A stretch of DNA of 56,852 nucleotides from Verrucomicrobiota bacterium (GTDB lineage: Bacteria > Verrucomicrobiota > Verrucomicrobiia > Limisphaerales > SIBE01). The stretch is taken from positions 1-56,852 of the forward strand of contig JAQBVM010000002.1 in the NCBI GenBank assembly GCA_027623095.1, in the 5' to 3' direction. The position numbers were made by a program, and so were the translations under genes. Below the pieces are notes generated by a model. It worked only from the letters and a program-made list of their open reading frames with translations. It ran no database searches and was not told the origin of the DNA. This document shows positions 1 to 56,852 of this stretch, piece by piece. The stretch's first letter is position 1. Each line of letters begins with the position of its first letter.

Positions 1-22
1 CGTTCGGATTTTTCGCCGCAGG

Positions 23-55
23 GTTGAGCAGGGCTCCAGAGACTGTCGCCCCACC
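23..55. repeat. Single arm of a REP/MITE-like repeat family (GTTGAGCAGGGCTCCAGAGACTGTCGCCCCACC). A partner arm, if present, lies upstream of the window.
   Basis: 31 of 33 nt identical to 20296-20328, and matches the reverse complement of the arm at 3472-3500. Intergenic, upstream of the metalloprotease gene. Confidence 0.8.
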
Positions 56-332
56 GTTATGAAAAGTGCCCGATCAACCGATCAGGATGCTGAAAAACCA
101 ATCTCATCGATCTTTCCCAAGATAGAACGATCCTCATTCGGAGCGCCCATTCGCCCTTCCGCGTGAACCGTCCTGTGGACAAGTGTCACGCGCCGCCGTA
201 TAGTCGGCCCAATTTAGCAATTCGGTACTCCGGTGAATCCACACCGTGTGTATTCCGATTTTGGAAGGCAAATCCGGTTGGCAGGAACCGGACCAGCAAA
301 ATGTCAACCAGGCAGATAACGTTTTAAGACTT

Positions 333-3284
333 ATGAGAAATCCTATTGCAAAAGCCATGTGCCTTTTAGCCACCGGTCTCGGGCTGGTTTTGGAACTGGT
401 CGCACAGCCGGCACCACAACCGCAACCCACACCGCCCCCGCCCGCAGCTCCCCCCGCCACGACGCCGCAGCCCCCGGCGCCGAAACCGCAATTCCCACCG
501 TTCACCGAGGTTCTTAAGGATTATTCGGAGGTCATCTCGACGATCGACAACGCCCGAAGTCTGCTCTCGCTTTGGACTCGCACGAACGACAATCAAGTCA
601 TCGCGGCCCTGCCGCCGGGAGTCGAGCAAAAGAAATTCTTCATCGCTTTGACGGTCGCGAGCGGCGAGCGATACGCAGGGCTTCAGGCCGGCGAAGCGTA
701 TGTCTATTGGCGGCGCCAGGGCGATCGCATGCTTCTGATCGAGGAAAACGTCGGAACACGATCCACCGGCGACAACGAATCCAAAGCGTCCGTCAGCCGC
801 TTGTTCACGGACCGTCTCATCGCGGATTTGCCGATTCTCAGCTTGAAACCACAATGGGGACCGATGATTGATCTGGACGCGCTGCTGGTCGGCCAAGCCG
901 AACAGTTCTTTGGCCCGACATTGAGGACGGCGAAGAAGCCCCTGGCTCGAATCGTCACCGCGAAAGCCTTTCCTGGAAACATAGAGCTCGCCTTCGAGAT
1001 CCCGATGGTGAACGGGACATTCAAGACGCTTCACTACTCGATCAGCGAAATCCCGATCAATCCGCGATTCAAGACACGAAAGCCGGACGAGCGGGTCGGC
1101 TTCTTCACGACAAGTTTTCTCGACTTGGGCCAGTACAAAGAAGACGACAGCCGTGCCCGGTATATCAATCGCTGGCACCTCGAAAAAGCGGATGCCTCAC
1201 TGAAGGTCAGTCCGGTGAAAGACCCGATCATTTTCTATATTGAGCACACCACTCCGATCCGCTATCGGCGCTGGGTGCGGGAAGGAATCCTTCTTTGGAA
1301 CAAGGCGTTTGAGAATGTCGGTTTGGCAAACGCCATTGAGGTCTATTACCAAGACGCGGCGACAAAGGCGCACATGGAGAAAGATCCCGAGGATGTTCGA
1401 TACAACTTCGTCCGATGGTTGAACAACAACATCGGCACCGCAATCGGCCCGAGCCGCGTCAACCCGCTGACAGGAGAAATCCTGGATGCGGACATCATTC
1501 TGACAGACGGTTGGATACGGCACTATTGGCGGCAGTTCAACGAAGTATTGCCCGAATTGGCTATGGAAGGCTTCGCTCCGGAGACGCTCGCCTGGTTGAA
1601 GACTTATCCGCAATGGGATCCCCGAGTGCGCCTTGCGCCGGCCGCGTCGCGGGACAGTCTCGTCGCCGAGATTCTCAAGAAAGGACCGCAGGCCTACGGT
1701 GGTCATTCTCTCGCGGCGACGGATCCCGCTTTCATCGGAGTCAACGAATTCGACGGTTTAATTGGACGAACGAGCCAGGTGAATGGATTTTGCCGAGCGG
1801 CGGATTTCAAAGCTCTCGATATGGCCATGATGCGTTTTTCTATGGATCTTTTGAGCACTGAATTTGGGGCGGACGCTGACGAAACCGGGAAAGGCGATGC
1901 AAAGGATGACAAAGATAAGAAGAAGGAACCTGAGAAGAAAGAAGAGATGCTGGACGGCGTGCCGGAATGGTTTGTGGGCCCGCTGATTGCCGAATTGGTC
2001 GCTCATGAAGTCGGGCACACGCTGGGCCTCCGCCACAATTTCAAGGCCTCAAGCATTTACTCTCTCGAGAAGATCAATAGCGATGAGGTCAAAGGGAAAA
2101 AGGCGCTCGCCGGTTCTGTCATGGATTATCTACCAGTGAACATGTTCCGAATCAAAAAGGACGACCCACAGGGTGACTATGCCATGACCAATATCGGGCC
2201 TTACGACATGTGGGCGATCGAATACGGCTACACGCTAAGTGATAAACCGGAGGACATGAAGAAGATCCTATCGAGGGTGTCCGAACCCGAGTTGCAGTAT
2301 GCCACTGATGAGGACACGTACGGGCCGGATCCATTTGCCCGGCGCTACGATTTCGCGGCCGATCCGCTCGCGTACGCAAACCGGCAAATGGAACTTGCGA
2401 AGTTCCATCGCGGGCGGATTCTGGACAAGTTTGTGAAAGACGGACAAAGCTGGTCGCGCGCGCGTTACGGCTACGAAATGACACTCGCCGTGCAAACCCG
2501 CGCCGTCAGCATGATGGCGAACTGGGTGGGGGGCGCGTTTGTGAACCGCGACAAAAAGGGCGATCCCAACGGCAGAATACCGCTCCAAGTTGTTCCCGCC
2601 AAAGATCAGCGCGAAGCCTTTCAGTTCGTTTGCGCCAACACATTCCAGGACGACGCTTACGGTCTGACACCGGAGCTTCTCCAACACTTCACTACGGACA
2701 AATGGCTGGACGAATTCTCGCAGGCAATGCAGGACTCAACGTGGCCGGTCCATGATCGAATCATGGGAATCCAAGCCTCGGTCCTGACCATGCTCATGAA
2801 TCCCACGACTCTGGGCCGGGTTTACGATAATGAGTTTCTGGCGCCCGCCGACCTGGACATGGTGACTCTTCCAGAGATCTTCGACAGTATTCACAAGGCG
2901 GTTTGGAACGAAGTTCTTAACCCAGGGGAACGAGATTTCACGTCCCGCAAACCGATGATCTCCAGTCTCAAACGGAACCTTCAGCGGGAGCATCTGGACC
3001 GGCTGATCCATCTGAGTGTTCCCAATACGTGGCGAAGCGCGTCGCATAAGCCTGTCTCGAATCTGGCTCTCAATCAGCTTCGCCGTCTAAAATTGCAGGT
3101 TGGAACCGTGCTGGAAGAACAGAAAGGAAAACTCGACTCCTATAGTGAAGCGCACTTGGCGGAAGCAAAGCTCCGGATCGAAAAGGCGCTCGACGTGAGT
3201 TACGTCTATAATACCGCGCCGTCTTCGAGCTCTGGAACCGTCATTATTATCCAGGGGTCCGAAAGCCCTTCCAGCGAACCGTAA
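333..3284 (+). CDS. Secreted zinc-dependent metalloprotease (zincin; architecture recalls the DUF5117/DUF4953 family)
   Basis: Long ORF. ATG at 333 gives a signal-like N-terminus MRNPIAKAMCLLATGLGLVLELVA, followed by a Pro-rich linker. HEVGHTLGLRHNF zincin motif (HExxH at 2004-2018). The family name is from memory and was not searched. Confidence 0.85.
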   Translation: MRNPIAKAMCLLATGLGLVLELVAQPAPQPQPTPPPPAAPPATTPQPPAPKPQFPPFTEVLKDYSEVISTIDNARSLLSLWTRTNDNQVIAALPPGVEQKKFFIALTVASGERYAGLQAGEAYVYWRRQGDRMLLIEENVGTRSTGDNESKASVSRLFTDRLIADLPILSLKPQWGPMIDLDALLVGQAEQFFGPTLRTAKKPLARIVTAKAFPGNIELAFEIPMVNGTFKTLHYSISEIPINPRFKTRKPDERVGFFTTSFLDLGQYKEDDSRARYINRWHLEKADASLKVSPVKDPIIFYIEHTTPIRYRRWVREGILLWNKAFENVGLANAIEVYYQDAATKAHMEKDPEDVRYNFVRWLNNNIGTAIGPSRVNPLTGEILDADIILTDGWIRHYWRQFNEVLPELAMEGFAPETLAWLKTYPQWDPRVRLAPAASRDSLVAEILKKGPQAYGGHSLAATDPAFIGVNEFDGLIGRTSQVNGFCRAADFKALDMAMMRFSMDLLSTEFGADADETGKGDAKDDKDKKKEPEKKEEMLDGVPEWFVGPLIAELVAHEVGHTLGLRHNFKASSIYSLEKINSDEVKGKKALAGSVMDYLPVNMFRIKKDDPQGDYAMTNIGPYDMWAIEYGYTLSDKPEDMKKILSRVSEPELQYATDEDTYGPDPFARRYDFAADPLAYANRQMELAKFHRGRILDKFVKDGQSWSRARYGYEMTLAVQTRAVSMMANWVGGAFVNRDKKGDPNGRIPLQVVPAKDQREAFQFVCANTFQDDAYGLTPELLQHFTTDKWLDEFSQAMQDSTWPVHDRIMGIQASVLTMLMNPTTLGRVYDNEFLAPADLDMVTLPEIFDSIHKAVWNEVLNPGERDFTSRKPMISSLKRNLQREHLDRLIHLSVPNTWRSASHKPVSNLALNQLRRLKLQVGTVLEEQKGKLDSYSEAHLAEAKLRIEKALDVSYVYNTAPSSSSGTVIIIQGSESPSSEP

Positions 3285-3307
3285 CCGTTGAGATCGAATC
3301 GGGATCG

Positions 3308-3330
3308 CTGCGGCTTGAGACAAGCCGCGG
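3308..3330 (+). terminator. Possible hairpin terminator after the metalloprotease gene
   Basis: GCGGCTTG-AGA-CAAGCCGC (3310-3328), extendable by a G.U and a C-G pair, 25 nt after the stop. No clear U-tract. Confidence 0.35.
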
Positions 3331-3471
3331 TCCGATTGCACGGTGCAACTCCGCCAGCAACTCGGAGATGCACCGGCTCCGAACCCGCAACGTGGGGATG
3401 CGGTTCACGACGTTCCAGGGCTGCATCCGAATGGGGACAGACATGGAAAGAGACCGTTCTTCCGTAATCTC

Positions 3472-3549
3472 GGTGGGGCGACACTCTGTGGAGCCCTGAC
3501 TTTGTTTGAGCGCATGAGGAAGGTCAGCTCCACAGAGTGTCGCCCCACC
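3472..3549. repeat. Complete inverted pair of the REP/MITE-like repeat (78-bp hairpin-forming element)
   Basis: GGTGGGGCGACACTCTGTGGAG(CC)CTGAC at 3472-3500 faces GTCAGCTCCACAGAGTGTCGCCCCACC at 3523-3549. This gives 27 paired positions with a 2-nt bulge and a 22-nt loop. Intergenic. Confidence 0.9.
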
Positions 3550-3679
3550 CAAAATGGGTTCATGGCTCCGATTCGTGCCTGTCCTCATTTGGAATATGCG
3601 CCCCTGCATTCATTCTGCGCTTCTTTTTTTCTGGAATAGAAACCCGATTTGATTATCCTACACCCACCAAGTCCCTTTT

Positions 3680-4249
3680 ATGAGAATTAGAAGATTCATC
3701 CCGCTCGCTCTATCTGTGGCAGGACTGCTGGTGTTTTCGAACAGCGTTCAAGCGCAAGATTCAAAATTGGCCGGTCTAGCCGTTGGCACAAAGGCTCCGG
3801 ACTTCACATTGAAAGACCAAGCCGGCAAAGAGCACACGCTCAGCTCCCTCCTTAACCGGGGGAAGGTCGCATTGGTGTTTTATCGATCCGCGGATTGGTG
3901 ACCATTCTGCCGAACGCAGTTAGTTGAACTGCAATCAAATTTGAAAGGGATTGAGGCGGATGGGACTACTTTGGTCGGGATTAGCTATGACTCCACTGAA
4001 ACCCTCAAACGCGCCGCAGCAAAGCATCAAATCACCTACCCTCTCCTTTCCGATACCGGGAGCAAGACAATCGACGGCTACGGAATTCGGAACAAAGAAG
4101 CCGCCGGAGGCCGCATCGACGGTGTACCCTATCCGATGACCTTCGTGCTTGATCAAAAGGGAATGATCCGAGCCAAACTCGGGCATGATGGTTACCGGGA
4201 GAGGCACCCAAGCGCAGAACTGATCAAGGCTCTCAAAGAGATTCATTAA
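3680..4249 (+). CDS. Exported AhpC/TSA-redoxin family thiol peroxidase/oxidoreductase with in-frame TGA (3899-3901) read as selenocysteine (U-P-F-C active site)
   Basis: ORFs 3680-3901 and 3941-4249 are in the same frame, and 3902-4249 is open. Read-through gives KVALVFYRSADW-[TGA]-PFCRTQLVELQSNLKGIEADGTTLVGISYDS, which is the FYR..W-C-P-x-C redoxin motif with TGA at the first Cys. Signal peptide MRIRRFIPLALSVAGLLVFSNSVQA. SECIS-like hairpin downstream. Confidence 0.7.
3916..3932 (+). promoter_or_regulatory. SECIS-like stem-loop downstream of the in-frame TGA
   Basis: GCAGTT-AGTTG-AACTGC is a perfect 6-bp stem starting 14 nt after the TGA. The apical loop contains GU and lies 20-24 nt after the TGA, within the spacing known for bacterial SECIS elements. 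Confidence 0.5.
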
Positions 4250-4255
4250 TTCCAT

Positions 4256-5020
4256 ATGCGATTGCCGCGACCCGGTGAACCTCGCCGGCAGTTCGTAAAG
4301 CGATTCTTGCTGCTGGCAGCCTACTCAAGGGTGTTGACAGCCGATTGGAACGGGACGCTTCTTGCTGAAATTAAACCGCCCAAACGCCCGACATTCGGGA
4401 TGATGCGTCTGCGGCTAAGTGATTTCCCTGCGCTGCAAAATGATTTTGGCTCAGTTCGAATCGGCACAAGCGCGCTGACCGCAAACAATCCGTTGGGCCT
4501 TCTGTATCCGATTCTGATCAACCGCGCGACCCAAGGCCAATTCTACGCGCTCCTTTCAGAGTGCACGCACGCGGGCTGTGCTGTCCGGCCTTATAGCAAA
4601 GAATCCGGCGCCTGCGTCTGCCCGTGTCACGGGTCCAGATACGCGATCGACGGACGCAGAACCGCGGGACCGGCTTTCTTTCCGCTTCTCCAGTATCCGA
4701 TCCAATTCGACGGTATCAACACTCTGTCCATCGAACTGCCCGATCTGCCTCATGAAATTGAAGGATCCTTGGTGAGAACCCTCCCCGGCGCGGAGTTCAG
4801 ACTCCAACTAAGATTTCTGGCGTTTGCCCATCTCGAATATGAAGTCGTGTTCAGAGCGTCGAAGACCGATGATTGGCGGAACGTTCAATTCTCTTTGACC
4901 CCGGAAGCGCCGCTGAATCGCTCCTTTGTCAGCGGCGCTGACGATTATCTCAACCTCTACGTCGAACCGGCGGCGGGGCTTGGATTCTTCGCCGTCACGA
5001 TCCGCATCCTTCCGGTGTGA
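4256..5020 (+). CDS. Tat-exported Rieske [2Fe-2S] domain protein with a roughly 100-aa C-terminal extension
   Basis: Twin-arginine-like N-terminus PRRQFVKRFLLLAA. Rieske ligand motifs CTHAGC and CPCHGS. Starts 6 nt after the redoxin stop. Confidence 0.85.
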   Translation: MRLPRPGEPRRQFVKRFLLLAAYSRVLTADWNGTLLAEIKPPKRPTFGMMRLRLSDFPALQNDFGSVRIGTSALTANNPLGLLYPILINRATQGQFYALLSECTHAGCAVRPYSKESGACVCPCHGSRYAIDGRRTAGPAFFPLLQYPIQFDGINTLSIELPDLPHEIEGSLVRTLPGAEFRLQLRFLAFAHLEYEVVFRASKTDDWRNVQFSLTPEAPLNRSFVSGADDYLNLYVEPAAGLGFFAVTIRILPV

Positions 5021-5439
5021 TGCGACAATCTCTACACGACTTAAAGGTAAACACGCGCGGACGCGGATTTTACGAATTGACCGGCGAAATCCAGTCGCTT
5101 GTTTCCGAATCGGGAATCCAATCGGGTCTCGCCACCGTCCATGTCCTTCACACATCCGCATCCTTGCTGATTCAAGAGAACGCGGATCCGGAGGTTCGGC
5201 GCGACTTGGAGCGCTTCTTTTCACGGCTGGTTCCAGACGGAGACAGATTATTTCGCCATACAGCGGAGGGCGAAGATGATATGCCCGCCCATGTCCGGAC
5301 CGCTTTGACAACCGTCAACTTGAGCATTCCGATCGCCGCTGACCGGCTGGTCTTGGGAACGTGGCAGGGGATTTTCCTCTGGGAGCACCGAACGCATCCG
5401 CACACACGCCGAGTCGCTATCCATCTGCTGGGCGAATAA
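5020..5439 (+). CDS. yjbQ: YjbQ/UPF0047 family protein (secondary thiamine-phosphate synthase-like)
   Basis: Family-typical sequence (LKVNTRGRGFYELTGEI, HTSASLLIQENADP, DDMPAHVRTAL, GTWQGIFLWEHR). The ATG at 5020 overlaps the Rieske TGA as TGATG. Confidence 0.8.
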   Translation: MRQSLHDLKVNTRGRGFYELTGEIQSLVSESGIQSGLATVHVLHTSASLLIQENADPEVRRDLERFFSRLVPDGDRLFRHTAEGEDDMPAHVRTALTTVNLSIPIAADRLVLGTWQGIFLWEHRTHPHTRRVAIHLLGE

Positions 5440-5460
5440 TCTGGCCAAAGCGTCGCCAGA
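5440..5460 (+). terminator. Weak hairpin after yjbQ (possible attenuator or terminator)
   Basis: TCTGGC-caaagcgtc-GCCAGA right after the stop, followed by CTGCCAGTTTTG. Confidence 0.25.
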
Positions 5461-5484
5461 CTGCCAGTTTTGCGGCTCCAATCT

Positions 5485-7815
5485 ATGTATGCGCGGACCC
5501 GACACAACCTCACATTCCACCTAACTATTGCAGGTTTCTGGATCGCCCTGGCAATCTCGGTGTCCAGCAAAGCCGAAGCCGCTTCCCACGAGTTCGGATT
5601 TTCCGGGAAAGAAATTTTCCCGGTCGATTACCTGATTTCGCATCTGCGATCCGCTGATCTGGATGGAGACGGCCTTGAGGACTTGATGGTCGTGAACAAT
5701 TTGAGGTCCAAGATCACGTTGCTTTTCAATCAAACTGGCAACACGAATTCCGTCGATTTGCCCGAACTCCGGCAAAAGCGCGAAATCAATGAATTGCCCT
5801 CCGACTCACGTTTCAAGATCGAGTCCATTGCATCCGAGAAACGAATTTCTTCGATTGTTGTAGCGGATTTGAATGGAGACGGGTTGCCCGACTTTGCTTA
5901 TTACGGCGAACCCAAGGAATTGGTTGTTCAATATAACGAAGGCAACCGGGTCTGGAGTTCGCCAAAGCAATGGCCTCTGACCGACGGGCTTCTCAATCCG
6001 AATGCCCTTACAACGGGGGACCTGAACGGAGATCACCGGACCGATCTATTCCTCCTCGCGGAGAATCATATCTACTGGCTGAGGCAAGAACAGGATCATT
6101 CCCTGGCCGAGCCGTCGAGAATTCCTTACTCAGGAACAATTCAAGCGGCCCAGATCCTCGATGTTCAGGGAGACGGACTGGATGATCTGCTACTTGTGAA
6201 TTGGGACAGCCCCAATCCATTTCGATTCCGCCTTCAAGCGCCGAACGGACATTTGGGACCGGAGATTCATTTTCCCCTGCCGCCGATTCGCTCGTACTGG
6301 GCGGAGGATTTAGACGGCGACCGCAGGGCCGAAGTCATCACGATCGCGCAGAAATCAGGGCGGGCGCAAATATCCCATTTCAAAGAGGCGGAGTCCGGTT
6401 CGGAGTTGGGTGGGTGGAAACACGAACGATTCGACCTGTTCGCTCTAAATCGAACCACAAAGACCGAACGAGGGATTGTCTTCGCGGATATTAACCGCGA
6501 CGGGCTCACCGACCTGCTCGTGGCGGAACCTGAGAACGGCCAGCTTTCCGCGTACCTGCAGTTGCCGAACGGTTCACTGGATTCACCGCAAACCTTCCCC
6601 ACTCTGAGCGGCGTGAGCGAACTGAGGGTCGCCGATTGGGACCTTGACGGGCATCCGGACATCTTCCTGCTCAGCCTGGATGAACGGCAGATCGGAGTAA
6701 CCCGATACGAATCGACAGGGCGAATCCCATTTCCAAAACTCCTGTCTGTTGCGGGCCACCCCCTTCGCATGGACGTGGGAATCATTCACCCAGGAGAACC
6801 GCCGGTAGTCACCGTCGTCGCGGATGAGGAGGGAAAGCGCTCTCTGCAAATTCTTCGGTTCAACGGTGAGAATCGAAAACAAGCGTTAAGCGATCGATTT
6901 AGATCGAATCCCAAGTCCGTGTTGATATCGGACCTGAACCAAGACGGACGGAACGACCTGGTTATTCTCATTCCTTACGAAAAGGTAAAGGTTCTCATGC
7001 AGGTATCCGACGGAACGTTTGAAGAACAAGATATTGCCCCTCCCGGAGGAAATACCGACCTGCCGTGGATCAGCCAAGCCGACGTGAATGGAGACGGCAA
7101 GAATGAACTGCTTCTGGCGCAACGGAATTTCATTCGCGCAGTTACGGTTGAATCGTCTGCCACCGGAGAACAACAAAACAAATGGGGGTTCACAGTCGTG
7201 GACCAGATCAATGGAGTCGCGGGCAACTCCCAAATACAGGCGGGCGCGACGCTCGCAGTCGCCGGAAACAAAACCGGCTCTCTTTTTCTGTTGGACACAG
7301 AACGAAAGTTATTAACGATTTGCACTCGGGACAGCTCCGGGGTCTGGCAAGTGACGCGGAATCTTCCATTGCCGGTGAGCGACTTCACAAGTCTCCAGGC
7401 AATCGGATTCGGAGGCCGCGAACAGAACAGTCTCGCGCTGATCGGTGTGAACGCGATTGGCCGCATCACCTTTCAAGGAGGCCGCTGGGACTTCTCCGAG
7501 CTGGATGGTTACGAATCCCCTATCAAGAACGCGTATCTCCACGATGTGATTTCGGGAGACCTGAACAACGATGGACGCAAGGATCTTGTTTTCCTCGAAA
7601 CGGGCAAGAACTACCTGGATATCGTGACCTACGAATCACCGCACAAACTTGTTCCCTCAAACCGGTGGCAAGTCTTTGAGGAACGAACTTTTCGAAACCG
7701 CGGAATTGCTTCAGCCGAACCTCGGGAGGCTTTGATCGCAGACTTCAATAACGACAAAAAGAACGATTTGGTAGTGCTCGTTCACGACCGGATTATCCTC
7801 TATCCGCAAGAGTGA
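5485..7815 (+). CDS. Secreted FG-GAP/VCBS repeat (integrin-alpha-like beta-propeller) protein
   Basis: Signal peptide MYARTRHNLTFHLTIAGFWIALAISVSSKAEA. Many DxDGDGxxD / DLNGDG Ca-binding repeats (DLDGDGLEDL, DLNGDGLPDF, DLNGDHRTDL, DVNGDGKNEL, DLNNDGRKDL). Confidence 0.85.
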   Translation: MYARTRHNLTFHLTIAGFWIALAISVSSKAEAASHEFGFSGKEIFPVDYLISHLRSADLDGDGLEDLMVVNNLRSKITLLFNQTGNTNSVDLPELRQKREINELPSDSRFKIESIASEKRISSIVVADLNGDGLPDFAYYGEPKELVVQYNEGNRVWSSPKQWPLTDGLLNPNALTTGDLNGDHRTDLFLLAENHIYWLRQEQDHSLAEPSRIPYSGTIQAAQILDVQGDGLDDLLLVNWDSPNPFRFRLQAPNGHLGPEIHFPLPPIRSYWAEDLDGDRRAEVITIAQKSGRAQISHFKEAESGSELGGWKHERFDLFALNRTTKTERGIVFADINRDGLTDLLVAEPENGQLSAYLQLPNGSLDSPQTFPTLSGVSELRVADWDLDGHPDIFLLSLDERQIGVTRYESTGRIPFPKLLSVAGHPLRMDVGIIHPGEPPVVTVVADEEGKRSLQILRFNGENRKQALSDRFRSNPKSVLISDLNQDGRNDLVILIPYEKVKVLMQVSDGTFEEQDIAPPGGNTDLPWISQADVNGDGKNELLLAQRNFIRAVTVESSATGEQQNKWGFTVVDQINGVAGNSQIQAGATLAVAGNKTGSLFLLDTERKLLTICTRDSSGVWQVTRNLPLPVSDFTSLQAIGFGGREQNSLALIGVNAIGRITFQGGRWDFSELDGYESPIKNAYLHDVISGDLNNDGRKDLVFLETGKNYLDIVTYESPHKLVPSNRWQVFEERTFRNRGIASAEPREALIADFNNDKKNDLVVLVHDRIILYPQE

Positions 7816-7838
7816 ACAGTAACGCGGAAAAGCAATCC

Positions 7839-9743
7839 CTACGGCGGAGGCGGCGGTGCCGGAGCAAAAAGCTTCCACGTCAGGCCCTGAGACGTGGTCC
7901 CTCCGCTGTAAACGATAAAGTGAAAGTACTTGGAGATCGTTTCGAAGGGCGGCAACAAGCTAAGATCGATCCAGTCCGATATTGATTTCGAACCGCTTCG
8001 CCCGCCCGAGCCGAGAGCGAACATCTGCTCGATTCGCGCCATGTCGTTCTTGAGCGTCTCCAAAGTCACCCGGAGATTCTCACGCTGGTTTTCATAGCCA
8101 AAAAATCCGCCTGCCATTCCGTCCACCCGTTGCGCGGCTTCTCCAAGACCGTTCGTTTCGCGAAGTCGTTTGCCTCCGGAATTCTCGCCGCGAATGAATT
8201 CTTCCAGCATCGCGACGTCCGTCGAGAGGACGAGATAGCCACTAGCCGCGGCGAAGCTGAAGGAGCGCCGAACCGGTGTCGCTCCACTCACAGATGGCAT
8301 TGAGGGGAGTGGAATCGAATACACTTTGCGGCCTAGAAACTCTCTTTCGTCTGTTTTGGAATCGCTGGCGGGGATGGGCAGGAGAGAAGATGCAGCCTTG
8401 ACCGCTCGCGCGAGCTCCTCCGGATTTGGAGACCCAACCAGAAAAAGCGCAGGCCCGGCGTTCAACTCCTCCAGGGTTGCAGAGCGCGGCGCTTTTTCGT
8501 ACACGATAAAATCGTCGCCAAGATTTCCCAGAAAATTCCTGCGAAGATCGAAATTGGGGTCTTTGTCTTTTCCCGCGGTCGCCATACCCATTTGAACTAA
8601 GGCGCCAAACTCGGGTGAAACGCTCGTGAGCATCGACTCAAACGTGTCCCATGCCTTCCGTCCGTCGAGTCGCCACCGGCTGAACTTGAGCGCATTCGCC
8701 GGCACAAAAGGCGGCGGCGACGAATCTTTAGCCTCAGCCACCAAAGCTTTGAAGATACCCTCCCGTCCGCTACGTGGCACACCAAGGAACAATTCCGCTA
8801 AGAATCCATCCTCGGCGCTGTTCAATCGGAAGGCGATCGATTTCAACCCGTCCAGTCCCGTCGCCGCAAGAATCTTGTCCAGACGGGGAGCAAGCGGATT
8901 GTTTGCCGCCGCGCCGCCCCCTGACAAACTTGCCTGGCTCGCCAGTTTCTCGTAAACGGGCGCAAAATTAATCCACCCGAATCCGGAGGCCGCACGAAAC
9001 GGCTCCGAACGCGCGATCTGAAACTCGGGCTGCTCCGCGAGAGGCGTGATCAAACCACCAGACTGACGAATCAAGATCCTCTCCATGGCTTTCGTCGAAT
9101 TCGCAATCAACAGAAGTGTTTCCGATTGTCCAATTGTGATCTCAAACTCGTCACCCGCCGCAGCGCCTCCGTTTTTCGACAACTCCCTTGATCCGGACTC
9201 CTGAAAGGCCTGTCCAAGCAGACCACTAACGTCCCGGCCGCGCACGATGAGAGTGCTGAATTCCACGTCGCGAATTCGTTCCCTCTTGAGCTGCCTTCCG
9301 GATTCCACCCATTTTTGTTTAAGCTGGCCCAAAAGCATGCGAAGCCTCTCGCTCGCGTCTTGGGTGTCGATCAGCAGCAGCACACCGGGTTGGGAGTTCT
9401 CACCCGCGATGCCCTGCGTCACCGCAAATGTCACTTGCCCTCGGAGAAGCCCACTGTATTCCGAAAGCGCAACACCCAGTTCTTTTTCGAGCGGATCAGT
9501 CACACTCTCGGAGAACCGCTCCATCAGCTTGTCCCTTGCCGGTTTGAACGCGATATCCCGCCAAAGGCGGCCTATCGAGGACCGGTCAAAAGCCGACACG
9601 GCGGTTGCCCAATCGGGAATTGAAACAACGAAGAGAGTATCTGATGGCAGAAGTTGCTCGGGTCTCGGCACAGCCGCGTTGGCCAATCCGACAAAGGCCA
9701 TCACAGCGGTGGCCACCGCAAAGATCTTTCTCATAAGTCTCAA
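7839..9743 (-). CDS. Secreted hypothetical protein of 634 aa, translationally coupled to the upstream serine protease
   Basis: Long ORF with signal peptide MRLMRKIFAVATAVMAFVGLANA. The start overlaps the protease stop (ATGA at 9740-9743). No motif I can name. Confidence 0.7.
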   Translation of the reverse strand: MRLMRKIFAVATAVMAFVGLANAAVPRPEQLLPSDTLFVVSIPDWATAVSAFDRSSIGRLWRDIAFKPARDKLMERFSESVTDPLEKELGVALSEYSGLLRGQVTFAVTQGIAGENSQPGVLLLIDTQDASERLRMLLGQLKQKWVESGRQLKRERIRDVEFSTLIVRGRDVSGLLGQAFQESGSRELSKNGGAAAGDEFEITIGQSETLLLIANSTKAMERILIRQSGGLITPLAEQPEFQIARSEPFRAASGFGWINFAPVYEKLASQASLSGGGAAANNPLAPRLDKILAATGLDGLKSIAFRLNSAEDGFLAELFLGVPRSGREGIFKALVAEAKDSSPPPFVPANALKFSRWRLDGRKAWDTFESMLTSVSPEFGALVQMGMATAGKDKDPNFDLRRNFLGNLGDDFIVYEKAPRSATLEELNAGPALFLVGSPNPEELARAVKAASSLLPIPASDSKTDEREFLGRKVYSIPLPSMPSVSGATPVRRSFSFAAASGYLVLSTDVAMLEEFIRGENSGGKRLRETNGLGEAAQRVDGMAGGFFGYENQRENLRVTLETLKNDMARIEQMFALGSGGRSGSKSISDWIDLSLLPPFETISKYFHFIVYSGGTTSQGLTWKLFAPAPPPPP

Positions 9744-10711
9744 TTTTTACCCGGATTCACCCTTGAAATTCGCCCAGGCGGTTCAAGGTACCGGTAAGGA
9801 CTGCTCGGGTTATCGTTGTCATAAGCAAAGGAATCGCGATGCTTCAGGAAGTATTTGACCGATTCAATAGGAATCGCGAACCCCAAACCTTCACCAAAAG
9901 TCATTTTCATATTCGTAACGCCGATCACCTCGCCTTTCAGATTGAACAACGGTCCACCACTGTTTCCAGGGTTGATCTGAGTCGTCGTCTGCAAATAGAG
10001 CTCTCCCTGCAACTGCCGTGTCTTCGTGCTTAGGATCCCTTCGGTCACAGTCCTCTCAAGACCGAGAGGACTTCCAATTGCGAATACGTGTTCACCTACC
10101 GACATGGCATCCGAATCCCCCAGGGGAACCGGTGAAAATGCCGGCGCATTCTCATCCTCGATCTTCAAGAGAGCCAGATCCCCAAATTTGTTCATGGCGA
10201 CGATTTTCACATCCTTGTAGTTCGCCCGTTCAATTTGCCCGGTCCTTTGATGGTAAACTTCCACCGATATCTGAGTCTCGCTTTCTACCACATGGAAATT
10301 CGTAATCAGGAATCCCTGCTCACTAATAAAGAAGCCTGAGCCGAGCCCTCCCGGTGTCCGAATCTGCACGACACTCTCGCCAAGGGATCGAACTAGATCG
10401 CGAACGCTCCGTTCCGGCCGGGGGACATCGGTGGACTGAAACAGCAGGTTCTCCTTCTGGCCCGATGCCGTCTCGATTGACGCTGCCCCCACAGATCCCG
10501 CAAATCCTTTTTCACCTCCTACAATTCGCAAGATCTGATCACGCGGAACAACCAGGACGGTGTAGCCGATATCGATGACGATCTGATCGGGCTTTTCCGC
10601 AAGGACCGAACCTTGAATAGCGGCGTTGTCTTTCAGTTCAACCACCGCCCCGTTTCCGGGGAGAGCGGCGCACATGCAAGCCGACAGCAAAATCAAAGAC
10701 CATCGAGTCAT
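9740..10711 (-). CDS. Trypsin-like serine protease (S1C/HtrA-like catalytic domain, no PDZ seen)
   Basis: Catalytic-triad contexts ITNFHVV, DLALLKI and GNSGGPLF. The ATG at 10711 gives signal peptide MTRWSLILLSACMCAALPG and avoids overlap with the upstream gene. Confidence 0.85.
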   Translation of the reverse strand: MTRWSLILLSACMCAALPGNGAVVELKDNAAIQGSVLAEKPDQIVIDIGYTVLVVPRDQILRIVGGEKGFAGSVGAASIETASGQKENLLFQSTDVPRPERSVRDLVRSLGESVVQIRTPGGLGSGFFISEQGFLITNFHVVESETQISVEVYHQRTGQIERANYKDVKIVAMNKFGDLALLKIEDENAPAFSPVPLGDSDAMSVGEHVFAIGSPLGLERTVTEGILSTKTRQLQGELYLQTTTQINPGNSGGPLFNLKGEVIGVTNMKMTFGEGLGFAIPIESVKYFLKHRDSFAYDNDNPSSPYRYLEPPGRISRVNPGKN

Positions 10712-10748
10712 TGCCGGACCATACAATTGCTGCCGGCCAATGACAAGG

Positions 10749-11714
10749 TTACTTCGGAACAACCCAGATGTTGCGATAAAACACAGGATTCCCGTGACCT
10801 TGAAGCTGAAGTGCGCCACCGCTTGCATCCTCCTTCTTACCCCCGCCAGTCGGGCCTTTCAAGGCCAGGTGATCGTGGATAGTGACTCCATTATGTTTGA
10901 TCGTCGCCACAGAGTTCTGGGTCTTTTTTCCGGACGCATCGAAAGCAGCCGGAGAAAATTCAATATCGTAGGTTTGCCATGTGAGAGGGGGGTAGCACAT
11001 ATTGACCAACGGTTTTGCCTGGCTATAGATCCCGCCACATTCATTGTTCTCTCCGGTGAGACCGAACGAATCCAGAACTTGAACTTCATACCGGTCCTGA
11101 AGATAAACACCGCTGTTTCCCCGTCCCTGCCCGCGCCCGAGCGGTTTGAACGGAAGCAGGAACTCAAAATGCGCGGAGAACGCGTTGAAACTCTGTTTGG
11201 TCTTGCACCCGGCCGCAATAAGGCCGCGTTCATCCAAATGGCCCCCTTCCCATGCATCCACATTTTTTCCGTCGAATAAAATGACTGCTCCCGGCGGAGG
11301 TTCTGCTCCCAGTGTCGGGCTCCGCCTTTCCGTTTTCTCCATTGTATAAGGACCTCCAGAATCGTTCGTGATCATTATTTTGCCTGCCGCCAACTCCGCC
11401 CGATACCCATTCTCTCCCGTGAACACGATTTTATTTCCCTGCCGCCGCCCCGAATTTACCTGGCGATACTCCCCATTCCAACCGTCGCCCGGGAGACCGC
11501 CCTGGTAGGTCACGATGCGGAATTCATCCTTTCCCAATGCGATAACTTGCGCGCCACCCCAGTCGTTTACGTATTCGCCCTGGTCCACAAAATCCTGTCC
11601 CGCCGTGGCAGGATCCAGGTAGGTGGCCGGTTCCGGTTTACTCTCTGCGGCGGAAATCGTCGTTGCCAATGTGAATGTTATCAGTGCGAGCCATTGCATA
11701 CTTACTCTCTCCAT
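10749..11714 (-). CDS. DUF1080 (3-keto-disaccharide hydrolase-like) domain protein, secreted
   Basis: Signal peptide. NSGVYLQDRYEVQVLD and C-terminal HGNPVFYRNIWVVPK are typical of DUF1080. Confidence 0.75.
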   Translation of the reverse strand: MERVSMQWLALITFTLATTISAAESKPEPATYLDPATAGQDFVDQGEYVNDWGGAQVIALGKDEFRIVTYQGGLPGDGWNGEYRQVNSGRRQGNKIVFTGENGYRAELAAGKIMITNDSGGPYTMEKTERRSPTLGAEPPPGAVILFDGKNVDAWEGGHLDERGLIAAGCKTKQSFNAFSAHFEFLLPFKPLGRGQGRGNSGVYLQDRYEVQVLDSFGLTGENNECGGIYSQAKPLVNMCYPPLTWQTYDIEFSPAAFDASGKKTQNSVATIKHNGVTIHDHLALKGPTGGGKKEDASGGALQLQGHGNPVFYRNIWVVPK

Positions 11715-11732
11715 TTGTTTCGTTGCGGTTAA

Positions 11733-14033
11733 CTACTTCTCATTCGTGTCGATGCGATTCAGCGTCAGCCACATCTGATCCCTCAGCGGCGTGCCATCAG
11801 CCGAATCGATGTTGTATTTGATTTCCAATTGCATCACCGGGCTCAGGCCTGGGATCTCCAGAAACAACGTGGATCCATCCTCCAATAACCGGGCCGATTT
11901 CACCAAAAGCTCATCCCGCCCTTCCGAATCCGGATTTGCAACAGACCAGTCTTTCGACCCGTATTGCCGCGCATATCGGTAGTTCCACTGATGCACCGCG
12001 TAACTGTCCGAATCCTCAACAGTTGCACGGTCGAGCGGTTGCGTGAACGTAACTGCCAAGCCGTTCCGGTAGGCATGCCAGCGGATCGGCAAGAACACAG
12101 GTTTCCCAGTTAACCGCACTCGCTGCAAAGATCCGTCTCGGATCGCGCTAGTCTGCCATCCGGTGCTGCCGGCGACATAAAGGCGGCCGTCAATTGGATG
12201 AAAAACGCCTCTCTGGGGTCCTGAGAGAAAACGCACAGGCAAAGGAACCACCGCACCCTGAGCGACGCCGTCCGCGCGATCCCGCAGGACAAGCATTAGA
12301 CCACACCGCCCCCACAACAGATGCAGCATGTTTCCTCCAAGCGATCCCCAGAAATGAGGCGGCACCCACACTTGACTCCCGCTCGAGTTATCGACTCGGT
12401 GCGGAATCCAGCATAACGGCGAATCGTAACCAAGTGGCCGCGCTTCGGTTATCTTCGGTCCTCCATATCCATAGAACTCGCCGTCACGAATCTCACAGAT
12501 CTCCGAAGACGGAGTCCACTCACCTTGCTGCGGCGCGACCGTAATCATCGTTCCATTAGGACTGACTCCCATGCCGTTCGGATTTCGAAAACCGGAAGCG
12601 AGTGTTTGCAGCCGCAATCCGTCTGACGAAACTCGGTGCACACCGGACGGATCAACGAAATAGAAATTGCCTGAATCGTCCTTCTCAAGCCCGGTTACAT
12701 AGCTGTGACCGCTCTTGGAATCGATTAGATTGCAGAAGTTCTCATAGAAATCGGCCTCGCCATCACTGTTGAAATCGTGAAGCCGAGTAATCTGATCTCT
12801 GCCAAGAACGAACACTTCACCATCACGCACTTGAAGCCCCAACGGCTGAAACAGACCCGTCGCAAACCGTTTCCACCGCAAATCACCTAGCTCATCGTCA
12901 ATCCCTGTGACACGCCACACATCCCCGTGGATAGTGCAAACGTAAGCTTCGCCGGCAGGACCAAAACCGATGCCGGAGAGGAACATCAGCGCGTTCCAGG
13001 GATTCTCGTACGGCACGGCGAGTGTATCGACCGCGAATGGAGCACCATCACTGCCGCGCCTTCCCACCGTTCTCGAATCCGGAAGCCAGCGGGGAGGCCC
13101 CGGTTGAATGAGTTCCGTAAGACTCTCCAATTCCCCGAACTCATCCACAATTCCGCTGAACTTAGAGACCTGTGTCTCTTCTCCACTCCAAATGAACATC
13201 TTGCACCGCAGAGACTGGGCTGCCGCTGGGATTCGGACGCGCAGGGCTTTGGTGTCATTCGATATCTCAATCCCTTCCCCCAATACCGCAATCGCGAGCG
13301 CGTTATGGCCACCTTTGGAAACGATGGCACGAGCCATTCCCGGAAAGCTAAAAATCGAGACGCTCTCTCCGTCTTGAGGAATTGTAAATGAAATGTCCTC
13401 GGGCCGCGGTCCAATCTCAATCGTCCGCGTGAAGACATGCAACCCATCCCGAACCTCCAGCCACGGTGCATCGAGAACGCGCACACTATCCAACGCATAC
13501 TCGAGAACAACCCGCTCACCATGAACGCGCAATCCCGAGTACCGGATACGCTCCGAGTTCCACCGAATGCCGGAAGGAATAGAGAACGTGATTTTACCCT
13601 TAATTCGTGGAGGATTAATCAGTCCAAATCGCGCGGGAGCAAATTCGAGGAATCCCCCGCTCCACCCCGAATAAAACGCGCATTGTAACGTGTCAAAGCA
13701 GACTGTTCCCTCGTAATTGGCGCCGATCCGGATCGAGAGTCCTTTAATGATCTGCCGGCCGGGAACCGAAAGATTCGAGGCCAAGAACGGTCCCACGTCC
13801 GTCCGGTTCCATCGGTTATCCACCCAGTCTCCTTCTGTCTGCAAACTCGGGTCGCTCTCCGGGGAGTTGCGTTCCGCGAAAGGCAGTGGTTGCGCCCTCA
13901 AAACTTCGGAAACACTCACACCTGCAAAAAGTATCAGAAACGAAAACAGACACCTTCGAATGGTTGATCGCAGACGCGCGAGACCGGACGCGGGCGCAGG
14001 TGAAACTGGAGTCATAGAAGCATTGGCTTCCAC
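11733..14033 (-). CDS. Large secreted beta-propeller-like protein. It resembles the non-heme part of PVC dehydrogenase/cytochrome-type proteins but has no CxxCH.
   Basis: 766-aa ORF with an N-terminal membrane/signal segment. Coding status is confident. Function is low-confidence and rests on recollection of DUF6797 plus sorbosone-dehydrogenase-like propeller architecture. Confidence 0.55.
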   Translation of the reverse strand: MEANASMTPVSPAPASGLARLRSTIRRCLFSFLILFAGVSVSEVLRAQPLPFAERNSPESDPSLQTEGDWVDNRWNRTDVGPFLASNLSVPGRQIIKGLSIRIGANYEGTVCFDTLQCAFYSGWSGGFLEFAPARFGLINPPRIKGKITFSIPSGIRWNSERIRYSGLRVHGERVVLEYALDSVRVLDAPWLEVRDGLHVFTRTIEIGPRPEDISFTIPQDGESVSIFSFPGMARAIVSKGGHNALAIAVLGEGIEISNDTKALRVRIPAAAQSLRCKMFIWSGEETQVSKFSGIVDEFGELESLTELIQPGPPRWLPDSRTVGRRGSDGAPFAVDTLAVPYENPWNALMFLSGIGFGPAGEAYVCTIHGDVWRVTGIDDELGDLRWKRFATGLFQPLGLQVRDGEVFVLGRDQITRLHDFNSDGEADFYENFCNLIDSKSGHSYVTGLEKDDSGNFYFVDPSGVHRVSSDGLRLQTLASGFRNPNGMGVSPNGTMITVAPQQGEWTPSSEICEIRDGEFYGYGGPKITEARPLGYDSPLCWIPHRVDNSSGSQVWVPPHFWGSLGGNMLHLLWGRCGLMLVLRDRADGVAQGAVVPLPVRFLSGPQRGVFHPIDGRLYVAGSTGWQTSAIRDGSLQRVRLTGKPVFLPIRWHAYRNGLAVTFTQPLDRATVEDSDSYAVHQWNYRYARQYGSKDWSVANPDSEGRDELLVKSARLLEDGSTLFLEIPGLSPVMQLEIKYNIDSADGTPLRDQMWLTLNRIDTNEK

Positions 14034-14150
14034 GAGTGAACTGAGCTGAAGGGATTCAAGTCAAGTCCGAATCAAAAAACCTCGTTTTGTGCGGAAGAAC
14101 AGCTCAACGCCCCAACCATCTGGAATTTGGCACGCGCTACACGCGTACGT

Positions 14151-14176
14151 AAAAAAGCCGGGCTTTCACCCGGCTT
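14151..14176 (-). terminator. Rho-independent terminator (minus strand)
   Basis: Minus strand reads AAGCCGGG-TGAAAG-CCCGGCTT followed by TTTT. It lies downstream of the response-regulator gene and upstream of the propeller operon. Confidence 0.7.
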
Positions 14177-14338
14177 CTCCACAATGAGAACAAATTCTAA
14201 ACCAAACCAAATACTGCTCCGATTTTTGTCACTTTCAGCGGCGCCGCAGACTCACGCCTTTCATCACACACAGATGAACTACTGCACTTTTGCATCTCAG
14301 CGACGCCACAACCATACTCTATTTCTTTTCCCCTGCTA

Positions 14339-14356
14339 GTCACCAGTACTGGTGAC
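14339..14356. promoter_or_regulatory. 18-bp perfect palindrome GTCACCAGTACTGGTGAC (candidate operator or structured RNA)
   Basis: Perfect dyad in the 466-bp non-coding gap between the two-component genes and the propeller operon. Confidence 0.3.
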
Positions 14357-14499
14357 AAACGCAACCGCATGTCCCCAGCCATTCACACCTAAAACAGGGG
14401 TTTCGTGCGCTCAACCGCTCTTTCCATGTTTACCAACTGTGTCTGGAAAATCGTCGCAGAAATCAAATAACTCTTCTTATAGTGTTACGGATGGCCAGC

Positions 14500-15126
14500 C
14501 TAGCGCCGCAAGAATTTCGCCACCGCTTCCGTGCGTGTTCGGACCTGAAGTTTTTCGTAAATGCGGCGAATGTAAGTGTGCACCGTCTCGTAGCTTATGC
14601 CGAGTTTGTCGGCGATTTCTTTGTAAAGAAACCCCTGGCTTAGACAATCAAGCACTTCCTGCTCGCGTTGGGACAGATTCTCGGCCGGTTGCGGCGAAGC
14701 CCCGGCCTTTTGGAACGACTGCACCACTTTCCGGGCAATGTGCGCCGTCATCGGAGAGCCCCCTTGTTGCACCTCCCGAATTGCATCTAACAGTTCAGCC
14801 CGCGGAGTGCGCTTCAGCATATAACCGGAAGCGCCTGCCGCGAGCGCGTTGAAGATATTCTCCGTATCCTCGTAAACTGTCAGCATGACCACCTGCGTTT
14901 GAGGGAGAGCCTGTTTCAATCTCCGAACACATTCCACGCCGTTCATTCCTGGAAGATTAATATCCATCAGTACGACATCCGGTTTTGCCGTTGGGAGTCC
15001 CTCCAACGCGGACTCCGCGCTCTCGTATTGATTCACGCAATGGAATCCCTCGGCGCGCGCGATCACCCGCGCCAAAGTTTGGCGCAACTGATCATTGTCC
15101 TCCACTATGGAGACACCGATGCTCAT
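14500..15126 (-). CDS. NarL/FixJ-family response regulator (REC plus LuxR-type HTH)
   Basis: REC motifs (IVEDND, DVVLMDINLPGMNG) and a C-terminal LuxR HTH (LSQREQEVLDCLSQGFLYKEIADKLGISYETVHTY). Confidence 0.9.
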   Translation of the reverse strand: MSIGVSIVEDNDQLRQTLARVIARAEGFHCVNQYESAESALEGLPTAKPDVVLMDINLPGMNGVECVRRLKQALPQTQVVMLTVYEDTENIFNALAAGASGYMLKRTPRAELLDAIREVQQGGSPMTAHIARKVVQSFQKAGASPQPAENLSQREQEVLDCLSQGFLYKEIADKLGISYETVHTYIRRIYEKLQVRTRTEAVAKFLRR

Positions 15127-15139
15127 CGCTACAAATATT

Positions 15140-18100
15140 CTACCGAGGCTTCCCGCTTTCGAATCCGGATTCCGATCCGATAGGCACTGTTAGTCGAACG
15201 AGGGTTCCACCGCTCGCGACGGGCTCGAACGCAAAGCTTCCGCCAACATCCTCCATTCGTTTGCGCATATTGCGCAATCCGTTTCGTGAACGTGCGGCAT
15301 CCTCGTCCAAGCCAGGCAACGCCTTCCCATCGTCCTGAATACCGAGCGTGAAACAACGCGGCTGGACGCTGAGTTGAACCCTTACAGAATTGGCGTGCGC
15401 GTGCCGCACCACATTCGTGACCGCCTCCTTTGACGCAAGGAACACATTGTGCCGAACCTCCGGAGAAATCGTAACCTCCGGGAGATGGGACGGAGTCTCA
15501 AGCCTGAAGCGAATCCCTGCCACTTCCAAGTATTCCTGCACGTATTTGCACACGTAGTTGATCAACCCGTCAAGCGTATCGTTTGACGGGTTCACTGTCC
15601 AAACGATCTCGTCGAGCACCTTTGTTGTGTCGCGCGCCGTTTGGGAAATCTGGCGGGCATGGGCCTCGACTTCCTCGGGCAAATCCTTATCGCTCTCGAC
15701 GAGCTCACCCAAAAGGGCCACCTGAGTCAGGCTCGCGCCAAGCTGGTCGTGAATATCGCGCGCAATCCTCGCCCGTTCTCTTTCAATCGCCTCCTTTTGT
15801 CTCAGTTTCTCAACCTGGCGCTGTAGTCTCTGTGTCGAAACAAAATGGACAGTGCCTACCGTTACACCCAAGCAAAACAATGAACCCGCACTTAGAAACC
15901 ACCAAGCGCGCCAGAACGGAGGCACAATGGTGATCCCCAAAGACGTGCCTCCCTCATTCCATACACCATCCTCGTTGCTTGCCGTTACCTGAAATCGGTA
16001 GTCGCCTGCCGGCAGTTTGCTATAGCGCGCGATTCGTGTCGAACCGGCCTCCGTCCACGCGGCCTCGTGTCCCTCCAACCGATACTTGAACCGCGCTCGA
16101 TCCGGAGCTGAGAGGTTGAGGCTCGTATAATGAATCTCGATGCGCTCCCGACTGGCCGGAACAACCAGCGCTTCCGGCCATTTCGCGCGAAGACCGTTTG
16201 CATTCTGAGATTGCCCGTCGATGAGCACGGATTCGATCACGACGGGAGGCGGCTGACCGTTCGACCCCAGCGCCTTCGGGTCCACGGTGACTAGTCCCTT
16301 GATTGTCGGAAACCAGAGTCTCCCATCCGGAGCAAGACATGCTCCGGGTTGAAATCCAATACATTCAGAAGCCGGCATTCCGTCCAACCGCGTATAGACT
16401 CTGCACGGAGTAAAAGCCGTTAATCCTTTCGCGAAATCATTTAACACGCTTTTCTCAATCCGCATGAGTCCCGCGTTTGAGCCGCTCCAGAAGTAGCCAT
16501 CGAGATCTTCCACGAGATAGAGAACAATATTGCTGGCCAATCCTTGACGTGTCGTGAAACGGGTCCACGCTCCATTCTGAAAACGCCCAAGTCCGCTTCC
16601 GATCGTGCCGACCCATAGCACGTTCTCTTTGTCCACATACAACGATGAAACTTCCTCGCTCGGAAGACCGTCCGTCACGTGGTACTCGGTCATTTTTCCA
16701 GATCCAATTCGGATAAGGCCGGCACCCGACGTGCCTATCCAAACGTTTCCGTCAGCATCATCAGCGATCGCGCGCACAGGAGCCTTTGGAAAGCCATTCT
16801 CGAAAGCAATCACCTGCCATTCCTCGCCGTTCCAACGAGCCAATCCGGCTTGCGTTCCCACCCACAACATACCGGACCGATCCTGATGAATCGCCTGGAT
16901 CTTGGGATCGATGCCTTTGGGAAGCGTGACCCGGCGGAACCGTTCGTCCTGAAACTGAAAGAGACCCGCGCCCCAAGTACCGGCCCACACCTGCTGGCGT
17001 CGATCCACAAACACGGATCTCACGGCAGAGCTGAGCAAACCTTCGCGCGGCCCAAACCACTTGAGTTCACCATCTTTCCAACGGGCAGCGCCTCTTGCAT
17101 CGCTGCCGATTCTGTTGACGCCCATCCATATGGCTCCCTGGGCATCCGCATCCACGGATTGGATGACTAAATCTTGTGATTGAGATAGAGATTCGAATTC
17201 CTCGCGTTTCACACGATTGAGCCCACCTCCGTCTGTCCCCACCCAAAGATTCCCTTCACGATCCACATGCAGCGAGAGAATATAATCATACGATAGTCCC
17301 TGGGATTTCGAGATATGGGTCGCCATTCCGTCCGAATTGTACCAGTAAACGCCGCCCCCCTGAGTTCCCACCAAAAGATTTCCCTGGCGATCTTCGCACG
17401 CAGCGCTAACTACAGTGTTGCCCCAGGGATACAAACCAAAATCCAACTCCATTGAATCGGCGCTCCATTTCTGAACACGGCCGTCTGCCAATAGCCAATA
17501 GCCGCCGCTTTCGCTCGCCAAGAGATAATCCAATTTATCAAACGCGTGTGTCTGTGTCAGAGGGAGAGCCGAGGACTCAAGATCCGCATCCGGGTCCAGA
17601 GTGAACAAGCCGTCACTGGTCCCGATCCGAAGCAGCCCGGATCGATCCGACACAATCGATCGAGCACTGCCAACCTTCACTTCTCGGGCATTCCAAATTC
17701 GAACCACTCCGTCGGAAAAGCGCGCGAGCCGCCCGTCAGCACTCAGAAGCCAAACGGCTCCTGCCGAGTCCTCGCAGACAGCCGCAACGCGTCGATCGCG
17801 CTCATTCCGGCCGAAATCCGGACGAAGCACCGCCCCCTCTTGAACCAATACAATTCCGGAGCTTTCGGTTCCGATCCAAAGATTTCGCCTTCGGTCCTCG
17901 AATAACGTGACAATCGGACTGCTGCTCAATCCCGGAGTTGTGCTTTCGTCATAAACTGTGAACCGAATGCCATCGAAGCGCGCCAAACCGTAGAGTGTGC
18001 CCAGCCAAAGGTAACCATCCTCACTCTGAATCATCGAGATCACCGAGTTCTGAGGAAGCCCATCGTCGCTCTCCCAAACATCAATTCGGAACCGCGCGCC

Positions 18101-18259
18101 GCCCCCCAAGGAAGCGCTGTTTGCAGCCATGATCTCGGTAAGAAAGCTTAGAATAAACAGCGCCCCAGTAATCGATCTCGAACAATCAATGCGCATGTTT
18201 CGATTGTTCATCACATACGGTGCTTGTAAAGGCGATTGAGGCGCTTGAGAAAAAGCCAT
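15140..18259 (-). CDS. Sensor histidine kinase with a large periplasmic two-component-regulator propeller/Y_Y_Y domain, HisKA_3 and HATPase_c
   Basis: Repeated LWIGT/LWVGT propeller blades, a TM segment, H-box ARDIHDQLGASL and an ATPase domain. Located 13 nt upstream of the regulator. The exact start is uncertain (alternatives at 18211 and 18196). Confidence 0.85.
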   Translation of the reverse strand: MAFSQAPQSPLQAPYVMNNRNMRIDCSRSITGALFILSFLTEIMAANSASLGGGARFRIDVWESDDGLPQNSVISMIQSEDGYLWLGTLYGLARFDGIRFTVYDESTTPGLSSSPIVTLFEDRRRNLWIGTESSGIVLVQEGAVLRPDFGRNERDRRVAAVCEDSAGAVWLLSADGRLARFSDGVVRIWNAREVKVGSARSIVSDRSGLLRIGTSDGLFTLDPDADLESSALPLTQTHAFDKLDYLLASESGGYWLLADGRVQKWSADSMELDFGLYPWGNTVVSAACEDRQGNLLVGTQGGGVYWYNSDGMATHISKSQGLSYDYILSLHVDREGNLWVGTDGGGLNRVKREEFESLSQSQDLVIQSVDADAQGAIWMGVNRIGSDARGAARWKDGELKWFGPREGLLSSAVRSVFVDRRQQVWAGTWGAGLFQFQDERFRRVTLPKGIDPKIQAIHQDRSGMLWVGTQAGLARWNGEEWQVIAFENGFPKAPVRAIADDADGNVWIGTSGAGLIRIGSGKMTEYHVTDGLPSEEVSSLYVDKENVLWVGTIGSGLGRFQNGAWTRFTTRQGLASNIVLYLVEDLDGYFWSGSNAGLMRIEKSVLNDFAKGLTAFTPCRVYTRLDGMPASECIGFQPGACLAPDGRLWFPTIKGLVTVDPKALGSNGQPPPVVIESVLIDGQSQNANGLRAKWPEALVVPASRERIEIHYTSLNLSAPDRARFKYRLEGHEAAWTEAGSTRIARYSKLPAGDYRFQVTASNEDGVWNEGGTSLGITIVPPFWRAWWFLSAGSLFCLGVTVGTVHFVSTQRLQRQVEKLRQKEAIERERARIARDIHDQLGASLTQVALLGELVESDKDLPEEVEAHARQISQTARDTTKVLDEIVWTVNPSNDTLDGLINYVCKYVQEYLEVAGIRFRLETPSHLPEVTISPEVRHNVFLASKEAVTNVVRHAHANSVRVQLSVQPRCFTLGIQDDGKALPGLDEDAARSRNGLRNMRKRMEDVGGSFAFEPVASGGTLVRLTVPIGSESGFESGKPR

Positions 18260-18375
18260 GCCTCACCCGAACGGACCCAGAGAACCAGAGGCATCGCCAC
18301 ATTTAGGCTCGACGCGCAGGACCAATCGCGATCTAATCGAGTTGTCACCATTCACCCAACGGAAAACAGGATGAA

Positions 18376-19233
18376 ATGAAAGATCACACTGTACCCCCTC
18401 GGAGGAAGCCTTTTTTGGCCTCTGGATTCACCCTCATCGAACTTCTAGTCGTTATTGCGATTATCGCGATTCTCGCGGGAATGCTCCTCCCGGCTCTGAG
18501 CAAAGCGAAAAGCAAGGCAAAGAGCATCAATTGCGTCTCCAACTTGAAACAGTGGGGCTTGGTTTGGGCGTTTTATACAGATGAACATGGCGGAAAATTC
18601 AGCGACGGCGACACCGTCGGCTGGGCTCGCGGTGAGTGGATCAGAGCTCTGGCAAAGGCCTATCAAGAGAAACCGTATCTTCTATTGTGTCCGGACGCCA
18701 AGCACCGGCGCGGCACTGGAAGCGCCACCACTGAAACCCGAAAACCACTCGAAGCAACGTCGGGAGTGGAAACATTTGGCGGACCTCATACCGTGTACGA
18801 TTTCCCTACGTTCGCGGAGGATCAATCACCCACCCGCCTTCTGAGCAGCTACGGTGGGAACAATTGGGTTTACAACGCGAAGAACGATATTCAAGGCAGG
18901 CGGATGGAGGATCATTGGCGTTCATTTGATGTAACCGACAGTCCCACGGAAATCCCGCTGTTCCTGGATGCAATGTGGCGAGGTGGAGGCCCTGATCAAC
19001 GAAATAGCACCAAAGACGCGGCACCTATTTACAACGGTGAATGGAGTGGCGCGGGCGCGGAATCAAAGCATTTTGCGTTCATGCGCCATGGACGCGGCAT
19101 TAACATTGCGTTCTTCGATCAGTCCGTAAGAACAACACGTTCACCCAGGGACATTTGGAGGCTCAAGTGGCATCGAAGCTATCAGCGAGACGGGCAGGAA
19201 CGCACGTTCCGATTTCCGAAATGGATGCCCTAA
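18376..19233 (+). CDS. Prepilin-type N-terminal cleavage/methylation domain protein (DUF1559-like pseudopilin)
   Basis: N-terminus [31 protein letters not shown], the hallmark of PVC DUF1559 proteins. Confidence 0.85.
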
Positions 19234-19242
19234 GCGCCGGTT

Positions 19243-20091
19243 TTAACGGACCAATTCAACCGCTTTCAACGGAAGCCAGCATCTTCGCGAGTCAGCCAGC
19301 TCGACTTGGAACCAGTTCCCACGATCCTCGACGACGGTGAATTCGGTCCCGGCGTGCAACGGATCCGTAAAGCTCGGCTCGTAGGTGTCGCTGTCCCCTT
19401 TTCTCGCTGTCACTTCGGCATCAATCACCACACCGGGTCGAGTCCTGTTCCGGTAACCGCTTTCGATCAAAAGCGATGCCAGGAGGAGAGCGGAAACCAA
19501 ACCTGAGATGCCGATGAACCACTTCAGACCCGCCTTTGAAACGAACAATCTTACCCCAGCACCGAGCCAAACCAAGCTGAACACAATTCCGAACATCCTG
19601 GCCCGAACTTGCGTCGGGAGATCATAATGCCAGAAGAAGAGTGTTTTCAACACTCTGGTCTGTTGGGGTTCTTCAAACTTGTCTTTCCGCCGTTCCCGCG
19701 CGTATTGCAGATTCTGCTGCAAGTTGGGATCGTTTGGAACGTATTGTTCGGCCCGCCTGTAATTCAGAATTGCCCGGCCAATATCGTTCATTCTGAAATA
19801 GGCGTTCCCGATGTTGTAAAACAGTTTGCCGTTGCGAACTCCTCCGTCTCGAACAATGCGCTCGAAGCGAAGGGCGGATTTGCCATAAAGTTCCGTTGCG
19901 CGTTCGGAATCGGAGGCGCTTGCCTCGTTAGCTTGTCGAAAGAAGTCCTTTCCCTGCGAGAACAAATCGTTCCGCTCTGATTTGCTGAGCTCGCCACGGC
20001 TCGCCACGGCACCCAACAAGAATACCGTTGCGATCACGACAAAGGATATTACAGACGAACATGTGCGCCGGGCAGAGCTCAGACGGCGCAT
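19243..20091 (-). CDS. batE: BatE-like protein (membrane anchor, TPR, C-terminal SH3b-like domain)
   Basis: The ATG at 20091 gives MRRLSSARRTCSSVISFVVIATVFLLGAVA. TPR-like YNIGNAYFRMNDIGRAILNYRRAEQ. C-terminal SH3-like GTEFTVVEDRGNWFQVEL. The 165-codon upstream extension in the ORF track runs through a repeat element and into batD. Confidence 0.75.
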   Translation of the reverse strand: MRRLSSARRTCSSVISFVVIATVFLLGAVASRGELSKSERNDLFSQGKDFFRQANEASASDSERATELYGKSALRFERIVRDGGVRNGKLFYNIGNAYFRMNDIGRAILNYRRAEQYVPNDPNLQQNLQYARERRKDKFEEPQQTRVLKTLFFWHYDLPTQVRARMFGIVFSLVWLGAGVRLFVSKAGLKWFIGISGLVSALLLASLLIESGYRNRTRPGVVIDAEVTARKGDSDTYEPSFTDPLHAGTEFTVVEDRGNWFQVELADSRRCWLPLKAVELVR

Positions 20092-20159
20092 CTCCGAATG
20101 AGGACAAACCCACCCGTCGCAGTTCGACCGGGGCGGAGGCGCCGACTCTCGCTTCTCTT

Positions 20160-20328
20160 GGTGGGGCGACACTCTGTGAAGCCCTAATTTCTCCTTGTTG
20201 GACGCGTGTCTTGCAATTCGGTGCTGTGGAAACGCCGCATTGCCTGGATGTCTCGATGTTTCCACTGTGCCTTCTCGTTCGTCTTTCGCGACAAAGTTGA
20301 GCAGGGCTCCACAGAGTGTCGCCCCACC
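20160..20328. repeat. Second complete inverted pair of the REP/MITE-like repeat (169 bp, 26-nt arms, 117-nt core with a nested hairpin)
   Basis: GGTGGGGCGACACTCTGTGAAGCCCT at 20160-20185 faces AGGGCTCCACAGAGTGTCGCCCCACC at 20303-20328. Inner hairpin GTGGAAAC (20226-20233) / GTTTCCAC (20258-20265). Confidence 0.9.
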
Positions 20329-20543
20329 GGACTGCAGGAAGCCGAAACTCGACTCTGACTCGTTGCAGCGTTGATCCTTGATAGCTCTACTGGAATCATC
20401 AGCCTTCGTGCTCCTCTCCTCAATCCGACGAAGAAGCAGCCGTTCAGGTGTGTCCTCATTCAGAGATGCGCCCAAGCCCGGACGGCCTAGTGAGAGGAGC
20501 TCCCCATTTAACATCGCATTCTTCTGCCACGCGGAAGAGTCCC

Positions 20544-22403
20544 TCATTTCAGCACCTGCTCCAGCTTCTTTACTAATGAAATGCATTGCCCGGCTACAGC
20601 GCCGGGATCCCCCCCCGCATTGCCGCCGGCAAACCGATTCGCTTCACACATCTTCATCAATTCCTTCAATTCCTCCAAATCGGACGGATCCACCCCTTTT
20701 TTAATCATCAATTGATCCACGTCCTTGTAGGTCAGCGCACCATGACTCATCCGCAGCTTTCCACCCAGGTACCGTCGAAGGCAATCCAAGACGGCATCTG
20801 AAGAAGATTCCAATCCAATTCGCTGAATCGCGGCCAGTTCGCGGCTAACCTCCGTGAAGACCAGCCGCGATCGAAGCGCCAGAGGATCCGAATTGCGCCT
20901 CCGAACGAAAACGACACCGGCCAAGAGAATCGCGTAAACCAGCGGCGGCCCGCCAATCACAGAAACCCATGCCGGTGACCGCAGCCAATTCTCCGGCCCG
21001 AACTCTTGATTCACGATCGCATCCAAATCTTCGTAGTTATGTGCGATGCCTCGAGTCCACGCCTCGACCGCGCTGGCAGCGGGATTTGAGGCGCTCAAAC
21101 CTTCGGCGTCGCTCGCCGTCACGACCTTGGTCTCCCGAACGGAAATGGAAATCGGCTCGCTTCGCGCCACCTTATAGGTCGCGCTGTCCGTGTCGAAATA
21201 GGGCAGTTCAATTGAGGGAATCGCCTGAATATCGCTTCGCCGCGCCCGAACGGTCTGTGTGAATACTTTCCTCACGCCATCAAACTTGCCAGCTTCCATC
21301 TCGGCGGGAATCTTGAAATCACGCGCGAGGCTGAGTTGTTCTTGCAGCGGAGGAAGACTGATATGATCCAAATACTCAGGGCCGCTGAGCGCGATAGTGA
21401 GAGTAATAGGGTCTCCGACGTTCACATCCGTGGGAACCGCCGTTGTTTCCACACGGTAATTACCTACGTACCCGGAAAAATTGGCAGGACGCCCTTCATT
21501 GGGAAGATCCGCCACCTCTAATGCAAGCGCATTGGAAGGTATCACTTGCTTCCTGTAAACCTCCTGATTTCGAGACCCAAAAACATCCGAGAAAAAACCA
21601 GGCGAACGGTTCTGCCGAACACCTGCCAAAACTTCAAACGCAACCGTGGCCGGATCAAGGGGTATGACGCCAGTTTTGTTCGGAATGAGAATCTTCTCGA
21701 AACCAACTGTCGTGTAGTCTTTGCCATCCAAACGGCCCTGACTCTTCACCGCGATTACTTCCTCAGTTCCCAAGCCAATTCGAACATATTCAATACCCGG
21801 ATTCTGGATGAATCTGGGACTGGCGGATGACACAGAATTGTTGTTTAACACCGGGAGGTTGAATCGAGCATTCCGCACATTCTGACCGACATACCAAACC
21901 ATTCTGAGCTGAACGGGCTCACCGACAAAAACCTTTCGTTTCGACAATTCGAGAACAAGCTTGAAGTTCTCAATATCCATCGGCTTCTGGACGTTAATGG
22001 CAACCGGATTCGTGCGGACGGTTTCCCCTTCAACCGTCAGCGAAATTGACGGGATAACTAGGCGGCCAATTCGCTTCGGAGTGAGTTGGAAATCCATTAA
22101 ATAGGACTTCTGGATATCCTGGGTCATTCGTCCGTTGATAATCGTCACCGAACTGCTGTTGTTTTGACGGCCTCCGGCTGGCTGCACCGTGAAATCGGTC
22201 AAACCGGAAAGATCCGCCTGACCCGGTTGATCGGAACCGGAGATCTGAATCTGCATTTGAAAAGTCTCCCCCAGAAAAACATCTGTGGCACCCACGGCAG
22301 TTTGCGCCACAATGGCGGCCGCCGTTCCCGGAAAAACAAAGTGAATCCCGACAATTATCATTAATGCCGGCCACACTATGATTTTTGGAGCGATGAATCT
22401 CAT
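20544..22403 (-). CDS. batD: BatD-like oxygen-tolerance protein
   Basis: About 620 aa with an N-terminal signal/TM and a C-terminal TM (VIGGPPLVYAILLAGVVFV). Position after batC. The ATG at 22403 lies 1 nt after the batC TGA. Confidence 0.75.
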   Translation of the reverse strand: MRFIAPKIIVWPALMIIVGIHFVFPGTAAAIVAQTAVGATDVFLGETFQMQIQISGSDQPGQADLSGLTDFTVQPAGGRQNNSSSVTIINGRMTQDIQKSYLMDFQLTPKRIGRLVIPSISLTVEGETVRTNPVAINVQKPMDIENFKLVLELSKRKVFVGEPVQLRMVWYVGQNVRNARFNLPVLNNNSVSSASPRFIQNPGIEYVRIGLGTEEVIAVKSQGRLDGKDYTTVGFEKILIPNKTGVIPLDPATVAFEVLAGVRQNRSPGFFSDVFGSRNQEVYRKQVIPSNALALEVADLPNEGRPANFSGYVGNYRVETTAVPTDVNVGDPITLTIALSGPEYLDHISLPPLQEQLSLARDFKIPAEMEAGKFDGVRKVFTQTVRARRSDIQAIPSIELPYFDTDSATYKVARSEPISISVRETKVVTASDAEGLSASNPAASAVEAWTRGIAHNYEDLDAIVNQEFGPENWLRSPAWVSVIGGPPLVYAILLAGVVFVRRRNSDPLALRSRLVFTEVSRELAAIQRIGLESSSDAVLDCLRRYLGGKLRMSHGALTYKDVDQLMIKKGVDPSDLEELKELMKMCEANRFAGGNAGGDPGAVAGQCISLVKKLEQVLK

Positions 22404-22404
22404 C

Positions 22405-23682
22405 TCACCAATCCTTATCCACCGCCCGATAACCAACCGGCTGCCTAGGCTGCCGCCGTTCCCGGTTTTCCTTTTCCTCGTCGAGAATGCTGCGCGCTTC
22501 TTCCCTGGCTTGCGCCTGCTGGTGATCCTTTTCCTTCGCTTTTGATTGATCCTCCTGCGGCTGCTGCTGTTGTTGTTGCTGCTGTTGTTCCTTCGGTTGG
22601 TTCTCCTTCGATTCCTCTTGCTGACTGTTCTCTTGCGATTGCTGCTCCTGCTGACTTTGTTCGTGTTGGTTCTCGCTCAGCTTCGCCAACGCTTCTTTCA
22701 GCTCTTCTGCCGCTTTTTCCTGGTATGGTTTGGCCGAAATAACGTTGTTTTCGTTCAGTTTCCCCAGGGAAGACACCTGGTCGGACACAGCGGTATCGAC
22801 GTGTTTTCGGGCTTCCGAAATGGGAGAACTAGGACCGGGTTGCGGAACCGGCATCGGCGGCTGCTGCGGCGCCCCCCCTTGGTTTTGCTGCTGCATCTGC
22901 TGGCGCATTTGCTCTTCGATCTTTCCCATTTCCCCCGAGAGTTCGGAAGTCTCATTTCTCACCGATTCCTGGCTGGTCGCAAGTTCGCCTGTTTGATCCC
23001 GGACAGCTTGGCTGTCGCCTTGTTGTTTCCGCGCGTCCTGAAGCTGCTGGTTTTGTTCGACGGCTTGTTCTTGTTTCGCGATGAGCTCTCGCAGCTTTTT
23101 CGCTATATCATCCATCGCGTTCTGTTGGTTCTGTTGCTCCTCCTTCTTCTTCTTCTGCTCATCGAGAATCGATTTCATAACGAGGCGCACGACTTCGATA
23201 TTCTCCGCTGCTTCTTTGAATTTAGGATCCAGTTGCAACGCTTCCTGATAGTGCCGAATGCTCTTTTCGCAAGCCTCCAGCGACTTTTTCAAATCGTTGT
23301 CTCTCTGCCGCTCCGCCTCGCGGAACGAGCAATTTCCGAGGTTAAACTTGCTCAGGGATCCCAAACGCGATTTTTTGCTTTTCAACGCGGCCTTCTCGAA
23401 AGCATCCGAAGCGGCGGCGAAATCGCCTTTTTGATACAAAGCACCGCCCCTGTTGAAGTAAATCGTGGCCGATTCGGGAGCTTCAACCGACGCTTCCTCA
23501 TACCGGGTTAACGCCTCATCAAACGAACCAGCCCTGTACGCCGCGTTGCCCCGCTCCACGAGCGAGCGCGTGGATTCCCCGATCACCGAAAACGGCAAGA
23601 ACAACGAGCCGACAAGGGATATCGCATGCCAAATTCGGAACATCACCGAACTCGTGCTTGATATTTTGAAAATCGACAACAT
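22405..23682 (-). CDS. batC: BatC-like TPR protein with a long Q/E/K-rich low-complexity C-terminal half
   Basis: TPR region (GNAAYRAGSFDEALTRYEEA, FNRGGALYQKGDFAAASDAFEKA) followed by a charged coiled-coil-like tail including a Q9 run. Confidence 0.75.
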   Translation of the reverse strand: MLSIFKISSTSSVMFRIWHAISLVGSLFLPFSVIGESTRSLVERGNAAYRAGSFDEALTRYEEASVEAPESATIYFNRGGALYQKGDFAAASDAFEKAALKSKKSRLGSLSKFNLGNCSFREAERQRDNDLKKSLEACEKSIRHYQEALQLDPKFKEAAENIEVVRLVMKSILDEQKKKKEEQQNQQNAMDDIAKKLRELIAKQEQAVEQNQQLQDARKQQGDSQAVRDQTGELATSQESVRNETSELSGEMGKIEEQMRQQMQQQNQGGAPQQPPMPVPQPGPSSPISEARKHVDTAVSDQVSSLGKLNENNVISAKPYQEKAAEELKEALAKLSENQHEQSQQEQQSQENSQQEESKENQPKEQQQQQQQQQPQEDQSKAKEKDHQQAQAREEARSILDEEKENRERRQPRQPVGYRAVDKDW

Positions 23683-23695
23683 TTCAAACTAGATT

Positions 23696-24715
23696 TCAGA
23701 CTCCGCGTTTTCTCTCTGGAATAACCATCTCGAGGCAGAGCAGACCGAAGGCCAGCGCAAGAAAGATCTGAAACTTTTCCTCGTACCGCTTGATGGTCTT
23801 CGACTCCAATTCCCGTTTTTCGGCGGAAGCGATGAACTGTTGATACACGTCCCCGAGGTCGATCGTTCCGGTCGCCACATTTAAGTATTTGCCGCCGGGC
23901 GTGGCATTCACCATCTTTCGCAGCGTGTCCGCGTCAAGCTTCGTCCAGATTTCCTGCCCGTTGTACTTCATGAACGTGGGCTGTCCGTTCTCGCCTGTAA
24001 TCGGAATTCGTTTTCCTTCATTTTCATCTCCCAGACCAAGAGCGATGATACGAATTCCCCGCTCTCCGGCCTGCTTGGCCGCCTCCAGCGGAAAACTATC
24101 GTGATCCTCTCCATCCGTGATCAAAATGACGTCTTTAAACTCTTTCTCCTGGTCATCGAACACCTCGTTCATGGTCTTTCGCAACGCATCGCCAATCATT
24201 GTTCCACCGCGGGCAATGCTGTCGATTGAGATTCCGTCCAGCATCATTCGAAAGAAACCGTAATCAAGTGTAAGCGGACATTTCACGGCAGATGTGCCTG
24301 CGAATGCCACCAAGGCCACGCGATCTCCCTCCAACCGCTCAATACAATCCTTGATGGCGAGTTTTGCGCGATCCAATCGATTCGGAGCCAGATCCTCGGC
24401 AAGCATGCTTTTCGAGACATCCAAAACAAATACCACATCCCGGCCTTGCCGTTGAATCGTTTTCGGCTTCGGATTCCACGCCGGCCTTGCCAACCCAATA
24501 ATCACAAACACAGCCGCAAGAATGATGAGCGCCGCCTTCCAGGCACGCTTGGTCGAACTCACCGAAACAGCAATCTTACTGAGCAACCCCGCTTCAACGA
24601 ACTGTTCCAAAGCCTTTTTCCGCTTCCAAGCGCCGTAATAAAATAGCGCCGCAAGCAACGGGGCAACCCACAAGAGCAACAGCATCTCGATACTATGCAA
24701 ACGAACGCCACTCAT
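23696..24715 (-). CDS. batB: BatB-like VWA domain membrane protein
   Basis: N-terminal TMs, a VWA MIDAS context (DVVFVLDVSKSM) and a C-terminal TM. The ATGA overlap with batA is at 24712-24715. Confidence 0.85.
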   Translation of the reverse strand: MSGVRLHSIEMLLLLWVAPLLAALFYYGAWKRKKALEQFVEAGLLSKIAVSVSSTKRAWKAALIILAAVFVIIGLARPAWNPKPKTIQRQGRDVVFVLDVSKSMLAEDLAPNRLDRAKLAIKDCIERLEGDRVALVAFAGTSAVKCPLTLDYGFFRMMLDGISIDSIARGGTMIGDALRKTMNEVFDDQEKEFKDVILITDGEDHDSFPLEAAKQAGERGIRIIALGLGDENEGKRIPITGENGQPTFMKYNGQEIWTKLDADTLRKMVNATPGGKYLNVATGTIDLGDVYQQFIASAEKRELESKTIKRYEEKFQIFLALAFGLLCLEMVIPERKRGV

Positions 24716-25779
24716 GGAATTTTGCGAAAAAATGTACTTCCGAGCAAAGTCTCCAAACCGATCAATAGTAGCGCAACCGCAGCCAGAATGAAAAACCGCT
24801 CCTCGTAATCCATATACCGAACCGATTCGATCTCGCTACGTTCCAGTTCGTCAATCTCCCGGTAAATTGCCTCCAACGATTCGGCGTCCGTGGCAAGACG
24901 GTACAATCCTCCTGTCGCCTGCGCCACGGCTTTTAACGTCGCTTCATCCACACTGTTTCCCATTCCGAACTTGAACGTTCCGAACACCCCGCCTTGGGAG
25001 GTAATCGCCTCATCCCCGCCCACGCCAATCGTATAGATCTTGATTCCCCATTCGGATGCCAGCTTGGCCGCCTCAAGCGGCGCCCGCTTTCCCCCATTGT
25101 TGGCGCCATCCGTCAGCACAATCATCACCTTGCTCTTGATTTCGTAATCGTCATTCTCGCCCCCCAATTGGCTCGCCAGGACTTCCTCCGCAGTCTTCAA
25201 ACGGGCGGCGGCAAGCGCGATCGCGTCTCCGATTGCAGTACCGTCTTCGCTGCGCTCGTCCTGCTGCACCAGCCGCACGGTTTCCAAAAAGCGCGGCAGA
25301 GCGCCATGCGCCAATGTCAGCGGAGCCACAGTGTCCGGATACCGCGCGAAGGTGATCATTCCGATCAGGTCATTTGGACGCCCCTTGAGCGTCTTGCCGT
25401 TCCCGAGCACAAACTGAGAAAATGCGCGCTTCACCACTTCCAGCCGGTTGAGAGTATCTCCCTCATACTTCATTTCGGCAGCCATGCTGCCCGACCGGTC
25501 CACCACCATTTCAATAGCGATCCCTTTGTTGAGATCGTGGACTTGTTGAAGTCCCTTCTGCGGGCGGGCGATCGCAACCGCCAAGAGCGTCAGGGTTAGC
25601 AATCGAATGCCCAGAGGAACAGCTCCGAGCCGCTGCCGCACTGACATCCCGGCCTTGGCGGCATTGCTCGTGGACGAGAACCGAATGGAGGCCGCGCGGG
25701 AAATCCGGCGTGCGCGCCACAACAAGATCACTGGAAGAGCCAGTAAGATCAGCAGTGCCCAGGGCGATTCAAGAATCAT
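24712..25779 (-). CDS. batA: BatA-like VWA domain membrane protein
   Basis: The ATG at 25779 gives MILESPWALLILLALPVILLW. VWA MIDAS (IEMVVDRSGSM) and a C-terminal TM. Confidence 0.85.
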   Translation of the reverse strand: MILESPWALLILLALPVILLWRARRISRAASIRFSSTSNAAKAGMSVRQRLGAVPLGIRLLTLTLLAVAIARPQKGLQQVHDLNKGIAIEMVVDRSGSMAAEMKYEGDTLNRLEVVKRAFSQFVLGNGKTLKGRPNDLIGMITFARYPDTVAPLTLAHGALPRFLETVRLVQQDERSEDGTAIGDAIALAAARLKTAEEVLASQLGGENDDYEIKSKVMIVLTDGANNGGKRAPLEAAKLASEWGIKIYTIGVGGDEAITSQGGVFGTFKFGMGNSVDEATLKAVAQATGGLYRLATDAESLEAIYREIDELERSEIESVRYMDYEERFFILAAVALLLIGLETLLGSTFFRKIP

Positions 25780-25786
25780 GATCAAC

Positions 25787-26932
25787 TTAAGCGGCCGCCG
25801 CTTGTTCTGGGTTCTTGGGCTGCGCACCGGTGCCATTCAATGCGGTTTCTTCGCCACCCGAAAGATCCCGGGTTTCAAGTATGAAATTCTTGCAACTGTC
25901 GAACGTCTTTTGGATATCGTCGTTTTCCGGGCGGTGCTCGGCGAACTTAACCAAATCACAATGCCGGAGAAACTCTTTTAAAAGCTCCTTTTGTGGCGGA
26001 GTAAGCAAGCGCGTCACCGCCAATGTGCCGAGAAACTCCTCCGTCGTCTGTTCCGGGGCTTGAAGTCCGAAACGGTTTTCGACATAACGCCGGAGGATAT
26101 CCGAGATTCTACGGTAAAACTCTTTGATCTCGCCCTTCTCGGGCAGATTCTCCGCCACCAAAGCCTCAATTTGGCCAAACGCCAAATCATGAGCCGGAAT
26201 GGACGACTCGATAGATTCCTCCAATTTCTTCCTCCGGACCCAGAAAACAGTCCCAGCCGCAAACAGAATCAGAACCACTCCAACGAGAGCCAGCCATGCG
26301 CGAGAAACCGGTTCGCGAGGCAACTCCTCGGGAGAGGCGATCTCGTGAATCTTAATCTCGGCTGCCGCTTCCGGAAGCAATGATTTCACATGCAACGTGA
26401 TAACCTCCGTTTCCAGCTCGTGCTCCTTCTCCTCCGCTTCTCCTCTCTTCGAAAAAAGAAACTTCATGACCGGAATCGTGTAATCTCCGGAAAGGAACGG
26501 TTCCAACACGTAGGATCGTGTCTGGCGCGTTCGCCCGCCTTCGATTAATTCCGGCTGGGTCGTGTCGTAGTCCACGATTCCGAATTGTTCCAGTTTTTCA
26601 CCAAACCGAGGCATTCGCACGTCATAGTCTTCGTCCGCTGTTACCTCCATTCGCAATCGAATCCGATCCGCAATGGTTGGCTCTTTCTTATCCACGGTGA
26701 GAATCACCTGAACGGGTCCACGCTCGAACTTCCGTTCAATGCCTGGCTGCGTCTCAACCGCCGCTCCAGATTCCTTCGATCCGCATCCAGCCCCAATCAT
26801 AATGGTAGCGATGCAGATGCCAATCATCGCCAAAACCTCAGCGCTTCCACACATCGATGGAACAGAAGCCAAATTCCCGCGAATCCGGCGCCCTGACGAC
26901 AGCGCTGCTAGTGTTAAGAACTCGCGCGTCAT
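25787..26932 (-). CDS. Membrane protein with a BatD-like N-terminal beta-rich domain, a TM and a DUF4381-like C-terminal domain
   Basis: Lipobox-like IGAGC, TM WLALVGVVLILFAAGTVFWV, then PAHDLAFGQIEAL...FYRRISDILRRYVENRF, as in DUF4381 proteins found in MoxR/Bat operons (from memory). Confidence 0.55.
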   Translation of the reverse strand: MTREFLTLAALSSGRRIRGNLASVPSMCGSAEVLAMIGICIATIMIGAGCGSKESGAAVETQPGIERKFERGPVQVILTVDKKEPTIADRIRLRMEVTADEDYDVRMPRFGEKLEQFGIVDYDTTQPELIEGGRTRQTRSYVLEPFLSGDYTIPVMKFLFSKRGEAEEKEHELETEVITLHVKSLLPEAAAEIKIHEIASPEELPREPVSRAWLALVGVVLILFAAGTVFWVRRKKLEESIESSIPAHDLAFGQIEALVAENLPEKGEIKEFYRRISDILRRYVENRFGLQAPEQTTEEFLGTLAVTRLLTPPQKELLKEFLRHCDLVKFAEHRPENDDIQKTFDSCKNFILETRDLSGGEETALNGTGAQPKNPEQAAAA

Positions 26933-26935
26933 TCT

Positions 26936-28318
26936 CTACTCGGTTTGGCTCTCCCTTTTTTCCTGAGCGAAAGCGCTCTGATGAATCACGACCCGATATT
27001 GGTCCTTGAGGTCGGACAGGAGCTTCTGCTGGATCTCCCGTTCCTTTCGCGACCTCAAGGCGCTATATACTTCGTTGCGTACCTCTTCAAAAGGCCGCGC
27101 GTGTTCGGCTTCTTTCTCCCGCACTAGAATCAAATGTAAACCTTGATCGGAGGAAATAGGGGTCGCGGCAACTTTTCCTGCCTCCGTTTCAAACACCGCC
27201 TTTTGCGCATCTCCAGAATTTCCGATTCCCGGGACGGCGGCCCCCTTGTTAACCCAACCTTCGATCTTCCCTTGATTCTTTGCGGTGCCCGCGTCCATAG
27301 AAATCTCCACCGCCAGCTCACCAAAATCTTTTCCATTCTTCAGATTCTCCAAAGCTTCCTTTGCCATCTCTTCGTCTTTCAACAGGATGTGACTGATCTG
27401 AGCTCTTTCCGGTTGAACAAAACTTTCTTTGTTCGCCTCATAGTAGGTTGTTAGATCGCCAGATGTTATCTTGATCGAGTCCGCCAACTCGTTCGCAAGA
27501 ACGCGCTGAGCGAGCAGGCTTCGCTCGGTGTCCAGAAGCAGTTGACGCGTTCCCGGATCTTCCGCCAGTTTGGACTCCCGCGCTTTCCTGTATAGAATCT
27601 CCTCCATCACGTATTGGTTGAGGAACTGCATGCGCTGGGTCGAGGATGACAACTGACTCAAGAGAGTCTCTTTCTGTTTCTTGCGCTCCTCGTCTGGCAG
27701 ATACGCCGCGTATTGACTGAGCTGCTGTTCGATGGCCGCCTCAATTCGACGATCAAGCTCGGCTTTGCTGATTTTCTGCGCCCCAATTTCGGCAACAATT
27801 TCTTCACCCGTGGCCGAAGCCGATAGATTCAGCCCGACACGATCGGAGAGCTCGTATCGCAGGGCCGCGAATTTCCCCATCGCTTCAAGGCACTCTTGTG
27901 TCCGCCTTCCAATCTCAGGCTCCAACTCTTTATCGCGATAGAAACTCTCGGACCGATAGAAACTATTCAAGGCTTGAGCATAATCTCTTGCCTCCTGATG
28001 GAGCTTGCCGATCCGATAATAGACCTTGGCAGTCTCCGCGTCATCCGGAGCGGCCAGTCTAAGATACTCTCTCCATGCGTCCGCTGCTGTAGTCTGCAAA
28101 TTCTGCTTCTCCAACTTCAAGGCCAACTGTTTTTGCGCCTCCGAGGAAAGCGATCCAGGCGTCTTGGCCTGTTCCGGTGAAGTCCGGTTTTTGACCGCAA
28201 AAAACATATTTCCGAGAACCGCCGCCAAGATGCAGATTAATAGGAACCGATTCGTTCCAGACGTTTTGACTGGAGCGGGCTTGCGCTCCGGCAGCGAAAA
28301 ATCAAGTTTGTCACTCAT
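26936..28318 (-). CDS. Membrane-anchored parvulin-type peptidyl-prolyl isomerase (PpiD/SurA-like) with an N-terminal TPR-like region
   Basis: TM FLLICILAAVLGNMFFAV. PpiC/rotamase signature ISHILLKDEEMAKEALENLKNGKDFGELAVEISMD...GKIEGWV...GLHLILV. Confidence 0.8.
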   Translation of the reverse strand: MSDKLDFSLPERKPAPVKTSGTNRFLLICILAAVLGNMFFAVKNRTSPEQAKTPGSLSSEAQKQLALKLEKQNLQTTAADAWREYLRLAAPDDAETAKVYYRIGKLHQEARDYAQALNSFYRSESFYRDKELEPEIGRRTQECLEAMGKFAALRYELSDRVGLNLSASATGEEIVAEIGAQKISKAELDRRIEAAIEQQLSQYAAYLPDEERKKQKETLLSQLSSSTQRMQFLNQYVMEEILYRKARESKLAEDPGTRQLLLDTERSLLAQRVLANELADSIKITSGDLTTYYEANKESFVQPERAQISHILLKDEEMAKEALENLKNGKDFGELAVEISMDAGTAKNQGKIEGWVNKGAAVPGIGNSGDAQKAVFETEAGKVAATPISSDQGLHLILVREKEAEHARPFEEVRNEVYSALRSRKEREIQQKLLSDLKDQYRVVIHQSAFAQEKRESQTE

Positions 28319-28356
28319 TTCATTTCCTTAACCGAAAAGGTGTTCTTTTTTTTATC

Positions 28357-29238
28357 TCACTTCTGAGCCCGCCGTTCCCGCGTGCGAAAGAATTTCACAA
28401 GATCGCGGACATAGTCCCGACCCGTGAAAACTTCGATCTGATCCACGTCCATTGATCGAAAGAGCTCCTTAAGCCGCCCTTGTTGACCCGCACCCAGCTT
28501 CTCGTACTGTTTCCGAACCGCGGCGCTGCCAGTATCGATCACAATGAGTTCCCCGGTTTCCGCGTCCTCCAGTTCCACGAGACCAACGTTTGGAAGTTTC
28601 ACTTCCCGAGGGTCCGTGATCGAGACAGCGATAAGATCGTGACGCCGGCTCAAAACGCGCAGTTGCTTATCGAAATCCGTGCCCTGAAAGTCCGAGACCA
28701 GGAAGACGACGCAACGCTTTGTTGTGACATGTCCAAGGTAATCAATAGCGTCGCTGATGTTTGTCTTGGCCTGGCGCGGCTTAAAATTCAGAAGTTCCTC
28801 GATCAAACGCAAAACGTGTGACGTTCCTTTGGCCGGAGGCACAAACATCTCGATACAGTCGGTGAATACTAGCAACCCGACCTTGTCGTTGTTCTTAATC
28901 GCGGAGAAAGCAAGCAGCGCGCACAGTTCCGCCGCGACTTCGTTTTTCATTTGGTGGGTGCTCCCAAAAGCTCCGGAAGCGGAAAGATCCACAAGAAAGA
29001 TCACCGACAGCTCGCGTTCCTCGACAAAACGCTTTACAAATGGATGCCCCATCCGGGCCGTCACATTCCAATCGATCGTCCGCACCTCATCGCCGGGCTG
29101 GTATTCCCGAACCTCCTGAAACTCCATGCCCTGCCCCTTGAAAACACTCTGATATTCACCCGCCAAGACATCGTTCACCGCCTTGCTAGTGTAAATCTGC
29201 AGGTATCGAATTTTCTTAGCAAGGTCCCGAGGAATCAT
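28357..29238 (-). CDS. DUF58 domain protein (MoxR partner)
   Basis: GQGMEFQEVREYQPGDEVRTIDWNVTAR is the DUF58 signature. The ATGA overlap with moxR is at 29235-29238. Confidence 0.9.
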   Translation of the reverse strand: MIPRDLAKKIRYLQIYTSKAVNDVLAGEYQSVFKGQGMEFQEVREYQPGDEVRTIDWNVTARMGHPFVKRFVEERELSVIFLVDLSASGAFGSTHQMKNEVAAELCALLAFSAIKNNDKVGLLVFTDCIEMFVPPAKGTSHVLRLIEELLNFKPRQAKTNISDAIDYLGHVTTKRCVVFLVSDFQGTDFDKQLRVLSRRHDLIAVSITDPREVKLPNVGLVELEDAETGELIVIDTGSAAVRKQYEKLGAGQQGRLKELFRSMDVDQIEVFTGRDYVRDLVKFFRTRERRAQK

Positions 29239-30224
29239 GGCACATCGACTGTTTTGAGAATCTGTTCGATCAGATCCTCCGATGTCTTCTCCTCCGCCTC
29301 GGCTTCATACGTCGGGATCACACGGTGCCGCATCACATCCATGGCAACCGATTTGACATCTTGAGGCGTCACATACCCACGGCCTTCGATCAAGGCATTC
29401 GCCTTCGACGCCATCGCCAAGAAAATCGTCGCCCGCGGCGATGCGCCATAACGAATCAGCGGCCCGATATCCAGTTTGTAATCCGCGGGATTCCGCGTTG
29501 CTTCGACAAGATCAACAATGTAGAGCTCGATCTTCTCATCCATGAAAATCTCATCCGCCAACTGGCGCATTCGAACAATGTCCTTGGGCGTGATTACAGG
29601 TTCGACCTCTTTGGACGGGTTGGATCGGGCCATCCGTTTCAGGATTTGATGTTCCTCAGCCTTGTTCGGATAAGTCACCTTTAGTTTCAACATGAACCGA
29701 TCAACTTGCGCTTCCGGCAGCGGGTACGTTCCCTCCTGTTCAACGGGATTCTGGGTCGCCAGTACGAGAAATGGGTCGTCTAAACGAAAACTCTCATCTC
29801 CGATGGTAACCTGGCGTTCCTGCATCGCTTCCAGCAAGGCGCTCTGAACTTTCGCTGGCGCACGATTTATTTCATCCGCGAGAACGACATGCGCAAACAC
29901 AGGTCCTTTCCTGATGCTGAAATCGCCTGATTTGGGATTATAGATCAGTGTTCCTACGACATCGGCCGGTAACAGGTCGGGAGTAAACTGAATACGTTTG
30001 AATGTCGCTTGAATCATCCGGGCAAGCGTGGTCACCGAGAGGGTCTTGGCCAATCCTGGAACCCCTTCAATCAAAACATGATTATTGCAGAGCAACGCCA
30101 TCAGAAGCCGGTCGATAAGCGCGTCCTGCCCCACTATCACTTTGTGCGCCTCAGTTCGTATCCGGTTGATTAAGACGCTCTCTTTTTCAACCCTATCCCC
30201 AATCTGTTTTACATCCACTGCCAT
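29235..30224 (-). CDS. moxR: MoxR-family AAA+ ATPase
   Basis: Walker A GVPGLAKT, Walker B VLADEINRA, and MoxR-typical length and C-terminus. Confidence 0.92.
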   Translation of the reverse strand: MAVDVKQIGDRVEKESVLINRIRTEAHKVIVGQDALIDRLLMALLCNNHVLIEGVPGLAKTLSVTTLARMIQATFKRIQFTPDLLPADVVGTLIYNPKSGDFSIRKGPVFAHVVLADEINRAPAKVQSALLEAMQERQVTIGDESFRLDDPFLVLATQNPVEQEGTYPLPEAQVDRFMLKLKVTYPNKAEEHQILKRMARSNPSKEVEPVITPKDIVRMRQLADEIFMDEKIELYIVDLVEATRNPADYKLDIGPLIRYGASPRATIFLAMASKANALIEGRGYVTPQDVKSVAMDVMRHRVIPTYEAEAEEKTSEDLIEQILKTVDVP

Positions 30225-30670
30225 GAGTTTTTATTGTGTTGTTTTCCTGGAATCCCAAGCCCGACTCGCAATTGGTGGACTGCTTCAGGAACTTTAGTAT
30301 TCATCGCAACTAAGCCGCAATACCCGAAATGTGGCATTCCCGCGACGAACCTGAGTTTCAGTTCTTGTTGGGCGGTTTGGAATCCGCTCAACATTTTTCT
30401 TGTCTATATGACAACCGAATAATTGAGGCGTTGAAAAAAATCCACACTTTTTCTGAGGAACGACTTCTCCGCATCGCGCCGCACAAATGCCGAGCAATGC
30501 TCGGCGCTCCGGTTCACCAGCCGCATTCATAGTATCCTGTTGCGAACCAGGATATTACCCTCCCAAAAAGAAGATGGACCCGCTTGCGAGAATCTTGGGA
30601 ACTGTTGGGTTACCCAATCGATGAGGCGTGCTCAGAAGCGCCCATGGACTGGATCCAAACGAGTTGTTCG

Positions 30671-31501
30671 CTACTTGTTGAGCAACTTGGCGACCTCAGC
30701 TCTCAAAGCGGGACCTCTCAAATCCTTGGCGACAATCTTTCCTTCGCCATCCAAAAGAAAAGTCGCCGGAATGGATCGAATCCCATACCGTTCAGCCAGC
30801 ATATTCTGCCAGCCTTTTCCATCGTAGAATTGCCTCCAAGTTACCTTGCGCCGCTCCATAAACGTTTTGAGGGCCTGTTCGTCGCTGTCGAGACTTATTC
30901 CTAAGATTTCAAAACCTTTCGGATGAAACTCTTCGTAGGTCGCCAGCACAATGGGCAATTCGGAGACGCACGGCCCGCACCAAGTCGCCCAGAAATCCAC
31001 TAATACAACTTTCCCCTTGTAATCGGCCACCGAAAGCGACGCTCCATCCAATCCGATCTCTTTGAAATCGGGAAATTTCGCTCCCACAACCATGCTTTGT
31101 TGAATTTTCTTGGCGGCTTCCTCCTTTTCAATTCCGGCGATCATTTGATCAACACTCTTCGCCTGCGTCGTATCTGGAAAATCTGTTTTCAACTGCTTAA
31201 TCATGGCCAGCCCGGCTTTGGTATCATTGAACACTTGGAGATATAGAGAAGCCTTCGCCAAGAGGATCTGGGCGACCTCGTCCGTCTTCTTTCCTTTGTG
31301 CTCCTCCAGCAACAGATCAAATTCCTTAATCTGTTCTGCCAACGCCTCTTCAGACGTTTTTCCCTGCTGCAAGCTCTCCCTGATCTTAGTGATTAGCTCT
31401 TGAAGTTGCGTCTCAGGATTGCCCTTCTCCGCGGCGGTAACAAATCCACAAGAAAGAAGAACTGAAAGCACCGCAGAAAAGATGAATGATTTTGTTCTCA
31501 T
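30671..31501 (-). CDS. Secreted TlpA/ResA-like thioredoxin-fold thiol:disulfide oxidoreductase
   Basis: The ATG at 31501 gives signal MRTKSFIFSAVLSVLLSCGFVTA. Active site VLVDFWATWCGPC. Confidence 0.85.
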   Translation of the reverse strand: MRTKSFIFSAVLSVLLSCGFVTAAEKGNPETQLQELITKIRESLQQGKTSEEALAEQIKEFDLLLEEHKGKKTDEVAQILLAKASLYLQVFNDTKAGLAMIKQLKTDFPDTTQAKSVDQMIAGIEKEEAAKKIQQSMVVGAKFPDFKEIGLDGASLSVADYKGKVVLVDFWATWCGPCVSELPIVLATYEEFHPKGFEILGISLDSDEQALKTFMERRKVTWRQFYDGKGWQNMLAERYGIRSIPATFLLDGEGKIVAKDLRGPALRAEVAKLLNK

Positions 31502-31758
31502 CAGATAATTAGGAGGCCATCGTTCGATTCCAAACGCAAGGATATTCGGCACCCGACTAAACCCAGACAACGAATGAATGCCCAATGCCAACAAAAGGAG
31601 AGCAAAGTGTTCCAAAGGACGGAATCTAATCGAGCGTACCAATCGTGGCGGCTACCAATCGCGTGAACGACCCCGAATCGATTCGTTCTCGAATGCAAAC
31701 CAGAAAAAGCCATATGATTCCGACTTCGTCCGCCATTCCTGGCGGTGGATCTTGTTCA

Positions 31759-33045
31759 ATGGAAGCGATTCTAGGAGAGTATTTTATACCCGCTTACCCC
31801 CCCTTCTCAGCTTGGTCACAAGGTCAAATCGCGGATCTCGAGAACTCACTCGATCAGAAATCGTCCGAAGATCCACTTGCCATCTATGTGCATGTCCCGT
31901 TCTGTGTAAGCAAATGCGATTTCTGCAATAACCTCTCTTATGTAGGAGCCCGAGAAAACGTCATGCACAGCTACGTGGACGCAGTCGAAAAGGAAGCCGC
32001 GTTGTATGGGAGACGGCGCGCGATTCGGGACCGGACGATTTCAAGTGTTTATTTTGGCGGAGGCACTCCAACAGCCCTTTCCGTTGATCAAGCCGATCGG
32101 TTAATACGGGGGATCCAATTCTGGATTCCATCGAGAAACGTCAGAGAGGTCACCTTCGAATGCGCACCCCGATCGGTACGGGCGCATTTTCTGGAATCGC
32201 TCCGTAAGAATGGCGTGACGCGCATGAGCATGGGAGTGCAAAGCTTCAACAACATTCTACTCAAACTCAACGGTCGAATTCATTACGCCGACGACATTCT
32301 GAGAGCTTTTCGAACAATCCGAGATATCGGCTTTGATTCCGTCAATTTGGATCTCATGGCTGGCTTGCTGGGTGAAACGGAAGCGGACTGGCAGGATACG
32401 GTTCGACGGACAATCGAAATCGCACCGGACAGCGTAACCATTTATCAGATGGAAATTCCGCGGAACACACAGTTGTATCGGGACTACGCCGAAGACCGGC
32501 TTCCAACGGAATTGGTTTCATGGGATGTCAAACACGCCCGGGTTGAATACGCGTTCTCCGAATTCGAGAAATCTGGGTACACCATCACAAGCGCTTACAC
32601 GGTGGTGAAAGATTCGAGATTACACCGATCCATTTACGAAGATCATGTCTGGAGCGGACGCGACCTGCTCGGATTGGGTGTCTCGTCTTTTAGCTATCTG
32701 GGAGGAGTTCATTCGCAAAATGATGTTACGCTGGAATCGTATGAGTCGGAACTGCAGCAAGAGAAACTTCCTTTGAAACGCGCCTACAAACTGAATCAGA
32801 TCGATCAGTTCGTCAGGGAATTCGTTCTGCGTTTAAAATCTGGCCGCATTTTGTTTGAAAGTATTCGGAAAACTCACATGGATCCTCTGGATCATTTCGC
32901 GGAGCCGCTCAGAGCCCTAGAGAACGAAGGTTTTCTGAAAATCTCAGATTCCAATGTTTCTCTAACTCGGGAAGGTCTGGTTCGAATCGACCGTTTGCTT
33001 CCGCGGTTCTTCGCACCCGAATTTCGAAGCCTCTGGAATAGTTGA
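31759..33045 (+). CDS. Radical SAM HemN/HemW-family protein (oxygen-independent coproporphyrinogen-III oxidase-like)
   Basis: YVHVPFCVSKCDFCN matches the CxxxCxxC radical-SAM cluster, followed by GGGTP. The start is uncertain (31645, 31714 or 31759). Confidence 0.8.
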   Translation: MEAILGEYFIPAYPPFSAWSQGQIADLENSLDQKSSEDPLAIYVHVPFCVSKCDFCNNLSYVGARENVMHSYVDAVEKEAALYGRRRAIRDRTISSVYFGGGTPTALSVDQADRLIRGIQFWIPSRNVREVTFECAPRSVRAHFLESLRKNGVTRMSMGVQSFNNILLKLNGRIHYADDILRAFRTIRDIGFDSVNLDLMAGLLGETEADWQDTVRRTIEIAPDSVTIYQMEIPRNTQLYRDYAEDRLPTELVSWDVKHARVEYAFSEFEKSGYTITSAYTVVKDSRLHRSIYEDHVWSGRDLLGLGVSSFSYLGGVHSQNDVTLESYESELQQEKLPLKRAYKLNQIDQFVREFVLRLKSGRILFESIRKTHMDPLDHFAEPLRALENEGFLKISDSNVSLTREGLVRIDRLLPRFFAPEFRSLWNS

Positions 33046-33090
33046 ACCGCCCATTCACAACCCACATTCGATCTGCTCAACAAAGATTTG

Positions 33091-34455
33091 CTACTCGAAA
33101 CGAAGTGCCTGAATCGGATCGAGCCGCGACGCCTTGTAGGCGGGGACCAGTCCCGCGAGCATCCCCACGAGAACACTGAATAGGAATGCTGTCGCCATGG
33201 CCCCTGCCGTAATCACGGGAAGATTGCCTGTCGGGCTCAGGAACATCAGAAGCTGAACAACGCCGTACGAGACCACCAAGCCAGCCAAACCTCCCAGCAT
33301 TGCGACAACTGAACTTTCGACGAGGATTTGAATAAAAACGGCGACGGTTGTGGCCCCGACCGATTTGCGAATTCCGATTTCGCGGACCCGCTCAGTGATG
33401 CTTGCCAGCATGATGTTCATTATCCCAATCCCTCCCACAATGAGACTGATTGCGGAGATCAATCCGCCGCTCAAGCGGGCGCTTCGAATCGTTTCATTAA
33501 TATTCTCGACCGAATCCTCTTGTGTCTGGAATGTGAAATCCTCGATTCCATTGTGCGTTATCATTAAAACATTGCGCGCCTGCTGCAGTGCTTTCTCCAG
33601 CAGATCCAGGTTCGCAACCTTGATGTCGAGATCGGACAACCGAGGATCGGGCACTTGACCCGAGCCTGAAGCGGAACGGAACTTCACCCACATCGTGTTC
33701 AAAGGAATATAGACAGTCCGATTCTTGCGAGAGAATGCCCAACTGCTGCGACTCCCCCGATTCCATCCGCGGCTTCGAGCAACTCCGTTCGTCTGTATTT
33801 CTTTGGGTTGATTCTTGGCGAGTTCCCGTTCCCGGCGGTCACTCTCACTTTCATAGCGCGCAAACATTCCCACGATTGTAAACGGAAGCCCGTTGATGTT
33901 GATCACTTCCCCGATCGGCACAATCTCGCGTCCAATCTCGTCAGGATCCCCAAACAAACGGTCCCGAATCCCGGTTCCAATGACACACACACTATTCGCA
34001 AGGTCTTCATCCAGATCCGTAAAAAAACGTCCATGTTCCACTGTATGCAGGTTCATCTCTAATACAGCGGGCCAGGCCCCGACAAACTCCTCCGGTCTGG
34101 TTCGTTTCCCACCTCGGGTGATCAAAACGCGGTCGAGCCCCATCTCTGGAGAGACGACGCGAATGAGGGGAGCGCTCCTGCGGAGCGCGTACACATCCCG
34201 GATCGTTTTCCCCACCGCTTGATCCGCCAAGTGCGCTTGCGCCGGAGGCACGTCCTGATCGCGTACAAGCACCTTATCCAAACCTCCCAACGCGATTAAC
34301 GCCTCCTTCATTCCGTTCTCCATGCCCTTGATAAGAGCCGACATGGCGATCAGACTGGAGACGCCCAGAATGATCCCAAGCATCGTCAGCACGGACCGAA
34401 ACTTATGAGCCCATACCTCTCTCAACCCAACGGCGATAGCATTTCCAAAATTCAT
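33091..34455 (-). CDS. MacB/FtsX-type ABC transporter permease (no adjacent ATPase)
   Basis: N-terminal TM, a large periplasmic domain, and a C-terminal FtsX 3-TM bundle with RVREIGIRKSVGAT and a PAYKASRLDPIQALR tail. Confidence 0.85.
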   Translation of the reverse strand: MNFGNAIAVGLREVWAHKFRSVLTMLGIILGVSSLIAMSALIKGMENGMKEALIALGGLDKVLVRDQDVPPAQAHLADQAVGKTIRDVYALRRSAPLIRVVSPEMGLDRVLITRGGKRTRPEEFVGAWPAVLEMNLHTVEHGRFFTDLDEDLANSVCVIGTGIRDRLFGDPDEIGREIVPIGEVININGLPFTIVGMFARYESESDRRERELAKNQPKEIQTNGVARSRGWNRGSRSSWAFSRKNRTVYIPLNTMWVKFRSASGSGQVPDPRLSDLDIKVANLDLLEKALQQARNVLMITHNGIEDFTFQTQEDSVENINETIRSARLSGGLISAISLIVGGIGIMNIMLASITERVREIGIRKSVGATTVAVFIQILVESSVVAMLGGLAGLVVSYGVVQLLMFLSPTGNLPVITAGAMATAFLFSVLVGMLAGLVPAYKASRLDPIQALRFE

Positions 34456-34547
34456 TCCGCTTTGTTTGAGGAAGCCGACCGGGAGAAAGATTCGAATTCG
34501 ATTGGCAGAACCCTATTCCCTGAAATTCCTAGTTTCCTCGACAGGTC

Positions 34548-35270
34548 TCAGCCCAATGCGGCATACACACGATGCACATCATCGTGGTCGTCAAGAGCGT
34601 TGAGAAAATTGCCAACCTCTTTTCGAGCCGCCTCATTAATTTCGGGAAAACTCTTCGCAAGGTATCGCATTTCAGACGCGACCACGTTCCAACCCGTGCT
34701 CTTGAGCGCCTTCGAAACCAGATCCAGTTCCTTGATCTCTGTAACAAAGCGCGCTCCAATTGATCCTTCCGGAACCTCGTCAGGCTCCAGCGGTTCCACC
34801 TCTTGGGCTCCCGCCTCAATCGCATCGGTCTCGCGGTCCCGACTCGAGTCGCTATGTGTCGCCTCGACAACACCCACGTGATTGAAAAAGAACGAAACGC
34901 TTCCTGGCGCGCCGAGCGAACCCGCCTTGAACAGATTGCGAATCTCCGGAGCGGTCCGGTTCCGATTGTCGGTCAGACACTCAACCACGACAGGAATCTT
35001 ATGGGGGCCAAACCCTTCGTAAGTCACGAGCTCGAACACGATCTTTTCATCCGTCAACCCCGCTCCCTTCTTCACCGCCCGCTCAATCGTCTCCCGTGTC
35101 ACCGAGCTCTTACGAGCCTTTTCCAGGGCTGCAAACAGGCGGGCATTTGAGTCGGGATCCGGGCCCCCCATTCGTGCGGCGACCATAATCTCGCGAACCA
35201 ATTTGACGACCATTTGCCCGCGCTTCTGCGCGTTCGCTTCGCGTCCGGCTTGTTTCCATTGGGCACCCAT
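34548..35270 (-). CDS. yebC: YebC/PmpR family DNA-binding transcriptional regulator
   Basis: MGAQWKQAGREANAQKRG...VAARMGGPDPDSNARL is the canonical family N-terminus. ATG at 35270. Confidence 0.9.
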   Translation of the reverse strand: MGAQWKQAGREANAQKRGQMVVKLVREIMVAARMGGPDPDSNARLFAALEKARKSSVTRETIERAVKKGAGLTDEKIVFELVTYEGFGPHKIPVVVECLTDNRNRTAPEIRNLFKAGSLGAPGSVSFFFNHVGVVEATHSDSSRDRETDAIEAGAQEVEPLEPDEVPEGSIGARFVTEIKELDLVSKALKSTGWNVVASEMRYLAKSFPEINEAARKEVGNFLNALDDHDDVHRVYAALG

Positions 35271-35362
35271 ATTTGGCGCGTATCTTGGAAGGACCACCGG
35301 TTCGGATCAATGCAAATCCGACACTCACGATGTATCGCTGAAGAGTGAACCGCCTGGAGTGG

Positions 35363-36343
35363 CTAATACCACTTCCTCATGCGCACCTCAGTCCCCGCCT
35401 CTCCTCCGACCAAATCCTTGAACGACTCCAAGTTTGCAAAGGTGGAGTCCTGGTTCCGATAATGATACGGATAAACGATCCTTGGCCGAAATTCCCGGAC
35501 CGCGCTGGCGGCATCCGTGATATTCATCGTAAACGGGATATTCATGCACAGAAACGCGACATCGATATCCTTCAGGGCGCGCATTTCAGCAACGTCTTCA
35601 GTGTCGCCGCTCATATAGATTCGTTTCCCTCCAATATTCAGCACATATCCATTCCCGCTTCCCTTCGAATGACGGCTATTATACGCGGGAACCGCCTCAA
35701 CCTTTATTCCGATCACGTCAATACTCTCTCCATTCGCGAGGGTAGTCGAGCTGCTCTTAAGACTCGCCGGCATGCTGTTAACTACGGACTGCGGCGCGAT
35801 GAGGACAGCATCCGCGCTCTTGATCGAACTTAACGTGGAAGCATCGTAATGATCGCCGTGGCTGTGGCTTACGAGAATCAGATCGGCGGGCGGGATTCCC
35901 CGATACAGCCCCGATCCACCCACGGGATCGTTGTAGATCCATTTCCCGTTCCATCTCATCACAAAACTGGCGTGATTGATCGGATGGAATACAATATCCC
36001 CGGAGTCCGTCGCCAAATGGTCTCCAGTGAACACGTCGGAACCATCCAAAGGTATTAAGCGATAAAACCGAGAATGGAAGAGTGTCGCGGACGCATCGGT
36101 ATGCTGATCCGCACCCACACTGGCCTGGGTGATCCAAGCAGTCCATTCGGACAGGTCGGTCGAAGTCTCGATCCGATAATTCGCGCCGCGCGTTCCACTG
36201 AGTTTCAACCGGATTTCATTGTTCGAAACGGCCTCGATTCCCGTAAACTGCGGTGCCTCTTGGGCCGCCGCGGCTCGGATGAAGCCCAATACACAAACAC
36301 ACGCGAGAGCGCAATTCGGGGGACTGAAAAATGGAATCGTCAT
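35363..36343 (-). CDS. Secreted MBL-fold metallo-hydrolase with an N-terminal extra domain
   Basis: Signal peptide. LVSHSHGDHYD matches the HxHxDH metal motif. Confidence 0.8.
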   Translation of the reverse strand: MTIPFFSPPNCALACVCVLGFIRAAAAQEAPQFTGIEAVSNNEIRLKLSGTRGANYRIETSTDLSEWTAWITQASVGADQHTDASATLFHSRFYRLIPLDGSDVFTGDHLATDSGDIVFHPINHASFVMRWNGKWIYNDPVGGSGLYRGIPPADLILVSHSHGDHYDASTLSSIKSADAVLIAPQSVVNSMPASLKSSSTTLANGESIDVIGIKVEAVPAYNSRHSKGSGNGYVLNIGGKRIYMSGDTEDVAEMRALKDIDVAFLCMNIPFTMNITDAASAVREFRPRIVYPYHYRNQDSTFANLESFKDLVGGEAGTEVRMRKWY

Positions 36344-36699
36344 GATGTCGTCAGCTAAATCTATTCAATAAAAGGAGATGAACATTCGGTTTGTCCGGTT
36401 CCGCAGTTTTTCCACTGCGCGCGATCACAAGAATTTCGACAACCGGAAACGTATGGGATAAGACGGCCAAGCCGACGGTCGGGTTACGGATTCATCAGCA
36501 AGTCTTTGCCTGCGCCTTCAGCGGTCCTTGACGATGTATCGGAGTTCATACACGAAAGAACGCCTGGCAAATCAGTGTTTTCATTCAAAGCATTGTTTCC
36601 GAAGGGATTGGGGATTTCTGGGAGAATTCCATTGAAAGCCATTCGGGATTCATTAGCATCGCACTCCCTTCCGCCAATGGCGGGAATCAACGAACATTC

Positions 36700-37758
36700 A
36701 TGAAAAGTTACGAAATTGCTGTTATTGGTGGCGACGGAACCGGACCCGAAGTGGTTCTGGAATCGATCAAAGTGCTTGATGCGGCCTCGAAGAAATTCGG
36801 CATCAGACTTAATTACACTCATTACGACCTGGGCGGGGATCGATATCTGCGCACGAAAGAGGCGCTGCCCGACAGTGTCGTCGAGGAGCTGCGCAAATTT
36901 CCGGCCATCCTCCTCGGTGCCATCGGTCATCCTGACGTGAAGCCCGGAATCCTCGAGAAGGGAATTCTTCTCCGGCTGCGTTTCGAATTGGAACAGTATA
37001 TCAATCTCCGGCCAGTAAAGCTGTATGATGAACGGTTTTGCCCCCTTAAAGACAAGAAACCCGAGGACGTCGATTTTGTCGTTGTTCGCGAGAACAACGA
37101 AGGACTTTACACCGGATCGGGGGGGTTCGTTTTCAAAGGCACTCCGCACGAAATCGCAGTTCAGGAGAGTATTAATACGCGAAGGGGCGTCGAGCGCTGC
37201 TTGCGGTTCGCCTTCGAACTAACCCAAAAAAGGAACAAAGAAAACAAGCTGACGCTCAGCGGCAAGACAAACGTCCTGACCTTCGCATTCGACCTTTGGG
37301 AACGCGCGTTTCACGAAATTGGGAAGAAAGATTTCCCGGGGATTAAGCGAGACTATGCGCATGTGGATGCAACGACGATGTGGTTCGTGAAGAATCCGGA
37401 ATGGTTCGACGTCATCGTTACCGATAACATGTTTGGCGACATCATCACAGACTTGGGAGCAATGGTTCAAGGCGGAATGGGAATCGCCGCGGGCGGCAAC
37501 ATCAATCCCGATGGAGCCAGCATGTTTGAACCGATCGGCGGGAGTGCGCCGAAATACACAGGACAAGGAGTTATCAATCCTCTGGCGGCGATCTGTGCCG
37601 GACAGATGATGCTCGATTTCCTCGGCGAAACCGAAGCCGCGAAGGCGATCGAAAACTCCGTCATCAAAGTAACACGCGAGAAAATCAAGAGCCTTGCGGC
37701 CGGAAAACTGGGATATTCCACATCGGAAGTGGGAGATCTGGTCGCTTCCGGGCTTTAG
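36700..37758 (+). CDS. leuB: 3-isopropylmalate dehydrogenase (short actinobacterial-type LeuB of the isocitrate/isopropylmalate dehydrogenase family)
   Basis: [54 protein letters not shown] and [10 protein letters not shown] are family signatures. Substrate assignment is by resemblance to Mycobacterium LeuB, from memory. Confidence 0.75.
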
Positions 37759-37780
37759 TCGAGAACTCGTTTTAGATATC

Positions 37781-37815
37781 AGCCGCCGCGTTGCAGCGGC
37801 GGCTTCTTCGTCTTT
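37781..37815 (+). terminator. Rho-independent terminator after leuB
   Basis: AGCCGCCGC-gttgca-GCGGCGGCT (9-bp stem) followed by TCTTCGTCTTT. Confidence 0.75.
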
Positions 37816-37981
37816 GGAATCATCCGCCCACTCGGAATCCGGAATCCACTTTCCAGGTGAACCGTGTTTATCGTCGTATTTCCGTGTCTTTCAGGTGTTC
37901 CGTGGTTTATTTTCCTTCAACTGCCAGTTTTACGCTCACTAACGAACAAATCATCCAGCAAATGTGAATGACAGAGGAACA

Positions 37982-39256
37982 ATGGAAACGCGAGAATTTC
38001 ATCCGGCTGATATCGCCGATCAACTCGAGCGACTGCCCGCCGAGGAAGCCAATGCATTGCTCCGAAAGCTGCCGAAAGATCAAGCGGCGGCGGCCCTGAT
38101 TGAATTGGATCGCGAAGCTTGGCCGGAGTTTCTGAGGAACCTCAAGGCAACCGAGATTTCAGATTTGATAAAAGAGCTGCCGCACGATGCGTCCGCCGAC
38201 TTGATTCAAAGCCTTCCCGCAGCCGATCGAAAGGCAGTCCTGTCAGAGCTCCCACTCGAGGAAGTCTCTGAGATTAGCGCCCTCATGAAGTATCCTTGCG
38301 ACTCCGTGGGAGGCATTATGAGCGACGAATTCCTCGCTTTCCAGGAGGACCAAACCGTCGAGGAATGCCAGCAAGCATTACGCAATCTTGCTGATCAGGG
38401 CGCGGAGGAGGGGATCTCCTACCTTTATGTCACTAACAGGGAATCGCACCTAGTCGGCATTGTCTCTCTGCGCAATCTCGTCTTTGGACGGCCGAACCGA
38501 AAAATCGGGGAACTCATGAAACGCGACGTGACTCACGTCCGGGTGGATGATGATCAGGAGAGAATTGCCCAGTTGTTCGAACACTACCACTACCTCGCGC
38601 TTCCGGTTCTTGAACACTCCGGGAAACTCGTCGGAATTGTCGTCGCGAATCAAGTGATAGACGTCCTACAACATGAAGCCACCGAGGACATGCAGTTGAT
38701 GGTCGGGTTATCCGGCGAAGAGCGTGCGTTGACCCCTTGGCAAAAATCGATGTCGAGGCGTTTGCCGTGGCTGTGCGTTAATTTGGCGACGGCATTCCTC
38801 GCGGCGGGGGTAGTGGGGCTTTTCGAAGAAACCATCGCCGCGTGGACAGCCCTGGCGGTCTTTCTACCGATCGTCGCCGGCCAAGGGGGAAACGCGGGCG
38901 CTCAAACGTTGACGGTCATTATTCGCGATTTGGCACTGGGAGAAATGTCCCCTGGAGACGGTAGAAAGGCATTGTACAAGGAACTTCTGCTCGCCGTTCT
39001 CAACGGTCTTGTGATTGGCATTATTGTGGGAGTATTGGGATATCTCTGGAAGGGAAGTGCCCTGCTAGGCGTAGTCGTCGGATCGGCGATGGTATTGAAC
39101 ATGATCGCCGCAGCCCTTTCCGGTGTGCTGGTGCCATATACGTTGAAAGCACTGAGGATTGATCCCGCTCTCGCTTCAAGCATACTGGTGACAACGGTCA
39201 CCGATGTGGCGGGGTTCTTCTTTTTTCTCGGAATCGCAGCGATGGTTCTTCGGTGA
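37982..39256 (+). CDS. mgtE: Magnesium transporter MgtE
   Basis: N-domain, CBS pair and a C-terminal TM domain (PIVAGQGGNAGAQT, VTTVTDVAGFFFFLG). The ATG at 37982 is preceded by AGAGGA. Confidence 0.9.
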   Translation: METREFHPADIADQLERLPAEEANALLRKLPKDQAAAALIELDREAWPEFLRNLKATEISDLIKELPHDASADLIQSLPAADRKAVLSELPLEEVSEISALMKYPCDSVGGIMSDEFLAFQEDQTVEECQQALRNLADQGAEEGISYLYVTNRESHLVGIVSLRNLVFGRPNRKIGELMKRDVTHVRVDDDQERIAQLFEHYHYLALPVLEHSGKLVGIVVANQVIDVLQHEATEDMQLMVGLSGEERALTPWQKSMSRRLPWLCVNLATAFLAAGVVGLFEETIAAWTALAVFLPIVAGQGGNAGAQTLTVIIRDLALGEMSPGDGRKALYKELLLAVLNGLVIGIIVGVLGYLWKGSALLGVVVGSAMVLNMIAAALSGVLVPYTLKALRIDPALASSILVTTVTDVAGFFFFLGIAAMVLR

Positions 39257-39345
39257 ACCGCGATAAGCGCGATCAATTACCCATCGTGCTGAATCTTGCT
39301 CTCGCCTTCGCCTTTTCTGGCGTTGGAGAATCATGTACAAAAGAA

Positions 39346-39370
39346 GAGGCGGCCTGAGGGAGGCCGCCTC
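39346..39370. terminator. Strong hairpin between convergent mgtE and tilS, with a U-tract on the minus strand
   Basis: GAGGCGGCC-tgaggga-GGCCGCCTC (9-bp stem). The minus strand continues TTCTTTTGT. Confidence 0.55.
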
Positions 39371-39582
39371 TCGTCCCAAGGGGATAGGGACACAGCGTTG
39401 AAGAAGTTCGAATATAGTTTGTCTCCAGACTTTTGCAAGCCCAGAAATTCAGATTTTCGAAAAAACAAAAAAGAATTTTGGCAGTTTTCGCAATCCGACG
39501 ATCAGTTTAAAACAAAGCTAAGAATCGCTTTGGTCCTCCACGCAGACCCTTCAGATGAAAGTGCTTGAAATGCAGCAAGATA

Positions 39583-40968
39583 TCAACCGCCCATCGTCCT
39601 CGAGCAAATCCAAGTCAACCTATTCTCAGTCGCTGTGTTCAGTTTGAATCGTTCGGAGATTCGCAATCCTTCCACCCAGAATATTTCGCCGTCGGCGGTG
39701 ACGCCCACAATAAGCGTATGACGCTGGCCACGCGGAATCTTGTTGTTCACAAACAAGTTCTGCAACTTGACCGAATTCTGCATTCCAATCGGTTGGAACC
39801 GATCCCCTGGTCTCCATCGGCGAAGAACGATGGATGACCCAACTCGGCTCGCGTCGAAGTGCTCAAATTGATGCTCCTTATCTCGATGAGGATAAACCCC
39901 AAAAGCTGCGGATTCGACCAGCCATTGAATCCGAGCGCCTCCAAAAACGACCGAGCCTGAAGGAACCGCAAGGTTTAGGACGGTTTCTTCAGTGCTGAAT
40001 TCAACCACAGGATCCGGATCCAGCGTGTGCAATTCGCCGTCCTCCGTGCGAAACACAACCAAACCCGTGCAGACGGTTAGCTTCCCGCCCAAATTCAATC
40101 GAAGATACTCGATCATCTCAAACTCAGGCTTGATCCCCAACCTCAACAATTCCGAGCGGATTCGGCGACGCTGAAGCGCAACATGCAGCCGATCAAAAGC
40201 GAACCCGGTGGAATCCGCGACCAGCGATCTTGACGCCTGATCCAGACAATTTGAGTCTTCCCGCGCCAATTCCATGAATCGGTGGATCGTTTGGTCCAGA
40301 CCCGGTTGGTAATGCTTGCGCAAGCGCGGTAACAATTCATGACGAATTCTGTTTCGCAAACAGTCGAGATGTTCATTCGTGGCGTCGTCGGAATAATCGA
40401 TACGATTCCTCTTCGCCCAAATCTCCAACTCGCGCTTGGGGATTCCCAAAAGGGGTCGCAACAAACGCACGCTCGGATCGTACGGAGACGGTCGGCGCCA
40501 ATCCATGCCCGCAATTCCATCCGTGCCAGCACCGCGAAAAAGCCGCAGAAAAAACAGCTCCGATTGATCGTTCGCATGATGAGCGAGCGCGACTGTTTGG
40601 CCGCCGTTCGCTGCTGCACATCGGGCGAGGAAAGCATGCCTCAGTTCTCTCGCCGCCATCTCAATCGAAATCCCCTGATCGCGGGCATGCGCTCGAACAT
40701 CCCCTTTTTCGCAAAGAAAACGCAGGCCCAACCGCTCCGCTACAGCGTGAACAACCGTTTGATCCCCGTCACTCTTCTCACCGCGCAGTTGATGATTAAA
40801 ATGAGCGACCGAAAGATTCCATCGGTATCGTTTAGAGAGTTGATGCAAAAGGTTCAGAAGCACCATCGAATCAAGCCCGCCGGAAACAGCTACAACCACA
40901 GACTGTCCGTCAGCCAGTAAACCGAAAGCTTGAATCGTCTTTCTAACCTCTTCGAGCAGACACTTCAC
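39583..40968 (-). CDS. tilS: tRNA(Ile)-lysidine synthetase TilS
   Basis: PP-loop VAVSGGLDSMVLL. A GTG start at 40968 overlaps the TGA of the upstream gene as GTGA. The alternative ATGs at 41016 and 41001 would overlap it by more than 30 nt. Confidence 0.85.
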   Translation of the reverse strand: MKCLLEEVRKTIQAFGLLADGQSVVVAVSGGLDSMVLLNLLHQLSKRYRWNLSVAHFNHQLRGEKSDGDQTVVHAVAERLGLRFLCEKGDVRAHARDQGISIEMAARELRHAFLARCAAANGGQTVALAHHANDQSELFFLRLFRGAGTDGIAGMDWRRPSPYDPSVRLLRPLLGIPKRELEIWAKRNRIDYSDDATNEHLDCLRNRIRHELLPRLRKHYQPGLDQTIHRFMELAREDSNCLDQASRSLVADSTGFAFDRLHVALQRRRIRSELLRLGIKPEFEMIEYLRLNLGGKLTVCTGLVVFRTEDGELHTLDPDPVVEFSTEETVLNLAVPSGSVVFGGARIQWLVESAAFGVYPHRDKEHQFEHFDASRVGSSIVLRRWRPGDRFQPIGMQNSVKLQNLFVNNKIPRGQRHTLIVGVTADGEIFWVEGLRISERFKLNTATENRLTWICSRTMGG

Positions 40969-42023
40969 GGATCTTCGTAAACCTCCCGAAGTTGACCGCA
41001 TGCAAGAGCGCACCACGATTCCTGATACGGGTCCGGACCCGGCTCTCGTTGTACTATCGCAACAGCCTCATCAATTCTTTGAATGATTTCACGCCGCCAC
41101 TCACCAACAGTGTGCGCCCCGGCCCACCTTCGGCTGACGATCGTTTCCTCGGCTGCGGCGACGCAGTCGCGCCCGAGATGGGATTCTTTCAAATGAGCAT
41201 CAATATAACCGGCATCGTCGTGTTCACCGTGACCACCCAATCGAAGCAAATCTGCCACTACCAATTGCGGTCCTTCGCCCTCTCGCGCCCTTCGGATCGC
41301 ATCACCCACAACCTTCAGGCAATCCGCAAGATCGGTCCCATCAGCCACAACACCCTCCACCCCGTATCCGATCGCCCTGTCCACAATGGATTGGCAAGCG
41401 AACTGCCGTGAACTCGGAGTCGAATAGGCGTACTGATTGTTGGCCACAATCAAAATGAGCGGCAGTTTTTCAACCGCAGCCTGATTAAGGGCCTCGTGAA
41501 ACGCACCCGTCGATGTTGCACCCTCCCCTGTGCATGTCGCTCCAACCGTTCCGGACAGGCCTTTGAACCGGCGGCCAATTAGCATACCGTTTACCACGGG
41601 GATCATGGCGCCAAGATGGCTAATCATTGGAACGAGGCCCTCGCGGGGCCGTCCACGGTGAACATTCCCGTCGCGGGAACGCATCGGTCCGCGCGGCGAA
41701 CCCAAATAATTTCGAACGGCATCCAGAATTGGTTCGCCAAAGGCAAGCCTGCCCGCCAGATCCCGAATTAACGGAGCGAAAACATCCCCCTTCCGGAGCG
41801 ACACGCCAATAGAAACACTCAGCGCCTCTTGACCCCGCCCTGTAAAAACGCCCCCGTGAATCTTGCCGCCACGGTAGAGACTTGCGAATTTCTCATCCAA
41901 AATCCGCCCCAAAAGCATCCACCGAAACGCCACGACGAACTTTTCGCGGAATTCGGAAGTGACCGTGCCGGCTCCGTCAAACGACTTTGCCAGAGGCACC
42001 ACAGACTCGATTGTCGGAACCAT
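40965..42023 (-). CDS. Thiamine-diphosphate-dependent 2-oxo-acid dehydrogenase E1 component, alpha subunit
   Basis: E1-alpha signatures: TPP-binding GEGATSTGAFHEALNQAAVEKLPLILIVANNQYA and LGGHGEHDD. Confidence 0.85.
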   Translation of the reverse strand: MVPTIESVVPLAKSFDGAGTVTSEFREKFVVAFRWMLLGRILDEKFASLYRGGKIHGGVFTGRGQEALSVSIGVSLRKGDVFAPLIRDLAGRLAFGEPILDAVRNYLGSPRGPMRSRDGNVHRGRPREGLVPMISHLGAMIPVVNGMLIGRRFKGLSGTVGATCTGEGATSTGAFHEALNQAAVEKLPLILIVANNQYAYSTPSSRQFACQSIVDRAIGYGVEGVVADGTDLADCLKVVGDAIRRAREGEGPQLVVADLLRLGGHGEHDDAGYIDAHLKESHLGRDCVAAAEETIVSRRWAGAHTVGEWRREIIQRIDEAVAIVQREPGPDPYQESWCALACGQLREVYEDP

Positions 42024-42335
42024 AAATCTAATTTATGCCCGTTTCGCTCCACCGCGCAATTGCATTGTTCTGTGCCCGGATTTGGACTGGCATTCAGAAT
42101 TATTTCAAGATATTCTCATGTCGAGGGTTCTCGGAGAATCGGCCAAAAGCGAATCAATCAAGATTATTATGCCCGACTCAATCGATCTTAAGACCAAATC
42201 CGCCTGGTCTGCCAATATCTTAAGAAGCGAAAAAACCAAGTAAGAATTCATCTCGGATGCGCTCCACTCTTCAACTCGAACGTCCCTTCGTCTTGTTCTG
42301 TTTCAGTGCTGAGCCGGTTCAATGTTCTGCGTGAT

Positions 42336-42917
42336 ATGAAGATACTGATTGCCGAAGACGACCCGATCGGGCAAAAAATTGCCAGAGTTACAATCGAAAA
42401 GCTCGGCCACGAAGTTGTCACCGCAAACGATGGCCAGGAAGCTTGGAACCTTCTGCTTCAACACACGGTGCACGTAATCGTCAGTGATTGGATGATGCCC
42501 AATCTGGACGGACTCGACCTATGCACGCGAGTGCGCGCCCGTCCGGGAAGGCACTACGTTTACTTTATTCTGCTCACAGCCAGAACCGGGAAGGCGGATT
42601 ACTTCAAGGCCATGGAAACCGGAGTGGATGATTTTCTGGCGAAGCCCCTTATACGAGAGGAACTGCTCATTCGGCTGCGTGTTGCCGAGCGAATTCTGAA
42701 GTTCATGGGCCAAGTGCGAGATTTAAAGCGCCTGCTCCCGATCTGCAGCTATTGCAAAAAAATCCGCGACGACAAAGATTACTGGCACGGTATTGAGAAC
42801 TATATTCATGCGCAAACTGGAGCCGATTTCAGTCATGGAATTTGTCCGGACTGCCGGGATAAAGTAATGGGTTCTGAAATCTCTGGCGTGTCGAACGAGG
42901 CCGACGAAGACCGATGA
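42336..42917 (+). CDS. Response regulator (REC) with a C-terminal Cys-rich module CxxC...H...CxxC
   Basis: REC: KILIAEDDP, VIVSDWMMPNLDG, KADYF...GVDDFLAKP. Tail: LPICSYCKKIRDDKDYWHGIENYIHAQTGADFSHGICPDC. Confidence 0.85.
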   Translation: MKILIAEDDPIGQKIARVTIEKLGHEVVTANDGQEAWNLLLQHTVHVIVSDWMMPNLDGLDLCTRVRARPGRHYVYFILLTARTGKADYFKAMETGVDDFLAKPLIREELLIRLRVAERILKFMGQVRDLKRLLPICSYCKKIRDDKDYWHGIENYIHAQTGADFSHGICPDCRDKVMGSEISGVSNEADEDR

Positions 42918-43087
42918 CAGAAGCCCCATCCACCTTCTGGTTCACCGCATGCTTCCAAACGCAACTTGTCCCCGAATCCGAAAGTCAAATACCGCGGCAT
43001 TCGACCGCCTGAATCCGAAGGTTCCGCATGGCGATCTCGTCAGCATCTGATTTTGACAAGGCCCGATCGTCTCTCTAGCGTTTTCGA

Positions 43088-43576
43088 ATGGAACCACTGC
43101 ACGCCCCGTGGAGAATTGACTATATTCTCGCACCGAAACCGCCTCCATCAGAGGAATCGCTTTTCTCGAGAATTGCCCAATCCAATGATGACGAAGGCAA
43201 CCACGTCGTTGTCCGCGAGCGAACCTGTTATGCGGTCCTGAACACATTTCCTTACAATGGCGGCCATCTGATGGTGATCCCGTACCGGCAAGCCTCGAAC
43301 CTGGGAGATTTGACCGACGAAGAGCTTTGTGATTTGATGCGATTAACACGACGTTCTGTGACCGTTCTGAAAGAAGTCATGAATCCGGATGGATTTAATA
43401 TCGGACTGAATCTCGGAAAAGCGGCAGGCGCCGGGATCGAAGAACATCTGCACTTTCATGTTGTTCCCCGCTGGAGCGGTGATACAAATTTCATGCCTGT
43501 AATCGCAAAAACGACCGTTTTGCCTCAAGCATTGTCGGAGTTGGCGACTCGATTGCGAGCCGTGTTTTCCAAGTGA
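43088..43576 (+). CDS. HIT-family nucleotide hydrolase/phosphorylase
   Basis: Histidine triad EHLHFHVVPRW. Confidence 0.85.
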   Translation: MEPLHAPWRIDYILAPKPPPSEESLFSRIAQSNDDEGNHVVVRERTCYAVLNTFPYNGGHLMVIPYRQASNLGDLTDEELCDLMRLTRRSVTVLKEVMNPDGFNIGLNLGKAAGAGIEEHLHFHVVPRWSGDTNFMPVIAKTTVLPQALSELATRLRAVFSK

Positions 43577-43675
43577 GCGCCTCGAACCCTCCTTTTGCGA
43601 ACTCGGCGTCAACCCCGGCGGTTTGCGCTATCCGGTCAACCCGGTGAACCAGACTCCCCCCAGCAACTAGACATT

Positions 43676-44638
43676 ATGCCCTGCGAAACCCTTCATTTCG
43701 AAAACGCCAGACTTGCTCAACAACTATTTAATAACGATGCAAAGAATCTGGAAGCGTTGAAGGAGCACCTCGAAGTGAAGGCCACCTCCCGCGAGGGCTG
43801 GATCAAGTTGGAGGGGGCCGAGGATGCAATTTTTCGAGCAAAGCAATTGTTCCAGTTTCTAGAGAATTCTCTCAAAGCCGGTACACCCGTCAGGAATCGC
43901 GAGTTCGCCTACGCACTGGGCATCATGAAGAGTGACGGAGCCGAGGCTCTTCAATCGCTGCCGGGTGAACAGATTAAGACATCTCACAAAAAGGCGACCG
44001 TAGTTCCCAAGACAATTGGTCAAAAGAAATATATCGATGCGATCCGCAAACACGACATCACGTTCGGCGTGGGTCCGGCTGGAACCGGCAAAACATTTCT
44101 TGCGGTGGCGATGGCGGTCGCCGCGTTGAAGGATGAATCGGTTGCCCGGATCGTTCTGACACGCCCGGCTGTCGAAGCGGGCGAGGCTCTCGGTTTCCTT
44201 CCCGGCGATCTTCAAGAGAAAATCTCACCCTATCTTCGCCCCCTCCAGGATGCCCTCTACGATCTGCTGCCGAGCGATGAGATTCAACGAAACACGGAAC
44301 GGGGCATCATCGAGATCGCGCCGCTTGCGTATATGCGGGGCCGCACTCTCAACAACGCGTTTATCATTCTGGACGAGGCGCAAAACTCGACCACGGAGCA
44401 GATGTTTATGTTCTTGACCCGCTTGGGGCAGAACTCGAAGGCCGTCATCACTGGAGATCCATCGCAAGTCGATCTGCCGCATCCCCGGAAATCCGGACTC
44501 CCAGAAGCCTGCCATGCCCTCGCCGGCATCGACGGTATCTCGATTATCGAGTTTCAAAAACGGGATGTGGTCCGCCACGCGCTCGTTCAGAAAATCATCG
44601 CGGCCTACGAGAACCATCGAGGCCCCAAGAATGAATGA
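43676..44638 (+). CDS. phoH: PhoH-like ATPase (YbeZ)
   Basis: Walker A GPAGTGKTFLAVA and ILDEAQN. Synteny with ybeY. Confidence 0.9.
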   Translation: MPCETLHFENARLAQQLFNNDAKNLEALKEHLEVKATSREGWIKLEGAEDAIFRAKQLFQFLENSLKAGTPVRNREFAYALGIMKSDGAEALQSLPGEQIKTSHKKATVVPKTIGQKKYIDAIRKHDITFGVGPAGTGKTFLAVAMAVAALKDESVARIVLTRPAVEAGEALGFLPGDLQEKISPYLRPLQDALYDLLPSDEIQRNTERGIIEIAPLAYMRGRTLNNAFIILDEAQNSTTEQMFMFLTRLGQNSKAVITGDPSQVDLPHPRKSGLPEACHALAGIDGISIIEFQKRDVVRHALVQKIIAAYENHRGPKNE

Positions 44639-45092
44639 ACTCGTTTTTCGAAACCGGCAGAAGCATCGCCGGATTCGCCTTTCTTTATTAAAGTCGATCG
44701 CGAAAACGCTGCTTGCCCAATCACTCCAGGTTCCGAGCTTTCAACTCGGGGTCAGCCTTATTTCTGACGAAGAAATGACCCTCCTGAACGAGACATTTCT
44801 GAACCACGAAGGTTCCACGGACGTTGTCACATTTGACCACCGAGACGCGGAATCGCCCGAACTCTTGTACGGAGAGATCTGTATCAGCGTTCCGGACGCG
44901 GTGCTTCAGGCGCGCCAATATAAAACTTCTTGGCAATCCGAAATCGTCCGCTACCTGATTCACGGACTCTTGCATTTGAGAGGATATGACGACATCGACC
45001 CGGCTCACCGCAGAACGATGAAACGCCGCGAACGGACCTTATTGAATGCTATCGCCAAGCAATTCCCTATCGACGAGCTGGCACTTCGATGA
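44631..45092 (+). CDS. ybeY: rRNA maturation endoribonuclease YbeY
   Basis: HGLLHLRGYDD metal-site motif. The ATG at 44631 overlaps the phoH stop (ATGAATGA). Confidence 0.85.
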   Translation: MNELVFRNRQKHRRIRLSLLKSIAKTLLAQSLQVPSFQLGVSLISDEEMTLLNETFLNHEGSTDVVTFDHRDAESPELLYGEICISVPDAVLQARQYKTSWQSEIVRYLIHGLLHLRGYDDIDPAHRRTMKRRERTLLNAIAKQFPIDELALR

Positions 45093-45131
45093 TCTCCGGC
45101 AAAACGGTTGTGTGCTGGCTGGAAGGAGAAC

Positions 45132-45785
45132 ATGAGTGACGAGCGAACCGCGGGAGTGATTCTAAGGGTCCGCCCGCTGACCGAAACGAGTCTCATCGCG
45201 AATTGGTTGACCCCTGATCTCGGGCGCATTTCCACGGTCGCTCGCGGGGCGCTCCGCCCAAAGTCCCCGTTTCGAGGGAAGCTGGATCTCTTCTTTTTCG
45301 CGGACTTCACGTTTAACCGGAGCCGCAGGAGCGATCTGCACGCTCTGCGCGAAATTGCCGTGCGCAACCATAATGCCGCCCTGCGCGAAGACATAACCCG
45401 CCTGCGCGAGGCCGCCTATGTTTCCCAACTCATCGAACAAAACACTGAAACTGAAACTCCGCTGCCAGCGCTCTTCGACCTATTCCAGTCCACGCTGCAA
45501 GAGATCGCAACCAATCCACCGAGAGTTCTTCGCCTAATTGCCTTTGAATCGCGATTCCTTGCCGATATGGGCTTGGCACCCAGCCTCGCGGACGCCAGCC
45601 TTACTTTAGGGTCCAAGAAAATCCTGGAACAGATAATGTTCGCAGACTGGGAACGCTTCGGACGGCTGCAATCCAGTCGTGCGCAGAATCTCGAATTGTC
45701 GCGATTCCTCCTGGCGCAACTCGTTTCTCATTTTGGCAATGCACCGAAAGCGCGGCCTGGTCTGATAGAGGCCCTTGGAAATTGA
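45132..45785 (+). CDS. recO: DNA repair protein RecO
   Basis: The N-terminal OB-fold sequence GVILRVRPLTETSLIANWLTPDLGRISTVARGA is RecO-like. GGAAGGAGA lies upstream of the ATG at 45132. Confidence 0.8.
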   Translation: MSDERTAGVILRVRPLTETSLIANWLTPDLGRISTVARGALRPKSPFRGKLDLFFFADFTFNRSRRSDLHALREIAVRNHNAALREDITRLREAAYVSQLIEQNTETETPLPALFDLFQSTLQEIATNPPRVLRLIAFESRFLADMGLAPSLADASLTLGSKKILEQIMFADWERFGRLQSSRAQNLELSRFLLAQLVSHFGNAPKARPGLIEALGN

Positions 45786-45959
45786 CGAAAACTGCTTGGC
45801 AACCCGTTCGAACTCGGGTAACCAACAACACGATTCGTCGCAAGTTCGATTTACCAACACGAACGTTCGATTGCATATTCACGATCACAAGAACGCGGAA
45901 TCTGACTCCATCGACTTGTATTGCTGGAAACGGAAAACCAAAACTCGTTCATAGGGATT

Positions 45960-48539
45960 ATGTTGTCACGGCTCGTTCTGGTCATTTTTACGATTGCCGT
46001 CACGGCTTCGGCTCAACAGGGAGACAATCCGGGAGAAACACAAAGACTTCGAGTGCCGAGAGATCGCATTCCACCATCGCCTGCGTTGACACCCAGCCAA
46101 GCTCTAGGAACGTTTCTTGTTCCTGAAGGCTTCCGTCTGGAAATCGCGGCGGCCGAGCCTTTGATCGAATCCCCAGTCGCAATCGAATTTGATCCCGATG
46201 GAAGATTGTGGGTCCTCGAAATGCGCGGCTTCATGAGGACTCTTGACGGTCTCGGCGAGGATCAACCGTTCGGGCGCGTCTCGGTCCTGGAAGATGCTGA
46301 CGGCGATGGCCGGATGGATCGCTCCACCGTCTTCATCGACGGTCTGGTAATGGCTCGTGCGTTTGCGCTGGTTCGGGATGGACTATTACTGGCAGAACCC
46401 CCGAACCTTTGGTTCTTGCGCGACACAAACGGTGATGGCCGTGCCGATGAAAAGAATCTCGTCGCCAACGATTACGCGACTCAAGCAGACCCGAAACTGG
46501 GAAATAGGGCGAACCCGGAGCATTCATCCAATAGTTTGCTCCGCACTCTCGATAATTGGATTTACAGCGCAAATCACGCGACTCGATTTCGAAACACCGC
46601 CGGACTCTGGCAAAGGGAACCCACTTTATCCCGAGGCCAATGGGGCCTCTCCCAAGACGACTTCGGACGGTTATTCTACAACTCGAACAGCGACCAACTC
46701 CGGGCGGATCTTGTTCCTTACTCTTATCTCAACCGCAACTCCAACTACCCGAATGTTTCCGGCGCCAATTATCGTGTCGCATCCGATCAAACGGTCTGGC
46801 CCGGCAGAGTGAATCCAGGAGTCAATCGAGGATACCAACCGGGCCAACTGCGCGAGGACGGTACTCTCAAGACGTTTACAGGCGCTTGCGGACCCGTCAT
46901 TTACAGAGGAGATCAATTCCCGATTGAGTTTCGAGGAAACGCCTTCGTTTGCGAGCCAACAGGAAACCTCGTCAGGCGAAACGTTCTTTTTGAAACAAAC
47001 AATGTCATTTCCGCAAGAAACCCGTACCAAAATGGAGAATTCCTGACATCCACGGACGAACGTTTTCGTCCCGTCAACCTCGGCAACGGGCCTGATGGAG
47101 CCCTTTACATAGTGGATATGTATCGCGGCGTCATTCAGCATCGAATCTACGTCACCAGCTACCTGAGAGGGCAAGCCGAAGAGAGAGGATTGGAATCGCC
47201 CATCGATCGAGGACGGATTTACAGAGTTGTATTCGATGCCAATGTTCAGCAGCAAATGCCCAATCTCGCGGAAGCGACCTCGCAGATATTGACAGCACAT
47301 CTCTCCCACTCAAACGGTTGGTGGAGAGACACGGCTCAGAGAATGCTTGTGGAACGTGGCGACCGCTCGGTCGTCGAAACCCTGCGCCAGCTAGCGGTTT
47401 CAAATCCTTCCGCGTTGGGTCAACTCCACGCGCTTTGGACACTGGAGGGTCTCTCCTCGCTGACGCCCGAAGTGCTCGAAGCCTGCCGCAATTCCAACCA
47501 TCCGCGAGTGCGGGCGGCTGCCATGCGGCTGTGCGAACGGTTCCTAAGCAGTCGCTGGCGTAACGAGGTCGTGGAACGGTTGCTTCAATCCGCCGGCGAT
47601 CACGCGCCGGAAGCGCAGCTTCAATTGGCACTCACTCTTGGTGAGATTGACAACGCCGAAGCGAGGAAAGCCATGCAAACTATTTTGACCCAAAACCCGC
47701 GAAATAACTTGATTCGGGACGCCGTGCTAAGCGGATTAGCTGGAAAAGAGCTGGATTTCTTGAATCAGCTTCTTGCAGGTGATTTTTCGAAAGAACCTGC
47801 CAGTTGGACCGCTTCCATCCTAACAACGCTCTCCCAGTGCGTTTTCACCGGGAGGCAACCGCAACAAATCGGACGTCTCTTAGAACTTGCCACATTGCAA
47901 ACCAACAACGCCGCCTGGAAACAGCTCGCGATCCTCGACGGCGCAGTCGTTTCACAACCACGCAGAAGAGGAAGAAGAACTTCGCCAAGCGGAACCCCGA
48001 TTCCGTTCGAAATAAAACCAGCCGCACTAGAATCCTTGGGCGCCAGCAAGGATCCCGATGTGCTTGAGCGTTTGGAACAGATTTCCGCGCTCATCTCATG
48101 GCCGGGGAAAGACTCGAGCACGGCCGAGCCCGATATCAAACCGCTGACAGCAGATCAATTGGCTCGTTTTGAAATGGGCAAGGAACTTTACATGACGACG
48201 TGCGGCGCGTGTCATCAACCACACGGAAACGGCCAGGAAGGCTTGGCTCCGCCCCTGCGAGACTCTGAATGGGTGGTTGGCTCCGAGAAACGCCTCATTC
48301 TCGTGGCGCTCCATGGTGTTCGCGGCCCGATCACGGTAAAAGGCAAACAATTCGACATGGACATGCCCCCGCTGGCCATACTCGACGATGAACAAATCTC
48401 AACAATCCTGACCTATATTCGCCGCGAATGGGGCCATACCGCCGATCCGGTGGAACAATCCACCGTCGCCCGGATCCGCGGTGAAACAGAAGAGCGCCTG
48501 GACGCTTGGACGGAAACGGAGCTTCTGAAGATTCCATAG
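45960..48539 (+). CDS. PVC-type heme-binding CxxCH protein (membrane-bound dehydrogenase domain, HEAT-like repeats, C-terminal cytochrome c)
   Basis: LVPEGFRLEIAAAEPLIESPVAIEFDPDGRLWVLEM (TIGR02604-like, from memory) and C-terminal CGACHQPHG. Signal peptide from the ATG at 45960. Confidence 0.8.
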   Translation: MLSRLVLVIFTIAVTASAQQGDNPGETQRLRVPRDRIPPSPALTPSQALGTFLVPEGFRLEIAAAEPLIESPVAIEFDPDGRLWVLEMRGFMRTLDGLGEDQPFGRVSVLEDADGDGRMDRSTVFIDGLVMARAFALVRDGLLLAEPPNLWFLRDTNGDGRADEKNLVANDYATQADPKLGNRANPEHSSNSLLRTLDNWIYSANHATRFRNTAGLWQREPTLSRGQWGLSQDDFGRLFYNSNSDQLRADLVPYSYLNRNSNYPNVSGANYRVASDQTVWPGRVNPGVNRGYQPGQLREDGTLKTFTGACGPVIYRGDQFPIEFRGNAFVCEPTGNLVRRNVLFETNNVISARNPYQNGEFLTSTDERFRPVNLGNGPDGALYIVDMYRGVIQHRIYVTSYLRGQAEERGLESPIDRGRIYRVVFDANVQQQMPNLAEATSQILTAHLSHSNGWWRDTAQRMLVERGDRSVVETLRQLAVSNPSALGQLHALWTLEGLSSLTPEVLEACRNSNHPRVRAAAMRLCERFLSSRWRNEVVERLLQSAGDHAPEAQLQLALTLGEIDNAEARKAMQTILTQNPRNNLIRDAVLSGLAGKELDFLNQLLAGDFSKEPASWTASILTTLSQCVFTGRQPQQIGRLLELATLQTNNAAWKQLAILDGAVVSQPRRRGRRTSPSGTPIPFEIKPAALESLGASKDPDVLERLEQISALISWPGKDSSTAEPDIKPLTADQLARFEMGKELYMTTCGACHQPHGNGQEGLAPPLRDSEWVVGSEKRLILVALHGVRGPITVKGKQFDMDMPPLAILDDEQISTILTYIRREWGHTADPVEQSTVARIRGETEERLDAWTETELLKIP

Positions 48540-48617
48540 CATCGGGCACGAGAACGTTGAACTGCTCACTCGCGTCGTTCTGCGCGGCGATTGCCACGAT
48601 TACGCTTTCGGTACTCC

Positions 48618-49223
48618 CTACAGCAATCCGGTCTCGCGAATAAATAGAGACGTTTTCGCTGTCGATTCGTGAACGACAGCCTGCCACCCACGGCGCAGCG
48701 CCGTCGCGATGTTTTCGGGACGGTCGTCAATGTAACAGAGCTCGCCCCCGGCATGACCCGTGATTGATTCGACCTTTTCGTATAACCTGGGATCCGGCTT
48801 CATGACCCCGTGCTCGTACGACAGCACATACCCGGAAAACTTCGCGAAGAACGGATAATTCTGGCGAACATGTCGGATTGCGAGGTCATTCGTATTGGAA
48901 AAGATAAATGTGGGAATCCCGAGTGCCCTTAGTTTATCATGCAATTCGATCATCGAATCAATAGGCGTAAATATATCCGCGAAGATTCCGCAAAACTCCG
49001 CGATGCTCCCGTCGAAGCCTGTAACACTCCGCACTTTTTCGAAAAACTGTTCGACTGTAATCCGGCCCGTTTCGAACTGAAAAAGTAACGGAGACTGATC
49101 GATCAAAGTCTGAAGCTCAGGCAAAGTAACGCGGCAGCGAGGCTCGAGCCGGGAGGCCGCCACCGAAAAATCAAAGTCAAGAAGAACCTTCCCCAGATCA
49201 AATATGACTGCTTTTGGAATCAT
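48618..49223 (-). CDS. HAD-superfamily hydrolase
   Basis: Motif I context AVIFDLGKVLLDF, a SNTN motif II region and a C-terminal IDDRPEN. ATG at 49223. Confidence 0.7.
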   Translation of the reverse strand: MIPKAVIFDLGKVLLDFDFSVAASRLEPRCRVTLPELQTLIDQSPLLFQFETGRITVEQFFEKVRSVTGFDGSIAEFCGIFADIFTPIDSMIELHDKLRALGIPTFIFSNTNDLAIRHVRQNYPFFAKFSGYVLSYEHGVMKPDPRLYEKVESITGHAGGELCYIDDRPENIATALRRGWQAVVHESTAKTSLFIRETGLL

Positions 49224-49338
49224 CGAATTCTTGTAACAACAGACCAAACCGAGTCACAAGTGAGGAAACGATAAAAGCGTTGCGAATTCCACTTCTCGAT
49301 GCTTGCATGTCATTCGAAGGGTTCCGTCGGAACCAGAA

Positions 49339-50592
49339 ATGAAGAAGATATTGATCGCTGAAAACGATTTGGCAATGGAGATGACCTATTTGCGCGTGTT
49401 CGTAGTCAATGGCTTTGAGGTGGAACAGGTTAACGGCGAAATCAAAGCGGCGCACGCGGCATCCCAATTCAGGCCGGACATTGCGATCGTCAGCATGGAG
49501 TTTCCAGGATCCAAGAGCATCCGGATCATTGAGAACCTATCGAACGAAGCTCGTCGCAGGCCCTTTCCAATTCTCGCTTACGCGCGAAACAACGACCGCC
49601 ATCTTGCAGAAACTGCTCTCACTGCAGGAGCCACAGAATGCATTTTCTTCGGAAAGCCCGGAACAACCGACCTGCATGCGAAAGTCGCGCAAATCCTGGG
49701 GCTGCCTTCAAGGAACATGCAGCCAAATGCGACGGCCGCACCGGCAAGCGTCCTGCCGGCCGAGCCTTCCAAAGTAAAACCGCCAACCCCGGCACCACCA
49801 CCACCGGTCGAAGCATCCAAAGGTACGCCTCCTGCAGACGCTCCAAAACAGGCAGCTCAAAACCCTTCGCCGCCGCCGAATCGGACGAAGCCTTCTGTGA
49901 AACTTCCAATCGCGGATGGCAGCGCCGGAAACTTGATCCGGCTAAAGGCAAGAGCCCAGAACTTTCTTCGAACGGAAGACAAGTCGGTTAAACCCTTGAT
50001 CGCTGAACTTTACGAAACGGCAGGAATCTTGACTCGGGAAAGCACAATCCCGCGCTCCCGGTCCGCATCAAGAATGCTCGCCGCCCTTTTTGCCCTTTTG
50101 AAAGACATGGCCGAAGATCCAGATGTCGTAAGCGCTTCGATTCGTCGAACTATACTTCAGGCTGCCGATTTCGTTGGAGCCACTTTCAACAGTCCTGCAA
50201 ATCCCGACGAACAAGAGGAAAGGAATTTCAGAATACTCGCGGTGGACGACGAAGTGATCGCGCGCATGTTGGTCGCAAAAGCTTTGGAGTCTGTACATCT
50301 GGCACCAGAAACCGCGGAAAATCCGATGGCGGCTCTCGAGTTGGTGAAAACAACGCGATTTGATTTGTTCATTCTGGACATCCAAATGCCGCAAATGACC
50401 GGGTTCGAGCTTTGCCAGCAAATTCGCCGCCAACCGTTCAATTCTAAGACTCCAGTCATTTTCGTTACCTCCGTAAGCGACTTCAAGAGCCGCATCCGAT
50501 TCGCCCAGAGCGGCGGCGACGATTTCATCGCGAAGCCCTTTGTGGGAACTGAACTAGCGACCAAAGCACTGTTGCACCTCATGGCTCGCTAA
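49339..50592 (+). CDS. Dual receiver-domain protein: degenerate N-terminal pseudo-receiver, Pro-rich linker, helical middle, canonical C-terminal REC
   Basis: The N-terminal REC-like fold has Ser at the phospho-acceptor position (DIAIVSMEFPG). The C-terminal REC is intact (ILAVDDE, LFILDIQMPQMTG, GGDDFIAKP). Confidence 0.75.
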   Translation: MKKILIAENDLAMEMTYLRVFVVNGFEVEQVNGEIKAAHAASQFRPDIAIVSMEFPGSKSIRIIENLSNEARRRPFPILAYARNNDRHLAETALTAGATECIFFGKPGTTDLHAKVAQILGLPSRNMQPNATAAPASVLPAEPSKVKPPTPAPPPPVEASKGTPPADAPKQAAQNPSPPPNRTKPSVKLPIADGSAGNLIRLKARAQNFLRTEDKSVKPLIAELYETAGILTRESTIPRSRSASRMLAALFALLKDMAEDPDVVSASIRRTILQAADFVGATFNSPANPDEQEERNFRILAVDDEVIARMLVAKALESVHLAPETAENPMAALELVKTTRFDLFILDIQMPQMTGFELCQQIRRQPFNSKTPVIFVTSVSDFKSRIRFAQSGGDDFIAKPFVGTELATKALLHLMAR

Positions 50593-50662
50593 AGCGCTAT
50601 CTCCTCTAAACAAAAATCCCGAATTAGCTCACATTCCCGTAATCATACTATCAGCCTTTATT

Positions 50663-51268
50663 CTAGCGAAGCTCCCTTCGCCCCTCTATGGCGCGGCTCA
50701 AAGTGAGTTCGTCCGCAAACTCCAAACCGCTGCCAACGGGAAGACCGTGCGCGATCCGCGTAACCTTCACACCGCGCTCGGAAAGCACCTTTGCCAGATA
50801 CGAACTGGTCGCGTCGCCTTCGACATCGGATGGCAGCGCAATGATGATCTCCCGAATCGGTTCGTTCGTGAGACGCGCTTCCAATTCCACGACCCGCAGA
50901 TCTTCGGGTCCGATGCCATTCAGTGGCGAAATCTTGCCTCCGAGCGCATGATACTTTCCTCGGTAAGTCGCGGATTTCTCGATCGTAATAATATCGACCG
51001 GACGCTCCACCAAGCACACCAAACTGGAATCCCGCCGGTCGTCGCCGCAAATCCTGCATGGCTGGACTTCCGTCAAACCGCCGCAGACCGTGCATGATCC
51101 AACTCGTTCACGGGCCGACACCATTGCGTCCGCAAGATTCCCCACCCATCCAGCTTCAGACTGGATTAGGTGAAGAGCGATGCGCTCGGCGGAGCGCGGC
51201 CCAATCCCAGGGAGCTTGGATAGTGCTGCGATCAACGCGGAAATTGGCTCGGGCAATGCTGCCATCAC
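50663..51268 (-). CDS. recR: Recombination protein RecR
   Basis: HhH LPGIGPRSAERIA, zinc finger CTVCGGLTEVQPCRICGD, Toprim domain. Confidence 0.92.
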   Translation of the reverse strand: MMAALPEPISALIAALSKLPGIGPRSAERIALHLIQSEAGWVGNLADAMVSARERVGSCTVCGGLTEVQPCRICGDDRRDSSLVCLVERPVDIITIEKSATYRGKYHALGGKISPLNGIGPEDLRVVELEARLTNEPIREIIIALPSDVEGDATSSYLAKVLSERGVKVTRIAHGLPVGSGLEFADELTLSRAIEGRRELR

Positions 51269-51303
51269 AATTCACATGCTGCTGATCCAAGAAAGTGTGT
51301 ATG

Positions 51304-51615
51304 TCACATCAGACCGGGCATATTGAAGCCTGAAGTCACCTTGCCCATCTCGCTATTGGAAATCTCCTTCGCCTCAACCAGGGCGCTGTTGACAGCGGTG
51401 AGGATCATGTCCTCCAGCAACTGTGTATCCGCTGAATTCACGGCTTGCGGATCGATCTTGATCGAAGCCAAAGTGCCATCACATTTTGCGGTGATTTTTA
51501 CAACGCCACCGCCACTGGTTGCCTCCACAGTCCGGCTGCCAAGCTGCGCTTGAGTTTCCTCCATTTGCCGCTGGATGCGAGCGGCCTGTTTCATTAGTTT
51601 TCCAATGCTAGACAT
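51304..51615 (-). CDS. ybaB: YbaB/EbfC nucleoid-associated protein
   Basis: 103 aa. MKQAARIQRQMEETQAQL...SGGGVVKITAKCDG is typical. Synteny dnaX-ybaB-recR. Confidence 0.9.
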   Translation of the reverse strand: MSSIGKLMKQAARIQRQMEETQAQLGSRTVEATSGGGVVKITAKCDGTLASIKIDPQAVNSADTQLLEDMILTAVNSALVEAKEISNSEMGKVTSGFNMPGLM

Positions 51616-51651
51616 AATACGAATTAGGAATTGACGGTTATCTGCGAAAAC

Positions 51652-53412
51652 CTAGCTGCGAACCTCGACAATCGTTCCTTTGAAAATTTCGAGGGCTTCC
51701 CGTATCAACGGATCGTTCTTAAAATCGTCCGCGCTCGTCTGGGAAGCCTCCGGCTTATGGGAAGATCCGGAAGTGCCCGACGCCTCTTCGGAAGGTGGCA
51801 TCGCGGATTTCTGAGGTTCGGCTTCGGGTTGATCGATATTTGGCCGGACCCATTGGCTCGGCGCGGGTGCCACAACAAACTTGACATGCACGTCCCCGCA
51901 TCCGAGCTCACTCAGCTTTGTCTGGATCAGAGTTCGGTTCTTAGTGTTATCGACCAGGCTCGCATGATCGGCAAATTCCGGATCAAATCCGATCGTGAAC
52001 GCATTCTTGGATAAACCGACGGGATGCGCTTCCTGTAAGTATGTTCTGGCAAAAGGGCTCACCCTCCCGACGGATTCCACAACTTTGCTCCAAAGATCGG
52101 CCAAATCTGTTGAAGGATGCGGCGCAACCGATTCGTGCATCTGATCCGATCGGGTAGCCTGAGCAGGGATTGAAAACGGCTTCGAACCCGGCGACTTAAC
52201 CGGCGCCTTCACTGACGACCGCTCTGGAGGTCCGCTCGGTTGCTCGGTTTGCGGCGTCCGAATCGGAGTCGTTTCGCTCCGGAGCTGCCGCAGCTTTTTC
52301 AAAACCGCATCGATTGGAACCGCGTTCTTCGCTTGAATCGTCTTCAGCAACGCAACCTCGATCAGAATTTTCTTTGAAGCCGCATCTCGCAATCTGGTTT
52401 CACAGTCGGAAAGAACTTCCATCATCCGGGCAAGCGCATCTGGTTCGACCTGTGACGAATGTTCGGCAAGCGCCACCCCCTCCGTCTCCGAAGCCTCCAG
52501 CAAACTCAGATCTCCGCTTGAAACTCGGTACAAAAGCAGATTGCGAAAGTGGTTCAAAAGCTCTGAGAGCAGTCTTGCGAGGTCTTTTCCATGTTTAGCG
52601 AGATCGTTCAGTTCGCGCAATGCGGTCTGAACATCTCCAGCAATCATAGCATAAGCCAGCGAGAGAATTTGATCTCGCGACGTTAAGCCAAACATGGACA
52701 ACACATCAGCCTCGACAATCTCGTTGCCACAGAAACTGATCAATTGATCCAGTGTCGATTCGGCGTCTCGCATCCCGCCGTCCGCGCCACGGGCGATCGC
52801 AAATAGAGCCGGCTCGTCGATTTTTACCTTCTCCAGTTTGGCGATATGCGCCAAATGTTTGACAATTAGGGCCGATGGAATCCGCCGAAGGTCAAACCGC
52901 TGGCACCGGGAAAGAATTGTCGGAAGCACTTTTTCCGGTTCCGTGGTGGCAAACATGAACTTTACGTGATCAGGCGGCTCTTCCAGCGTCTTGAGCAACG
53001 CGTTAAAAGCCTCCTTTGTCAGCATGTGAACTTCATCAATGATATAAATCCGGAATTTCGACGTCGCTGGAGCGTACCGAACGGTCTCCCGCAGCGCTCG
53101 AATCTCCTCAATTCCGCGATTGCTGGCACCGTCGATTTCCTGCACATCCATAGACCGGCCCTCGGCAATCTCGATGCAACGCGGATCGTCGTCCGGAAAA
53201 TCAACTTTCGGCCCACCCGTGCAGTTCAAACACTTCGCAAAAATCCTAGCGGCAGTCGTTTTTCCAGTGCCTCGAGGCCCGACAAACAGATAAGCATGGG
53301 CAATACGGTTCTGTCGGATCGCATTGGTGAGGGTCTGGGTCACGTGCTCTTGTCCGACCACATCGGAGAACCGTTGTGGCCGATACTTTCGAGCTATGAC
53401 CAAATACGACAT
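51652..53412 (-). CDS. dnaX: DNA polymerase III subunit gamma/tau
   Basis: The ATG at 53412 gives MSYLVIARKYRPQRFSDVVGQ. Walker A GPRGTGKTT, Zn module CLNC...C, and SRC sensor. The ORF-track extension to 53514 overlaps the SRP RNA. Confidence 0.92.
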   Translation of the reverse strand: MSYLVIARKYRPQRFSDVVGQEHVTQTLTNAIRQNRIAHAYLFVGPRGTGKTTAARIFAKCLNCTGGPKVDFPDDDPRCIEIAEGRSMDVQEIDGASNRGIEEIRALRETVRYAPATSKFRIYIIDEVHMLTKEAFNALLKTLEEPPDHVKFMFATTEPEKVLPTILSRCQRFDLRRIPSALIVKHLAHIAKLEKVKIDEPALFAIARGADGGMRDAESTLDQLISFCGNEIVEADVLSMFGLTSRDQILSLAYAMIAGDVQTALRELNDLAKHGKDLARLLSELLNHFRNLLLYRVSSGDLSLLEASETEGVALAEHSSQVEPDALARMMEVLSDCETRLRDAASKKILIEVALLKTIQAKNAVPIDAVLKKLRQLRSETTPIRTPQTEQPSGPPERSSVKAPVKSPGSKPFSIPAQATRSDQMHESVAPHPSTDLADLWSKVVESVGRVSPFARTYLQEAHPVGLSKNAFTIGFDPEFADHASLVDNTKNRTLIQTKLSELGCGDVHVKFVVAPAPSQWVRPNIDQPEAEPQKSAMPPSEEASGTSGSSHKPEASQTSADDFKNDPLIREALEIFKGTIVEVRS

Positions 53413-53483
53413 TTTCGATCTTGATTTGATGGTTTTCGACGCTCGATCGACCTGGGATGCGGCACAGAATCGAAAAAAGAAAA

Positions 53484-53577
53484 TGCCAGGGTGACCACGG
53501 CGGATGAGGAGCAAACTACCGTTGCTGCATTCCTGCCCTGGCGGGGTTCGAAAGTCCCCATTCCATGGGCCCTGGCA
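53484..53577 (-). ncRNA. ffs: Signal recognition particle RNA (4.5S-type, about 94 nt)
   Basis: The minus strand folds as one long hairpin: UGCCAGGG/CCCUGGCA, CCAUGG/CCGUGG, AUGGGGA/UCCUCAU, CGAAC/GUUUG. Its apex is the domain IV signature CCAGG-GCA-GGAA-UGC-AGCAACGG (compare E. coli CAGG-UCC-GGAA-GGA-AGCAGCC). It is followed by UUUUCUUUUUU and sits just upstream of dnaX, a common position. Confidence 0.85.
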
Positions 53578-53708
53578 AAATCCAAGGCGGAAGTTAAGCC
53601 TCGGTCAAGGCATCATCAAGAAAGAAGTGAACAGAATCCCTGCGCTCCAGAAGAAACCGTAGGAAATTCAATGAATCGGACGGCTGATTTCCCGGATTCG
53701 CACGAACT

Positions 53709-55154
53709 TCACCGGTCGGCAACTCTGCCGGGTTGGCGCGACCCTTTTCCAAGACGGTTGCGCAAATTGTCCCCCAATTCGGCCCTGGCTTCTTCGGCAA
53801 ATGCTTCGAGACGTTTCACGATCTCCGGGTGGTCCTTCGCGACATTTCGCATCTCGCTGATATCTTTCGCGAGATTGTAGAGTTCCGAAGTCTCGACGTT
53901 CGCCGAATCGTACGGGACCGGTTTGCCGCCCGTGCCCCCAGTTCGCTCCGACAATGTCCGGTACTCATGCGGCAGGTAAAGTTTCCATGTATCCTGGATC
54001 ACGGCGTGCAGTTCGTTTTGCTTGTAGTAAAACCAGTATCCAGCGTGTGGATTCTTGGCGCCCGATTCCCCTGCAATCAACGGCCATACATTGAGACCAT
54101 CAATCTTATGGCCTGGAAGCTCCGCCCCAATGAGATGCGCAATGGTCGGTAGAATATCGATATTCATGGCAGGGACATCACAAACGGTTCCGGCCGGGAT
54201 TTTTCCCGGCCATCGCATGATCGTCGGCTCACGCACGCCTCCCTCCCACGCAGTGCCCTTTCCCTCGCGCAATGGCAGTGCCGATCCCGCATGATCTCCA
54301 TACGAAAGCCACGGACCGTTGTCTGATGTGTAAATAACGAGCGTGTTTTCATCGATCTGATTCGCTTTTAACGCAGCTAAGATCTGGCCGACAGACCAAT
54401 CGATTTCCATGATCACGTCGCCGTACAATCCTTGCGCTGATTTGCCCTTGAATTTCTCGGATACATAGAGCGGGACATGCGGCATGCTGTGGGGCACATA
54501 GAGCAGGAACGGCTGATCCTTATTCCTATTGATGAAATCGACGGCGTGTTCCGTGTACCACGTTGTCAAGTGCGTCTGATCTTCAGGCGTAACCTTCGGC
54601 TTTAAAACTCTGTCGCCCTCGATCAACGGGAGATCCGGATAGTTCTTCGGCGCGGTCGGGTGATAAGGCCACATATCATTCGAGTACGGGAGTCCGAAGT
54701 ATTCGTCGAACCCGTGTCTCAACGGGAGAAACTCCGCACGGTGGCCGAGATGCCATTTCCCGAAAATGGCCGTTGCATAGTCCTTCTGCTTCACAACCTC
54801 CGCGATCGTCATCTCGGTCGCATTAATCCCATGGCGGGCCGACGGGCCGAGCGCGCCGTGAATCCCGATGCGGTTTGGGTAGCACCCAGTCAGCAGCGCG
54901 GTTCGCGACGCCGAACAGACTGGTTGCGCGGAGTACCAATGCGTGAATTTCCTCCCTTCCCACGCCATGCGGTCCAGATTGGGTGTTTCGAAGCCTTTGG
55001 CGCCAAAAACCCCCACGTCCGCATATCCTTGGTCGTCGGCAAAAATAATCACGATGTTGGGCAATCGTTCTGCCGCCAGGATCTGCGCAGGGTTTCCCAA
55101 AAACGCAACAAGCAGACACGCAATTGTCGAAAGACTGTGGTAGAGACTCTTCAT
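53709..55154 (-). CDS. Secreted arylsulfatase (formylglycine-dependent sulfatase family)
   Basis: [17 protein letters not shown] and the FGly motif [11 protein letters not shown]. The ATG at 55154 gives signal [20 protein letters not shown]. Confidence 0.9.
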
Positions 55155-55408
55155 AGGTCTAATTCGTAGGATTGTGAAGAGTCTAATGCGCGCGAAAGGC
55201 ATGAAAAGCTTTTTTGATTCGCGACCGAGCGTCGCATGGCAACGGAATTCGCACGCAACGCTTGTAACCGATTCGAATACAGATTCGTCAACAAACAAAA
55301 CGATGCGGATTCCGCCGGTGGAAACTCAATACGGATCGTGACCGCACGAAGCGTGTGTGAAGACGTGCTGTTTTGCCAAGCCTTTGCTTGCGTCCCAAGA
55401 AGAATTTA

Positions 55409-56803
55409 ATGAACACCAGACTTATGAGAATAATCCTTTCGTTCGCGGCGCTGCTGCTGATCTGCGCCACTCGGCTCGCTCCCGCGGCTCCAGCCAGCCA
55501 GGAGACCTACAACCGCAATTGGCCCCAGTGGCGGGGTCCGGCCGGCAACGGGATTGTTCTGCACGGAAATCCACCTCTCGAATGGAGCGAAGTGAAGAAC
55601 GTGAAATGGAAAACAAAACTCCCCGGAACCGGACATGCCACTCCCGTAATCTGGGAAAACCGCATATTCGTCCTGACCGCAGTGGCCTCGGGCGTACCTG
55701 CCGCGCCAGCGGCAACACCGAATCGCGAACAAGCGCCCGAAGGTCAGAGACGCCGGGGAGGACGCGGCGGGGGCGGTCCCTTGCCAGAACATACATTCCA
55801 AACACTATGCCTGGACCGGAACACAGGGACCGTACTTTGGGAACAGGTCGCTCGCAGAGAGGTGCCGCATCAAAGCGTTCAGCCTTCAAACAGCTTCAGC
55901 TCCGGTTCCCCCGTCACAGACGGCGAGCGCGTGTATGCCTCTTTCGGTTCTTATGGACTTCATTGCTATGACATGGATGGGAAACTGATTTGGGACAAAG
56001 ACCTCGGAAAGGTAAGCGTTACATTCGGCGAAGGATCATCACCCGCGCTCCACGGTGACATTCTAATGGTTGTTCAGGATAACAACGGCGATTCTTACAT
56101 CTACGCGTTTGACAAAAAGACAGGCGCGGAACTGTGGAAAAAAAAGCGCGACGAAGGTTCAGGTTGGACAACCCCGTATTTTATTGAACGGAATGGCAAC
56201 GTCGAAGCGGTGGTCAACGGCTCGAACGCAGTTCGGAGCTACGATCTGAAGACCGGAAATGTGCTGTGGCAATGCTCGGGCCTCGGCTCCAATCCTGTCC
56301 CGATGATCGTTGGAAATGAAAAAATGGTCTTCGCGATGTCCGGCCATCGAAACCCGGCAGCAATTGCAATTGAGCTCGGCGGTTCGGGCGACTTAACCGG
56401 AACCAGCGCTGTGCGATGGAGCACCGATCGAGGAACTCCGTACGTTCCATCTCCACTTCTTTACGGCGATTACCTCTATTTTCTGCAACGAACAGGGCCT
56501 CAACTGAGCTGCGTCGATCCGAATACTGGGAAGTTCCACTATTCCCAGCAACGCCTGTCTGGAATCTCCGGAGTGTATGCGTCACCTGTCGGGGTCCAGG
56601 ATAAGGTCTATTTGGTCGGCCAGAACGGCGCGACCGTTGTTGTAGAAAAATCAAAAGATCTCAAAATTCTCGCCACTAATCTGCTCGAGGACAGTCTCGA
56701 TGCCTCCCCGGCGGTTGTGGGGAATCAACTGTTTCTTCGCGGGCACAATTACCTCTACTGCATTGCGGAGAACCACGGTCTTTTTATTTGGAGCGGTGCT
56801 TGA
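55409..56803 (+). CDS. Secreted PQQ-like (BamB-type) beta-propeller repeat protein
   Basis: Signal peptide MNTRLMRIILSFAALLLICATRLAPA. WPQWRGPAGNG start and repeated G..LW blades typical of PQQ-binding-like propellers. Confidence 0.75.
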   Translation: MNTRLMRIILSFAALLLICATRLAPAAPASQETYNRNWPQWRGPAGNGIVLHGNPPLEWSEVKNVKWKTKLPGTGHATPVIWENRIFVLTAVASGVPAAPAATPNREQAPEGQRRRGGRGGGGPLPEHTFQTLCLDRNTGTVLWEQVARREVPHQSVQPSNSFSSGSPVTDGERVYASFGSYGLHCYDMDGKLIWDKDLGKVSVTFGEGSSPALHGDILMVVQDNNGDSYIYAFDKKTGAELWKKKRDEGSGWTTPYFIERNGNVEAVVNGSNAVRSYDLKTGNVLWQCSGLGSNPVPMIVGNEKMVFAMSGHRNPAAIAIELGGSGDLTGTSAVRWSTDRGTPYVPSPLLYGDYLYFLQRTGPQLSCVDPNTGKFHYSQQRLSGISGVYASPVGVQDKVYLVGQNGATVVVEKSKDLKILATNLLEDSLDASPAVVGNQLFLRGHNYLYCIAENHGLFIWSGA

Positions 56804-56852
56804 CGAGGGCTTGGAAAGGGATTTGGGGATTGTGCTGACATCGCTCTTGTAG

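Follow-up and report, generated by a model that had tools for sequence, protein, structure and literature searches.

The apparent stop codon inside the gene at positions 3680-4249 of the window (the window being the whole 56.9-kb stretch of DNA that was analysed, from a member of the Verrucomicrobiota) almost certainly encodes selenocysteine (Sec). With high confidence, the gene is considered to specify an exported thioredoxin-fold redox enzyme of ∼18 kDa, in which selenocysteine acts as the active-site nucleophile. The features on which this reading is founded are collected in Table 1.

Table 1. Coordinates of features assigned to the selenoprotein gene and its transcript (positions are those of the window)
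Feature	Position	Strand	Basis
Selenoprotein gene, Prx-like (AhpC/TSA fold) thiol:disulfide oxidoreductase	3680..4249	+	Translation, Pfam, tblastn, dN/dS
Predicted N-terminal Sec-type signal peptide (MRIRRFIPLALSVAGLLVFSNSVQA), cleavage likely after VQA	3680..3754	+	Read from sequence
In-frame TGA read as selenocysteine, U74	3899..3901	+	Aligns with invariant Cys of homologues; TGA kept in relatives
Redox motif U74-P75-F76-C77 (UxxC)	3899..3910	+	ResA, AhpE and BCP alignments
Bacterial SECIS core hairpin	3916..3932	+	MFE/centroid fold, RNAalifold, covariation; absent or degraded in Cys forms
Codon of invariant Pro152 (G-V-P-Y-P-M-T-F), presumed cis-Pro opposite UxxC	4133..4135	+	Family alignment, ResA and AhpE alignments

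Conservation of the in-frame TGA codon

Translation of the forward-strand reading frame at 3680-4249 revealed 189 codons, including that of Sec74, which are terminated by TAA at 4247-4249 and contain a single internal stop, the TGA at 3899-3901, within the context VALVFYRSADW-(TGA)-PFCRTQLVELQ. The ORF listing gives two fragments in one frame, 3680-3901 and 3941-4249, and the original prediction that this TGA is the only break between them was confirmed by the translation.

In an alignment with over 1,200 homologues, the TGA falls at the first Cys of WCP[FY]C, which does not vary among them. W73, P75 and C77 are likewise invariant in the homologue alignments, and position 74 is Cys in every Cys homologue. 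A scan for [FY]RSADW-TGA-P[FY]C identified at least 120 metagenome contigs with TGA at this codon, the number of chance matches expected from an information-content estimate being far below one. Among the best 80 genome loci, 77 bear the motif, with TGA in 57 and TGC or TGT in the remaining 20, in line with the expectation that close orthologues should have either Cys or TGA at this codon. The genome loci derive from Verrucomicrobiota, Planctomycetota, Acidobacteriota and Sumerlaeota, and the same TGA is present in at least 177 further sequences from these four phyla. The best match in the genome collection shares 60-61% identity with the window protein, and TGA is retained in all three of its nearest relatives (L123, L124 and L002). 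The near-identical relative L001 has TTA (Leu) at the Sec codon, and so some reads or strains lose Sec or tolerate its loss. L125, from a complete Verrucomicrobiota genome (CP170459.1), is among the TGA forms, and L123 is part of JAIPJX01.

A hairpin resembling a bacterial SECIS element

The original prediction also described a perfect 6-bp hairpin with a GU loop and a geometry like that of bacterial SECIS (bSECIS) elements, the coordinates and spacing of which proved correct. The hairpin (GCAGTT-AGTTG-AACTGC) begins 14 nt past the TGA, is located within the codons of Q-L-V-E-L-Q, and comprises a 5' arm at 3916-3921 (GCAGUU), a loop at 3922-3926 (AGUUG, with G3923 and U3924) and a 3' arm at 3927-3932 (AACUGC), the distance from the UGA to the apical loop being 20 nt. 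It is both the MFE and the centroid structure of the 42-nt segment 3899-3940. The bSECIS model, as set out in PMC13188914, has a loop of 3-9 nt, an upper stem of 4-16 bp, a UGA-loop distance of 16-37 nt, a G at one of the first two loop positions, in most cases with G or U as the next base, and an MFE of -7.5 kcal/mol or lower. With a 5-nt loop carrying G and U as its second and third bases, a 6-bp stem and a spacing of 20 nt, the window hairpin falls within this geometry; its energy of -7.0 kcal/mol narrowly misses the cut-off, and it represents a weak, AU-rich variant. Single-sequence folding z-scores of -0.5 and -0.9 are not significant and were not counted as evidence, and a hairpin compatible with loose bSECIS geometry accompanies 15.7% of the window's TGA triplets. 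Additionally, Q-L-x-E-L-Q is partly self-complementary at the codon level, so some pairing is to be expected without selection. By itself, the hairpin is weak evidence; it is the comparative data that lift the finding far above chance.

Among the matches listed, the 178 TGA forms have the hairpin at a constant offset, with all six pairs formed in 168 sequences and five of six in the other 10, and with GU at loop positions 2-3 in 177. Three of the six stem pairs covary (GC129/CG14, GC117/AU29 and CG113/UA36). The proportion of paired cells in the TGA forms is 99.1%, compared with 0.7-40% when the partners are slid, and 80 stem cells are changed on both sides, compared with 17.4 in shuffles, a value reached in none of 500 shuffles. 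The covarying sites are synonymous third/first codon positions, although one site pairs a synonymous change with a Q/E replacement. RNAalifold, applied to 150 TGA-form sequences, found the same helix independently. The folding energies of the TGA forms are generally lower than that of the window hairpin, with 98% of the 42-nt segments at or below -7.5 kcal/mol and a median hairpin energy of -8.8 kcal/mol.

The Cys forms serve as a control. These 20 sequences are monophyletic and belong nearly all to Opitutaceae/Opitutus or to unnamed Verrucomicrobiota. A Verrucomicrobia groundwater MAG contributes one TGC locus (L191). They have between two and six of the stem pairs, with three reaching all six, and have no GU loop. 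Their median hairpin energy is -2.4 kcal/mol, as opposed to the value given above for the Sec forms, and they encode QLQxLQ or QMKDLQ where the Sec forms encode QLV(E/Q)L(Q/E). The hairpin had been expected to be kept only in the company of TGA, and this is the pattern observed: it is near-universal and compensated in the TGA forms, and degraded without GU in the Cys forms. A second hairpin, enclosing the UGA (GCGGA...UCUGC), was dropped as a candidate, its third-position base varying freely and without compensation in relatives.

Decoding of the UGA codon

Decoding of the UGA by other means, i.e. by near-cognate read-through (as Trp or Cys) or by genome-wide reassignment as in some reduced Verrucomicrobiota, was judged to be very unlikely. 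UGA-to-Trp reassignment is reported in Verrucomicrobiota in PMC13462651, and the JGI gene call for L002 renders the TGA as Trp; that call, however, also overruns the true stop and acquires a junk tail. TGA terminates 19 of the 40 window genes, making it the commonest ordinary stop, and the only internal TGA is that in 3680-4249, which agrees with the earlier view that TGA is an ordinary stop elsewhere and that the code has not been reassigned. Moreover, the codon falls exactly at the redox-active Cys position and is followed by a covarying hairpin with a SelB-type G-U loop at canonical spacing, for which neither read-through nor reassignment has any need. Finally, one of the TGA-form relatives is a documented user of Sec: the form L129 belongs to Verrucomicrobia bacterium SCGC AAA164-E04, which the PMC5029168 supplement lists as a Sec user with four selenoproteins. 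Complete Sec-insertion gene sets are described for Gemmata obscuriglobus and Isosphaera pallida (PMC4807772), and the families of both also include TGA forms.

The Sec machinery was not encountered in the vicinity of the gene. Within the window, no tRNA and no Rfam SECIS-type family was detected, the single Rfam match being to SRP RNA, and Pfam scans of the 40 genes gave no SelA, SelB or SelD. No tRNA-Sec was found with ARAGORN over all 203 loci, and E. coli SelD and SelA, used as tblastn queries, gave no match in 1.9 Mb of window and related loci; the redoxin gene is accordingly unlinked to Sec genes. As to the immediate surroundings, the only shared neighbour is an upstream met-zincin gene, in common with L123 and L001, and the Rieske, UPF0047 and FG-GAP genes on the downstream side adjoin no homologue elsewhere. 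A conserved operon was rejected with only this one neighbour shared, and no function was drawn from neighbours.

Alternatively, the gene could be a pseudogene, an ordinary Cys redoxin interrupted by a TGC-to-TGA nonsense mutation, with a hairpin that arises incidentally from the QLVELQ codons. Such a mutation needs one base change, the single-sequence stability of the hairpin and the frequency of comparable hairpins at TGA triplets accord with it, and a few relatives do have a decayed appearance (e.g. L059, with a stop 32 codons past the TGA). Nevertheless, this explanation is extremely unlikely in view of the recurrence of the same TGA across four phyla, including all of the nearest relatives, and of the confinement of compensatory stem changes and an invariant GU loop to the TGA forms. 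Gene decay had been named at the outset as an outcome that would count against recoding, and the window copy shows no sign of it: dN/dS is at most 0.18 (≤0.12-0.18) on the upstream and downstream sides of the TGA alike, the 115 codons 3' of the TGA being under purifying selection no weaker than that on the upstream part.

Gene product and annotation

Read through at Sec74, the product has a Pfam AhpC-TSA domain (PF00578) over residues 35-165, i.e. across the TGA (E = 9.4e-35; 119.7 bits, the cut-off being 26), and tblastn matches from relatives cross the TGA as one segment. The notion that the locus comprises two small genes in the same frame, encoding a 73-aa secreted peptide and a 102-aa protein that starts from TTG 3941, matches the output of ORF callers and the abundance of such C-terminal fragments in public databases, but its probability is negligible. 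The junction lies inside a single Pfam domain and a single globular fold as predicted, the intervening 39 nt show coding conservation (P[FY]C..QLV(E/Q)L), and each fragment alone would lack both a CxxC motif and a complete thioredoxin fold.

The signal peptide was identified by eye from its basic n-region, its hydrophobic core and a site resembling A-x-A. A hydrophobic N-terminus is seen alike in all homologues, and in the one that was modelled this part is of low confidence. Judged from these sequence features, the mature selenoprotein would be periplasmic or exported.

Public entries for members of the family, in the sources searched, are truncated fragments designated "hypothetical protein" or "peroxiredoxin". 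Annotation usually yields a fragment of 102 or 275 aa whose start coincides with the SECIS or lies beyond it, in many cases at the GTG of the SECIS loop. That ORF callers would split the gene had been anticipated, and both the two-fragment ORF listing and the database fragments bear this out. Thousands of related genes are, like this one, split or truncated in public databases, and correct gene models would restore the active site.

Proposed mechanism

During translation, the UGA at 3899-3901 would not be taken as a stop; instead, the hairpin at 3916-3932 is proposed to act as a bacterial SECIS, bringing SelB-GTP-Sec-tRNA(Sec) to the ribosome such that Sec would be inserted. SECIS-driven recoding is suggested by the conservation of the hairpin, its covariation and its match to the bSECIS model. 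The full-length protein would presumably be exported via its N-terminal signal peptide, and in the periplasm the alignments suggest that U74-x-x-C77, facing cis-Pro152, would cycle between selenol/thiol and selenenylsulfide states. The alignments are further consistent with a thiol:disulfide reductase that works in the manner of ResA, TlpA and CcmG, where the selenolate would be expected to be both a better nucleophile and a better leaving group than a thiolate. In most relatives (long forms) a DsbD_N (DsbD-alpha-like) domain is fused to the redoxin domain, which points to a periplasmic electron relay of the DsbD/CcdA type as the likely redox partner. Direct reduction of peroxide by the selenol is possible, yet the catalytic Thr and Arg of peroxiredoxins are absent.

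Implications

On the strength of this gene, the Verrucomicrobiota organism is a probable user of selenium. The envelope redox systems of dominant soil phyla also gain a periplasmic selenoenzyme, for which a DsbD-type relay is the probable source of electrons. The 178 variants among the matches listed, with three covarying pairs and an invariant GU, additionally amount to an exceptionally clean natural experiment on the requirements of a bacterial SECIS, for which Cys-form, Leu-form and relic-hairpin sequences provide controls.

A more tentative proposal, for which the odds seem somewhat unfavourable, is that the family represents a distinct and uncatalogued clade of periplasmic selenoproteins, characterised by SADW-U-P[FY]C, by one homologous SECIS over four phyla and, for the most part, by DsbD-alpha-like fusions. 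The literature searched on Verrucomicrobia or soil yielded nothing specific to this clade. If the proposal were true, few selenoproteins of aerobic soil bacteria may be as abundant as those of this clade, nearly all of them missed by annotation, and the SECIS would dictate the peptide QLV(E/Q)L(Q/E), such that an RNA signal constrains a protein over phylum-level distances.

Comparison with known redoxins and selenoproteins

The original prediction that Sec occupies the position of the catalytic Cys was upheld in one sense and not in another. Alignment with ResA by BLASTP, the ResA sequence having been verified against PDB 1st9, places U74 at the N-terminal nucleophilic Cys of W-C-x-x-C (W-C74-E-P-C77 in ResA), and hence at the nucleophile of a CxxC redoxin. 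Alignment with AhpE and BCP, on the other hand, does not place it at the peroxidatic Cys of a peroxiredoxin: Sec74 is found at the Thr/Ser of T-x-x-C, and it is C77 that corresponds to the peroxidatic Cys. In the same alignments Arg69 stands where P-x-x-x-T/S-x-x-C has Pro, and Pro152 stands at the catalytic Arg116 of AhpE. Pro152, which is invariant across the family alignment, aligns with the Pro of P-T-T-F in ResA.

ResA, TlpA and CcmG (DsbE), as exemplified by B. subtilis ResA (PDB 1st9), share with the window protein an exported thioredoxin fold, a W-C-x-x-C-like motif and a cis-Pro, and differ from it in that the nucleophilic Cys is replaced by Sec in the window protein, identity to ResA being only 24%. 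The window protein is far under the cut-offs of the corresponding NCBIfam models (ResA, 49 against 170; DsbE, 28.8 against 123; TlpA, 21 against 230). A structure model was built from a Cys homologue (P0004), not from the window protein itself, and a Foldseek search with this model returned BCP and AhpE as nearest in the PDB, followed by ResA (target-normalised TM-score of ∼0.8), so that the overall fold of the modelled homologue is nearer to BCP/AhpE than to ResA. The BCP/PrxQ and AhpE peroxiredoxins are also the best PDB matches by sequence and structure (E ∼1e-11; target-normalised TM-scores of 0.84-0.87) and share the Pfam family. Compared with a canonical peroxiredoxin, however, the window protein is without the catalytic Thr and Arg, and its scores are under the cut-offs of NCBIfam peroxidase models (67.9 against 140 and 46.8 against 260).

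None of the curated NCBIfam selenoprotein models examined was reached by the window protein (SelL-related, 40 against 120; PrxU, 29.9 against 270; WAxxUGC, 22.4 against 300; TUGYCR, 15.9 against 100), and the long form is likewise under its NCBIfam cut-offs. PrxU (TxxU) has Sec at the peroxidatic position, where the window protein has Cys77. With respect to the RNA element, the SECIS of E. coli fdhF type and the bSECISearch consensus have in common with the window hairpin a position in the ORF just 3' of the UGA and a small apical loop with G-U; the window hairpin differs in being short, and neither a lower stem nor a bulged U is evident in it.

The combination of a Prx-like fold with an active site of ResA/TlpA type fits the "Prx-like thiol:disulfide oxidoreductase" family of selenoproteins, described as having PF00578 and UxxC in PMC13188914 and PMC1088965. 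The window protein has U-x-x-C and a cis-Pro without the peroxiredoxin Thr and Arg, and it therefore fits this family. According to PMC13188914, PMC1794560, PMC1088965 and PMC2398784, Prx-like selenoproteins were first predicted in Geobacter and other Deltaproteobacteria, and go by the name "Prx-like 1" in ocean metagenomes. The kind of bacterial selenoprotein is thus already known, and the manner in which Sec is encoded is unchanged by the finding. Shared with this family are the AhpC/TSA domain, the existence of Cys homologues, a SECIS hairpin just past the UGA, and a thioredoxin-like U-x-x-C, unlike the T-x-x-U of true Sec-peroxiredoxins. As compared by family description, the present branch differs in its signature, [FY]RSADW-U-P[FY]C followed by QLV(E/Q)L(Q/E), in the presence of a signal peptide, in the DsbD_N fusion of most members, and in its mostly soil distribution among Verrucomicrobiota, Planctomycetota, Acidobacteriota and Sumerlaeota.

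Reading frame and relatives

Translation of the redoxin gene in one frame gave a single internal stop, the TGA, flanked by ...GKVALVFYRSADW and PFCRTQLVELQSNL..., and the ORF listing reproduced the two pieces (3680-3901 and 3941-4249) on which the original prediction of a selenocysteine (Sec) redoxin was built. With Cys substituted for the stop, the product matched Pfam AhpC-TSA across residues 35-165 (E=9.4e-35), indicating that one domain spans the TGA. Protein searching recovered more than 1,200 homologues in which W-C-P-[FY]-C is invariant; most are named 'peroxiredoxin family protein' and come from Opitutaceae or other Verrucomicrobiota. Alignment to these places the TGA at the first Cys of the motif, as had been proposed.

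Coordinates of the redoxin gene and other features of the window
Feature	Position	Strand	Remarks
Redoxin gene	3680-4249	+	189 codons; terminal TAA at 4247-4249
In-frame TGA (Sec74)	3899-3901	+	Only internal stop
Predicted SECIS hairpin	3916-3932	+	GCAGTT-AGTTG-AACTGC
Rieske [2Fe-2S] domain protein gene	4256-5439	+	Starts 7 nt past redoxin stop
Overlap of Rieske gene TGA stop with GTG start of UPF0047 (YjbQ-like) gene	5017-5020		GTGA
MoxR AAA ATPase, DUF58, PPIase, BatA/BatB-like VWA, TPR, BatD cluster	20544-30224	-	Aerotolerance-type 'Bat' operon
TlpA/ResA-type exported thioredoxin-fold gene	30671-31642	-	FWATWCGPC motif (Cys, not Sec); long N-terminal helical region
Radical-SAM gene	31645-33045		Divergently adjoined by TlpA/ResA-type gene
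Bacterial small SRP RNA	53481-53577	-	Rfam RF00169, 66.9 bits; adjoins dnaX gene

One of the two nearest protein matches, P0002 (locus L002), has TGA at the Sec codon, translated as Trp by the gene caller, and a hairpin (GCAGCT-AGTTG-AGCTGC) with a double compensatory change relative to that of the window. In the JGI call for this gene (L002:818-1468), translation continues past the Sec codon and also past the true TGA stop, so that the product ends in a spurious tail of 26 residues. The other, P0001 (locus L001), has TTA (Leu) at the Sec codon and a hairpin identical to the window's. The L001 contig (ENA metagenome) is 98.8% identical over 1.9 kb to L123 (NCBI MAG), both contigs belonging to the nearest relative of the window; the codon is TTA at L001:1367-1369 and TGA at L123:3687-3689, and the hairpins are identical. 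The TTA represents either a natural Sec-to-Leu variant, in which the enzyme is inactivated and full-length translation kept, or an assembly or sequencing error.

Metagenomes were scanned with a DNA pattern encoding [FY]RSADW-TGA-P[FY]C, which by our own estimate carries about 45 bits, so that the number of matches arising by chance should be well below one. At least 120 contigs matched, and every one with enough sequence had a 6-bp hairpin at the same offset. A profile scan of one genome per species returned the motif in 77 of the best 80 loci, with TGA at the codon in 57 and TGC/TGT in 20, in keeping with the expectation that orthologues would carry TGA or Cys. The TGA loci are from Verrucomicrobiota (including Chthoniobacterales and Ca. 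Udaeobacter), Planctomycetota (Isosphaeraceae and Gemmataceae), Acidobacteriota and Sumerlaeota. The Cys forms, nearly all from Opitutaceae, cluster as one clade under neighbour joining. A few TGA-form contigs (L059, L101, L087, L107 and L038) have abnormally short frames past the Sec codon; in L059, for instance, the frame ends after 32 codons and a deletion is apparent. Gene decay or faulty assembly may account for these. Gene neighbours were no help regarding the redoxin: of these, the upstream met-zincin gene alone recurs, in L123 and L001 (amino-acid identity 84% and 82%, respectively), and the downstream Rieske/UPF0047 arrangement was not conserved beside any homologue found.

Conservation and covariation of the hairpin

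The predicted hairpin was found where it had been described, beginning 14 nt past the TGA with its apical loop 20 nt from the UGA. It is the minimum free energy (MFE) fold of positions 3899-3940, at only -7.0 kcal/mol (z=-0.9), and is replaced by other pairs in the MFE fold of a longer context. Among the 1,846 TGA triplets of the window (both strands, any frame), 15.7% are followed by a hairpin of loose bSECIS geometry, showing that hairpin criteria alone are very unspecific in this genome, whereas the strict family pattern is matched only by the TGA at 3899. Taken alone, then, the single-sequence hairpin is weak evidence. Published bSECIS criteria comprise a loop of 3-9 nt, a stem of 4-16 bp, G in the first two loop positions followed by G or U, a spacing of 16-37 nt and MFE <= -7.5 kcal/mol (PMC13188914); the window hairpin agrees in loop, stem, G position and spacing and falls narrowly short in energy, a threshold that 98% of family members pass.

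Comparison across the family is more telling, the hairpin being kept in essentially all TGA forms and degraded in the Cys forms, as the original prediction had anticipated.

Hairpin properties of Sec (TGA) and Cys (TGC/TGT) forms
Property	Sec forms (n=178)	Cys forms (n=20)
Stem pairs	6/6 in 168, 5/6 in 10	2-6 pairs, 6/6 in 3
Apical loop	GT at positions 2-3 in 177/178	GCAGG, CCAAG, GAAGG and similar; no GT
Peptide past motif	P[FY]C..QLV(E/Q)L(Q/E)	QLQxLQ or QMKDLQ
Median hairpin energy	-8.8 kcal/mol	-2.4 kcal/mol

Covariation was assessed with 150 distinct 54-nt segments, 500 shuffles and slid-partner controls. Paired cells amounted to 99.1%, compared with a shuffle mean of 90.7% and with 0.7-40% for the slid-partner controls; the observed value was reached in 0/500 shuffles. 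Changes on both sides of a pair were seen in 80 cells, the shuffles giving 17.4. Covariation is present in three of the six pairs (G-C/C-G 129:14; G-C/A-U 117:29; C-G/U-A 113:36), and RNAalifold predicted the same helix when this was not supplied. The main caveat is the partial self-complementarity of the codons for Q-L-x-E-L-Q. The covarying sites are, however, synonymous (Gln third position with Leu first; Leu first with Glu/Gln third), one pair coupling a synonymous site to a Gln/Glu replacement, a pattern that selection on the protein alone would not produce. Separately, QLVELQ is still encoded by a long-form Cys variant (TGC; L203:276-312) that shares 75% identity with a Sec form. Its hairpin (CCAGCT-CGTAG-AGCTGC) keeps 5/6 stem pairs and the GT loop, which suggests a recent change from Sec to Cys that has left a relic SECIS.

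Decoding of the in-frame TGA

The in-frame UGA is thus conserved at a redox Cys position, together with a covarying hairpin that agrees with the bacterial SECIS model in loop and spacing. The hairpin would recruit SelB-Sec-tRNA(Sec), with insertion of Sec at the UGA. Searches of the window and of 1.9 Mb of related loci found no selA, selB, selD or tRNA-Sec. Published work lends indirect support. A TGA form is present at L129, from Verrucomicrobia bacterium SCGC AAA164-E04, which is listed as a Sec-using organism with four selenoproteins (PMC5029168 supplement); genome loci with TGA forms also occur in the families of Gemmata obscuriglobus and Isosphaera pallida, both of which have full Sec-insertion gene sets (PMC4807772).

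Reassignment of the code, or simple UGA read-through, is contradicted by the use of TGA as an ordinary stop, as originally noted: it terminates 19 of the 40 genes of the window, more than any other stop, and no other gene among these has an internal TGA. Such a reading also leaves the SelB-type hairpin unexplained. A pseudogene arising by nonsense mutation is excluded, since the TGA recurs across relatives, the hairpin covaries and, instead of gene decay, purifying selection acts on both sides of the TGA (dN/dS <=0.12-0.18 in six comparisons, with dS saturated), indicating that the part past the TGA is translated. Two separate small genes would split one domain and one fold. The finding is real, and its interpretation as a selenoprotein is supported.

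Predicted protein and known systems

A PDB sequence search returned AhpE and BCP peroxiredoxins first (E about 1e-11) and ResA-type oxidoreductases next. The AlphaFold model of P0004, a Cys homologue (pLDDT 83.8), is similarly closest to BCP/AhpE (target-normalised TM-score 0.84-0.87), then ResA (~0.8). The active site, judged by alignment, is nonetheless of another type than in peroxiredoxins: the peroxidatic Cys of AhpE/BCP corresponds to Cys77, Sec74 occupies the Thr/Ser position of their T-x-x-C, and an invariant Pro152 replaces their catalytic Arg. Against B. subtilis ResA (sequence identical to PDB 1st9), W-U-P-F-C aligns with W-C74-E-P-C77, and P-Y-P152-M-T-F with the cis-Pro loop P-L-P-T-T-F. 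These alignments place Sec at the N-terminal, nucleophilic position of a CxxC redox centre on a peroxiredoxin-shaped scaffold.

The N-terminus (MRIRRF-IPLALSVAGLLVF-SNSVQA|QD) looks like a Sec-type signal peptide, and the protein would be exported to the periplasm, where a selenenylsulfide/selenol-thiol cycle at U74/C77 could reduce disulfides, or possibly peroxides. The TGA forms comprise short proteins, including that of the window (110-129 residues past Sec; 65 complete copies), and long proteins (260-299 residues; 65 complete copies) whose C-terminal extension matches DsbD_N (PF11412, E=1e-7) and contains the motif Y-Q-A-C-D-x-x-C. Since the long forms are fused to DsbD_N, the architecture suggests that the redoxin may act in a DsbD/CcdA-type periplasmic electron relay. 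Most soil-metagenome TGA relatives (L003-L122, e.g. L004 and L035) are long forms; in L004 the DsbD_N domain (PF11412), with YQACDxxC, lies at residues ~217-327, and some, such as L035, have an extra N-terminal Cys-bearing region.

Truncation affects nearly all relatives in the public protein collection. A long-form query gave 2,779 matches, the top ones overwhelmingly 275-residue fragments named 'hypothetical protein' or 'AhpC/TSA family/DsbC', which begin MELQQ... and so have the GTG within the SECIS loop as their start codon. Gene callers systematically chose this GTG (Val) in P0122, P0174 and about 100 other matches, and one 275-aa MELQQ cluster alone has 251 member sequences. Curated NCBIfam selenoprotein and redoxin models gave no match above cut-off, and literature searches yielded no description of this clade from Verrucomicrobiota or soil bacteria.

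The main value of the finding, which would not surprise a selenoprotein specialist, lies in annotation and in the clean comparative data that the family provides on what constrains a bacterial SECIS. The clade is possibly a distinct, very widespread soil-bacterial subfamily. The gene itself belongs to an already known kind of selenoprotein: it fits the published description of the 'Prx-like' family, known since 2004-2005, with distant Prx homology and a thioredoxin-like UxxC replacing TxxU (PMC1088965), and named elsewhere 'Prx-like 1, pfam00578, UxxC' (PMC2398784) or 'Prx-like thiol:disulfide oxidoreductase, PF00578' (PMC13188914; PMC1794560).
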